In this document: piece after piece, positions 1-64,000 of the stretch | How the letters are laid out: each line of letters starts with the position of its first letter | How positions within the stretch are numbered: the stretch's first letter is position 1 | NCBI GenBank assembly: GCA_951406725.2 | Contig: OX597836.1 | Span: forward strand, 22,444,001 to 22,508,000 | Reading direction: 5' to 3' | DNA: 64,000 nt | From: Octopus vulgaris | Taxonomy: Eukaryota | Notes under the pieces: model-generated | The model's database searches: none | Seen by the model: the letters and a program-made list of their open reading frames with translations, nothing else | Told to the model about the DNA's origin: nothing | Position numbers and translations under genes: made by a program

Positions 1-35
1 AATTTACCCATTGTACTCTGGATGGATGGATGATG

Positions 36-77
<42 letters not shown>

Positions 78-478
78 GCTACAAAGATAGAATTAGAAAA
101 AGCTATAAGAGATATAAATGTGTGACCTATACCAGTACTAATCACTCACTAACAACAGCATTGTGAAAATATCGAACATACCACTGTAGAAAAGCACTTC
201 CGTTATATTTCCAAAACTTCCCGCCACAAACAGGCAGTTTATCAATAAAAGAAAATCAAGCAAAAAACGTAACAAAAGATATCAATAATCAAAAATCAAA
301 CCTAAAGCTTCTAAACTATTGTTTTATGCCATTTAGCCGTGACGCATTACTGTTTTGGTTACCTTTTGGTTATTTTGTGAATTAACAATTAGAAACACAA
401 ATGAAACATAACTAGACTATGGCCACCAGTAAAAAATATGTTGCACAGCTTAGTGGTTAAATCCTTTTGTTTTGGTAG
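1..478. repeat. Left arm of a long inverted duplication (partner 1655-2203); runs off the window start
   Basis: 1-478 is the reverse complement of ~1655-2203 with scattered mismatches, including the (GA)n/(CT)n tract and aatttacccattg vs caatgggtaaatt. Confidence 0.9.
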
Positions 479-534
479 AATTTCCCTTGAAAAATTATTG
501 CTCATTTTATTTATTTATATATTTATAATGTAAA

Positions 535-850
535 AAGCGCATGGCTTGGTGGTTAAGGTATTCGGCTTATGGTTGTAAGGTCCTGCGTTCAATTCTTGGT
601 GGTATATCATGTCCTTGAGCAAGACACTTCATTTCACATTGTTCCAGTCCATCCGGCTGGCAAAATCAGTTGCACCTGTAATCCAAAGAGCCAACCTTGT
701 CACATTTTGTGTCATGCTGAATCTCTCTGAGAACTATGTTAAACATACATGTCTGTGGAATACACAGCCACTTGCACATTAATTTCATGAGCAGGCTGTT
801 CTGTTGATTGGATCAACTGGAACACCCACCGTCAATCCCAATGAAGTCCC
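535..850 (+). mobile_element. tRNA-derived CORE-type SINE (family C), decayed
   Basis: A-box-like tggcttggtggtta, B-box-like gttcaattc, CORE-like ccttgagcaagacact block; homologous to 4995-5335, 32800-33105, 37034-37310. Confidence 0.75.
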
Positions 851-1066
851 AGTGTATTTACATACTGTTCCTTCCACTTAGACATAGGGTCTCTTCTCCT
901 TTCTGTTCTTTTTCTGTCTTGCAGTATTGTTAAGCTGTTGGCTGGACTGCTACCTTATTTGCTCTGAGTTCAAATCCTCCTGAGGTCATCTTTACATTTT
1001 ATCCTCTCAGGGCCAATAAGAAAAAAAACTTAGTGACCTCACTAGTGCTGGTATCACAAAAAACAA

Positions 1067-1460
1067 AAGCTCCCAGTACACTCTGTACAGTGGTTGGTGA
1101 GCTGGCAGAAACGTTAGCACGCCAGGCGAAATGCTTTGCGGTATTTCGTCTGCCACTACTTTCTGAGTTCAAATTCCGCCAAGGTTGACTTTGCCTTTCA
1201 TCTGTTCGGGGTCGATTAAATAAGTACCAGTTACACACTGGGGTCGATATAATTGACTTAATCCGTTTGTCTGTCCTTGTTTGTCCCTTCTGTGTTTAGC
1301 CCCTTGAGGATAGTAAAGAAATAGGTTGGTGTTAGGAAGGGCATCCAGCTGTAGAAACCAAGCCAAAATTGACATTGGAGCTTGACACAGCGCTGTGGCT
1401 CACTGGATCCTGTCAAACTACTCAGCCCATGCCAGTATGGAACAAGGACATTAAAAGATT
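1067..1460 (+). mobile_element. SINE-like repeat with aggaagggcatcc block, with a nested family B SINE at 1096-1323
   Basis: Nested SINE flanked by duplicated ggttggtg; host element shares sequence with 3973-4125 and 8700-8850. Confidence 0.7.
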
Positions 1461-1654
1461 TTAATAATAATAATGAGCATCATCATCATTGCATTCAATC
1501 ATTTGTATTGAGAAAGTATGATTTCCATATCAAGAAAAAAAAAAAGTTGATGCATTTTTTTTTTAAACATCAGTTTTTGTTTTCTAGGTTCCATGTTTCT
1601 ACCATTGAATTCCCTGAACAAAAAAATGTAAATGAATATATAAATACATAAAAC

Positions 1655-2073
1655 TATAACAAAACAACAGGATTTAACCACTAAGCTGTGCAACATGTTT
1701 GTTACTGGTGGTCATAGCCTAGTTATGTTTCATTTGTGTTTCTAATTGTTAATTCACAAAATAACCAAAAGGTAACCAAAAAAGTAATGTGTCACGGCTA
1801 AATGGCAAAAAACAATAGTTTGGAAGTTTTAGGTTTGATTTTTGATTATTGATATCTTTTGTTGTTTTTTTATATTTTTTGCTTGATTTTCTTTTATTGC
1901 TAAACTGCTTGTTTGTGGCGGGAAGTTTTGGAAATATAACGGAAGTGCTTTTCTACAGTGGTATGTTCGATATTTTCACAATGCTTCACATTGCTGTTAT
2001 TAGTGAGTGATTAGTACTGGTATAGGTCACACATTTATACCTCTTCTAGCTTTCTCTAATTCTATCTTTATAG

Positions 2074-2132
<59 letters not shown>

Positions 2133-2139
2133 ATGTGTG

Positions 2140-2170
<31 letters not shown>

Positions 2171-2203
2171 ACACACACACACACAGGGTGCAATGGGTAA
2201 ATT
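1655..2203. repeat. Right arm of the long inverted duplication
   Basis: Reverse complement of 1-478. Confidence 0.9.
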
Positions 2204-2420
2204 GTTGCCATTTTATATTTTTAATTTTGCTCATGCACATTGTTTGTTTTTGATCTTGTCGACTACCCAGTATAGTAGGGTCAGTTGGGCACCGTCTGTG
2301 AGAAAACTAGCACCATGATGCAATTCACTCTGCCAGAAATTTGGAACTGACATACTGTACTGCCAATTTGAACCATATACAGTGTTGCTGAGTTCAGACA
2401 ACACAAAGAGCCAGAACAGA
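2185..2420 (+). mobile_element. Tc1/mariner 5' end fragment
   Basis: cagggtgcaatgggtaaattg TIR-like start typical of Tc1/mariner ends; short decayed reading frame from ~2315. Confidence 0.5.
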
Positions 2421-3502
2421 CACCACAAGGCATCTCACCTCCGTCCTTTAAGAGGTCCATCAATCCATACCCTAGATTTACCTTTATTAATATATATCGA
2501 ATTATACATAGGTATATACAAGATTTACACAGATATAAGAGTTAGATTCTGGGATCTGCCCATGGATCTTTCTCTTTGGAAATTTTTGCCTGCCACACTA
2601 AAAAGTTTCTCCACCCATGTTTTAGACGGAAACAAGAAGAAGCCCGTCATGTCTGTGTGTCTTTGCATTTCTCCCACACCACCACTTGACAACTGGTGCT
2701 GGTGTGTTTACATCCCCCATAACTTAGCAGTTCAGCAAAAGAGACTGATAGAATAAGTACCAGGCTTAAAACGAAGAAAAAAAAAAGCACTGGGGTTGAT
2801 TTGCTCAACTAAATATTTGTCAAGGTGTTAAGATGCCCCAGCATGGCCACAGTCGTTAGACATGACTGAAACAAGGATGAAAGATAAAGCCTTTAATGTG
2901 GTGCTCCAGTATGGGCAATCCAGTGACTGAAAGAGATGATAAAAGATGATCATAGCTAGAACATCTCGGATCCAACAAGTCAAACAACACCCTTACCGCC
3001 CTTGCAGCTAACTCGTGATACGGGGGTGGGGAGTAGACAGGAACTAAACAACAACAACAGGTGTTTTATTTTTAGCCCAAAATTCACCTGACTTTTTCAT
3101 TGTGGCTTTATTCTTTGTTTTTCTATTTTATTTTATTTTCCTTTGAAGAAAACCTGTTGTCAACATGTAAGGGAGTGTGGATGGGTGGGTGTATGTGTTG
3201 TTTATAAAACAACCGGCCAACAACCTTGCTAACCAACCAGCAAACCAGATACACCAAATTTGAATTTTCTCTAGTAAACCAATCGTCTACATCAGGCCTG
3301 GGGCAACACTGTGACGATGTGCTCGCATGACTTTCTGAATGACACAACAATGGAAAATTACCTTCAATGTTTTTTGCATAATATGACATACCTGATGATG
3401 CACCATGTGTTACAAGTGACCCACTTATCAAAAAAGATTGCCCATGCCCAGTCTACTAGATCTGCTAGAAATAGCAACTAAATCACTTTCAAATCACCTC
3501 TC

Positions 3503-3910
3503 TTTACTCTCATTTACTCTTTTACTTGTTTCAGTCATTTGACTGTGGCCATGCTGGAGCACCACCTTTTAGTCGAGCAAATCGACCCCAGGACTTATTC
3601 TTTGTAAGCCTAGTACTTATTCTATCGGTCTCTTTTGCCGAACAGCTAAGTTACGGGGACGTAAACATACCAGCATCGGTTGTCAAGCGATGTTGGGAGG
3701 GACAAACACATACACACACATATATATATATATATATACATATATACGACGGGCTTCTTTCAGTTTCCGTCTACCAAATCCACTCACAAGGCATTGGTCG
3801 GCCCGAGGCTATAATAGAAGACACTTGCCCAAGGTGCCACGCAGTGGGACTGAACCCGGAACCATGTGGTTGGTAAGCAAACTACTTACCACACAGCCAC
3901 TCCTACGTCT
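3503..3910 (-). mobile_element. ~400-bp tRNA-derived SINE (family A) with internal microsatellite and (GAGTAAAA)n tail
   Basis: Near-identical to copies at 5640, 27706, 28899, 29895, 41052, 59948, 60494; head ggagtggctgtgtggtaag, gggttcagtccc B-box-like, ccttgggcaag CORE-like block. Confidence 0.9.
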
Positions 3911-3972
3911 ATTCTCATTAATAAAAAAAAAAAAATATTGTAATATTTTGTGTTGTTAGCTTGACACACAAC

Positions 3973-4460
3973 ATCATCATCACTATTATCTAACGTCCAT
4001 TTTTCCATGCTTGGGATGGTTTGACAGGAGCTGGCCAGCTGTCCAGATTCCAATTATCCATTTTAGCATGGTTTCTGCAGCTGGATGCCTTTCCTAATGC
4101 CAACCATTTTACAGAGTGTACTGGGTGCTTTTTATATGGCACTGGTATGGATGTTCTTACATGCACTGGTACAAGTGTTTACTACATGGCACCAGCATGG
4201 GTGCTTTTACGGGTGCTTTCTATGTAGTACTGGCACAGGTGTTTTACGCGACACCAACACAGGTGTTTCTTAGGTGCCACCAGCATGGATGGTTTACTAT
4301 GCAACACCAGCACAGGTGTTTTATATGGCACTAGCACAGGTGCTCTCCACGTGGCACCAATATGGGTGCTTCTTCCATGGCACCAGCTCAAATGCCTGTA
4401 TGTGGCACTGGCATGGGTTACTTTCCACATAGCACCAACATGGGTGCTTTTAAGTGGTAC
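3973..4460 (-). mobile_element. SINE-like repeat with (CAT)n tail and an internal ~26-bp minisatellite (4120-4460)
   Basis: ggatgcctttcctaatgccaacc block, then about 13 diverged units of approximately TGGCACCAGCATGGGTGCTTTTTACA. Confidence 0.7.
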
Positions 4461-4475
4461 AATATCAGAAATGTG

Positions 4476-4780
4476 GAGGCACATGGCCTAGTGGTTAGAG
4501 CAGTGGACTCGCGGTCAAGGGATCATGGGTTCAAATCTCAGACCAGGCGATGTGTCTGTTTATGAGTGAAACACCTAAGCTCCATGCAGCTCCGGCAGAA
4601 GGTAATGGTGAACTTCACTGACTCTTTCACCACAACTTTCTCTCACTCTTTCCTCCTGCATCTTGCAGCTCACCTGCGACGGACCGGCGTCCCGTCCAGG
4701 TGGGGAACCTATACGCAAGGAAACTGGGAAACCGGCCCTATGAGCCAGGCAAGGCTCAAGAAGGAACAAACAAACAAACT
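4476..4780 (+). mobile_element. tRNA-derived SINE with (AAAC)n tail
   Basis: ggcacatggcctagtggttagagc A box, gggttcaaatctc B box, ends aacaaacaaacaaac. Confidence 0.75.
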
Positions 4781-4994
4781 AGAATAACTTCTGATCAAAG
4801 ACCCATCCAAGTGAAGAGGACCCAGGAATAAACAATTACAAAAACAATTTCTTTCCTAGTTACCTTTTTTCTTTTCATTCAATATTCACAGACGTGAGGC
4901 TGAAGAGTGGATGTAATAAATACTATTTGATTTTCTCTTTATTCGTCTATATTACAACTGACATAATTTACTACACACACTCTTTATCGATGTG

Positions 4995-5335
4995 AAGGCA
5001 CATGGCTCAGTGGTTAGGGCATCCAGCTCACAATCATGAGGTAGTGAGTTCAATTCTCAGACCAAGCTGTGTGTTGTGTTCTTGAGCAAGACACTTTATT
5101 TCATGTTGCTCCAGTTCACTCAGCTGTAGAAATGAGTTGCGACATTACTGGTGCCAAGCTGTATCAGCCGTTGCTTTTCCTTGGATAACATCAGTGGTGT
5201 GGAGAGGGGAGGCTGGTATGCATGGGTGAGTGCAGGTCTTCTATAAACCTTGTCCGGACTTGTGCCTCAGGGGGTGACTTTTTAGGTGTGATCCCATGGT
5301 CATTCATGACTGAAGGAGGTCTTCACCCTCTACCC
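4995..5335 (+). mobile_element. tRNA-derived CORE-type SINE (family C)
   Basis: A/B boxes and cttgagcaagacactttatttca block; homologous to 32800-33105. Confidence 0.8.
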
Positions 5336-5639
5336 TTCTTTATTGATAAAAACATACACATTCATAAACATAGATAAGTACATACATACAAACATCTACA
5401 CATGCACATATACACAAACTCATAACCACATGTACATATACAAAACAGAAATCACATACACACATACAAGCACAACTTTATATACATACAAAATCAAAAA
5501 TGCACAACACACACAATTTACAATTTCCCATACTTGCATATACACACATATATAAAAATCAAACAATTTCATACAGATACGAAAAAATCATATCTTCATA
5601 CATGCATATATACATACATACATATATTCAATACATATA

Positions 5640-6033
5640 TACTCTTTTACTTGTTTCAGTCGTTTGACAGTGGACATGCTGGAGCACCGCCTTTAGTCGA
5701 GCAAATCGACCCCAGGACTTATTCTTTGTAAGCCTAGTACTTATTCTATCGGTCTCTTTTGCCAAACAGCTAAGTTACAGGGACTTAAACACACCAGCAT
5801 CAGTTATCAAGCGATGTTGGGGGGGGGGGGGACACACAAACACAGACACACAAACATATATACATATATACAACGGTCTTCTTTTAGTTTCCGTCTACCA
5901 AATCCACTCACAAGGCTTTGGTTGGCCCAAGGCTATAGAAGAAGACACTTACCCAAGGTGCCACGCATTGGGACTGAACCCAGAACCATGTGGTTGGTAA
6001 GCAAGCTACTTACCACAAAGCCACTCCTGCGCC
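5640..6033 (-). mobile_element. Family A SINE
   Basis: Full-length match to other family A copies. Confidence 0.9.
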
Positions 6034-6159
6034 TATACATACAATATCATGCACATATACACAGCTTCATACATACATGGATATAATATCACACAGATAC
6101 ACAGCTTCACACACATATACAAACACACACAGTTTTATAAAATGAAAAAGAAACGTTTT

Positions 6160-6198
<39 letters not shown>

Positions 6199-6694
6199 TG
6201 CAGTTATTTATCTGCTTCGCTAGTTACCACATAACTAACTGCACTAAGATACCAGCTACACCAACACCAACGCCAACGCCGCCATGCAACCACTGCCACT
6301 CCCACTACCATGCAACTACTAAACAGTGTCTTTTCGGAGGTTAACAGAGGAGAGGGAAGAGAAGTGTGCAGTAGGAGCAGCATGGCAGTGGATTCTGGAG
6401 AAGTGCAGTGGTGGTGGTGGTGGTGGTGGTGTTGGTGGCAGCGGTGTAGTTTCAACATTTCATACATTCTCCACTGATGACAGCAGACATTACAGTTGTC
6501 AGACATGACAGAATAAGGGACAGGCAGACAGACAGACAAACAGACAGGATGGCTAGCAAGCTTGGTCCCTTTGGAAATATTCAGCTGCTAACTCCCACTA
6601 TTAACATACACAGATATTGTATTATTGGGGGACCTATGCAAAAAAAAAAAAAAAAGCCTCAATATATGGTCATGGAACTTGCTAGAAATAACAG

Positions 6695-7140
6695 CCATGT
6701 GCAGGGGTGGCTGTGTGGTAAGAAGTTTGTTTCCCCAACCATGTGGCTCCTGTTTCAGTCCTATTGTCTGACACATGGGGCAAATGTCTTCTACAATAGC
6801 CTCAGGTTTACCAAAGCCTTGTGAGTAGATTTGGTAGAGAGAATCTGAAAGAAGCCCGTTGTATGTGTGTATATGCATGTGTGTGTGTGCATGCATGTTT
6901 TTGTGTCTGTGTGTGTGGATATTTACGTGAGTGTTTCTTTGCATCTGTGTTTGTTCCCCCACCATTGCTTAACATCCAGTATTGGCATGTTTACGCCCCT
7001 ATAACTTAGCAGTTTGGCAAAAGGAACTGATAGAATAAGTACTCGGCTTAGAAATAAAAATAAGTCCTTGGGTCAATATATTTGGCCAAACCCCTTCAAG
7101 GCAATGCCCCAGCATGCCCACAGTCAAATGAGTGAAACAA
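6695..7140 (+). mobile_element. Family A SINE, old and CpG-decayed
   Basis: Diverged full-length match with many CpG to TpG/CpA changes. Confidence 0.8.
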
Positions 7141-7539
7141 AAAACATGTAAGATTAATTAATTATCCACATTGTTTTGAATTAATCATGGATTATCTTGT
7201 AGCTTAAGATTCCAGTGATGTGGTTGTATATTTCTAGAATGACATTGCAGTGTGAAAGGATAGATCTGGTCAGTTTGAATATAAAACAGGTAGAACATTT
7301 GGGCTGGGTAAGGCTAATTTAAATTCTAAAGGGTTAAATATAATAGTCCAGGCAAAAAAAAGAAGACAGTTTTGGTCATGGTTGGAACCCCTTTGAATGT
7401 AGGTCGCTTGACTAGGGACTAAACAAACAACATTTAGAAATAAATTCAACTTGTGGCCCCAAAGATCTAAACAATGGAGTTGTTGAATGTGATAATATAT
7501 CAACAGGAAAGTTCTTCTCATGTTCTTTCATTCACTGGT

Positions 7540-8063
7540 TTGGACAATAGGCATGCTGGAGTTGAGCTTATGTGGTGCAAAGGAGCGAAGAGAAAAGATT
7601 AATTCCTGTTCATGGCAAAGGCCTGAGTCTGGATGGTCCCTGTGCAAAGAGAGTCTGAACACAAACAGCTGTTGTAGTGAATGTCCGGTAAAGCAGAAAT
7701 GGCATAAGACCAGGGTGTCATTGCCAAGTCTGATGTCGTGGAGGTGCCCTGCAACCAGTCAGCCAAGTGACATCCTGTTTGACCGATGTACAGGGAAGGG
7801 TAGAAAGAGCAGGAAATGCAGTAAATGACATTGCTGGAAGTGCAGGTAAAGGAGTTGGTGATGTTATATGAGTGATGATAGATGCCTGTGAGGATGGTGG
7901 TGTTAGAGAGGTAGAGGTGGTGTTGGAGAGGTACAGCAGCGTGGGTGGGAGCAGGGGAACGGACCAGACTGGGAGGTGAAGTTAGGGAAGAAATTGTGGA
8001 CCAGGAGGTCAGACAGGTTGTGGGCTTGTTTGAAGGAGGGAAGGGGTAGGTTGGAGAAGACAT
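7540..8063 (-). pseudogene. Penelope-like element GIY-YIG endonuclease relic
   Basis: Translation FTCTSSNVIYCISCSFYPSLYIGQTG matches the PLE VIY...YIG motif; frameshifted downstream. Confidence 0.8.
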
Positions 8064-8867
8064 GTAAGGTGGAGGGGTTGCACTGGAGTCACTGGAAGTC
8101 TCGGAGAATGGTGCACTGGAGGAGCTAGTATTGCACTTAGGCCATGCTCATGTGCTTCTATTTCACTTTCTGTGGTGCATTCATCATAAATAATGGTATG
8201 CTATGGTGAAATGCATCACAGTTATGATTACTTGGAGGGCAATTTGAACTTGGAAATGTGAAATTAGGCAAACCAAATAATACAAAGCATTTTTTTTATC
8301 CGATGCTCTACTGATTATCTGATTCTGTCATCAGTCTGAATAGTTAATTTGGATGTGAGGAAGAGATCAATGGCGATTGAAATGTACTTTTGTGTGTGAG
8401 TGTGTGACTGCGCATGTGTGTTAGGTAAAGAGAGAGAGAGAAAGCGACAGACAGACAGACAAAAAGAGAAGTGTAATAAAGATGGAATTTCAATATAAAT
8501 GCCAGTATTCACTTAATGTAACAAAAAGCTAATGACAGCTCTCTTAAGAAGCCACATTTTCTTTTTTGTGAGTGGACTTCGTAGACAAACAAAAAGAAGC
8601 CGGTGGTGTGTGTGTGTGTGTGTGTGTGTTTGTGTGCGAGTATGTGTGTGTATGGTTGTGTCCTGTTTTTGATATTGTGTGATTGTTGTAAATGGTTGTC
8701 ATACAGGGTTGCATCAGTCACTTCCAATATTCTGAGGAAATATTACCATGTTTGGAATACAAGTAAGTGTTGGTGACAGGAAGGGCATTCAACCCAAGAA
8801 AATTTGCCTCTAATCAGGAAGTGGACATTAAAATGATGGTGACAACAGTGATGGCAATCTTCCTTTT

Positions 8868-9520
8868 TAACCGTTAAGCATTTAGATTATTCGGATCTTT
8901 TCGGTTTGAACGGCAGTTTTTTCTAGCGGTGTCATATGAAATTGTCACCCATAATTATGACCCTAGTATTGATCTATTGCATTTCAATCTATTTTAGAGT
9001 TAGGGTTAGGGATGGGAGGAAGGGTACTTTAGTTTCTTCAGAAATGTAAATAAACCCAATCTGTTTCGTAAACGAGGGACATTTTCATATGGCAAAGAAT
9101 GTTTACACCTCAATAGACATCATTGATTGGTTGAAATTGCAAAAATTGAAGAAAAAAAACAACAAATATCTTATAAACTATAGAATTTTCTCAATAAAGC
9201 CAAGAGAAAAAGATGTTTTATAAACAAATTTTACCAGTATACGAAGTTTAAAAGTGTTTAGTTACGTGGAAATTATTTTAAAAAACTGCCGTTCAAACCG
9301 AAAAGATCCGATTATTCTGTCAAATGTGATGCTTGCTTATTCACATTCATCATCATCATCGAATAAATCATCTCATAATTTCAAGATATCAATAATGTAA
9401 TTGTATATTCCTAGAACGACACTATAGGGTGGGTGTGAGAAGCCAAATGTGCCCAGTTTGAACATAAAACAGGTAGAAAATTTGGGCCAGTTAAGGCCGG
9501 TTCAAACACTAAAGGTTTAA
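8868..9520 (+). mobile_element. TTAA-bounded MITE-like repeat (piggyBac-type ends) hosting a nested MITE
   Basis: ttaaccgttaagcatt...aaacactaaaggtttaa ends; homologous to 7160-7338 and 9757-10168 (-). Confidence 0.55.
8893..9309 (+). mobile_element. MITE copy 1: ~30-bp TIR, 8-bp TSD (Merlin-like), internal TTAGGG
   Basis: TIR ggatcttttcggtttgaacggcagttttt / aaaaactgccgttcaaaccgaaaagatcc; TSD gattattc on both sides. Confidence 0.9.
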
Positions 9521-9877
9521 CGAATAGCTTGCAGAATTTTTGACAGCTATTTCTAGCAAGTTAAACAACAAACCATGTAGAGATCCCCTTTGTTAACTGA
9601 TAAACATGTTAGGAGTGAAAACATTGTCGATAGTGTTGGTAATGGATGCTGGTACCTGTATAGTGGGAGGATGTTATTTAGCTCAGACCCAGGAGATAAC
9701 CTATGACCAAAGGTGTTCCAGCAATGACCACCTCATCCTTTTTATCCTCCTATATTTAACATTTTAGCATTTAAGGCAGTCTTATATGGCCCAAATATTC
9801 TCTGCCTGTTTTATTTTCAACCCAGATCTGGGCCCTCACACCTACCCTACAATGTTGATCTAAACGTAAACAATCAC

Positions 9878-10091
9878 GGTGAGCTGGTAGAATCGTTAGC
9901 ACGCCGGGCGAAATGCTTAGCAGTATTTCGTCTGTGGTTACGTTCTGAGTTCAAATTCCGCCGAGGTCGACTTTGCCTTTCATCCTTTCGGGGTCGGTTA
10001 AATAAGTACCAGTTACGCACTGGGGTCAATATAATCGACTTAATCCGTTTGTCCCCTCTGTGTTTAGCCCCTTGTGGGTAGTAAAGAAATA
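9878..10091 (+). mobile_element. Family B (Nin/Deu-domain-like) tRNA SINE nested in a MITE
   Basis: gaggtcgactttgcctttcatcctttcggggtcg central block; 12-bp TSD gtaaacaatcac. Confidence 0.9.
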
Positions 10092-11036
10092 GTAAACAAT
10101 CACATCATCATAATCTTGAAACTATAAGCATTACATTTGAAAGAGTAATCTGAATGCTAGAGGGTTAAAGACTGTAGGATGTCTGCTCTGTGAAAGATAT
10201 AACTGCTATTTCTAGCAGATGGAGCAATAGCCATAGTCTCTCCCTGTTATTTTGCTTGACTACTGGGTAAGCTAAGAGAAGCTATAGTGATGGTGGTGGT
10301 GGTGGCGAGATAGGGCTGCCAGTAGCTGCAAAAGGGTAGATCTGTGTATACAAGGTAGTCACTTTATGTGCAGGGAAAGGGAGGTGCAAAATAGAATTGA
10401 GGCTAAGGGGACGGGCAAAGGTCAGAGACGAGAGTGGAAGGCAGGTCAGGGGTAGTGGGAGGAGATGGGACAGACAAGGATTTATTTTGGAAGTAAATCC
10501 CTGGCTGCTGATGTGTCAACTGGTGGAAAGTAAATGGATGGCGGCGGGGGGGGGATTGAGAGAGGGGGGGAAACAAGAGGATGAGAAAAGGGAGAAGAGA
10601 ACAGGGGAGGGTGAGAAAAATTGATGGTGGTGTGACGGGGGGGATGGAGGGGGACAGAGTTATAGCAGAAGTGCAAAATTGTTTACCCTCCCACCTTTGT
10701 TGACTACAAGGAAAAGGGGATGGCTAGGTGTGGAAGAGGAAGGAGGGGGGGCAGAAGGGGACAGAAAGACCGAAACACAGATGGACGGACGGACGGACGG
10801 ACAGACATACAGACTGGGGAACTTGTCAAAACATCCTTTATGAGTGAGTCGGTGTGACTCAAGCATCAGGCGTCTGAATTATGACTGGCACTCCACGTAC
10901 CACTGCACTCACCACTCCACTCCACTCATCCTCGTACACATTGGAGTTGTGGTGGTGGTTGTTCTTGTTGGTGGGCGGTGGTGATGAGGGATTTCAAATT
11001 ACGTCTCTGCATTGCTGGAAAACGAAACGAGATAGT

Positions 11037-11183
11037 CGTACGTACGTACGTATGTTTATGTACGTACGTACGTATGTTTATGTACGTACGTACGTATGTT
11101 TATGTACGTACGTACGTAGGTTTATGTACGTACGTACGTAGGTTTATGTACGTACGTACGTAGGTTTATGTACGTACGTACGA
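11037..11183. repeat. 22-bp minisatellite TACGTACGTACGTA(T/G)GTTTATG, ~6.5 copies
   Basis: Direct reading of tandem units. Confidence 0.95.
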
Positions 11184-11407
11184 ATCTATGTGTGTGTGTG
11201 ATCAGGAGGATGGAGGGTATCAGATTTTAATAGCAGATCACATTTGTTTCCCCCAGTTATGAGTTGCTGAGTTTATTATATTCAAAGACCAATTATACAA
11301 GATCATTCTTTATAATTACTAAGTGGTTGAATAATATATTATATTATATTATATTATATATAAATAAATATGTATATATATATATATACATATATGTGTG
11401 TGTGTAT

Positions 11408-11488
11408 AAAGCCATTTATCTCGGCTTCCGTCGTCACCTTCGTGTGTGTGTGTTTGTGGTGATGACGGAAGCGGAGACAAATGGCTTT
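11408..11488. other. 31-bp stem hairpin in non-repeat sequence (pre-miRNA-like or dsRNA)
   Basis: aaagccatttatctcggcttccgtcgtcacc pairs with ggtgatgacggaagcggagacaaatggcttt; 19-nt loop; 3 non-Watson-Crick positions. Confidence 0.6.
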
Positions 11489-11969
11489 TTATTTTGACCG
11501 GTGTGGTGATGGTGGTGAGAGATACCGGTTCAAAAAAGCATCACAGAACAGAGGAAAAACTTCAATGGTGTTAACACCCACCCCCCGGCCAACCAACTCC
11601 ACCCTTCCATCTACCTACCCATGAACTAGTTCCATAACTAACACCCTTAATGCATCCATCACTGGACCAAACCCATGCCCCTCTTCCTCATAACTCACGT
11701 CTTACCCATCCACACACACACACATATATATATATATATACATATATATGTATTATGGCGCTGTGATGTGGATGCGGAGGAAGGAGTGAAGTGGCTGGAA
11801 GGGAAAGTGTTGGAAATAAGGCCTCCGAACAACATCAAACGGCATTTTTCTTTCCTCCCACAACCACCACCACTAAAAACAAAAAATCCTTTCCACTCCA
11901 CCCTTAGCCTATCATTCATTCACTCAGTTCAGTTGTCACAGGCAAGAGAGAGTTAGACAAATAGATAGG

Positions 11970-12028
<59 letters not shown>

Positions 12029-12033
12029 CGGAC

Positions 12034-12064
<31 letters not shown>

Positions 12065-15000
12065 TAACAGATGAAGAGAGATAGTATGGTGGTGAAGCCC
12101 GGCCGGTACTTCAAAAAGAAATTGCATGCTTCTCATGCTCTGAATATCACATCTCCTCCCTTTTCTATAGGATGCCTCTTCCTATCACTGACTCGCAGTC
12201 AGGCATATCAGGACGGGGGGGGGGTAATGATGGGGATAGAGAACGGGGGAGGAGAGGTAGGAGGTGAAGAAGGGTTGTATAAATAAGGAGAAACTAGTAG
12301 CTGTAGTAGCGGTGGTGGTGGTGGTAGTGATGGCGATGGTAGCGTTGCTGGATAATGTTGGTATGATGCGAAGGGATGGAACGGAACGGAAGGAAGGATG
12401 GCTTGTAAGGAATAGCGTAGCCATAGCCTTCTGCCAAGGCGGCCCCGGTTTAACCAACCATTTAGCCAAATAAGCACGTGCTTAGGGCACCTCAAAGATC
12501 CCTACCCCCCATAACCTAGTGCCAGTTTACTGCGGAGCTAATGGTGCAGTGGAACCAAAGCCACACACAAAATGTTGACGCTATGCGGTTTTTGTTTCCT
12601 GTTGTTCTTTGAAAATTTCGTTTCTTACTATTCTGCTGATAATTGTTATTGTTTCTACTTCAGGCACAAATGCTGAAACTGCACTCGATTACATCAAGCC
12701 CACTGCTCGACTGCTACTTATTTTATCAACCCTGAAAGGATGAAAAGACAAAGTTGACCCCAGCATGGCATTTTTCTCCAATCTTCTAACCTAGTGATTT
12801 TCAACCATTTTCTTTTTTTTTTTTTTTTTTTTTTCACCTATGGGCCCCTTTGATTCCTATTTTACTCCTGGTAGGAGACCTCCACAGTCATTCTATGTTT
12901 TAAAAACATTATATTTTTATAATTAAATATTAAGCTGTGTCTGGGGAGAATCATTCTCTTTTGGTGCCTTGTAATCTCAAAACGAAATAAATATTAAGCA
13001 TTGTTTTAAAAAAGTTCTTGAAATATTTTGCTTTGTAGAAGTATAACCAATTTATTGCAGGTAAATTTTAACAACAAAATCTTATGTGGATCCCCAAAGG
13101 TCGTGTGGACCCCGGTTGAGAACTAACCATTTTACCATTCTAATCATTCTACCAGTTGTCTCTGATATAAATTAGGTACAAGACCTGGATCTTTTCTGTT
13201 TGGATTTCACTTTTCAATTCGTTCAATTTTGTTCCAATTAATTTCAAATTTGGTATTGATGTAATTTTGTATGCTAATTATGGAAACGAAATTCATTTTT
13301 TCTTGAAACTAAAAAGTTAATAGCTTTTAAAGTTTGCAAATTTTGGGTAATTTTAGCCAATCAAAAGCCAAATATATATTAGTGTCTGTTTTCATACTAA
13401 CAAACCAAACCGTTGTGTCGTCTGCTTATCCATCTGTTACGTTGTGTTTTCGTACTTTTGCCCGTCTGTTGCTGTCGTTGTGGGGTACGAGAACATAAGA
13501 CCTCGACAAGATTTGAACTCAGATATATAAAGAGGTGATACAAATACTGCAAATACTTTTTGTCTAATGCTTTAATGCCTTAATATTTATTCTTAATTGT
13601 TTTTAATTTAGGTACAAGACCAGAAACTTGGAGGATGGAAACAGTCAACTATATCCACCCCAGGATGCTAAAAGACTAAGACGTCCTCAGCAGGATTTGA
13701 ACTTAATATAAAGAGCCGGAACAAATACTGATTACAAAGCATTTTGCCCAACACACACACGATTCTGCTAATACATCACCTTAAGCTTGTTTCTCAACCA
13801 CATGGTTCCGGGTTTAGTATGGCACCTTGGGCAAATGTCTTCTACTATAATAACCTTTGGTTGACCAAAGCTTTGTGTGTGGATTTGGTAGATGGAAACT
13901 GAAAGAAGCCCGTCTATATCTGTGTGTGTGTGTATTTGTACCCCACCACTGTTTGACAACCGGTGTTAGTGTGTTTACGTCCGTAACTTAGCGGTTCAGC
14001 AAAACAGAACCGACAGAATGAGTACCAGGCTTTAAAAAATGTACTGAGTTTGATTCATTCGACTAAAAATTTCTTCACTTCACACCAGTCTTTAAAAACT
14101 GGTCACATTAGACAATGCCATTCTAGATATTTCTAAAACGTGAGAAAAGTCACGGCTGGAAAGCCTTTGATTGGATCTGCTCAATCGGGTCTGAACCAGG
14201 GGAACTAAAGCAACCACCGTCACCATCACATTTACAGTATACCACTAGCACCACCATCCTTGTCCCCTATTACCAATATTTCTTGTGGAATTGTGATGGT
14301 GTTGGAATGGCAGTGAGGAATGAAAACAAAGAGAAACTGCCATATTTAATAATGATAATAGTGAAAAATAATTTAATAAAATTAAAATGGTTTTTAAACC
14401 AGACCAACGCCATAGCGAAGAAAGAGAGAATTAAAACGGATACAAAGAGCATGTTTGTCTTCTCATTAAATAAAGGTGGGGGAGGCTAAAAAAAAATTGT
14501 CATTAACATTTTGGCGAGCGGTGAAGGGGTAGCCATAACCATTCCCCCTCTCCACCACCACAATTGTGCGTTTATCCCCATCACCACCACCACCACCAAC
14601 ACATTTGTCCTCCTATCGCCTCTACCGCCACAGCCCCCCATCTTCTCCACGACATCGTTTCTAAGCCACTAGCAAATGTCCTCTCCTCTCATAAAAACAT
14701 CCGAAAGCCTTAATACGTCACGACCACAACCATCACCATCACTACTGTCGCCACCATCAATAATAAACTTCAAAAAGAATTCCTTTCGACTTTAATAAAT
14801 AATAAAGAATGTACGCAGCCATCATCAAATACAATCTTCCTATCTCCGTGTCCCTGGCCTCGTTTCCACAACCACCGACACCACCACGGTCATGGCCATC
14901 ATGATTATCACTACTACCACTGTAAGTACGGCCATGATCACTAATGCGGCCGTTTTCACCACCACTACCACTATTGTAATCACGTTGAAAATCGATCTGC

Positions 15001-15076
15001 TAGAAATAGTAGCCAAAACTCCCTTAAACTTCTGACAACATTTACAAGTGAACAACTGGGACAAAATTTTTTTCTC

Positions 15077-15500
15077 GGATCTTTTCGGTTTGAACGGCAG
15101 TTTTTTCTAGCGGTGTCATATGAAATTGTCACCCATAATTATGACCCTAGTATCGATCTATTGCATTTCAATCTATGTTAGGGTTAGAGTTAGGGTTAGG
15201 GTTGGAGGAAGGGTATCTTTTTTTCTTCAGAAATGCAAATAAACCCAATCTGTTTCTTTAAACGAGGGACATATTCATACGGCACAGAATGTTTTCACCT
15301 CAATAGACGTCATTGATTGGTTGAAATTGCAGAAATTGAAGAAAAGAAAACAACAAATATCTTACAAACTATAGAATTTTCTCAATAAAGCCAAGAGAAA
15401 AAGATGTTTTGTAAACACATTCTACCAGTATACGAAGTTTAAAAGTGTTTAGTTATGTGGAAATTATTTTAAAAAACTGCCGTTCAAACCGAAAATATCC
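15077..15500 (+). mobile_element. MITE copy 2 (8-bp TSD, Merlin-like)
   Basis: Same TIRs; TSD tttttctc; internal tagggttagagttagggttaggg. Confidence 0.9.
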
Positions 15501-16705
15501 TTTTTCTCTCTCTCACATACATACACACACGCTAGCCGCCTCGAGCCATCACTATACACAAGTGTTGTTTAGATCTGGGCTTAAGCTTGCAGATTCAAAA
15601 GTGTTCCAGTCGTGACCACCTCATCTTTTATTCATATACCGTTATCCTTAACTACATTAGTCTATGTGACCTTCATTTGTTTAAAATAAAATAAAACGGT
15701 AGCATATCGTCAGAGCAGTCGTGTGGTTCCAGCCGTCACTATCTCGTTCGATGCATTGGATAAGTTCATAATTTTGAAAGAAAACTAATTGTGCTTCGTA
15801 TATTAGCTGTTAATTGTTCGAAGTCTTCAATTACACATTCGATACACTTGAAGAAATTTAACAGTCATGCTTCACCCTACAGTTAACAAGGAATGTAATT
15901 AAGACAATTTTTAGTTCAAATAGCACGGGATAGTCAGGGATGGTATGTTTTATCGTATCTAAACTAGACTCTTACTATCCACTAGTTTAACTTTTGTCAA
16001 AGTAAAAAATATTTTGACTACAATTGGGACCCAAGAAATGAACCAGCATAGAAAACATTATCCTTTTAACTTTTGTTTCACAGGATTGTGACCAAGCTGG
16101 GGCACTGCTGTGAAGGATTTTAGCCGAACACATCGATCCGAGTACTTAATTTTTAAAAGTCCGTTGATTATTCGCTCAAAGGGAATTCTCCCAAGATGCC
16201 GTGCAGTAGGACTGAAACTGAAACCCTATGGTTGCAAAGCTAGCTTCGTAACCACACACAAATATTAAAAAGAAAATTTTTTTAAAGGTGAGATGGTCAA
16301 GGTAAGAACGCCTTTGATTAAAGAGTCGGTGATGAGAGCTGAGCTGAAGCTAAATTGAGGGGAGGGTGCCCCATCATCGTTGTTGTCGCTGCTGTTGCAT
16401 TCAACAGATGTAGCATATGCCCACATTGCCCTCTACTCATACATCACGGCTTTCATAATACAATGTTGCCACGTGGTCGGCCATTAACCCTGCTCACACC
16501 ACCTCCGGTAGTGAGATTAGAATCCCTAGGCAGAATCCGAGCCGAAACAAATAGCGCAAGACATCCCTGTCCGACACTGACAATTTACCCTAATCCACTG
16601 CCCTTGAATAGTACTTTATTTTATGGACCCCCAAAAGGATAAAAAGCGGAAGTTGATCCCAAGATGATTTGAATTCAGGGTGCACAGAACTGGAAATAAA
16701 TATTG

Positions 16706-17050
16706 GTTTCAAATTCTTGTACAAAGCCAGTAGTTGTACCGAACCCCAGTGCTCGACTGGTACTTACTTTATCGACCCCAGAAGGATGAACTCAGACAGT
16801 AAAGACGGGCGAACTACCTATTTCTTTACAACCCACAAGGGGCTAAACACAGAGGACAAACAAGAGCAGACAAAGGGATTAAGTCGATTATATCGACCCC
16901 AGTGCGTAACTGGTACTTATTTAATCGACCCCGAAAGGATGAAAGGCAAAGTCGACCTCGGCGGAAATTTGAACTCAGAACGTAGCGGCAGACGAAATAG
17001 CGCTAAGCATTCCGCCCGGCGTGCTAACGTTTCTGCCAGCTCGCCGCCTT
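16706..17050 (-). mobile_element. Chimeric family B SINE dimer
   Basis: Young full unit (16819-17048) fused to a truncated unit of a different subfamily; 20-bp TSD agaac(t/c)ggaaataaatattg. Confidence 0.75.
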
Positions 17051-18070
17051 AGAACCGGAAATAAATATTGCAAAATATTTCTATCCGACGCTCTTCACGA
17101 CTCTGTTAATCCGCCGATGGCAGGAAAAGTATAGCCTCGCTCGAGACACACTACCGCCCCTCGCCTCACTCAAGCAACGCAACAGGGTTTTGAACTATAT
17201 GACAAATACAAACTTAAAGGTCCTGTATGGAGAGATATCACAGCAGCACACACATACGATTAGTTTTACTGTTTAAATTAATCATTGTTGCTATCATGAC
17301 AATGTAAACATTTTGGCGCGAAAAATTCATTTAGTTTCCGCCATTAGTGATAAATTTGAAACGTTCTGAATATTTTTACACACACACATATACACGGATA
17401 GCTGTCTAAGAATCCATAAGTTAGAAAAAAAATTGCGAGAAAGGTAATTTGGAGAATGAGGCTGAAAGGGTTAAAGTCAGGCACTTTCATCTCTGGCCCT
17501 GGATTGGTGAATTACTTCACCTTTCACCTTAAAAGGAAAATAGGGCTACAGAGAAAATGCCTGACTGTGAAAATGTTTAAAAATAGATGGAAGAATGTAG
17601 CACGGATGTTGCGTATGGATGTAACCTCGTGAATGCGACACAGGATGTATTTCGGGCATCAGTGGCGAGGCGGGGGATCGTGGGGTCCGAATTAAACCCG
17701 CTCCCCACTCCATCTGCAAGGGTCTATCCTATCATTCGATTTATTATATTTTGATTTTTGTTAAATTTTTAATGCCATTTTTTTGTATAATCATTCGTTC
17801 ATCTGACCCCAAAATCAGTTTGTATTGTCCCCTCTTTGTTAGCCCTTTGTGGGTAATAAAAAATCATCTCTGCAACACTGCAACCTAGCAGCTCACAGCT
17901 GATTCTTAACCCGCTCTAACTTTACCCGTTATCTCCAGAGGTAATGTACCTCTCGCGAACGGAGCTAACGAACTACGCGCTGACATACAGATTGGTCGCC
18001 GAGAGCAAACCCCATGAAATGAGAACCAAACAAACAACCACTGAATTGCACTCGCTTGTAAGCCTCTTTT

Positions 18071-18491
18071 GGATCTTTTCGGTTTGAACGGCACTTTGTA
18101 ACATAATTTCCACGTAACTAAAAAAATTTTAACTTCGTGTACTGGTAGATGTGTTTATAAAACATCTTTTTCTCTTGGTTTTATTGAGAAAATTCTATAG
18201 TTTGTAAGATATTTGTTTTTTTTTTTTCTTTCTTCAATTTCTGCAATTTCAACCAATCAATGACGTCTATTGAGGTAAAAAAAAAAACATTCTGTGCTGT
18301 ATGAATATGTCCCTCGTTTAAGAAACAGATTGGGTTTATTTACATTTCTGAAGAAAAAAAGATACCCTTCCTTCCACCCCTAACCCTAAAACAGATTGAA
18401 ATGCAATAGATCGATACTAGGGTCATAATTATGGGTGACAATTTCATATGACACCGCTAGAAAAAACTGCCGTTCAAACCCGAAAAGATCC
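18071..18491 (-). mobile_element. MITE copy 3 (8-bp TSD, Merlin-like)
   Basis: Same TIRs; TSD cctctttt. Confidence 0.9.
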
Positions 18492-19104
18492 CCTCTTTTT
18501 CTTCGAGTTCCAGAATCCAAAGACTAGAAAAATTAATTGTAATGGGAGAAGGAGATATACTCCACAGGTAACAGGAACCTTCTAGCCCTATTATAACGTC
18601 ATTCATCCTCTTTTCCAGCCTAGCGGCTTCATCTACGCTGTGAGGGGACGTTGTGTGGGTGAAACACGCCAACTAATACTGAAGGGCGGCCTCTCTCCCT
18701 CAACACACACACGGTTGTATACGGTGAAATAAAAAGTTATTTTACGCTGTTTCAACGAGAGGTATGTACATATACACATATACATATTAAGCATATCTAC
18801 ACACATACCTTCTCTCTCCCCCCTCACACACAAATGTTTGTGTTATTAACACAAGTGAGACAATTGTTCAAAAACAGTCAGTAAATTGCTGCCCTTATTT
18901 CACAAGTTTTTTAAGTGTTTAATAGTAGGAATGGCGGGCGATAAATTCATACCAAATGTTTTTTTTAAATATTGTTTTGATTGCTTATCTCTGTAACTAA
19001 ACCCCGGACAAACACACACATAAAGGTCTCGCCTGTGCAGAAACGAATAATAATAAGAATGGTTTCAAATATATTTATTTATTTATTTATTTATCCTCAC
19101 TTTC

Positions 19105-19410
19105 CTTTCCCAGTGGAACTTGGAAAAGTCGACGACGGCTTGGTCGTAAAACGTAGCGTTCCTTTCAATCATGTCCACCACACTACCTCCTTCGCCATAG
19201 CCAATAGACATACAAAAACTGCCTGTCTTTCTTGGTCAAAGGAAAAAAGCAAAACGATTGTGACAGTGGAGTCAGCCGATCGTTGGATACATGTAGAAGT
19301 TGTTAGACATAACTCCATAAAGTCAGCAATGTCAAGCACTGTGTGAACGAGTGCAAAACGGTTTCGTCACTCTGCACACACCTCGAGCAAGTGCAGCTGT
19401 CGGCATTGCC
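19105..19410 (-). pseudogene. L1/Tx1-type LINE ORF2 C-terminal (CCHC zinc-knuckle) relic
   Basis: Minus-strand translation CSRCVQSDETVLHSFTQC...LWSYV and VFVCLLAMAKEVVWWT, with stops and frameshifts. Confidence 0.65.
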
Positions 19411-19414
19411 ATGT

Positions 19415-19750
19415 CTGTAGCATGACTGTGTGGTAAGAAGCTTGTTTCCCAACCACATGGTTCCGAGTTCAGTCTCACTGCGCGGCACCTTGGGCAAGTG
19501 CCTTCTACTCTAGTCTAGGGCCGACAAAAGCCTTGTGGTGGATTTGGTAGATGGAAACTGAAAGAAACCCGTCGTATATATGTGTGTATCTCATCACCGA
19601 TCACAACCGGTTCGGCAAAAAAGACCAATAGAATAAGTACCTGGCTTTAAAGAAATGAGTCCTGGGGAAGATTCGTTTAAATAAAATCCTTCAAGGTGCT
19701 TCCCCGGCATGGCCGCAGTCTAATGATTAAAACAAATAGAAGATAAAAGA
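19415..19750 (+). mobile_element. Family A SINE, diverged
   Basis: Match to family A head and tail. Confidence 0.8.
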
Positions 19751-20616
19751 TAATCCAGTAATGACCACCCCTATCCTGGTAGCATTGCCAGGCCAAGGAT
19801 TTCTGGTACAAAAATATCGAAGACGGTACAGAACAATGGACTGTGGAATTACATGATCGTGAAAACAGAGGTGACAAAAATGAGGGCTAAATAATTTTTT
19901 AAAATTCATCCAAAAGGAGGGGCGGAAGCCTCGAAGTGTTACTCGTAGACATTCCACAAAACCACAATCCCCTGGCCCCTCCAATCTACAGGCGCATGCT
20001 CAGAGTAGAGCCATTCATTCGGATCACCGCCATCGTCCACCGTTTTAACAAATATACTGGAAAGCATAACTTCGCTCTCTACTTTTATTTTGCTTTTCAA
20101 GTCAAACGTGAACAAGCGGATGAGAGCTTGCCCAAAAACGTCCATCTTCAACCCTTTTAATCTCGCAAACCTCTTTCACATAAGTTATTTAAAAACCGTT
20201 AATAGATTTAAGGCCAAAGGTAATTTAGAGAAAGAGGAGGAGAAAGAAAGAAATTAACAGAAAATTAAGAGTGGAGAAATATAGGGAATAAAGCTTAAAA
20301 GCGTGGAAATAGATATGTGTAGTGGAAATGAAATGTAAGAAGACAGTTATAGGTCGAATTTTACAGATAGGTAGAAATTACTTATAGGAACTAAAAAGTA
20401 TGTTTTTGCCAATGTTTACAACGATAAGCGCATTCTTTAGAAGTGTTTACGAGAGTATTATCCGAGAAAAGGATGAGAAATTGTCCTTCGTTACAGAGCG
20501 GACAAAAACATTTACCTTTGTCATATGGGAAGGATCTAAATAGAATATTCCATTCCAAATCAAATTATTATGTTCCTTTAGAGACTAAATTAATTTACTA
20601 AGCCCAGTAGTGTTGC

Positions 20617-20672
<56 letters not shown>

Positions 20673-20749
20673 CACACACACACACAAAGAAGAATGTACG
20701 CTTACTACGATGATTTGACAATCGGTGATGAGTGACAATTCTGTCAATA

Positions 20750-20985
20750 ATAATATTTTGTAAGCTTAAAGATTAGAAGCGATCACCGTGCATTAACTAA
20801 AGAAAATAGTCTGCCCTAATATTGAGACTTATAAGCCCTCGACGGAAAAAAAGTAGGTTTTTCGTACGGGTAAGTAAAGCCACTTTTTTCCGTCGAGGAC
20901 TTATATGCCCCTATACCCCAATAGACTATTTTCTTTAGTCAATACACAGTGATCGTTTATAAGCTTTAAGCTTACAAAATATTAT
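20750..20985. repeat. ~236-bp imperfect foldback palindrome
   Basis: ataatattttgtaagcttaaag...cctcgacggaaaaaa mirrored by ttttttccgtcgagg...ctttaagcttacaaaatattat. Confidence 0.9.
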
Positions 20986-21823
20986 ATAAGGCGATGCTTC
21001 AGCATGGCCGCGATCAAATGACTGAAACAAGTAAAAGAGAATATATATTTATTTATATATATATATAAGACGGCACTGTCTGGTTTGAAAATTGATTTAG
21101 AGCCACTTCAAAGGTACACACACACACGTATATCATGATACGCAGGCATTCTTATAATACACATACACACACCAGCATTACGATGCACACATCTATCACG
21201 ATATACACATACATACACGAGTATTATCTCACAAGAGTTACAGGTTTATTTAAATAAAGCAGCAGCGGCGGCAACGAGGAGGAAAGGCGAGGGAGTGAGA
21301 TGAATGGGAATATGTGTACGGGTGGCAGTGAGAGAGAGAGAGAAGAAGGGGAGACAGAAAGACACACAGAGAGAGAAGGAGCGACGTTATAAAAAGACCC
21401 TCCTGTACACATACATACAGACAGACATATACACACCCACACACGCTGAGAACGAAAGACGAGTGCGACCAAAATGACATGCTAAGGCAAACAATTGATA
21501 AAACTGAAATGTCATCGTATATGTTTGTACACACATTACTAATCCAGGTAGAGGTAGTTGGGCGTGGGTGGGTGTGTGTGTGTGCGTGAATATGAAATTT
21601 AATCTTGCCATGTTGCTATGAATGCAAATTCCACAATAGTACTCGAGAGCCATGATAAAAGAGCTCGTGTGCGTGCCATATGTATATATCATCCAAAACA
21701 GTTCCATTCGGCTCTATACGACTTGAAGTTTCGCGGGCGTCTAACAGAATCCCGCCTCTTTCAAGTTTTAGATTACTAAATGTGTCAAGTGTCTTTTTCT
21801 TTCGTTTGTCCATTCATCGTGTG

Positions 21824-21891
<68 letters not shown>

Positions 21892-22273
21892 GGTATGTGT
21901 GTAGGTTTGTCTGTCTTATTTTACAGATTCCATATTTTGACAGAGAAACTCTGCTTTCGCTAATTTATAGCTAGTTCGTCAGAAACATAATATTCTGCTT
22001 CAGACAAGTTTAGTTGCGATTTAGCGAAAGCAGTTTCATTGACCAAAACATCAAAACCTGTAAAATATAAACTATTTGCTCAGCAGTTATTTATAATATG
22101 TCTTTTTTTTTTTTCTCGTTTATTCTTATTTTCTCACAGTCCTGCGTCCTTCTTTCTAAAATATATCTAAAGCATAAACGGGGCCTGAAAGATTGCTTGG
22201 AGATACATGACACATTTTATAAATATGCTTATATCATAAAAGCATGAAACTATCAGTAGTTTTTTCGGTTGTG

Positions 22274-22321
<48 letters not shown>

Positions 22322-23484
22322 GACCGGACGCGAGGCTTCGGCACGCAGCGACTCTTTGCTTGCTCCTCCTGTTCGACTTACTCTGACCGTTTACCCGCAC
22401 CTCGTCCCACTCGTTCGCCTTGTCGTCGACACCCTTTTACGTTTTCGAAGAAGAGCTATGCTCGAAACATAAAACAACCACTCCTTTCCTTCTCTGAGCG
22501 TCTTATTAATACTTTACATATGCTATCTCCTCACGTTGTGTTTTTTCTTGTCTTTCCCTCCGTTTTTTTTAAAAATTAACTATACATATATTAGAGGCGA
22601 CTCCGGGCCATCAGCGTCACTCGAGCTCATTGCAAATTTGAGAGTGATAGAATAAGTACTAGGCTTACAAAGAATAAGTCCTGGAGTCGATTTGCTCGAC
22701 TCAAGGCGGTGCTCCGGCATGGCCAGTCAAATGACTGAAACAAGTAAAAGAGTAAAGAGAGTATATGTGTGTGTGTGTATACGCGCGCGCTCAGATATTT
22801 CAACATATAACCACAGATGCAAGTGCATTATTACAGAAATACATGCGCATGCACAAAAACGTTCTATGACAGAGAGAGAGAGAGGGAAGAAGAAAAAAAA
22901 CAATAGTTGTAAGGCATTTTAAACTGAAGTCGAATCCCTACCCCACTCCCATCCATCCCCCACTCCACCACCCGTGCCCGCATTTCTTTGCATTCCACTG
23001 CATCGAACGGTTTTTCTGCTGCACAACAAAGACTGCACTCCGCTCTGCTGACTGATTTGACAGCAGTGGAAGGTGGTGGTGGTGGTGGTGGGAAGGCAAT
23101 GAAATACCAAACTGCTCACTCTCTCTTTCTCTCTCTCCCTCCATTCATTCTAATTTACCCTTACAAGCAATTTATAGCAGATAGAGTGGGGGGGAGGTAC
23201 TAAGAGAATAAGGCAGGGGAATGAAAGAGTGAAGATGAAAAGGACGGCGGGGGGATGGGACGACGGGAGAGAGGGAAATATGTAAGAAGAAAGGGGGAAA
23301 AGGAGACGGTAAAAAGAAGAGAGATGGAGGGAGTGAAACAGAACAGTAAGAAGACAGATAAGGAGAAAAGGGGGGGGGGATTAAAGAAAGAAAAAGGGGG
23401 TGAAATATTGAAAGCAAGACTAGATATCAACAATAGAAATGGCATAGAAGAAAGAGGTGGAGGGGGGAATACTGGGGTGTACTG

Positions 23485-23555
<71 letters not shown>

Positions 23556-23620
23556 AAAATAGATAGATAGATAGAAAAATAGATAGATAGATAGATAGAT
23601 AGAAAGATGGATAGATAGAT

Positions 23621-23669
<49 letters not shown>

Positions 23670-23682
23670 TGATAGAAAGATG

Positions 23683-23718
<36 letters not shown>

Positions 23719-23744
23719 TGATAGAAAGATAGATAGATAGATAA

Positions 23745-23775
<31 letters not shown>

Positions 23776-23864
23776 TGATAGAAAGATGGATAGATAGATA
23801 GATATGATAGATAGATAGATAGATATATAGAAAGATGGACAGACAGACAGACAGACAGACAGAC

Positions 23865-23911
<47 letters not shown>

Positions 23912-23925
23912 TACATATGATAGAT
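23485..23925. repeat. (GATA)n/(GACA)n microsatellite
   Basis: Direct reading; source of the spurious 243-aa ORF. Confidence 0.98.
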
Positions 23926-24365
23926 AAGCATAAGGTCGAGGATATTTGAGGGAATGGTGGTGGGGTCAGTCAGTTAGATCAACCCCAGTATTTTGGCTGG
24001 TGTTGTATTTTCTAAAGCCCGAAAATCTGAAAGGCAAAGTTAAACCCAGATCAGACTTGAGCTGAGAGCATTAAATAACCAAAACAACTCCTACGGTAAG
24101 GCGTTTTGTAGGTCGTTCTACCGATTTTGCCAATCCAACTCTGTACATATCTGCGTGCGTTTGTCTTTCTCCCAAACACACACATATATCAGTTGATAGT
24201 GGAGGTTTGTTTACGTTCCGAAAACATTAGCGGTTCGGAAAAAGAAACCGATAGAATAAGTACGAAACTTTAAAAAAATAAGTACTGGGGTCAATCTGTT
24301 CGACTAAAATCCACCAAAGGCTGTGCTCCAGTATGACCGCAGCCCAGTGGCTGAGATAAGTAAAA

Positions 24366-24411
<46 letters not shown>

Positions 24412-24813
24412 GATGGGCTTCTTTCAGTTTCCGTCTACCAAATCCACTCACAAGGCTATGGTCGGCCCGAGGCTATAGTAGAAGACACTTGCCCAAGGTG
24501 CAAGGCAGTGGGATTGAACCAGGAACCATGTGGTTTGTAAGCAAGCTACTTACCACAGAGCCACTCCTACGCCTTTAATATGTAAAGGAATCTACACCCT
24601 CTCATTACATTTTATGCATAATGTCCAATGCATGTATACACGAGCGAAGACCTATGCACAGACATGTGCAGCGTTATTGTTTAAATGCAGTTCAGTCCTG
24701 ATTAGGCAGGCAGACCTATGATCAAAAGCGTTCCTGCTATGACCATACGGTTTTTTTTTTTTAGACATAGTATATCTACAACTGAACAATGTAAAATTTT
24801 TTTTTTTTTTTTT

Positions 24814-24972
24814 GGCGATCCTTCGGTATGGGTACCGTAAGTGGCTTTGTTTACATAACAGAAACCCTTTTCTCCCATCCCTAACACAAACCCTAGCCCT
24901 ACCCCCTCCCCCCATATAAAAAAAAAACCCACTTTCTTGAAATGTATCCGGTACCTATACCGAAGTTACGCC
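24814..24972. mobile_element. Small GG-terminated MITE with degenerate CCCTAA repeats
   Basis: TIR ggcgatccttcggtatgggtaccg / cggtacctataccgaagttacgcc; flanked by T runs; internal ccctaa...ccctagccctacc. Confidence 0.7.
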
Positions 24973-26002
24973 TTTTTTTTTTTTCTTTTTTAAAATAGTG
25001 TTTTAAAATAGTGTTGAGACGATGATGAGATATTTGGTTGTTATCTCTAGCAGTTCGGCTAACCCCATAGAAATGCAAGCTCCTCTGTGTGTGTGTCAGA
25101 GGCGGAACCAGGTTCTAAAGTTGGTGGGGGAGCGAGCACATAAAAAAGGGCGCCATGACACATACCATACAATTTTTAACTCATTTCTCCTATATTACGC
25201 GAAATATCTCATTAGTTATGGCGTCTCTGTCGCTAACATACATGCAGCCATGATACATTCTTTTATCCTTTTATTGGTTTCAGCCCAAAGGTTGTGGCCA
25301 TGCAGGGGCACCGCATGCACAATAAATGTCTCCTACATTCATTAGTTTCATGTTTCAGTAACAACATCATAGGTGTGACGTGGTAGAGATGAAGCTCCAC
25401 GGGATCGTCCAGTGTGGAAAGGCTTATGACGTCAGGGTTCTGCTTTTGTTCTTTGGATGTCAGCGGCCTACAACATGTCACAGGAGATTCAGCAGACAGT
25501 TTCAGAAACTACGGGTGGCCGGTCAATAAAGTAATGACTTCTGAAAGTTCTTCCAATGCCATACGATTGACAAAAGAAGAGATTCGACTTTTATTGCACA
25601 ATGTGAACTAAAGAGTAAAAAAATTGAAATGAGCCAGTTTTTGAAAAATGTGCTCAAAGGAAGCGGTCGCCCCTCCTTTAGCTGCTGCATACAGAGAGGA
25701 TATATATATATATATAAAATTTTACATATATATTGTTTTTACGTATTTTTGTATTCTTATTCGTGTAACATCGTCCGTTTTTCCGTCCTTGTTTTGTATA
25801 CATTCGAGGCTTTCTTCCAAGGAATCTAGTGCGCTTGGCTTAGATTTTCCTTTGGGGCTGGCCAGATCGGAGCAATCTCAAGATTAATCAGCCGAAATTG
25901 CGAGGATGATCCGGTTCTTGACTGAAGATCGAAGGCTTCGAATATCCCGTCCGTGTTTTTTTGTGTCGTCTTCTAAATGTTTTGCGTTCTTGTCCCAGTT
26001 TG

Positions 26003-26055
<53 letters not shown>

Positions 26056-26062
26056 ACATATA

Positions 26063-26293
26063 TATTTCTTTACTGCCCACAAGGAGCTAAACATAGAGGG
26101 GACCAACAAGGACAGACAAAGGGATTAAGTTCATTACATCAACCCCAGTGCGTAACTGGTACTTAATTTATCGACCCCGAAAGGATGAAAGGCAAAGTCG
26201 ACCTCGGCGGAATTTGAACTCAGAACGTAACGACAGACGAAATACCGCTAAGCATTTCGCCCAGAGCGCTAACGCTTCTGCCAGCTCGCCGCC
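26063..26293 (-). mobile_element. Family B SINE
   Basis: Full-length match to family B. Confidence 0.9.
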
Positions 26294-27705
26294 TATAATT
26301 TTACATATATATATATATATAATTTTAAATAAGGTTTCTTTCTCCGATTCCGACAGAACTATCGGAATCGGAAAAAGAAAGCCTTGTAGTGTTTCTTCGC
26401 GTTTTTTACGTTCTGGTTTCAAATACCGTTGAGGTCAGCTTTGTCTTTCATCCTTTCAGGGTCGATGAAATACAGTACGAGTTAAATACTAAGGTCAATG
26501 CCATCGACTTACAACCCCAAACCTTCCTCTCAAAATTACTGGCCTTATGTCAAAAAACAACAACAAAAAACATTGTATCCAGTGTCTCCTCACAGCAATT
26601 AATATGATTTTCGTAATTAACATGCACGAAAAGTACAAACAAAATATATAAATCGGGTTCTTCGTGTAAAAGCAGAAACAAATTCCCTGATGTATAATTT
26701 GCTCTCTCTCTCCAGTCTCGGACAAAAATACTAGAAGAGGAGATAGTCACGGACGGGATATTTTTGATCCTAAGTTTACTGAATCCTAACCGACCTGCAG
26801 CTATAAACGTCATCACCCTATGAATTATTTCTGTCCGCACCATTTGCATTGTCAGTTTGTCTTTCCTCGTGCCTGTCGTCTGCTGCTTCCCCACCCGTTT
26901 ATCTGTCTATTAACGTTGCGAACCACTTCTCTCTCTGCCTTTCTCACCATATGTCAAATTATCTGTCTATCTGTCTGTGTGGGTCGGTAAACTAGTCAAT
27001 GTTGACCACCTGAAGGGTCTTATATGGCTTTCCAAAGGGTCGATAAGGATTTTAAGCATTAAAGAGTGCTGAATTATTTAATGAACTGAATCAAGAAGAG
27101 TGTGGATAAATTAAAGTTAAAATCTCACTAATATCCAGTCAATCAATCATCGATAGAACCGGTTCTCACCATTAAATATTCCGACTATATCAATATACCA
27201 GCACCGAATTTTTATCGTTTTTTAATCAATTTCATTAAGTATTTTCATCAAATTTCTTATTGAAATACGGTAATGACTTAACAGAACGAAGGAGTCATTG
27301 TTTTTAAATCAAGAACTTTTTTATTATGTATATATTTTAGTTTCATTTTATAAATTTACAAGATAGGGGTTGATAAATTATCAACGACTCCATGAAGGGT
27401 CGATGATTAAGAATTTTGCTGACCTCTGATCTAACACGCTTAGCGGTATTTCGTCTGTCTTCTACGTTCTGAGTTCAAATTCCGCCGAGGTCGACTTTGC
27501 CTTTCATCCTTTCCGGGTGGATAAATTAAGTACCGTACCAGATCTAATTGACTGGCCTCCATTCCCCACTCCCACCCCCAAAATTTCGGGCATTGTGCCT
27601 AGAGTAGAAAAGAATCGTTAATATGCTGGCAAAATGCTATGACAAGTTCTGAGTTCCTTTGCATATGGGAAAAAAGACGAGACAGTCACAGCTGGATTGG
27701 ATTGC

Positions 27706-28120
27706 ATCTCTCTTTACTCTTTTACTTGTTTCTGTCATTTGACTGCGGCCATGCTGGAGCACCGCCTTTAGTCGAGCAAATCGACCCCGGGACTTATTAT
27801 TCGTTGTAAGCCCAGTACTTATTCTATCGGTCTCTTTTGCCGAACCGCTAAGTGACGGGGACGTAAACACACCAGCATCGGTTGTCAAGCAATGCTAGGG
27901 GGACAAACACAGACAAACAAACACATACACACTTATATACATATATATACATATATACGACAGGCTTCTTTCAGTTTCCGTCTACCAAATCCACTCACAA
28001 GGCATTGGTCGGCCCGGGGCTATAGCAGATGACACTTGCCCAAGATGCCACGCAGTGGGACTGAACCCGGAACCATGTGGCTGGTTAGCAAGCTACTTAC
28101 CACACAGCCACTCCTGCGCC
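27706..28120 (-). mobile_element. Family A SINE (young)
   Basis: Full-length, CpG intact. Confidence 0.92.
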
Positions 28121-28861
28121 CATCTGAGTAAAGTTCAGCTCAAACACGGGCTGACCCGGGGTTCAACGGGATGAACATCGTCGGATTGCCTTTGATCATA
28201 GGCCTACTTGATCAATGACTGACTTGGGGTTAAACCGCAACCACCACAATCACCTCAAACAGTCCTATAATGTACTTACTCCTCTCCTCTCTCAATCTAT
28301 TTCAACAACTATCATCACCACCACCACCACCACCATCATGTATGGGTCAATAGCTTATTTCCACTATCATCCCCCCCCCCACTCACTCTCTCCATTTCCC
28401 GTTACTATTTAACATTTAGCTGGAATTAGCTCTTGTTATTCTTTTTCTCGCCACTTGCAAGTTATTTCAATGGCGGTATTACACATCGATTCACTTGGTC
28501 AACAACAACAATTTATAAAGGCATGCCAGCGTCATTATCTCCTATAAACGATGACACACAAACAACGTGTGTATGTATGTGTGTATGTGTTCACACTCTC
28601 TCACAAATACACTTGAATTCATACCTACATCTTGTCTCATGATCCTAAACAAAAGATGTTCTTTTCTCTTTTCGCTCATTGTGTTTTCTTCGGTTTTGGA
28701 TTTATATTTCAGCGTGGAATATTTACGTAATTAAGTTTTAAAATATTTATATATATATGTAAGACACACACATACGTACGTGTGTATGTGTCCATGTATA
28801 TATATATTTATAAATCATAACTATATAGATCATAAACCATATATATGCGTAATTATATGTA

Positions 28862-28898
<37 letters not shown>

Positions 28899-28901
<3 letters not shown>

Positions 28902-29092
28902 CGCAAGAGTGGCTGTGTGGTAAGTAGCTTGTTTACCAAACACATGGTTCCGGGTTCAGTCCCACTGCGTGGCATCTTGGGCAAGTGTCTTCTACTATAG
29001 CCCCGGGCCGACCAATGCTTTGTGAGTGGATTTGGTAGACGGAAACTGAAAGAAGCCTGTCGTATATATGTATATATGTATATATATATATA

Positions 29093-29137
<45 letters not shown>

Positions 29138-29343
29138 ATATTTGTGTGTCTGTGTTTGTCCCCCTAGCATTGCTTAACAACCGATGCTGGTGTGTTTACG
29201 TCCCCGTCACTTAGCGGTTCGGCAAAAGAGACCGATAGAATAAGTACTGGGCTTACAAAGAAATAAGTCCCGGGGTCGATTTGCTCGACTAAAAGGCGGT
29301 GCTCCAGCATGGCCGCAGTCAAATGACTGAAACAAGTAAAAGA

Positions 29344-29346
<3 letters not shown>
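28899..29346 (+). mobile_element. Family A SINE (young)
   Basis: Full-length, inserted in (TA)n. Confidence 0.92.
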
Positions 29347-29389
<43 letters not shown>

Positions 29390-29894
29390 GTGTATGCGTA
29401 TTTATTTATGTACATTCCCTTCCATTTTCATTACTGTTTTGGCGGTAATGATAACGGTGGCGATACACGTTTATAAGAGATCAGATATGTGTGTCCATAT
29501 ATTCGTATAGGTGCGTGTGTATGTGTGAGTGCATAACACTTTCAACAATTTACACACAGTAGATTTATATCTATACCGGGTGAAACATATTCAGCTTTAT
29601 CTCGTTCGCTATTCAGACATCACGTAGTCCTAACGTCACATTTTTCGCTTCTATTTTTCCATTTTCCGTCCTTGGAATAATAACAACAACAACAACTAGA
29701 ACCACAACAAGAACGACAAGATTATAATCTTTTCATGTGTGAAAGGGAGAGGCACGGAATCCTCCCCCCAACACATAACCCCCAATAAATAAAACTGAAG
29801 AAGGAATGCGACATTATGTATGGATCTTCAATGGGCAGCTGTTCTAAAAACCATGCTTGATAGAATTTCCCCCAGGCCCCAGGATGGAGAACAA

Positions 29895-30289
29895 ACTCTT
29901 TACTCTTTTACTCTTTTACTTGTTTCAGTCATTTGACTGCGGCCATGCTGGAGCACCGCCTTTAGTCAAGCAAATCGACCCCGGGACTTATTCTTTGTAA
30001 GCCCAGTACTTTTCTATCGGTCTCTTTTTGCCGAACCGCTAAGTGACGGGGACGTAAACACACCAGCATCGGTTGTCAAGCAATGCTAGGGGGACAAACA
30101 CAGACACACATACATATATATATATACGACAGGCTTCTTTCAGTTTCCGTCTACCAAATCCACTCACAAGGCATTGGTCGGCCCGGGGCTATAGCAGAAG
30201 ACACCTCCCCAAGATGCCACGCAGTGGGACTGAACCCGGAACCATGTGGTTGGTTAGCAAGCTACTTACCACACAGCCACTCCTGCGCC
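29895..30289 (-). mobile_element. Family A SINE (young)
   Basis: Full-length, CpG intact. Confidence 0.92.
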
Positions 30290-30445
30290 TACTGTTTCTT
30301 CTTACTTCCATTGACACCATTCCTGGTGTTGTTTGGCACCAACATCTCACATCTTACCTAGGAACTAATACTACAAGCTTTTTGTATCCGGCTCTCAAAC
30401 GATTCTACCAATCCACTAGCTTTCTTTCTTTAATATAATAAGTCT

Positions 30446-30855
30446 GGATCTTTTCGGTTTGGACGGCAGTTTTTTAACATAATTTCTAGGTAACTAAAAA
30501 ATTTTAAACTTCGTATACTGGTAGAATGTGTTTATAAAACATCTTTTTCTCTTGGCTTTATTGAGAAAATTCTATGGTTTGTAAGATATTTGTTGTTTGT
30601 TTTCCTCAATTTCAACTAATCACTGACGTCTATTGAGGTAAAAAATCATTCTGTGCCGTATGAATATGTCCCTCGTTTAAGAAACAGATTGGGTTTATTT
30701 ACATTTGTGAAGAAAAAAAGATACCCTTCCTCCCACCTCTAACCCTAACCCTAAAACAGATTGAAATGCAATAGATCGATACTGAGGTCATAATTATGGG
30801 TGACAATTTCATATGACACCGCTAGAAAAAACTGCCGTTCAAACCGAAAAGATCC
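30446..30855 (-). mobile_element. MITE copy 4 (8-bp TSD, Merlin-like)
   Basis: Same TIRs; TSD ataagtct; internal ctaaccctaaccctaa. Confidence 0.9.
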
Positions 30856-31539
30856 ATAAGTCTTTCCTAATTTTGACACAAGGCCAGCAATTTTGAGGGA
30901 AATAGGGAAGTCGATTATTTTATCGACTCCGGGGTGGGGGTGAATGGTACAGTCGACCTCGAAGAAATATCGCTGTGCACGTTTGTCCGATTCACCAATG
31001 GAGTTGGCCAGATACGTCGCCTTTCGTTTTTTTAAAAACTATAATCTTAATACTTTGAAATTTGGTACGAGGCCAGAAATTTTAAGGGGGGGAGCAAGTC
31101 AATTACATCGCCTCCATTACATGACTGTTTCATTATTTCATCGACCCCGAAGACAAAGTTCACCTGGCACGATTTCAACTCGGAATGTGCAGTACCGAAG
31201 GAAATACTGCATTTCTTTCGATACCATTCTTCCAGCTAGATGATGATGATGATGATGATGATGATAATAATAATAATAATATTTTTTTATTGCCCACAAT
31301 GGGCTGAACATAGAGGGGACAAACAAGGACAGGCAAACAGATTAAGTCGATTACATCGATCCCAGTGCGTGTAACTGGTACTTAATTTATCGACCCCGAA
31401 AGGATGAAAGGCAAAGTCGACCTCGGCGGAATTTGAACTCAGAACGCAGCAGCGGACGAAATAACACAAAGCATTTCTCCCGGCTTTAATAATAATCCTT
31501 TCTACTATAGGGGCAAGGCCTGAAATTTTAGGGGAGAGA

Positions 31540-32521
31540 TTATATTGGTACAAAAGGTTCAAAGACAGTACAGAGGGAGTGAGAAACGATGAGAGGTGTA
31601 GGAGAGAGAGGGACATCAGAACATCAGAGTTAGCTGAGAATATTAGCAACTTTCTGGATTAAGACCGTTATGTGTCTATTGAGACGATAAGTATAGAGTT
31701 TGGAGTTGGTATGGCAACTGTACAGAGAATTATTCGGGAAGATCTGAACGTGCGCAAAATTTGTGTAAAGTTTGTTCCCAGGGGGCTTAGTGACGAACAG
31801 AAGGAACACACGCATTGGTAACAGCAGGGAGATAGTTGAGCTCATTACGTCTACTCTATGAATACTTGAGTCTCTGGTGACCAGTGACGAAAACTAAATC
31901 TGTCGAGACCCAGACAGAGACCAAGAGATAGGGTGCCCAAAGGAAGCATCTTGGCTTCTCCAGACTCAAGAAAACCAAGCAAAGCAAGTTCACTGGGAAG
32001 CTCATGATGATCTCCTTTTTCGACAGCGAGGGCATCATTTACGTCCACCGGATTCCCCCTGGCCAGACGATCAACAAAGAGTACTTTTGTGAAGGTTTTA
32101 AGGGAGTTCAAGAAGAGAATTCGTCGCAAAAGGCCAGACCTCTTCTACTCGAGTCGGTGGCACCTGCACTAGCATACTGTACAAGTTGGTAACCAGCTTG
32201 GCAGAGATGGACATCACAACTGTCCCTCGCCCTCCATGCAGTGTAGCCCTTGCTCCTTGTGATGTTTGGCTGTTTCCCAAACTGCAGGAGAACCTCAGGG
32301 GCAGTCTTTTTGAAGATACTGAGAAGATGAAGGCGTTTGTAACAAGGGTCTTGGACACCTTCACTTTAGAGGACTTCCATGGGGCCTTCGCAAAGTGGCT
32401 GGAGTACTAGGAACAAATGCATTGAGTCTGGGGGTCATCTTTTAAAAGAGATTAGAGTTTTGTACTTTGAAATTAATGTCTTCCCTGAAAAAGTTTTAAA
32501 ACTTCTGGACAACACCTCGTA
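31540..32521 (+). pseudogene. mariner transposase relic with 3' TIR
   Basis: YWYKRFKD...DER HTH region, MMISFFDSEGIIY...GQTINKEY, PPCSVALAPCDVWLFPKL (cf. mariner YSPDLAPxD motif); ends acacctcgta. Confidence 0.88.
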
Positions 32522-32799
32522 TATGCATATTTTGTACATGAGCACGTGATCTTACAATCAGGTTACATATATTTTCTAAGGATTTTCAAAAAAACAGCAG
32601 GTTTAGTTTAAGCTAAAGCTGTGAATTTACAACATATTTGACACATTCCATTTAAAGACTACAAATATACATATGAAGTATTATTATTCATATTCACTGC
32701 AAAAGTTTCTGAAGAACATTTCTTGTATAGACAGAGGAGGCACCAACACACCTCGGTGTTTTTAAATTTCTATCTGTAATTTAAAATTACTTGTTTGTT

Positions 32800-33105
32800 T
32801 TTCCTCTACTCAACCGGGGACTCCCTTCGGTCACGACACTGACCATGGGATTGCACCTAGAAAGTTACCCTCCTAGTCACAAGTCTGGGCATGGTTGTTT
32901 ATGGAAGACCAGCAGTCGCCCATGCATACCGGCCGATACAGCTTGGCACCAGAGACGTCGCAACTCATTTCTACAGCTGAGTGAACTGGAGCAACGTGAA
33001 ATAAAGTGTCTTGCTCAAGAACACAACACGCAGCCCGGTCCGGGATTCGAGCTCACAACCTCACGATCGTAAGCTCGACACTCTAACCACTGAGCCATGC
33101 GCCTC
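32800..33105 (-). mobile_element. Family C tRNA/CORE SINE
   Basis: Reverse complement of ggcgcatggctcagtggttagag head; cttgagcaagacact block. Confidence 0.85.
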
Positions 33106-33435
33106 CAATGTCTAATATCCATATTGTGAAGAGTTATTTTAAAGCGTTGGAGCATGAGACAGTAAGTCGCTGGATCGGTCAGTTATTTGATGTTTATAAC
33201 TTTCATGTGTATTCCTATCATTGTTTTATAAAAACAAAAAAAGTAGTCTGTCAAGCTTGGGCGACGATGATGAAGGAATCTCTTTTTAAATGTTGCGATG
33301 CACGACAAATCATCAGAAGTTATGAACATTAAAATATTAGTTAAGTGGAATAAACTTTCAAATGCAAAACTAAATAAACAGAACAACAAAACAAGAGACG
33401 CAGTTGGATAAATTAGAAAACTTCAAACTGTTACA

Positions 33436-33814
33436 TCTCTCTCTATATAAAGCTGAAGTTGTCTGTGTATGTCAGGTTTGGTAGCCTTCAACTTACAACA
33501 AACTCCTCCGAGACCCTGCGGCGCAAGTTGACCAAAATTGAGAGTATGATAGAAGAAAGCTTGCTCTTCCTTCCGTAGAAGAAAAAAAATCAAATCGGAC
33601 CATGTTAACATCAAAAAGGTGCTTTTTTTTTCAATGAAAATCCCTATTTTTTACGATTTTTTTACTGCTGTGTCGCCAGTTTTCGGTGTATTTCAACAAA
33701 AAAATGTTCACCTAAAGAGAATAACAAGCTACATAATGCAAAATTTTTACTTTTCAAAAATTCCAATTCTGAAGGGTCGAAACAAACCCGAGCAACGCCG
33801 GGCGATACTGCTAG
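33436..33814 (+). mobile_element. Non-autonomous Helitron-like element
   Basis: Starts TC after A, ends CTAG before T, GC-rich hairpin cccgagcaacgccggg shortly before the end; second copy at 63024-63443. Confidence 0.75.
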
Positions 33815-33988
33815 TAAAGCATAAAACAAAAACGACAGCAGAAAGAACTTTCAAGTACAAGAAGAAAAACGAAACAAAAACAGAACTCCAGCTCGTGTAG
33901 AATGATTTAGGAACGAAACCTTATAAAGTAAAACAAATACAACTGCTTAAAACGCTTAAATGTTACTCACAAAATAAAAGTATATATA

Positions 33989-34473
33989 TTGGGTCATCCC
34001 ATAAATAATGCGGGTTTTTCAATTGCGTGAACTAAAAGTTGGAGGGGGACTAGATAAACTGCCTGCATCAACTTGCTATAAAAGCAGGTAGTAATTTTAC
34101 CTTTACATATATTCTTAGTGCAAGGTTTTAAGAATGCAGTTCGATTTTAACTTATTTTTTCATAGCTATAATGGAAGTGACAAAGGAGCATATTCAGCAT
34201 ATTTTGCTTTATGAGTTCAATAAAGGCAACAACGCAACGGAAAGTGCGAGGAATATTAAATTCAGTATATGGGGATCGGGCAATAAGCGTAAGCCAGTGT
34301 CAACGGTGGTTCCAGTAATTACAAGCCTCGTCCTGGAAGATCTGTAGAGCTCGACGAGGACGTCCTGCAAACCCTGGTGGATCAATATCCCCATTGTAAC
34401 TGTTGAGGAACTAGCAGAGAAGCTCGGATTTGGCCATTCAACCATTCATCAATACCTGCGTAGCATTGGAAAA
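33989..34473 (+). pseudogene. mariner 5' end with N-terminal transposase relic
   Basis: TA+ttgggtcatccc end; ATG 34171 MEVTKEHIQHILLYEFNKGNNATESARNI, later PRPGRSVELDEDVL...TVEELAEKLG; frameshifted. Confidence 0.85.
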
Positions 34474-34702
34474 CGACCATCTTTGGTTTCAAGACGAAAG
34501 GTATTCTCCCCCCAACTACTGCTTGACAACCGGTGTTGGTGTGCTTATGTCCTAGTAACCTAGCGGTTCAGCAAAAAATGACCAACAGAATAAATACCAG
34601 GCTTTAGAAATAATAATAGGTAATGGGGTTGAAAATTTCGACCAAAATTTCTTAAAGTGATGCCCCAGCATGGCTGCAGCCAAATGACTGAAACAAGTAA
34701 AA

Positions 34703-34736
<34 letters not shown>

Positions 34737-34740
<4 letters not shown>

Positions 34741-34900
34741 AGAGTTTACGAAAAAAAAACAAAAGACGAAGACAGGTGGTGTACAAAACAAACAGATGTA
34801 TTAGCATAACGCTCAGGAATAGAAAAAGTCTTTTACATTTCGAGCCTACGCTCTTCTACAGAAAGGGACCCAGAAAAAACAAGGAGAGAGAAAAAAAAAA
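34737..34900 (-). mobile_element. Short (TA)n-associated repeat, PLE terminal-repeat-like, with hammerhead-like relic
   Basis: Near-identical copy at 44678-44860; minus strand ctgtagaagagcgtaggctcgaaa. Confidence 0.6.
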
Positions 34901-34934
34901 TATATATATATATATATATACATACATACATACA

Positions 34935-34966
<32 letters not shown>

Positions 34967-35013
34967 GAACTAATCTGTGTAGAATGATAAACAAAAGTGT
35001 GCATAAACAAGCC

Positions 35014-35073
<60 letters not shown>

Positions 35074-35489
35074 GGGTATAGAGATATGGAAAGGAGTACT
35101 GGCTTACAACGATCTGATACGTCCAGATCTGATAACTACACTCAGTTATTTTACTTCTTATCTCTGGCTCACTAAGCTAAAAAACACAAAGTTATGGGCC
35201 GCTCCACCACCATTCCTCCTCCTCCAGCATGTATGTCGAACAAATAAACACAAACATATATAGTATAAGTGCGTGTTTTTACACACACACACACACATAT
35301 ACACATATATATTTACATAAAATGTTGACGATGCGCATTCGTTTTTGATTTTTAATATCATTTACGTGATGACGATGATGAAGATGGTGAGACGATGACG
35401 TCCGTAACGAAGGTTTTCCTTCAAACACAAAACACACAATCAACAAGTGAGAAAAAGACGATAAATTCTGGAAAATTTGGCTATAAAGT

Positions 35490-36075
35490 AGGTGCAGGCG
35501 TGGTTATGTAGCAAGAAGCCTGCATCCAAACCATATGGGTTCCGGGTTCAGTTCCACAGCGTGGAACCTTAGGCAAAGTGTCTTCAACTATAGCTTCGGG
35601 CCGACCAAAGCCTTGTGAATGGATTCGATAGACAGAGACTGAAAGAAGCCCACAGCGTGTGTGTGTTTTCCCCACCACCGCTTGACAACCAGTGTTGGTG
35701 CGTTTACGTCCTCGTAACTTAGCGGTTCGGCAACATATATTGCTTTACTACCCACAAGGGGCTAAACACAGAGGGGACAAACAAGGACAGACAAACGGAT
35801 TAAGTCGATTAGATCGACCCCAGTGCCTAATTGGTACTTAATTTATCGACCCCGAAAGGATGAAAGGCAAAGTCGACCTCGGCGGAATTTGAACTCAGAA
35901 CGTAACGGCAGACGAAATACGTCTACGCATTTCGCCCGGCGTGCTAATGTTTCTGCCAGCTCGCCGCATAGACCGATAGAATAGGTACCAGGCTTAAAAA
36001 AACAAGAACTGGGATCGATACATTCGACTAAAAATTCAAGGCAGTGTCCCAGTATGGCCGTAGTTTGATGACTTT
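35490..36075 (+). mobile_element. Family A SINE with nested family B SINE (35737-35968, minus)
   Basis: Family A head and tail interrupted by a full reverse family B copy. Confidence 0.85.
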
Positions 36076-36117
36076 CTTCTATAAAAGATCTACATGTTTA
36101 CTTATACACACACACAC

Positions 36118-36227
36118 GTCCCCAAAGTCCATCCACTCCTCGCCGTGGGGGGGACGCTGGCAAGGGGTAATGTCAGAGCTATGCCGTCGGGAACTTCGGT
36201 TCCTAGTAGGGCCACCCAAGGCGGATT
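36118..36227 (+). ncRNA. HDV-like self-cleaving ribozyme fold
   Basis: P1 gtcccc/ggggac, P2 agtccatc/ggcggatt, P3 cac/gtg, L3 tcctcgcc, P4 tggc/gcca containing gggaac-TTCG-gttcct, J4/2 cccaa. Confidence 0.65.
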
Positions 36228-36471
36228 GGTCTGACACCGAGTGGTATTAGGTATTCTGGTGAAAATCCTCGGAGTGTCTGCTTCGGCAACCAACGGCTCC
36301 TCGGTCGTTCTGTCCCTGCGTCGGCGGAAAATCTGCGGCAAACAGGATGTCTCTACATGCAGGATTGTTGGGGACCGCTTGTGAAATCCACATATTCCCA
36401 CGGAACTTCTTCCAAGGAAGAAGCCGACTCAACCCGCCCAGGGTGAATGTCGCCACAAGTAAGTAAGTAAG
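36118..36471 (+). mobile_element. Short non-autonomous RTE-like retroelement (5'UTR-like head plus (AAGT)n tail)
   Basis: Inserted in a (CA)n tract (tacacacacac duplicated); GC-rich structured head; aagtaagtaagtaag tail. Confidence 0.65.
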
Positions 36472-36702
36472 TACACACACACATTGCAAATGTAGACTGA
36501 CACCATTATTTTAGAAAGAGTTATTCCTAGAAACAGAATAATGTTCTTCGATGCATTTAAACAATCTAATATTTCGTAGACATATCTTGGACAGTTTTTA
36601 ATGATTAAACTTGCTTGAGCCTCACACTAATAAGTAATGTCTGCACAGATATGGCAGTATGATGAGTATTTATTTACTTTCGAGGTGTGTGTGTGTGTGC
36701 AT

Positions 36703-36739
<37 letters not shown>

Positions 36740-37033
36740 CAAAATAAGCAACAAGAATGACTCCGGTAATTTGGTACGATCGTTTCGTACTACATCATTT
36801 TATTATTTTATTAAATGTTGCTTATTTTGATTATAATCACCCCACGGATTTTTATGGATAACACCATACAGAATTCTGGTGCATCTAAAATTAAGTACCA
36901 TATTCATTTGAATCTAAATTTTTGCTGAACTCATATATATATATATTTGCATGTATATGTATATTTATACGTGTATATACATATAAATACATATATTTAT
37001 ATGTATGTGCGTATATATTTATATGCATATGTG

Positions 37034-37310
37034 AAGGCGCGTGGCCTAATACTTAGGGTGTCGCATTCACGATCGCTTGATCGTGGGTTCGATTTCCAGA
37101 CCGGGTGGTACGTTGTGTTCTTGAGCAAAACGCTTCGTTTCTCGTTGCTCCACTCACCTTCTCGATCAGTGGGGTGGGGGTGAATGTTGGCCTGCTCACC
37201 TAACCAGCAGGATGGCGTCATTTGAAAGCTAAAACAATGCAAAAGCGCACTGTGACCAGCGATGTGTAATAGCATGCGATAGCCAAGTCGGTCGTGTGTG
37301 TGATCACGTG
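37034..37310 (+). mobile_element. Family C tRNA/CORE SINE
   Basis: tRNA-like head ggcgcgtggcctaa...gggttcgatttcc, cttgagcaaaac block. Confidence 0.8.
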
Positions 37311-37391
37311 ATGTGTGTACATATGAGTGCATGTACACTTGCAAGTGTATGGTTATGTACGTGTAAGGACGCGTACGTACGGATGTATGTG

Positions 37392-38294
37392 CATGTGGTA
37401 TATTTCCTGGACTACTTATGTTTGATAAAAAAAAGTGACTTATTTACCAAAGTTTTATCATCTCCTTCGAAATAGTCACCCACTTTGTGCAGCAATACGC
37501 CAGTACCAGCGTTCTTGCCACTTTTGGAATCTCGCCTGGAAGTCGATATCTGGAAGCGAGTCGTGGACCTTTTACGATTCGCTCTGGATATCGACAATGG
37601 CGACCTTTGAGCTACATTTTCATTTTGGGTAAGAGATGGAAGTCTGCAGGTATTAAATCTGGCGAATAGGGCGGTTGCGGAAGTGATACCTTGTTGTTTC
37701 TGGCGATCAGCTCACGCGTGAAGAAAGGTCAGTGACAGGGTGCGTTTGTCATGATGAAGAATCCAGTTCTTCGCTCTCCAGAGATCCGGTCGCTTTCATC
37801 GAATGTCGTCCCTCAAACGCTTCAAAACGTCGCAGCAGAACTCTCGATTGACTGTCTGGCCCTGGGAGACGAATTCACGATGCACGATACCGCATTTCCG
37901 AGGGTTACGCTCGTGGCAGGCCTTCTAGATCACTCATCTTCTTCCAGGGACATTTTCCGCTTTTGAAACGCTCGTGCTATTCGAAACATTGCGCACGACC
38001 CATTGCCTGGTCGCCGCAAGCTTGCCGAAGCATGTTCAATATCTCTGTAGCAGACTTCCTAAATTTAACGCAAAATTTCACGTTGGTTTTTTTGTTCCTG
38101 TCCATGACAAAATCGCAGACTATGGAATACACGTGATCACAAAAACACAAATTTCACAACTTGCGAAGAAAACACAGCATTCGGCACATTGCCTCGTGAA
38201 GGTCACTGCTAGCTCTCACTGCGCATGCAACCATGTGCTGTCATATGTTGGAGCGCTACAGAACTAAACCGGAAACTTTTTGATACCACCTCAT
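37392..38294 (-). pseudogene. mariner element relic (internally deleted)
   Basis: Minus-strand DFQARFQKWQERW...GDYFEGD C-terminus; TIR-like aaactttttgataccacctcata at ~38272-38294. Confidence 0.8.
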
Positions 38295-38459
38295 ATGTGC
38301 TGAACTCGACTCTTTCCTGTTGCCTACTTAACTTTGATAGTATAGGCCCAGGCCATGTCTAACATAACAGCACCACTTGGTGATATCTTTTAGTCATATA
38401 TCGGGCACCATGGCCCACTCTAGCAAAGAGTTATTATTGTTGGAGACATATCCAAGTGT

Positions 38460-38915
38460 CTTGCGAATCGGTATCCACTGCGCGTTCCGTATTCGTTGAT
38501 CTGGACTTGCTTCAAGATTCCCTTGGCGATGCCTTCTTCGTAACCTATTTCTTTATTACCCACAAGGGGCTAAACACTGAGGGGACAAACGAGGACAGAC
38601 ATAGGTATAAAGTTGATTACATCGACCCCAGTACGTAACTGGTACTTAATTTATCGACCCCGAAAGGATGAAAGGCAAAGTCCACCTCGGCGGAATTTGA
38701 ACTCACAACGTAACGACAAACGAAATACGGCTACGCATTTCGCCCGGCGTCTAACGATTCTGCCAGCTCGCCGCCTTCTTTGTAACCCTTGACCAGGTCA
38801 TGACGAAGAGGGAACGGAACCGGTCGTGCGTTGTGAAAAGCCGGCTTCGCATCAGACTTGAACTTCACTTCCAATTTGAAATCCTTAAGACATCCCAATT
38901 CTTCTTTGCCACAAA
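38460..38915 (-). pseudogene. Gypsy/Ty3 pol fragment (pre-RT region) split by a family B SINE (38546-38772)
   Basis: ELGCLKDFKLEVKFKSDAKPAFHNARPVPFPLR continuing as YEEGIAKGILKQVQINEYG; SINE TSD gccttctt(c/t)gtaacc. Confidence 0.75.
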
Positions 38916-39299
38916 GCACAAGTGATAAAGAGAAACTGATAATAGTAGTGATATGGGAGAAGTGTGGGGGGAGGCTAGGTCGTGCCTGACAGTAATTTTT
39001 GCCCTAATTAGTCAAAAAGAATTTCTCAGAATGCGATCATAGTCTTACATAAATTTTATACGGATTTAGGATGCATACAAAGATATAATCTACCCAGCAT
39101 ATATCTAATATCTTATTTCGTTGGCACCGATAGGAAAAAAAGGCTAAACAGCTTTTAATATAATTTGATTGTAATTATATACCACAAATACATAATTATG
39201 CATTTAATATTATCTTAATGAAACAGTTATTGAGCACAATTACAGTATGAATTATGTGTGAAATTTATGCGTGCGTATATACTGTCACACACACATATA

Positions 39300-39343
<44 letters not shown>

Positions 39344-39500
39344 CAATAATAACAAAGGGTAAAATTAATTAATTAACAAGTAATCGATAATTTCAAGTAA
39401 AATTCGGCATGAAAAGGGACCATTTCTCGGTAAACTTAAGTAATATTTTATAATTAGGGTTCAGCAAAGATGAACCAGAGCAAATCTTTGCTGAACCCTG

Positions 39501-39556
<56 letters not shown>

Positions 39557-39659
39557 TCAAATTGTTTCAGTCAACGTGTTCTGCTTTCATATTTACATGA
39601 GATAAGTGTAGAGTTTTACTAATGCATTTGATATTAACAAGAGTTCGAAACAATTATAT

Positions 39660-41240
39660 ACGGGTTGCTCGGGTTAAATCTGACAATTTTTTATACAGAG
39701 TGCCCGGAATAAATTTGAATATATTTTGTCTTCTTTTCTCAGGAATAGCTTGGTGTATGGGTGAACAGTCAACGGCGCTGGAGAGCATAAAGATAAGTTC
39801 TAGTTGAGAAAAACTTACCCAACATCATGATTTGCTGCTTAATATTCTGTGAGCATTGTAAAGGTTGTACGACATGATATGGACAGCTGCAATGAGGACT
39901 ATGAAGTCATGGCCAGCAGGAAGGGACACAGTAGACATTCTGACGGCATGCGCAAACCAGAGTTCAACGCGACATTCTTGAACAGGGCTTAAATGCTCAA
40001 TTCAGACGGCTATGTAAGGCTGCTGGGTTCTGTGGTCAAACCCTGACATGATAGGATTTGTGCTGACAGAAGGATTCGGCTCCTTGCCATACCTCCAGAA
40101 ACAGTCAGAAGTGTTTGTCGGAGAACTTCTACAACCTCACCAGCATCAGTTTCTTATTTCTTCATTACCCTCAAGGGGCTAAACACAGAGGGGACAAACA
40201 AGGACAGACAAACGGATTAAGTCGATTATAGCGACTGCAGTGCGCAACTGGTACTTATTTAATCGACCCCGAAAGGATAAAGGCAAAGTCGACCTCGGCG
40301 GAATTTGAACTCACAACGTAGCGGTAGACGAAATATCTGTTTCTTTATTGCCCACAAGGGGTTAAACACAGAAGGGACAAACATGGGCAGACAAACGGAT
40401 TAAGTCGATTACTGTGCGTAACTGGTACTTAATTTATCGACCCCGGTGCGAAACTGGTACTTAATTTATCAACCCCGAAAGGATGAAAGGCAAAGTCGAC
40501 CTCGGCGGAATTTGAACTCAGAACGTAACGGCAGACGAAATACCAATTTCTTTATTACCCACAAGGGGCTAAACACAGAGAGGACAAACAAGGACAGACA
40601 AACGGATTAAGTCGTTACATCGACCCCAGTGCGTAACTGGTACTTATTTAATCGACCCCGAAAGGATGAAAGGTAAAGTCGACCTCGGCGGAATTTGAAC
40701 CCAGAACGTAGCGGCAGACGAAATATCGTTAAGCATTTCGCCCGGCGAGTTAACGTTTCTGCCAGCTCAGCAGCATCGGTTTCTAACCTCTTAACCCCCC
40801 CCCCCCACCCGATTGTAATCCCATGGTTTGCTGTTGTGTGGGGCTCGGTTAAGAAAAAACACCAACCGCTCTTCCTGCAACACCAAGATCAACTGGTCGC
40901 CAAGATCAAGGGTGGTGTAGGAAGATCCTCTCAGGGACAAAGTGAGGAATGCTTGTGCCAGGTTCTGATGCTGTCTTCAGGCCGTGGTGGGTAGTTGAGG
41001 GCGGCCAGTTTGAGCAAATTGATATTTCCCAGATATAATCAAGTTGATATTTACTCTTTACTCTTTTTACTTGTTTCAGTCATTTGACTGCGGCCATGCT
41101 GGAGCACCGCCTTTAGCCGAGCAAATCGACCCCGGGACTTATTCTATCGGTCTCTTTTGCCGAACCGCTAAGTGACGGGGACGTAAACACACCAGCATCG
41201 GTTGTCAAGCAATGCTAGGGGGACAAACACAGACACACAA

Positions 41241-41287
<47 letters not shown>

Positions 41288-41540
41288 TACGACAGGCTTC
41301 TTTCAGTTTCCGTCTACCAAATCCACTCACAAGGCATTGGTCGGCCCGGGACTATAGCAGAAGACACTTGCCCAAGATGTCACGCAGTGGGACTGAACCC
41401 GGAACCATGTGGTTGGTTAGCAAGCTACTTACCACACAGCCACTCCTGCGCCTATATTGTAAAAAATACTTTTATATCTGAATGGAATATTGTCTTCTTT
41501 TCCTTTCATACAAACTGTCAAATTTATCCCGAACACCCTA
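39660..41540 (+). mobile_element. Tc1/mariner-superfamily element relic with nested SINE trimer (40155-40770) and family A SINE (41052-41452)
   Basis: 5' TIR-like cgggttgctcgggttaaatctgaca, 3' tgtcaaatttatcccgaacaccc; DSAPCHTSR...LSENFY transposase remnants; homologous to 43464-44404. Confidence 0.75.
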
Positions 41541-41621
41541 GATACAAACGCGCGCGCGCGAGCGTAATTACAACGAGCATGTAATTTGGTGCATGCATAT
41601 AAAAATATACAAGGATGACGT

Positions 41622-41690
<69 letters not shown>

Positions 41691-42756
41691 GAAGCGGCGG
41701 AGGAGGGAGGGGGGAGAGAGAAACTAAAGGGGAAGAGGAAGAAGGAACTGTGATGAAAGCGTATTTAAAAGTCGTGATGATGATGATGATGAGGTGATGG
41801 TGATGGCGATGGCGGCTGAGGCAAGGATGGCAAGCAATTGGTGGCGATGGTGGCGACGGTGCTGACTGAAACATGATGGAAACGGTAGAAAGCCAAAAAC
41901 AAACAAAAAAGGGGAACACAATCAGATCAGTTGTGTATTAAAGGAAGGAAAAAAATGGAAGAGGGAGTAAAGAGAGTAAAGGGAGGAACGAAGGGAGGGA
42001 GGGAAGGAGTTCATAACCCCCTCCCCATATTGCATTTGCTCCTCAAGAGAACTGACAGCAATACACGTTTGGTGGTGGTGGCGGCGGTGATGGTGGTGGC
42101 GGCGGTGGTATGGTAGTGATGAGAGGAGGAGGGGGAGGGTAATACTAGGGGGGGGGGGGGAAAGGCAGTTTTAAAGAGGCCACAGCAACAGCAGCTACTA
42201 CTTTCCTTACACCCATCGCTTTACTACAACCGCATCACATTACTTTATTTCAGAAGGAAAACCGAAAGGAGCAAACAACAGTAGTAGTAGCAGCGGCAGC
42301 AGAAGATGAATTAAGGGATCTGCTAGGGGTTGAAGGGTGGGGTGGGGTGGGGGGGTGTTTGTAGCAATGTACATGTAGCAGAATATCACTACTACTACTA
42401 CTGTTAATCATACAACACATGATATATCATATGTGTCCGTACGCAAGTGTATCTATCTATCTAGCTATCTATATCTATATATATAAGCAACAGTGACTCA
42501 AGGAACGAGAGCTTTGTGCGTTAGCACTTAACTAGTTACAGATCGATTTATATATATATATATATATACTAAGCAATTAAGGGTTTAGCAACGAATTGCC
42601 TTACCGCACACCGAATTTAGAAATAGCAGTCAAAGAGATTATAGCTATTTCTTCTACTAAAAGGGAGATCTCAGTAAAAACACAGCATTTGAAAGGCAAA
42701 CACAAACAGGTAAGAGAGAATGAATTAACGGCAATCTATCATACAGTTTTAAGTCA

Positions 42757-42848
42757 CCTACGGACGTACGTTTCGAGATCAAGTCTTAGGAAAGCATAAG
42801 AATTAGATAATTCTACCTTACCCAAACTTCTTCTCTCATCAGCGCAGG
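42757..42848 (-). ncRNA. Type-I hammerhead ribozyme with extended stem II
   Basis: Minus strand: cctgcg-CTGATGA-gaga...tctc-GAAA-c-GTAC-GTC-cgtagg; all core nucleotides canonical, stems I/II/III pair. Confidence 0.85.
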
Positions 42849-42878
42849 ATACAAACAATCATGAATGATTGTATATTG

Positions 42879-42948
<70 letters not shown>

Positions 42949-43417
42949 CAAACACATATAGACAGAGAGGTGTGAAAGTAATGATAAACATAAACACACA
43001 CATGATGCACATACACACACACGCACAATATACATATATATGTGTGTGTGTATGTATACATATATATATATATATAGGTAAAAACGGTAAGATAACAAAA
43101 GAAAGAAAGAGACCTCAATATTATGTAAATAGAGGAAATTTATCTGTAAAATAATGTGACAATTATTCAATAGCCAAGATAAAACTCTGAGTTTCGGATG
43201 CCGAGGTGGAAATCCACAACACCATCTCTTATCTATCTATCTACTTCCATACAGTACTTAGCACTCTACTGTATGGAAATGAAACTTGGACGCTATTCTA
43301 ACATATTCTAACAGTCCCTTTTGCTGAACCGCTAGGTTACAAGGGATATAACCATACCAACATCGGTTGTCAAGCGGTAGTCGTGGACACAGACACATGT
43401 GTGTATACATACATACA

Positions 43418-43448
<31 letters not shown>

Positions 43449-43463
43449 GTACGTACGTGCATA

Positions 43464-44404
43464 CAAGGTGTTCAGGATAAATTTAATGGTTTTTGTCTCC
43501 TTTTCTCAGGAACAGCTTGACGTATTGGTGAACAGTCAACGGCGTTAGGAAGAACAAAGATTAAAATTTGCAACTGAGAAAATGTTAGCTGACATGGAGG
43601 CGTGGAAGCCATCTCAAAAAACCTGGAAAAGAGTTACCTGTATCATGATGATTCATGCCAGGTATTAAAATCCTGACATCATAACTGCTGTCCAATGCTT
43701 TGTGAACATTGTAAAAGCTGAGAGCCGTGATATGGACAGCTGCAACAAAGACTACGAAGCCGTGGTCATCGGGAAGGGACACAAGCATTCTGACCGCGGC
43801 CGCATGCCAGAATTCATCCAACAATTGCAGGATAAAGTGATGGACGACCCGAGCCAGGGAATCAGGTCTTTGGCAAGAGAGACGGGTGCTGGAGTCGCTA
43901 CACTAAAGCTGGCCCTGTATAAAGACATTCGCTGCCTCGTACAAGAGACGAACAGGACGAATTTTGATAGCCAAGACCAAGGAGAACCGCTTGACGAAGG
44001 CAATGAAGCTCCTGAACAAGCCGAGGCATCCTGCTGAGTCGGAGTTGATTTAGTTCTTCTCGGATGTAAAGAACTTCGGCTAGGACCAGTTGCACAACAC
44101 ACACAACAACAGGTCACTTGCCTGCAATCCATGTGACTGTCTTCGGATGTGTCTCCGGTGGGGGTGATGTCCTATCGCTCCACATCTTTGAACAGAGCCA
44201 TCGGCTCAATTCAGATGACTATGTAAAGCTGATGGAGACTGTGGTCAATACTTAGCTGGCGAGGGTCACTGCTGGAAGACCATATGTGTGGCAGCAGGAT
44301 TCAGTTTTCTTGTCATACTTCTAGAAAGCGTCACAAATGTTTGTCGGAGAATTTCTACGATCTCACAAGCCCCAGTGCCTGGCCTCCTAATTCCCCCGAC
44401 TGTA
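43464..44404 (+). pseudogene. Tc1/mariner-superfamily transposase relic
   Basis: TA+caaggtgttcaggataaattt TIR-like start; YVWQQDS...HTSRK...LSENFYD...WPPNSPDC motifs. Confidence 0.8.
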
Positions 44405-44885
44405 TACACACACACACACATCCCAGATATATAACATATGAAAGAAACAGAAAATGGAATTCACGCTCGTAAAATCCATTTCTTCTTTCTCTCTCATATG
44501 TTATATACTCGACGGATACGAAGGAATTCTTGAACTAAATCCACTGGTGCTTATATCCATGCTGATGATGACATCCGGCAACTGAAGACAGTGAACGTGC
44601 TTAGACGGCATACCAACAGGTGTAAATCTAAATTTAAAATCATCACTCATCCCATATATATATACATATATATATATAGGGAGAGTTTACGAAAAAAAAC
44701 AGCAAAAGACGAAGACAGGTAGTGTACAAAACAAACAGATGTATTAGTATAACGCTCAGGGATAGAAAAAGTCTTTTACGTTTCGAGCCTACGCTCTTCT
44801 ACAGAAAGGGACACCGAAAACAAGGAGAGAAAAAAAGTGTGTGTAGTGGCTAACGATCTATCACATATATATATATCCCAGCTTA

Positions 44886-46255
44886 CATCAGTAACTCCAT
44901 TTCACCATGCTTGTATGGGTGATCGGATCTTCTCGTAGTCCTTTGTCATCGGTTCTGACAAATTAACCTCTTAGAGATCAGTCCTCACCATTTCACCCTC
45001 ACCAACTCTTCCTTCATCTTCCACCAGTTTCATCCACTTCAAGCGATCGCTGTTTCTTTAAACACACATCACACACCAAACAAACCTAATTCTCTCTCTA
45101 TTCCACACATCACTTTCTTGTTATACCTAGTTTTCCTCTCAACCCATCTGCACTTCGTCGTTCATATACTCTGACACTACACATCCAGTGACAAGTACAA
45201 GATTCTAACCGTCGCAAATCCTCTACATTCGAGAGTTCATTTATATCTAGCTACCCTAAAGCATAACCGTTCGTACACTAGCCACATACCATCTGCCCTT
45301 CATTCGGAGGGAGAAGTCCTTTGTTGCTAGTAGCCATAGTGGCGCCCTTAACTTCCTCTGACTAGTATGCATTCAAAACTGCTTATTAGGTTACCTAGGT
45401 AGCAGACTTGAAGAGAGCCACCCGGATATTTGAGAGAATCTATTTCCTGATCGCCCTTAAAGTCTATTACCCCCTCTGCATTTGCTGCAAATAAACTGTA
45501 CCGTTAACCCGTCTGTTATTTCACTACACAACTTGTTCATTTATTGTTTAACTACTCAGTATACAATGTCTACTAACCCTTTTTTTGCATATTAACCACG
45601 GTCATTTCCTTAAAAGTAACCGGGCCCTCTCTTCTTCCCTACTCACTAAAACTTTGAAGTTTCTCAATCTTAGATATTGCTTCAACAACTGAGATTGCAT
45701 CAGTAAAACTACAACAAATTCAGATGTAAGAACTAAGTTTTCAGCCAAGAGGAAACCCCAGAAATTGTTTGTCTTAAAACTCCTCTACTACAGCCTTTAG
45801 ACTATAATTAACAGAGGAGGTTAAAAACTAAACCTCAATATATCCTCAACTGCACGCTCTGTCACTGAAATCACTGACGACTGTATCCCAGTACATGGCT
45901 TGGACAACCCTCATAAACCATATGTCAAGCCCTACTTTCTCAGTGTGCCCACATTACAGAGAGGAATCTTATCAAAGGCTTTCACAAGGTCAACAGATGT
46001 TAGGTATAGGGGTTTACTCATAGTTAAATCCTTCTGCATGTTATCTCACTAAGACGATTGTTCGGTAGTCTCTCTCTTACTAATTCACACCCAAACTATG
46101 TTCAAACTTATACTCTTCCTAATCAAATGTGAAAGGCACTAAGTTCTAGAATCTGGTCCAACGACTCCATGTCTCCGTAACTACTGCTGGTGGTATTACT
46201 TACCATTTGCCCTTGTGGCAGCTGATGATGATGCTGCTGCAACGGCAGTCGCTGG
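44886..46255 (-). pseudogene. RTE-type LINE reverse transcriptase relic (3' part)
   Basis: Minus-strand KPLYLTSVDLVKAFDKIP (cf. LYLAFVDLEKAFDRVP) and decayed C-terminus; many stops. Confidence 0.7.
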
Positions 46256-46276
46256 ATAAGATATATTCCTAATAGG

Positions 46277-46673
46277 GCGGCGAGCTGGCAGAAACGTTAG
46301 CGCGCCGGACGAAATGCTTAGCGGTATTTCGTCTGTCGTTACGTTCTGAGTTCAAATTCCGCCGGGGTCGACTTTGCCTTTCATCCTTTCGGGGTCGATA
46401 AATTAAGTACCAGTTTCGCACTGGGTCGATATAATCGACTTAATCCCTTTGTCCTCTCTGTTTTTAGCCCCTTGTGGGTAGTAAAGAAAAAGGTATTTCG
46501 TCTGCCGTTACGTTCTGAGTTCAAATTCCGCCGAGGTCGACTTTGCGTTTCATCCTCTCGGGGTCGATAAATAAAGTACCAGTTTCGCACTGGGTCGATA
46601 TAATCGACTTAATCCCTTTGTCTGTCCTTGTTTGTCCCCTCTATGTTTAGCCCCTTGTGGGCAATAAAGAAAT
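46277..46673 (+). mobile_element. Family B SINE dimer
   Basis: Full unit plus 5'-truncated unit joined at 46491/46492; single TSD atatattccta. Confidence 0.9.
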
Positions 46674-46841
46674 ATATATTCCTATTATTTGATTGACCTA
46701 TGTGAAGGAACAGACATTTTAATCATCTCCTTGGTTTACTTCTGATGGAGCAGCTGTTGTCCCGGCTCTCGCACACTTAATTACACTTGCTATCAAATAA
46801 CTGTCCATTACAATCGCTGCTCGTCCCGGCACTGACGCTGA

Positions 46842-47057
46842 GGCGGCGAGCTGGCAGAAACGTTAGCACGCCGGGCGAAATGCGTAGCCGTATTTCGGCT
46901 GCCGTTTACGTTCTGAGTTCAAATTCCGCCGAGGTCGACTTTGCCTTTCATCCTTTCGGGGTCGATAAATTAAGTACCAGTTACGCACTGGGGTCGATAT
47001 AATCGACTTAATCCGTTTGTCTGTCCTTGTTTAACCCCTTGTGGGTAGTAAAGAAAA
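46842..47057 (+). mobile_element. Family B SINE
   Basis: Full-length, CpG intact. Confidence 0.9.
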
Positions 47058-47582
47058 TATATATATATATCTTTTACTCGTTTCAATCATTAGACTGCGG
47101 CCATGCTGAGGCACCACCTAGAACAGCTTTTAGTCGAACGAATAATTATTTTTTGAAGCGTGGTACTTGTTTTATCGGGCTCTTTCTGAGTTAAGAGAAT
47201 GTAAACACACCAATACCGGTTGTCAAGCGGTGGTGGAGAACAACATATACATAAAGACACATGGTTTGATTATATATGTATGTATATATATGTGTATATA
47301 TATACACACACGCGATGGGCTTTTTTCAGTTTACACCAACCAAATCCACTCACAAGACTTTGGTCGGCCCGAGGCTATAGTAGAAGACACTTGCCTATCA
47401 TGTTTTTGGGAAGCAAACTTCTGACCACACAGCCACATACACACACATGTACAGCTATACACATGTTTTGTGTGTCCCCGTTTATCACCCGGCTTGAAAC
47501 CACAATCTGATACTTCGGGTGTCTTTAGTAGAGACCGTTCTGTTCCAAGCATCCAGGTCGTGTTTTCAGGTTGGGGACACCC

Positions 47583-47617
<35 letters not shown>

Positions 47618-48052
47618 CTCCTACTACTACTACTATTCCCAATATTTCTGGAAAGATACATTGACACTGCCCTCCCTCTTGACTAAATTATTAAAATGAA
47701 TCTAACTAGAGGCCGAGATAATCAACTGAATATAAGAAACCAGTAAAAGAATATAAGGATACGTATGTGCGTTCATGAGTATACATACACACATGTATGC
47801 ATAATAACACACACACACATACATACATACATACATACATACACACACGTATGCATAATAACACATACATACATACATAGGAGCCTGGAATTGCGTGGAA
47901 CAAATGAGCAGAGAGTGCTCAATGCATGTAATATAGAGTATATCTGCTTTATTGAAAATGAAGATTTCGCTTTGTATATATATTATGTGTATGTATGTAT
48001 GTATGTATGTAACTATATATATTTAATCCAATTTTGTGCATAAATATATATA

Positions 48053-48280
48053 CTGGGGAGGGTGTTGAAAAGTTCTTGGCTTTGGATTTTTAAAAAAACT
48101 ACAAGAGGATCAGTTAATTATGATTTTATTCAACATATTTCCTCCTTCTCAGATTCAGTTATTGCAGCGGTCCTTCGGCTTTTCTAAGCCCCGTTAAAGA
48201 ACTCGGAAGGTTGGGCCCCCAAACAGGCCTTTCACAACACCCATAAAGCCAGGAACTTTTCAACCCCCCCCCCCCCCTCG
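48053..48280. mobile_element. mariner-type MITE
   Basis: TA-flanked TIRs ggg...ttgaaaagttcttggcttt / aaagccaggaacttttcaaccccc...ctcg. Confidence 0.8.
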
Positions 48281-48397
48281 TAAATACGCGAGCAAGCGGC
48301 AGTTAGTGCGCGTGTGTATCATGTATGCATGCGTATGCGAGCGCATTGATATGGCTGCTTGGCTGCTATGCCCAATGCATCTAAAACCAGAAGAGCC

Positions 48398-48451
<54 letters not shown>

Positions 48452-48452
48452 C

Positions 48453-48515
48453 AGATAACCGAAGAGATGGTGGTGTGGATTTCCACCTCGGCATCCGAAA
48501 CTCAGAGTTTTATCT
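48453..48515 (+). ncRNA. Variant hammerhead-like motif (CCGAAGA core)
   Basis: agataa-CCGAAGA-gatg...catc-c-GAAA-ctcaga-GTT-ttatct; truncated reverse copy at 43172-43230. Confidence 0.55.
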
Positions 48516-49242
48516 AGGCTATTGAATAATTGTCACATATTATTTTACAAATATGCCCCAGCATGACCACAGCTCGTGAGCTGAAACTAGATAAAATAAA
48601 AATAGATAGATATATATATATTTGTGTCTGTTTGTCCTCCCAACCTCGCTTGACAACCGATGCTGGTATGTTTACGTCCCCGTAACTTAGCGGTTGGGTG
48701 AAAGAGACCGATAGAATAAGAAATAGGCTCTGGGGTGGATTTGCTCGACTAAAGGCGGTGCTCCAGTAAGGCCGCAGTCAAATGGCTGAAACAAGTAAAA
48801 GATATATATATATGTGTGTGTGTATGGATCTTTTCATTTTGAAGGCCAGATTTTCCTAGTTAACTAAATATAGGATATATATATATATATATAAAGGTAT
48901 GTGTATCCACACACGCATATACACAGATTGCCTCGTAATAATAATAGCATGAATGAGCCAGAGCGGTGGAGGTGAGCTAACTAATGGAGAGTGACTAAGA
49001 CTGCACTGATGAATGTGAATGTGAGGGTGGAGTGGAGTGGAGGTGTTAAGAAATCGATGGTAGCTGGGGCGGAGAATGGATAGGGAGGGAAGGAAAGCTA
49101 GAAGAACAATATAACGTGCGTGGAGTGGTGGTGGTGCTGACGAGTTCCTTATATATGTACACACATAGTTTATATACAAGCATATCTGAATTCTTTCGGG
49201 CTGTTTCACATTCGTATTTGAACAAGCATGAATATATATATA

Positions 49243-49376
49243 CAGGGTGCCCCCCCCAAAAATGTATACACACCTTAAATAATTGTAAATTTGTTATTCT
49301 TTGTAAGCCTAGTACTTATTCTATCGTTCTCTTTAGACCGAACCACTATGTGTATACATTTTTTGGGGACACCCTG
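49243..49376. mobile_element. 134-bp Tc1/mariner MITE containing a family A SINE fragment
   Basis: TA-flanked TIRs cagggtgccccc...aaaatgtatacaca / tgtgtatacatttt...ggggacaccctg. Confidence 0.85.
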
Positions 49377-49394
49377 TACACACAAATAAATATA

Positions 49395-49464
<70 letters not shown>

Positions 49465-49573
49465 AAAGTAAGATTGGGGTTATGAATGTAACCCACTATG
49501 GGATATCAGTTATCCAACGTGAAATTGTAATATCCGTAAGTTGATGAACGAAATGAATTTGTTTCTCCATTTT

Positions 49574-49611
<38 letters not shown>

Positions 49612-50798
49612 CACAGAGAAACACAAATATATATATATATACACATACGTGTATGTGTGTCTGATGATGGCTTAGCTAGCCGAAATTTCGAAGTTACTGT
49701 CAGCTACATTCTGGTTTAAAAATAAATTTGCACTCTACAAAAGTATAGAATAACCGATGAGATTAATGTAAAAATGTTTTTTTATTATAACTGAACATAA
49801 AAACAAACATCAATGTGTGTGTGTGTATGTACCATATATGTGTTTAATGAAGAAGCTTAGATATGTAAATTATGTTTATAATTAACGTTACATTTACCTA
49901 GATACACATACCTTGCTTAAAACAAACTACAAATTCGGCAAATTGATTATGGAGGTGTATGTATGTATATTACGGGTGGATAAGGCAATGTGCATGAGAG
50001 CGTATATACATATATGTATGTGTTTGATGACATGCAAGTGATGAAGTAATGTGTACGTATACGGGTATGTATGTACATGCGGGTATGAACTTGGGTGTCC
50101 GAGTACAACTGCATGTGTAAGCATTTGTGTGTGTGCGCGTATTTATTCATGTGTGTATGTGTGTGTGTTCGTGTGTATGTGTGTGAATAGTTAAATATAG
50201 ATTAATGTGTATGTATGTTAATGCTATCTTCATAGCAAAAACTGCGTGAAATTCGAGAAAATCTGATTAAGTCTTACAAATAACTGTAAACTGGAGTTGT
50301 GTATATACACAAACACACACACACACGTATATATATATTATGTGTGCGTATTTAATTGAGTGTGTCTACATGTGTGAGTAAATGTTAGTTGTGAATTCGA
50401 GTGAGAGATTAGCACAGTTATGTAAATATATCCTTTAATATACATACAGATTACTTCTTTAGATGTAATGATACATCTTATCTATATATATACATCATAC
50501 ACACCCAACTATATTTACATACTTATACATACACGTATGCTATATATATATAGAGAGAGAGAGACAGACAGACAGAGGGTTATTAATAAGGCGATCAAGA
50601 CCACATTTATACATATATAAACGTAAATATGCACAGTAGATGTATATACGTAGCAAAGCCCTCTACATTTAGCTACCCCCCTCTTTATATTGAAAAATTA
50701 TTCCCCTCCACTCCTTCAAATGTTTGGATGAGCTGTGTATATAACACATATATTAACGATTATGTGTGAATGCATAAATGTGAGTGTGTGTGTGTATG

Positions 50799-50836
<38 letters not shown>

Positions 50837-51940
50837 CATGCCTCTGTGTGTATACACATATACAAAAACCTTCTGTTGCTCACAAAGGGTCAAATAAGCC
50901 TCTCTTAAATTTAAGGAGAAATCGTTTTATTATTATTGTTAGTGCGATAGTTTAGCAGAATGATTAGAGCGTCGGAAAAACGAATGTCTTGTGATATATA
51001 TTCTTGCTCTTGATGTTACGAGTTCAAATACCGCCGAAATCAACTTTGCCTTTCGTAGTGGGGCCGATGATATCAACTAACCTATTCGCCCAAAATTGCT
51101 GGCCTCGTACTTAAATTAGAAAGTTGTTCGATTACATTACACATACATACACACACACACAGAACAACGGTAAGTGTACATACATAGACAAATGTACACA
51201 CACACACACTTCTCAATAACACCAATGCCAAAATACAACTGTATGTATGTATGTAGATATAGTATGTGTATATATGTGTGTATATGCGAGTGTGTATAAA
51301 ACGTAAAGCCCGAAGCAAGATTTTCCAAAAGTTACAATCACATATTTCATTCCCGTTCACCAAAATATTTTAAAATAAAAAGCAAAAAAATAAAAATAAA
51401 CAATAGTAAAGAAAATAAATATCTCTGGTTTCCTGCTTGTCATAACAGACAATTGTTAACCATTACCATCGACACAACCATCGTCAATGCCACCGACAAC
51501 ATCAACACAACTCGTTGTCTTTAACAAACCAACGTGGGAGCCTCTAATACAGTTGCACAACAGGATCACAGCAGCAGCAGTTACAGATCCCTTAAACTAT
51601 CTCCTACTAGTCCAACACCCCCTCACTTCACCTATTCTACAGCTTTTAGAATGTCGGAGGGAGTAGGAGGTGGAACTTGGAGGTTTTCTTGAATTTTTGT
51701 TAAGGTTTCAGGCCACAACAACTTAGAAACGACGAAGTGCACCGCTTAATGAGATCAATAGGTTAGATTATAGCAGCCACATTCAAAAGTTAAAAAGAAA
51801 ACCTTTATATCACATTACATTCCTACAAACAATATACTTCATTCTTTGTAGACTGAAGCAATACATATTTGCTACAACCAGAGGCTGTGTGACCATGCTG
51901 GAGCACCGTCATTGGTATGATATTATTATTATTATTATTA

Positions 51941-52940
51941 AGGCAGTGAGCGGCAAAATGGTGAGCAGGTTAGGAAAATACTTAACGGCATTTCGTCCGT
52001 CTTTATGTTCTGAGTTCAAATTTCGTCAAAGCCGACTCTGCCTTTCATCCTTACGTGGTCGATGAATTAAGTACCGAATCGACAAGCTTCCACCCCAAAA
52101 TTTCAGGCCTTGTGCCTTTAGCAGAAAGGATTATTATTATGAAGGTGAGAAGCAGGCAGAGTCGTTTGCACGTTAGAAAAATGCTTAGCGGCATTTCGTC
52201 CGTCTTTACGTTGAGTTCAAATCCCGTCGACTTTGGCTTTCGTCCTTTTGGGTTCGATAAAATAAGTACCAGTTGAGTACCGGGGTCGATATAATCGACT
52301 TACCCACTCCCCTGTAGGCGTTGTGATAAAATTTGAAATTATTGTTATTATTAAGAGCTGGCAGAACCGTTAGCGCGCCGGACGAAAAGCTTAACGATAT
52401 TTCGCCCGTCACTACGTTCCGAGTTCAAATTCCGCTGGGGTCGACTTCGCCTTTCATCCTTTCGGGGACGATAAATTAAGTACCAGTTGAGTACTGGGAT
52501 CGGTGTAACCGACTTAACCCCTCCCCCAAAATTTCAGGCCTTGTGCCTTTAGTAAAGATTATTATGAAGGCGGCGAGCTGGCAGAGTCGTTAGCATGTCG
52601 GACAAAATGTTTAGCGGTATTTTTCTGGCTTCGCGTTCTGAGCTCAAATTCCGCCGTGGTCGGCTCTGCATTTCAGCTTTTCGGGGTCGATGAAACAAGT
52701 ACCAGTTGAGCATTAGCGTCGAAGTAATCGACTGGATCCCTCTCCCAAAATTGCATGTCTTGTGCCTATAACAAGATTATTACTATGAAGGCAGCGAACT
52801 GGCAGAATTTCTTTCTGAGTTCAAATTCCGTTAAGGTTGGCTTTTTACCTTTCATCCTTTCCGGGTTGACCCAAACAAATACTGAGGTCAATGTAACCTT
52901 CTGTCCCTAAAACTGCTGACTTTGTGTCAGAATTTGAACC
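51941..52940 (+). repeat. Head-to-tail array of ~5 diverged family B-related SINEs
   Basis: ~200-bp units with tgagttcaaat B box, cctttcatcc block and (ATT)n tails. Confidence 0.85.
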
Positions 52941-55599
52941 CGCCGCCTCCACCCACGCATACACACGTGTATGCTCAACCAGGATTGATTTAGGAGACAA
53001 ATAGACAAAAAAACACCACCGCTAAGAAAGCCTCTATATGGTCACTCAACCCGCAAGAGGCATCACATAATAACCATCATTGTAAGAAGAAGGGAAAAAA
53101 GCAAAGAGACACATTAAGCTAGCGAATCGGAAACGTGTGCGTGAACAAAAAGACAGGATGGTCACCGAATGATCAGGGATGGAGACCTGGGACTTAACGA
53201 CTGAATACTTCTTTTAAGTCGCTACCTCGATAATAGCAGCTCCCGGAAAGGATGAGTATTAGAAACAGGTCAAGACCCTGCATGAATGCCACTGATCCTA
53301 ACCATACTCCATCGGGGAAGAGGGAGTCAGCTTTACTTTCCGCTCTTCCGAGATTACTAAACTGAGAACCAATCAAGAACTGGGGTAGAGAAATCACTGT
53401 CTCGATTACATACACCATTCAACATCTGTGACAGGCTTTCAGTTAAAAAAAAAGAAGAAAAAGCGACGAACTGGCAGAATTGTTAAGACATAATTCCCAA
53501 CGGTATTTCTTCCGATTCTTTACCATTCCGAGTTCAAATTCCTTCTGGGGTTAATACTAAAAAGTGCCAGTTCGATTAGCTCCTTCCCCCAAAAATACCA
53601 GGCCTTAAGCTTATAGAAAGAAGAATAATTATTCACATGTAGAGTCATCAAGGCCTATATTATCTGCCTTTTATTCTAACCGTACAACGCTAATGAAGAC
53701 TGCTATTTCTAATAAGTTGAACAACCACATTAGCTCGAAAAGTACCTGTACTATACTACGGTCAATTCTGTCGATAAATAGTTCCTCCCGCTTTCCAAGG
53801 TCTTGTGCAGTGAGAGAGGGGGAGAGAAGTGAGGAAGAGAAGCGGGCCAAATTGGAATGAATCAATTCCATGGTGCCATGTTCTTGTCTCCTGTTTGGAA
53901 AATTGTTCTCATTCCATATCCTCGGGGATGGAGGGAGAAAAGAGATGAACGTCTTACATTCTCATTTCACTAATCTACAACGTTGTTGTACTGGAAGACT
54001 TATGACTGGTTTATTGAGTAAAACAGTTTAAACATCTCTCGACTTCCAATTTATACAAAATAGAAAGAAAAAGGAGAGAGAGAGAGCGAAAGAGAATGGG
54101 AGAGAGAGAGAGAAGAAGAACGGGGGGAGGGAGTCTACGATTTCTGCTTATTCTCCCCTACCGAAGCTCTTTGACTGCTACTGTGTGTCTTACACGAGCG
54201 GACGAAGGAGTCTCTAAATGGTAGCCAGAGGCACTAGAAACAGCAGCAAATGTCTTCCTAACTGTACTGTCTAATAAGAAAAGAAGGGCACATTGAACAA
54301 TGTAATCATGTGCGTGTAGATAGATAGATATATAGATATATATATATGTGTGTGTGCGCTCGCCCAAACACACCTCTGGATGGATGTTCGCGGGTATATA
54401 TTAAACGTGTGTGTATATATAATGTGTGTGTATGTTATTGTTATCAGATAACCTATATTAGTGATTCAAAGCCCGAGAGTTTCGTGTGAACGCATTCATC
54501 AAACTAGAATCGTTTCTCAGTTATATGAAAACATAAGCAGTGTTTACTCTATTTCCTGTAATGAGTTCTATTTCTCCCTCTCTACATTCAAGCCACGGCT
54601 GGAATACTTTTCATCTAATAACCAGCTTCATCTAAAGAGGACTTGTAGGGAGGGAGAGGGGCGAAAAATAACAAGGCCGAGTGGAAGTGAGAAGGGAGGG
54701 AGTTCGTAAGGCGTTATAACGAGGAATGTGACAAGTTAATCTAAAGAGGTAGTGTTGGGGAACGCGAGAATACTATGCTTCTCATACAATAGCAACAACA
54801 ATAATCCCTTCTACTTAATAGGCACAAGGCCCTGGAATTTGGGAGGAGGGGTTAGTAGATTTAATCGATCCCTAGTACTCAACTGGTAATAATTGTATCG
54901 ACTCCGAAAGTATGAAAGGCAAAGTCGATCTAGACAAGATTTGAAAGCAATAATAATAATAATGATGGTTTCAAATTTTGGCACAAGGCCAGCAAGCTCG
55001 CGGGGGTAGGGATTAAGTCGATTACATCGACCCCCAGTGCTCAGCTGGTACTTGTCTTTTTTCGACCCCCGAAAGGGATGAAAGGCAAAGACGAACTCGG
55101 CGGAATTTGAAAATTGTGTTCATTACGGACTCAAAGGTATGGGAGAAGGCGGGGAGGGAAAGCAGGTTTACATGAAACGAGAACTGTGATGTTGTGAGAG
55201 TCATTCATACATGATTATTTATCGAGAAGATTCGGCGGATCACGTTGATCAATAATTATTCGTTTTTTGTTTTTTTTTTCAATTAAAAACAGTCACATCT
55301 TTTCGATTTTTTACCCGCTATCTTCTGATTTATCTATCTACATCATACACGAGAAAAACGAGAGTATCTCTATGAGGACGATTGGCCTACTAGAAATAGG
55401 TAGCAGGTGGATTTTCCTTCAAAATCACACACAAAACATATACACACATTCAATACCGTTTAAGAAAAGGATTTTAAAAAATCAGAGGCTACCCTTCGAT
55501 ATATAACTCGCAGTGTTTGAATAAAAGAACGTTCCTTAATCGGGGATTTGCATATTTTGACCGAGCGACTACAAGAGAAACAATAATCACACACACAAC

Positions 55600-55653
<54 letters not shown>

Positions 55654-56432
55654 TCACGACGAATAAACACATACATACTTCGAATAGATAAACACAACCA
55701 TTCCATAAAAATATATATACATACCCACACGCGCAAACACAATCACGTTTGTCTACATACATTCCATGTACACCGCGTACATATATATATACTCACACAC
55801 ACATAGATATATATACACAGATGGATATATAACAACACAAACACTACATATATGAGGGTATACACACGTATATTACAACATATCACGCCCCCACACATAA
55901 ATATAATTTACAGATATCCACACACTAATACATCACATCCCTACAACACGTATACTATACTATACATCACACGCACAAATCCATAATGCCCTACATAATA
56001 TATACACACACGGTATTAAAAAAAAAATCACATACACACAACTAAACGCATCAGTCATATCGATATTATGCTACACATACACACACACGAATACTAACAT
56101 AGAACTAAATATATATTTTAAAAGGGTCTCGTACACACACACATAAACCAAAATAATGGTACATACGCACATACAAACTAATACAAGCTACAGACACGCA
56201 CGCATTATGCACGCTGCATGCTCCCCGCCGCCTTCCGCAAATACATTTCTACACGCACCTTGCAAACAAACATATATACACACCTCTCAACGATCCTACT
56301 CTGTCAATTCGCTCTACATACATGCTACAAGCGTTTACGCATATTAACACAAGTTTATTAAAGATAACTATAAATTATACACTACACAATATATACACAC
56401 ACCATTATCAGATTCAGCTCCAACACACGCAC

Positions 56433-56481
<49 letters not shown>

Positions 56482-56804
56482 TGCTAAACTGAAGCTAAAC
56501 AAAAGACAAGCGCCAATATTAAAAGCAGTAAGAACGTACTAAACACGTTACATATTATAGACACATCGTATGTTTATACATACATACACATATATATTTA
56601 CAAATATATATACAATAACATACACACATAATATAAATATATACATATAAACATATATATAATATATACATGTATATAATATACATACATTATATACATT
56701 TATATGTGCATATACACACGCAAACATCGATAGATAATTAACCACATTCTTATACACACATATTTATACATAAACAGATATAGATGTATATATATATTAC
56801 ATAC

Positions 56805-57400
56805 CTTGTAGAACGGTGAGAGTGGGGAGAGAAAATAAAATATCCGTTTTTAAGGCTTTCACGGTAGCTTGAAGCTAAAATATTTATAAACAACCCTATC
56901 CAAGTACTTCGTCCTTCGTTTGGCTGACTTGAAAATTACAGGCGAGACAAGTGCTCTGACGGCCCGACTCTTCTCCTTCCACCAACATACTACTACGTAA
57001 TGGTGTTTACAAAATCCGGAACGGAATCACACAACCTGTTTTCGTTACCCTTGACGACAAGATCACTAGAACAAACGTGGAATTTCGGGGCCCCGTCTTT
57101 TGGTTGTTTTTTCTTTTCTTTTTTTTTTTTGATTTAAAGGTTGTTTAGGAATCGAAGTGGAGAATTTTCGTTCGTTTATTTATTTGGAATAAAGAAAAAA
57201 GAAATTGAACAGTAACAGTGATTGCAGTGAAAATGGGCGCTTTTTTCTCTTTCGCTCACTTTCTCATTATAAAATATTCGTTTCGGTTTTACTCTGAGGT
57301 TCCGTTTTCGTTTCGCTTACGATTTTGTTTTCTTCTTCATGTGACTATTATTTCAATTTACGGAAAAAAAAAAAAAAAGCTTTCACGCAAAAACAGAATT
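56805..57400 (-). promoter_or_regulatory. Candidate promoter or first non-coding exon of a minus-strand transcript
   Basis: Non-repeat CpG-containing tract ending in a consensus donor AAG|GTATGT (exon end 56805); only a 30-aa ORF inside; upstream limit uncertain. Confidence 0.3.
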
Positions 57401-58499
57401 TTCACTGGATTATTTTAATCTTTGTTTCCTTTTTTTGATACATTCATTTTATTTATTTATTTGATATTTTTCTATTCAGAGCGATCAGTAATGCAAGAGT
57501 AGCTATAAAAATGATTAACGTAACACAAGTCGGGAAAACAATCGGGTTGGGGTTAGTGTGTGTGTGTGTGTGGAGGTAATCCTTCTATCCGCTACTTCGC
57601 TTAGTCATTGGATTACGGCCATGCACAAGCACCGCTTTAAAGGGGTTTAGTCAAACAATTTGAACGTACTACTTATATGTGTGTGTGTGTGTGTGTGTTT
57701 TTTCTTTTTGTTTATTTTATTTTAAAAAGTTTGATGATTATTCTATTTGTGATTTTTGCCGAACCGCTAAGTTACAGAGAAGTTAACAAACGATCACCTG
57801 TTGTCAAGCGGAAGGGGATCACACGCACACACACACACACATACACACACACATACATATACACATATATGGTTCAAATGTACTGAAAACAAAAGACAGA
57901 GACAGGTGAGGGAACAACAAGCAGGTGTGTTAATTTGAAGTTCGGAAAATATGGAAAAGTCTTTGATGTTGCAGCCATGCAGGAACACCACCTTACATAA
58001 TATAACTGCCTCTCCAGCAGGGAATCAAATTCCATGATGGGTAGGGATACTTGCCACTGTACTACCAATATAAACCTACATTGTAAAAACACAGACATGG
58101 CCTATTTAACTATTTCTCCATAGACTGAAACCAAAAAAAAATTTTTTTGGAATGATGAACATCCTTCATCAATTTTCAAATCTTATTGAGTTCTCATCAG
58201 AGGTGCCTGCATCATTTGACCAATCCCAGAGAAATAAGCAGCCAATTCATCATCATCATCATCATCATCATTTAGCATCTGCATTCCATGTTGGCATGGG
58301 TTAGACGGTTCGACTGAAACCGGGAAGCTGGAGGATTGCACCGGGTTCCAATCTGATTTGGCCACTTCACAGAGGGTGCTGAGTGATCAACAAATCTAGT
58401 TGCAACAGAAAAAACAGGTACTACTAATTTGTATACCATGAATGTTGAATACTTTATTTGATATCAATGGCTTCTCAACAGAGTGCTCAGTTCACCGGG

Positions 58500-58930
58500 A
58501 ATCAAGGTGGAGCTGTTGTGTGGCATACAGACCTCTACAGGCCTGAGACGCTTTGTCAACTGCAAGACACCACCTTCTTATTTCTTTATTGCCCACAAGG
58601 GGCTAAACATAGAGAGGACAAACAAGGATAGACATAGGGATTAAGTCGATTACATCAACCCCAGTGCGCAACTGGTACTCAATTTATCGACCCCGAAATG
58701 ATGAAAGGCAAAGTTGATCCTGGCAGAATTTGAACTCAGAATGCAACGGCAGACAAAACACTGCTAAGCACCTTGCTCAGCACACTAACGTTTCTGCGAG
58801 CTCACCGCATGACCCCACCTTCTGTCTACACTCTAACCCCACATCTCACAGCGAACAAATTGTTTCTTCCACTATCCAAGAATTATTTCCTCCCCTCTCC
58901 TACCCCACACTGCAGCCAACCTCACTGTCC
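58500..58930 (+). pseudogene. Penelope-like RT N-terminal relic split by a family B SINE (58579-58810, minus)
   Basis: NQGGAVVWHTDLYRPETLCQLQDTTF (cf. PLE ADKGGAVVV...QL.D) continuing as NPTSHSEQIVSSTIQEL; TSD gac(a/c)ccaccttct. Confidence 0.65.
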
Positions 58931-59947
58931 AGTATACAGAGACTTGATGTCAGGGGTGAATTGGGAGGGTCCAGGAGGAAACAAGAAGGAATTAATGAGA
59001 TGAAGAACATGATTGGTATTGTGAATGTGAGGGGAGTACAAGGACAAGGTCGAAGTATTTAAAGGTTAATTCAGTCGGAGCAATTAGTGCAGGTGAGCTG
59101 GCAGAATCATTAACATGCTGGGAAAAATGCTTAGTGGCATTTCGTCTATTTTCACATTCTGAGTTCAAATTCTGCCATAGTTGACTTTGCCAATCCTTCC
59201 ACCCAACATTTGAATTCTCTTGCTCTGTCTCCAACACCCCTGTTAATTTCTTGGGTATTTCTGTTAACATAAGCAGAAATATCTAACTGTCTCTTACCAC
59301 CTCCATCTACTACAAGCCCACATACTCCCACTCCTACCTCAACTCCTCTTCTTCCCATCTCTTCTTCCACACCAAACTGTCCATCCTCCTTCTTTTAATT
59401 CCTCCATCTCCATTGTCTTTGTCACAGTGACCATGCCTTTAAGGCATGGTTCCAACTCATGACTCACCACCTTACCCAACAGGCAGGGTCCAAGGTTATT
59501 ATAGTTCATCACCATTCTGTATTCTGTAAATCCATGGTTGGGCTCCAGACAAACAGGTGTTTACACAGAGTGATAATAAGATAAGGTATAAATAATGGTC
59601 ATTCAATAATTTTGCTTTATTAGAGCAAACTTGGCTTACAGCTGTTTCCAGTAGTCATTATAGGTACGTTACTGATAGGTTTACTCAATAGGTCCATTGA
59701 TTATTTGAGAGAAACTGAACGACCTAGAGTCATATCAAGTTAAAATCAAGGAGAATGCTGAAGGAATGGTACAGGCATGGGGAGGGGAGTGAAGAGAGAG
59801 GCAATAAGAATAAGGTGAGAGGGAGATAAAGAGGAAAAGGGAAGCGGAGTGAGGATTAGGAAAAGAAGGACTAAAGGGAAGAGAAGGAGGAGAGGAAAGA
59901 ATAGAATAGAATTAGAAGCAGAGGTAAGCCACTTTTCAACCCGCATC

Positions 59948-60171
59948 TTACTTTTACTTACTTTTACTTGTTTCAGTCATTCGACTGCGGCCATGCTGGA
60001 GCACCGCCTTTAGTCGAGCAAATCGACCCCGGGACTTATTCTTTGTAAGCCCAGTACTTATTCTATTGGTCTCTTTTGCCGAACCGCTAAGTGACGGGGA
60101 CATATGCACACTAGCATCGGTTGTCAAGCAATGCTAGGGGGACAAACACAGACACACAAACATATACATAC

Positions 60172-60212
<41 letters not shown>

Positions 60213-60377
60213 TACGACAGGCTTCTTTCAGTTTCCGTCTACCAAATCCACTCACAAGGCATTGGTCGGCCCGAGGCTATAGCAGAAGACACTTGCCCAA
60301 GGTGCCACACAGTGGGACTGAACCCGGAATCATGTGGTTGGTAAGCAAGCTACTTATCACACAGCCACTCCGGCGCC
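59948..60377 (-). mobile_element. Family A SINE
   Basis: Full-length. Confidence 0.92.
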
Positions 60378-60493
60378 TGGCAAAATTTGAGGAATAGTTG
60401 TGGAACGTAGTTAAGAACATCAAGTTTCACAAGCACCCCCTAAGGCAGAACCCATACCTTTGAAAATTACACCAAATAAATAAAGAATTATCA

Positions 60494-60908
60494 GGCATAG
60501 GAGTGGCTGTGTGGTAATTAGCTTGTTTACCAACCACATGGTTCCGGGTTCAGTCCCACTGCGTGGCACATTGGGCATGTGTCTTCTACTATAGCCTTGG
60601 GCTGACCAAAGCCTTGTGAGTGGATTTGGTAGACGGAAACTGAAAGACGTCCGTCGTATAAATGTATATATATGTATGCGTGTCTATGTTTGTGTGTCTG
60701 TGTTTGTCCCCCAACATCGCCTGACAACCGATGCTGGTGTGTTTATGTCCTCGTAACTTAGCGGTTCGGCAAAAGTGACCGATAGAATAAGTACTAGGTT
60801 TACAAAGAATAAGTCCTGGGGTAGATTTGTTCGACTAAAGGCGGTGCTCCAGCATGGCCACAGTCAAATGACTGAAACAAGTAAAAGAGTAAAAGAGTAA
60901 AGAGTAAA
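60494..60908 (+). mobile_element. Family A SINE
   Basis: Full-length; TSD-like aaaga(a)attatcag. Confidence 0.92.
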
Positions 60909-61699
60909 GAAATTATCAGCAAATCTGAAATATTAGTGCCCTGAAATAAAACAGGGAATGCCCACTACCTGGATTATAATGATTACAACAACCTAATCGG
61001 AAAGGAGATTTTAAAGGACTATAGATGAAATATCAATATGGAGTAAGGGGGTAAGGAGAGTGCGGTGAGATGAATAAAGTGCCATAAGTAGAATGGGAGG
61101 AAGAGGAGGAGGAGAATATTTGAAGGAGCACAGATGGAGATTAAGGGTGGTGGAGAGGGGGTATATGATGATAAGGACAAGGAGGTATAGTGACAAGATG
61201 GGGGAAGAGAAAGAAGAGAGGGCAGGAATTTTACGTCTGTTATTTTCCCTGCTGGCATGAGTTAGGTGAGTCATCATCATTCAACTCAATGTTTTGTCTC
61301 TTTTTTGCCGTCCTTTATCCTTCGTTCGTTCATGACATTAACACTCACTACTTCTTCTTCCTATGTCTTCCTTGATCTTTCTCTACAGCAAGTTTGCTTC
61401 ACCATTTCCTTCCACTCGGATTATTTGGCACCTCTGTGCCAAATTACCATCGTCCATGCACATCACTAGTTAGAACTTTCTCAGGCCCCCCTCTATCTCT
61501 CCCTTCCTTTCTCTCTCTCTCTCTCTTGTTGCAACTTTGCATATGATTCCTCTCAGACTCAGCTTTTTGGTTTTGTTGTTCTTTTTATCTCTTAACTTCT
61601 GCTGCAACATGTGCAAATATATTTGCACACACATTTATACATGCATATACCTGTGTGTGTGTGTGTGTCTGATTATATATTCATATCTATAAGTGCATA

Positions 61700-61794
<95 letters not shown>

Positions 61795-61832
61795 GCATAC
61801 ATTTATATATATGTTTATGTATACGTGCATAC

Positions 61833-61871
<39 letters not shown>

Positions 61872-62988
61872 TGCACACAAACAGTTGAAATTTGTGAAGT
61901 ATTCTAATTTGATCATCACGCTGCATAAATTCTCTCTTCCGTCCTCTCTCATTCACTGTGTGTTTGCGTGTGTGTTATATATCATCATCATCCTCATTGT
62001 CATAGCTTTTTCCTCTTCATTGCCATCGGCATCAGCTTCATTGCCGCTGTTGTCATTATCTCCATCACCACTACAACCAAAAAGACATTGATGATGATGA
62101 TCATATATATATATATACATACATACATTGTTTCTACATGTGTATATGTATATATATCATCATCATCATAAGCTTAGAAGAACAAGAGAAACACTCAACT
62201 ACGTCTATTTGTACAAACACATGTATATGCTTTCTTATGTATATGTACCCATGTGTTTGCACACACACACACACAGATATATATACACTGACAAACATAT
62301 GTACATGCACATATGCTCATACAGGCACACACACATCTACGCAACCTTGGGAGAAAAGCTAGTGGGTGTATAAACTGGAATGAATCATGCATCAAACCTT
62401 ATCAGAAACTAGATTTGTTATCCTCCAGGGGTAGAAATTGCCCCCTTGAGGCAAAATTGACATCAGCTTTTGGCTTACTATATTGGTGTTATTTTTTAGC
62501 CGAAGGTCTGCCCTATTCATAGCAAAGCAAATATGTGCTGCAACAAACATAAAAACAGTGAACATTAACTGAATGACAGACTAAGTGTTGGTATGGTGTG
62601 TGATATTTTTAATATGTATATTGATTAGGACCTCAAAGTTTCACCAATCCGCTTGTTTGAACTGTTTAAATAAGCTGTCAAGTGAAATTTTGAAATTCCT
62701 CTCAGTAAAATTATTCCATATATATATATATATAAATTTAAATTTAAGATGAGGGTGAGAAATTAGATATTAATTTAATTAACGTCGATTTCACACCAGT
62801 GGTCCAGCATATAAAAAAACTAAAGGTTCAGTAAAATTGTATTATATACATATTAGAGGGAAACCACTGGTTGCTTTGCTAAATTTTTCTTGAGAACATT
62901 TCTTAGTGGTAAGACCATAGCGGATCTATTTCTAGCATAAGGGGATCCACATAGTGGTTTCCCCTTATATGTATATATATATATATAA

Positions 62989-63023
<35 letters not shown>

Positions 63024-63024
<1 letters not shown>

Positions 63025-63443
63025 TAGAAGTATAGCCTGGCATTGCTTGGGTTTGTTTTTTAGTTGCGCTTAAAAAGTTTTCACATAGTTTCAATCTCTT
63101 TTAAAAAGTAAAAATTTTGCATTATGTAGCTTGTTATTCTCTTTAAGTGAACATCTTTCTGATTGAAATACACCAAAAAATGGCGACAGAGCAGTAAAAA
63201 AATCGTTAAAAATAAGGATTTTCATAGAAAAAAAAAGCACCTTTTTGATGTAAATAATTTTTGGTCTTAACATGATCCGATTTGAATTTTTTATTCTATG
63301 GAAGGAAGAGCAAGCCTTTTTCTATCATACTCTCAATTTTGGTCAACTTGTGCCGCAGGGTCTCGGAGGAGATAGTGTTAGTTGAAGGCTACCAAACCTG
63401 CCACACACACACACACAGACAACTTCAGCTTTATATGTATAGA
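63024..63443 (-). mobile_element. Non-autonomous Helitron-like element, copy 2
   Basis: Reverse match to 33436-33814; CTAG end; CpG-decayed terminal hairpin. Confidence 0.75.
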
Positions 63444-63946
63444 TAAGATATTAGAGAAAGAGAAAGAAAAAGGAATCCATGAGATTTGTTATTGATCACT
63501 ATGATCATTTGGACCCATTGTGCATCAGGTCTTCATGGGTGAGATGCTGTACAAACCGTTCTAGAATGTAGTCTAACCAAAATAAAGGGAAATGCAGATT
63601 AAATAACAAGGTACCTTTTGACAAGTCACCCGACAAGGCATGTCTGCACCAAATGATGCACCACAACTATTTGTACAGAATCTCATCTACAAGGGACCGA
63701 TGCACAATTAATTGAAGCAATTGTAACGATTAATAAAGAATCTCATGAATTCCATTTTCTTTCTCTTTCTCACTTTGTGATAAATTCTATGGACCATGAA
63801 GGAATTCCTGAAGTAAATCCAATGGCATTTATATCCATATTGTTGTTGACATCAGGTAGCCAAATACAGTGAACAGGCTTTAAATGGCATACTACAAGGT
63901 GTATATCCAAATTTATAATTATTACTTCTATATATCTGTTTATGTG

Positions 63947-64000
63947 GAGGTGCGTGGCTTAGTGGTTAGGGTGTCAGCATCACGATTGTAAGATTGTGGT
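63947..64000 (+). mobile_element. Family C SINE head, truncated by the window end
   Basis: gaggtgcgtggcttagtggttagggtgtc A-box head. Confidence 0.65.

What the first reader, a model, noticed from the sequence alone, without database searches (positions are those of the whole stretch)
36118..36471. HDV-like ribozyme defining the exact 5' end of a 354-bp non-autonomous retroelement
Seen: nested double-pseudoknot elements in the correct order: P1 gtcccc(36118-23)/ggggac(36150-55), P2 agtccatc(36126-33)/ggcggatt(36220-27, one A-C), P3 cac/gtg around L3 TCCTCGCC, P4 tggc/gcca enclosing a cUUCGg tetraloop hairpin, and J4/2 cccAA. The predicted G1 (36118) is the first base after the duplicated (CA)n target, and the element ends in (AAGT)n. 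Known: RTE and R2 retrotransposons use 5' HDV-like ribozymes to free their RNA from read-through transcripts. Inference: a promoter-less, ribozyme-headed SINE-like family. This copy has a 6-bp P1 and a weak P1.1, so it may be impaired.
Basis: partly seen in the sequence, partly recalled or inferred. Interest (0 to 1): 0.7.

Follow-up and report, generated by a model that had tools for sequence, protein, structure and literature searches.

The report
Broken ribozyme-headed mini RTE retrotransposon
This is one of roughly a thousand short copies made of the two ends of an RTE jumping gene of the same genome; the family starts at a predicted self-cutting RNA fold, but this copy has lost the catalytic strand, and such losses cluster at one edge of the fold, likely where the copying enzyme stalls.

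Summary
The stretch is a real retroelement (36117-36471, 12-bp target duplication): the first ~300 and last ~55 bases of a 3.0-3.4-kb RTE LINE whose full-length, broken copies lie in the same genome. The fold kept by four RTE families of this genome is ~165 nt long: 7-nt L3 with U20/G25, P1.1 CA/UG, a large P4, J4/2 GCNRA. It matches Rfam RF02682 in register but below threshold. The window copy lacks G1 and has J4/2 and the P2 3' strand deleted, so it is predicted dead. Cleavage is untested, and three sister families start with a pyrimidine, not G. Deletions pile up at the ribozyme's 3' edge (9 of 15 events), a possible reverse-transcriptase stall footprint. Known kind (bipartite RTE, R2 SIDE, NARTc); this scan noted it before in other genomes.

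The parts
36105..36116 (+). 5' target-site duplication (12 bp, in a CA run)
36117..36471 (+). Whole element: internally deleted (bipartite) RTE copy, 355 bp
   Evidence: blastn to full-length copy L091: head 3-310 at 88.6%, tail 3342-3398 at 93.0%
36117..36123 (+). P1 5' strand without the family's G1 (family GCGTCCCC)
36129..36136 (+). Predicted P2 5' strand (CCA, then CCCC in the family; A36135 is this copy's own change)
36137..36149 (+). Predicted P3 (two C-G pairs plus U.U in the family) and 7-nt L3 36140-36146 with U20 and G25 (G36145) equivalents
36150..36159 (+). P1 3' strand (36150-36157) and predicted P1.1 3' strand UG (36158-36159)
36164..36237 (+). Large P4 insert: base helix 5' strand, 8-bp inner helix, 5-bp helix CCGTC/GGCGG, cUUCGg hairpin, 3-bp triloop hairpin; the RTE 5' domain that also appears in insect and vertebrate RTEs
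   Evidence: L361; Kojima 2018 supplement part 6, read by eye
36252..36255 (+). Lesion: four bases stand where the family has 23 (P4 3' strand, J4/2 with the catalytic C, P2 3' GGGG); net loss 19 nt
36256..36414 (+). Rest of the RTE 5' region, with a candidate start codon at 36347 that is in frame with the endonuclease in L091
36406..36423 (+). Head-tail junction: 7-bp inverted repeat with a 4-nt loop; this junction type in 9 of 58 loci, the window's included
   Evidence: counted by eye
36417..36446 (+). Last nine codons and stop of the RTE ORF (EEADSTRPG*)
36447..36471 (+). Short 3' UTR and (AAGT)n tail
36472..36483 (+). 3' target-site duplication

Best explanation
[quoted passage not shown] Shown: shared head and tail with full-length APE+RT elements, target duplications, 5' ends at G1, the lesion. 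Inferred: read-through transcription, cleavage, copying by RTE protein in trans (target-primed reverse transcription), and amplification of at least five short masters. Inferred with less support: the lesion arose when the reverse transcriptase met the 3' strand of P2, the first paired part of the folded ribozyme on its way, stalled and jumped.
For: Partner: L091, L092 and L096 carry the head, an APE+RT ORF with stops and frameshifts, and the tail (RVT_1 E 2e-16). Duplications of 8 bp or more in 32 of 48 copies against 87 of 2256 mismatched pairs. Five junction types are each shared by 4-15 of 58 loci. Fold: majority states of families A-D keep L3 UCA..GY, P1.1 CA/UG, P3 CC/GG and J4/2 GCAGA/GCCAA/GCUAA/GCUAA; the catalytic C is kept in 50 of 51, 22 of 23, 19 of 21 and 22 of 24 copies. 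P1, the P4 base and P2 change on both sides between families (P2 CCCC/GGGG in A-C, CCGU/ACGG in D). D lies far from A-C in the protein tree. cmscan puts A and D heads on RF02682 in this same register (12.3 and 21.7 bits). My descriptor hits 19 of 59 A, 9 of 24 B, 6 of 24 C and 8 of 24 D loci, but not the window copy; 3 of 3000 shuffles, 0 in 264 kb of flank, one chance site in the window. Hotspot: 9 of 15 deletions of 3 nt or more fall in bases 135-160, about 11% of the exposed bases (P about 5e-6, window chosen after the fact); one insert there repeats 9 nt of its own 5' flank (L425).
Against: No cleavage or RNA 5'-end data. All Rfam scores are far below the gathering score of 44. Families B, C and D begin with C or T, so the purine at +1 that HDV ribozymes need (PMC1874588, passage) is met only in family A (12 of 59 A loci have G1 and 7 of 7 P1 pairs, 0 of 72 B-D loci). 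P3 has two standard pairs, P1 can be read as 8 bp, and P2 is split 4+3 by an internal loop. P2, P3 and P1.1 never vary among A-C, so they give no covariation there (pairs changed on both sides 4, shuffles 217 of 500 as high). The descriptor was fitted to these families. The base before G1 is T in 27 of 44 copies, so the RNA might start one base earlier. Short-read contigs did not list the hotspot deletions. Short direct repeats (GGC, GGGC) flank several deletions, which DNA repair could also use.
Confidence: 0.75

Rival explanations
1. The head is a folded but non-cleaving leader (or a decayed ribozyme): the 5' end is set by an internal RNA polymerase II promoter, and the fold serves translation, stability or binding of the RTE protein.
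For: B, C and D start with pyrimidines; weak P3; T enriched before G1; L1Tc has promoter and ribozyme in the same 77 nt (PMC3383444, search listing only).
Against: The catalytic set (U20, G25, P1.1, C in GCNRA) is kept across families only 36-39% alike in endonuclease sequence, which a promoter would not require; family A ends exactly at the G that opens P1.
Confidence: 0.17
2. The first reader's compact 110-nt ribozyme (G1 36118, P2 ending 36227, J4/2 cccAA) is the working fold.
For: It can be drawn on this copy; its P1 core is real; 83.3% of cells pair.
Against: It needs A36135 and G36142, which the family lacks; P3 middle pair unpaired in 17 of 17, two P4 pairs broken or gapped in 11 of 17; its P2 3' strand GGCGG pairs with CCGTC in a helix that changes on both sides in L361 and in RTEs of lamprey, locust, coelacanth and platypus; family D lacks that strand.
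Confidence: 0.04
3. The lesion hotspot is made after insertion by DNA repair between short direct repeats, or by assembly error, and says nothing about RNA folding.
For: GGC/GGGC repeats at several breakpoints; no support from short-read contigs.
Against: Right-hand breakpoints cluster at bases 154-159 while left-hand ones spread over 135-154; similar breakpoints recur in different junction types; one insert copies the site's own flank; lesions also occur in full-length A, B and C copies found by protein search (L091, L098, L101, L109).
Confidence: 0.3

Closest known systems
Bipartite ORF-absent non-autonomous RTE LINEs (WALLSI3, RTESINE2, Bov-A unit; Kojima 2018, PMC5786205, passages and supplement part 6 of 15 read)
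   Same: 5' end and 3' end of an RTE joined by internal deletion, no small-RNA head, microsatellite tail, target duplications; the same P4 domain is visible in RTE-7_PM, RTE-3_Crp, RTE-60_LMi, RTE-14_Lch and BovB_Plat of that supplement.
   Different: Here the partner and several independent junctions are in one genome; the passages read cite predicted RTE ribozymes but give no fold for this domain.
R2 SIDEs and R2/R1 SIDEs of Drosophila (Eickbush and Eickbush 2012, PMC3414825, abstract and passages read)
   Same: Ribozyme head plus 3' end of the parent; not polymerase III SINEs; mobilised in trans.
   Different: SIDE cleavage was shown; SIDEs sit in rDNA; this family is dispersed, uses an APE-type parent and carries its insert in P4 rather than J1/2.
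HDV-like ribozyme RF02682 (F. prausnitzii type) and RTE ribozymes of Ruminski et al. 2011 (paper not held; known only through Kojima 2018 and recall)
   Same: Order P1, P2, P3, 7-nt L3, P1.1, GCAA linker, C-G base of P4, GCUAA-type J4/2.
   Different: Scores 12-22 bits against a cut-off of 44; P1.1 is CA/UG; P3 has a U.U; P4 holds about 90 extra bases in A-C; B-D lack G1.
Perere-3 (RTE) of Schistosoma mansoni with 5' twister variants (PMC8501958, passages read)
   Same: RTE whose 5' end is set by a ribozyme next to the target duplication.
   Different: Other ribozyme class; no twister match here.

Membership tests
Bipartite non-autonomous RTE LINE | 5' part identical in origin to the 5' end of an RTE | tested here: met
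   head matches L091, L092, L096 at 85-89%
Bipartite non-autonomous RTE LINE | 3' part from the extreme 3' end of the same RTE, with microsatellite tail | tested here: met
   tail 95% to the same copies; ORF end EEADSTRPG*
Bipartite non-autonomous RTE LINE | Parent has one APE+RT ORF of the RTE clade | tested here: met
   RVT_1; relatives of about 1030 aa with PF03372+PF00078; tree. The clade name rests on recalled motifs and size, no RTE reference was in the tree.
Bipartite non-autonomous RTE LINE | Short form itself retrotransposed (shared junctions, own duplications) | tested here: met
   five junction types shared by 4-15 of 58 loci; duplications in 32 of 48
SINE (small-RNA head, polymerase III) | tRNA, 5S or 7SL head with A and B boxes | tested here: not met
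   head is RTE-derived from base 1; no tRNA or Rfam small-RNA match. The box regex found none but also missed the neighbouring SINE's B box, so it adds nothing.
HDV-like ribozyme (family A, intact copies) | Nested double pseudoknot P1, P2, P3, P1.1, P4 | tested here: met
   96.2% of cells paired; slid controls 32-51%; descriptor; two-sided changes in P1, P4 and, through D, P2. P3 has only two standard pairs.
HDV-like ribozyme (family A, intact copies) | U20 and G25 in L3; catalytic C in J4/2 (CNRA) | tested here: met
   G25 in 53 of 56, C in 50 of 51
HDV-like ribozyme (family A, intact copies) | Purine +1 opening a 6-7-bp P1 at the element's first base | tested here: met
   G in 39 of 44; G1-C, 7-8 bp
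HDV-like ribozyme (families B, C, D) | Purine +1 opening P1 | tested here: not met
   start with C or T; 0 of 72 loci with G1 and a full P1
HDV-like ribozyme (window copy) | G1, J4/2 and P2 3' strand present | tested here: not met
   G1 absent, 23 nt replaced by 4; no descriptor hit
HDV-like ribozyme | Rfam gathering score | tested here: not met
   RF02682 12.3-21.7 bits against 44; the stretch scanned for L008 is itself a lesioned copy
HDV-like ribozyme | Mg2+-dependent self-cleavage | not testable with these tools
   needs a bench assay; no raw RNA reads were offered

The most novel reading that the evidence does not exclude
RTE reverse transcriptase copies a folded ribozyme and stalls at its first helix: about one copy in five carries a fresh lesion at the P2 3' strand and these copies are dead ends, so the genome holds an in vivo footprint of the fold and a knockout series showing that it is needed. 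The widespread RTE 5' domain is this ribozyme's P4, and families B-D are HDV-like ribozymes that cut in front of a pyrimidine.
Probability: 0.25. Interest if true: 0.6.

Novelty: new member of a known kind. Interest (0 to 1): 0.36.

Why it matters
The kind is known, so the element alone matters little: it adds an HDV-like ribozyme candidate in an animal group for which my searches found none in print (the key 2011 paper could not be read). Two points would matter more if true. First, RTE 5' ends are being engineered for gene writing (PMC13708176, passages); a fold that explains the conserved 5' domain, and a stall site where about a fifth of copies are damaged, say what to keep and what to relax. 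Second, B-D would test whether HDV-like ribozymes really need a purine at +1.

Tried and rejected
Rfam at E up to 10 gave only microsatellite-driven microRNA hits and RF02682 below threshold; no twister, pistol, hatchet or hammerhead match; I also compared those classes by eye from recall and dropped them. Viral contigs: 0 and 19 pattern hits, the 19 unrelated by eye, and no protein relative. Phage collection: no match. GTDB contigs gave 15 RT loci, of which only L361 showed the P4 domain pattern. Sequencing runs: no RNA holder listed, contigs only, so expression and RNA 5' ends could not be read; contigs did not list the hotspot deletions. MAFFT misplaced family D's 3' half and one gap in B/C, so D was left out of the pair counts, the outer P1 pairs were not counted and C is penalised at the P4 base. 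RNAalifold cannot draw pseudoknots and recovered only the P4 domain. The first copy set was enriched for lesioned copies by the query and was not used for rates. An antisense reading (the head resembles the reverse complement of a motif in family F) was noted and not tested. Family E, with intact ORFs, showed no such head in the 8 loci read. Ruminski 2011, Webb 2011 and Passalacqua 2017 are not held; their figures and supplements may already show this register.

Full report
1. Observation. The sequence is as quoted. It is a dispersed repeat in a 2.8-Gb genome with about 30 large contigs; that size fits an octopus, which is my inference and was not tested. An exact 20-mer of the family occurs 438 times and first looks gave 1206-1296 candidates; copies are a median 94.4% alike to one reference copy. 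I estimate about a thousand copies. The target duplication is 12 bp (36105-36116, 36472-36483), so the element is 36117-36471.

2. The 5' end. Contigs of three public runs under three organism labels leave the element at the same G. The window copy starts at the family's second base.

3. The partner. Walking upstream from longer variants gave three 3.0-3.4-kb copies with the same head and tail around an endonuclease and reverse transcriptase ORF, all broken by stops or frameshifts. The window's last 55 bases are the end of that ORF, a short UTR and the (AAGT)n tail. Among 58 loci, five head-tail junction types hold 9 (the window's type), 15, 4, 11 and 9 copies; 7 are single, 1 is full length, 2 had no anchor (counted by eye). 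With duplications in 32 of 48 copies against 87 of 2256 mismatched pairs, the short forms were themselves copied. This is the bipartite RTE of Kojima 2018 (PMC5786205; passages).

4. P3 cac/gtg needs A36135 (C in 53 of 54 copies) and the L3 G is A in 50 of 54. The strand used as P2 3' pairs instead with CCGTC inside a domain that also heads an RTE on a metagenome contig (L361) and several RTEs in Kojima's supplement, where that helix changes on both sides (part 6 of 15 read by eye).

5. The fold that does hold. Protein searches found three more RTE families with related heads: B (76-84% in the endonuclease), C (61-63%) and D (36-39%). D sits far from A-C in the tree (38 rows, 5 under half filled). 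All four keep: P1 (GCGTCCC/GGGACGC in A, CTACCCT/AGGGTGG in B, C-run/G-run in C and D); P3 CC/GG with a U.U; a 7-nt L3 with U first and G sixth; P1.1 CA/UG; a P4 whose base pair C-G is constant and whose next pairs covary; J4/2 GCAGA, GCCAA, GCUAA, GCUAA; and P2, CCCC/GGGG in A-C and CCGU/ACGG in D, extended by CCA/UGG. cmscan aligns A and D heads to RF02682 in this register, at 12.3 and 21.7 bits against a cut-off of 44. The corrected model pairs 96.2% of cells, slid controls 32-51%; only 4 pairs change on both sides and 217 of 500 shuffles reach that, because P2, P3 and P1.1 do not vary among A-C. My descriptor, fitted to these families, hits 19 of 59 A loci (two duplicates included), 9 of 24 B, 6 of 24 C, 8 of 24 D, 3 of 3000 shuffles, none in 264 kb of flank and one T-rich chance site in the window. 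Defining features were taken from PMC4908430 (part 1 of 4: cleavage at the first base of a 6-7-bp P1), PMC13635239 (part 1 of 8 and passages: C75, G25), PMC1874588 (passages: G1) and PMC3774820 (passages, sections 15 and 18).

6. Against. Only family A has G1; B, C and D start with C or T. P3 is weak. No RNA ends could be read. An internal promoter is not excluded. I put self-cleavage of intact family A heads at about 0.75.

7. This copy. Bases 137-159 of the family are replaced by four (36252-36255), which removes the P4 3' strand, J4/2 and the P2 3' GGGG. With G1 gone too, it is predicted inactive.

8. The lesion is not unique. In 56 copies chosen by anchors outside this zone, 9 of 15 deletions of 3 nt or more fall in bases 135-160, about 11% of the exposed bases (P about 5e-6; zone chosen after the fact, exposure approximate); two more copies have replacements there, one repeating 9 nt of its own 5' flank. 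Across all A copies held, 34 of 78 were flagged, 3 of them wrongly (point changes); the other 31 show 29 different strings, with similar breakpoints in different junction types (this pool is enriched by my first query). Right-hand ends cluster at 154-159, the edge of P2's 3' strand, which a reverse transcriptase meets first. I read this as stalling and template jumping, with lesioned copies not amplified further. It is inference: short direct repeats allow DNA repair as a cause, and short-read contigs did not list these deletions. One search for such a report found none (passages of its single hit, PMC12222951, were not on this point).

9. Known and new. Ribozyme-headed internally deleted LINEs are known (R2 SIDEs, PMC3414825, abstract and passages; NARTc, search listings; review PMC6765202, passages), and RTE ribozymes were predicted in 2011 (not held; cited through Kojima). 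Searches showed no description of this family's ribozyme; a repeat annotation of the common octopus has no 'ribozyme' or 'bipartite' in its main text (PMC13282606). The scan's own notes hold the same kind in other genomes (49 findings) and one in this genome; no look-alike of this sequence. I reached the partner, the register and the junction helix before reading them. Interest 0.36.

Noticed in passing
window 36406-36423; families A and B: The head-tail junction types seen keep CTTCTTC from the head and GAAGAAG from the tail, which would pair the two ends of the full-length RNA; family C seems to have a different complementary pair. No covariation test.
   Followed up: partly
L343-L355 (family F): Another RTE family has a different head, and behind it a motif that resembles the reverse complement of the A-D core; the same motif lies upstream of the C head in L109.
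   Followed up: no
L161, L164, L165, L167, L171, L109: Family C heads cut at the same base behind one shared upstream sequence, a chimeric subfamily that has replaced P1 5' and P2 5'.
   Followed up: no
L017, L030, L135/L144, L136, L153, L404, L417, L432, L440: Tandem or partial repeats of the first 10-190 bases in front of the element, and a short inverted copy in L026; joints 1686-to-1502 in public contigs show head dimers too.
   Followed up: no
L361:1385-1570: An RTE contig inside a bacterial metagenome bin (likely host contamination) fits the same fold by eye: P3 ACU/AGU, L3 UUAACGU, P2 GGCAUC/GAUGCC.
   Followed up: partly
L094: Full-length A copy whose 5' third is inverted relative to the rest.
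   Followed up: no
window 35500-36065: Pieces of abundant SINE-like repeats, on both strands, just upstream of the element; the label tRNA-derived is recalled, not tested.
   Followed up: no
L199-L206 (family E): A young RTE-like family with many open frames of about 1060 aa and no such head in the loci read.
   Followed up: no
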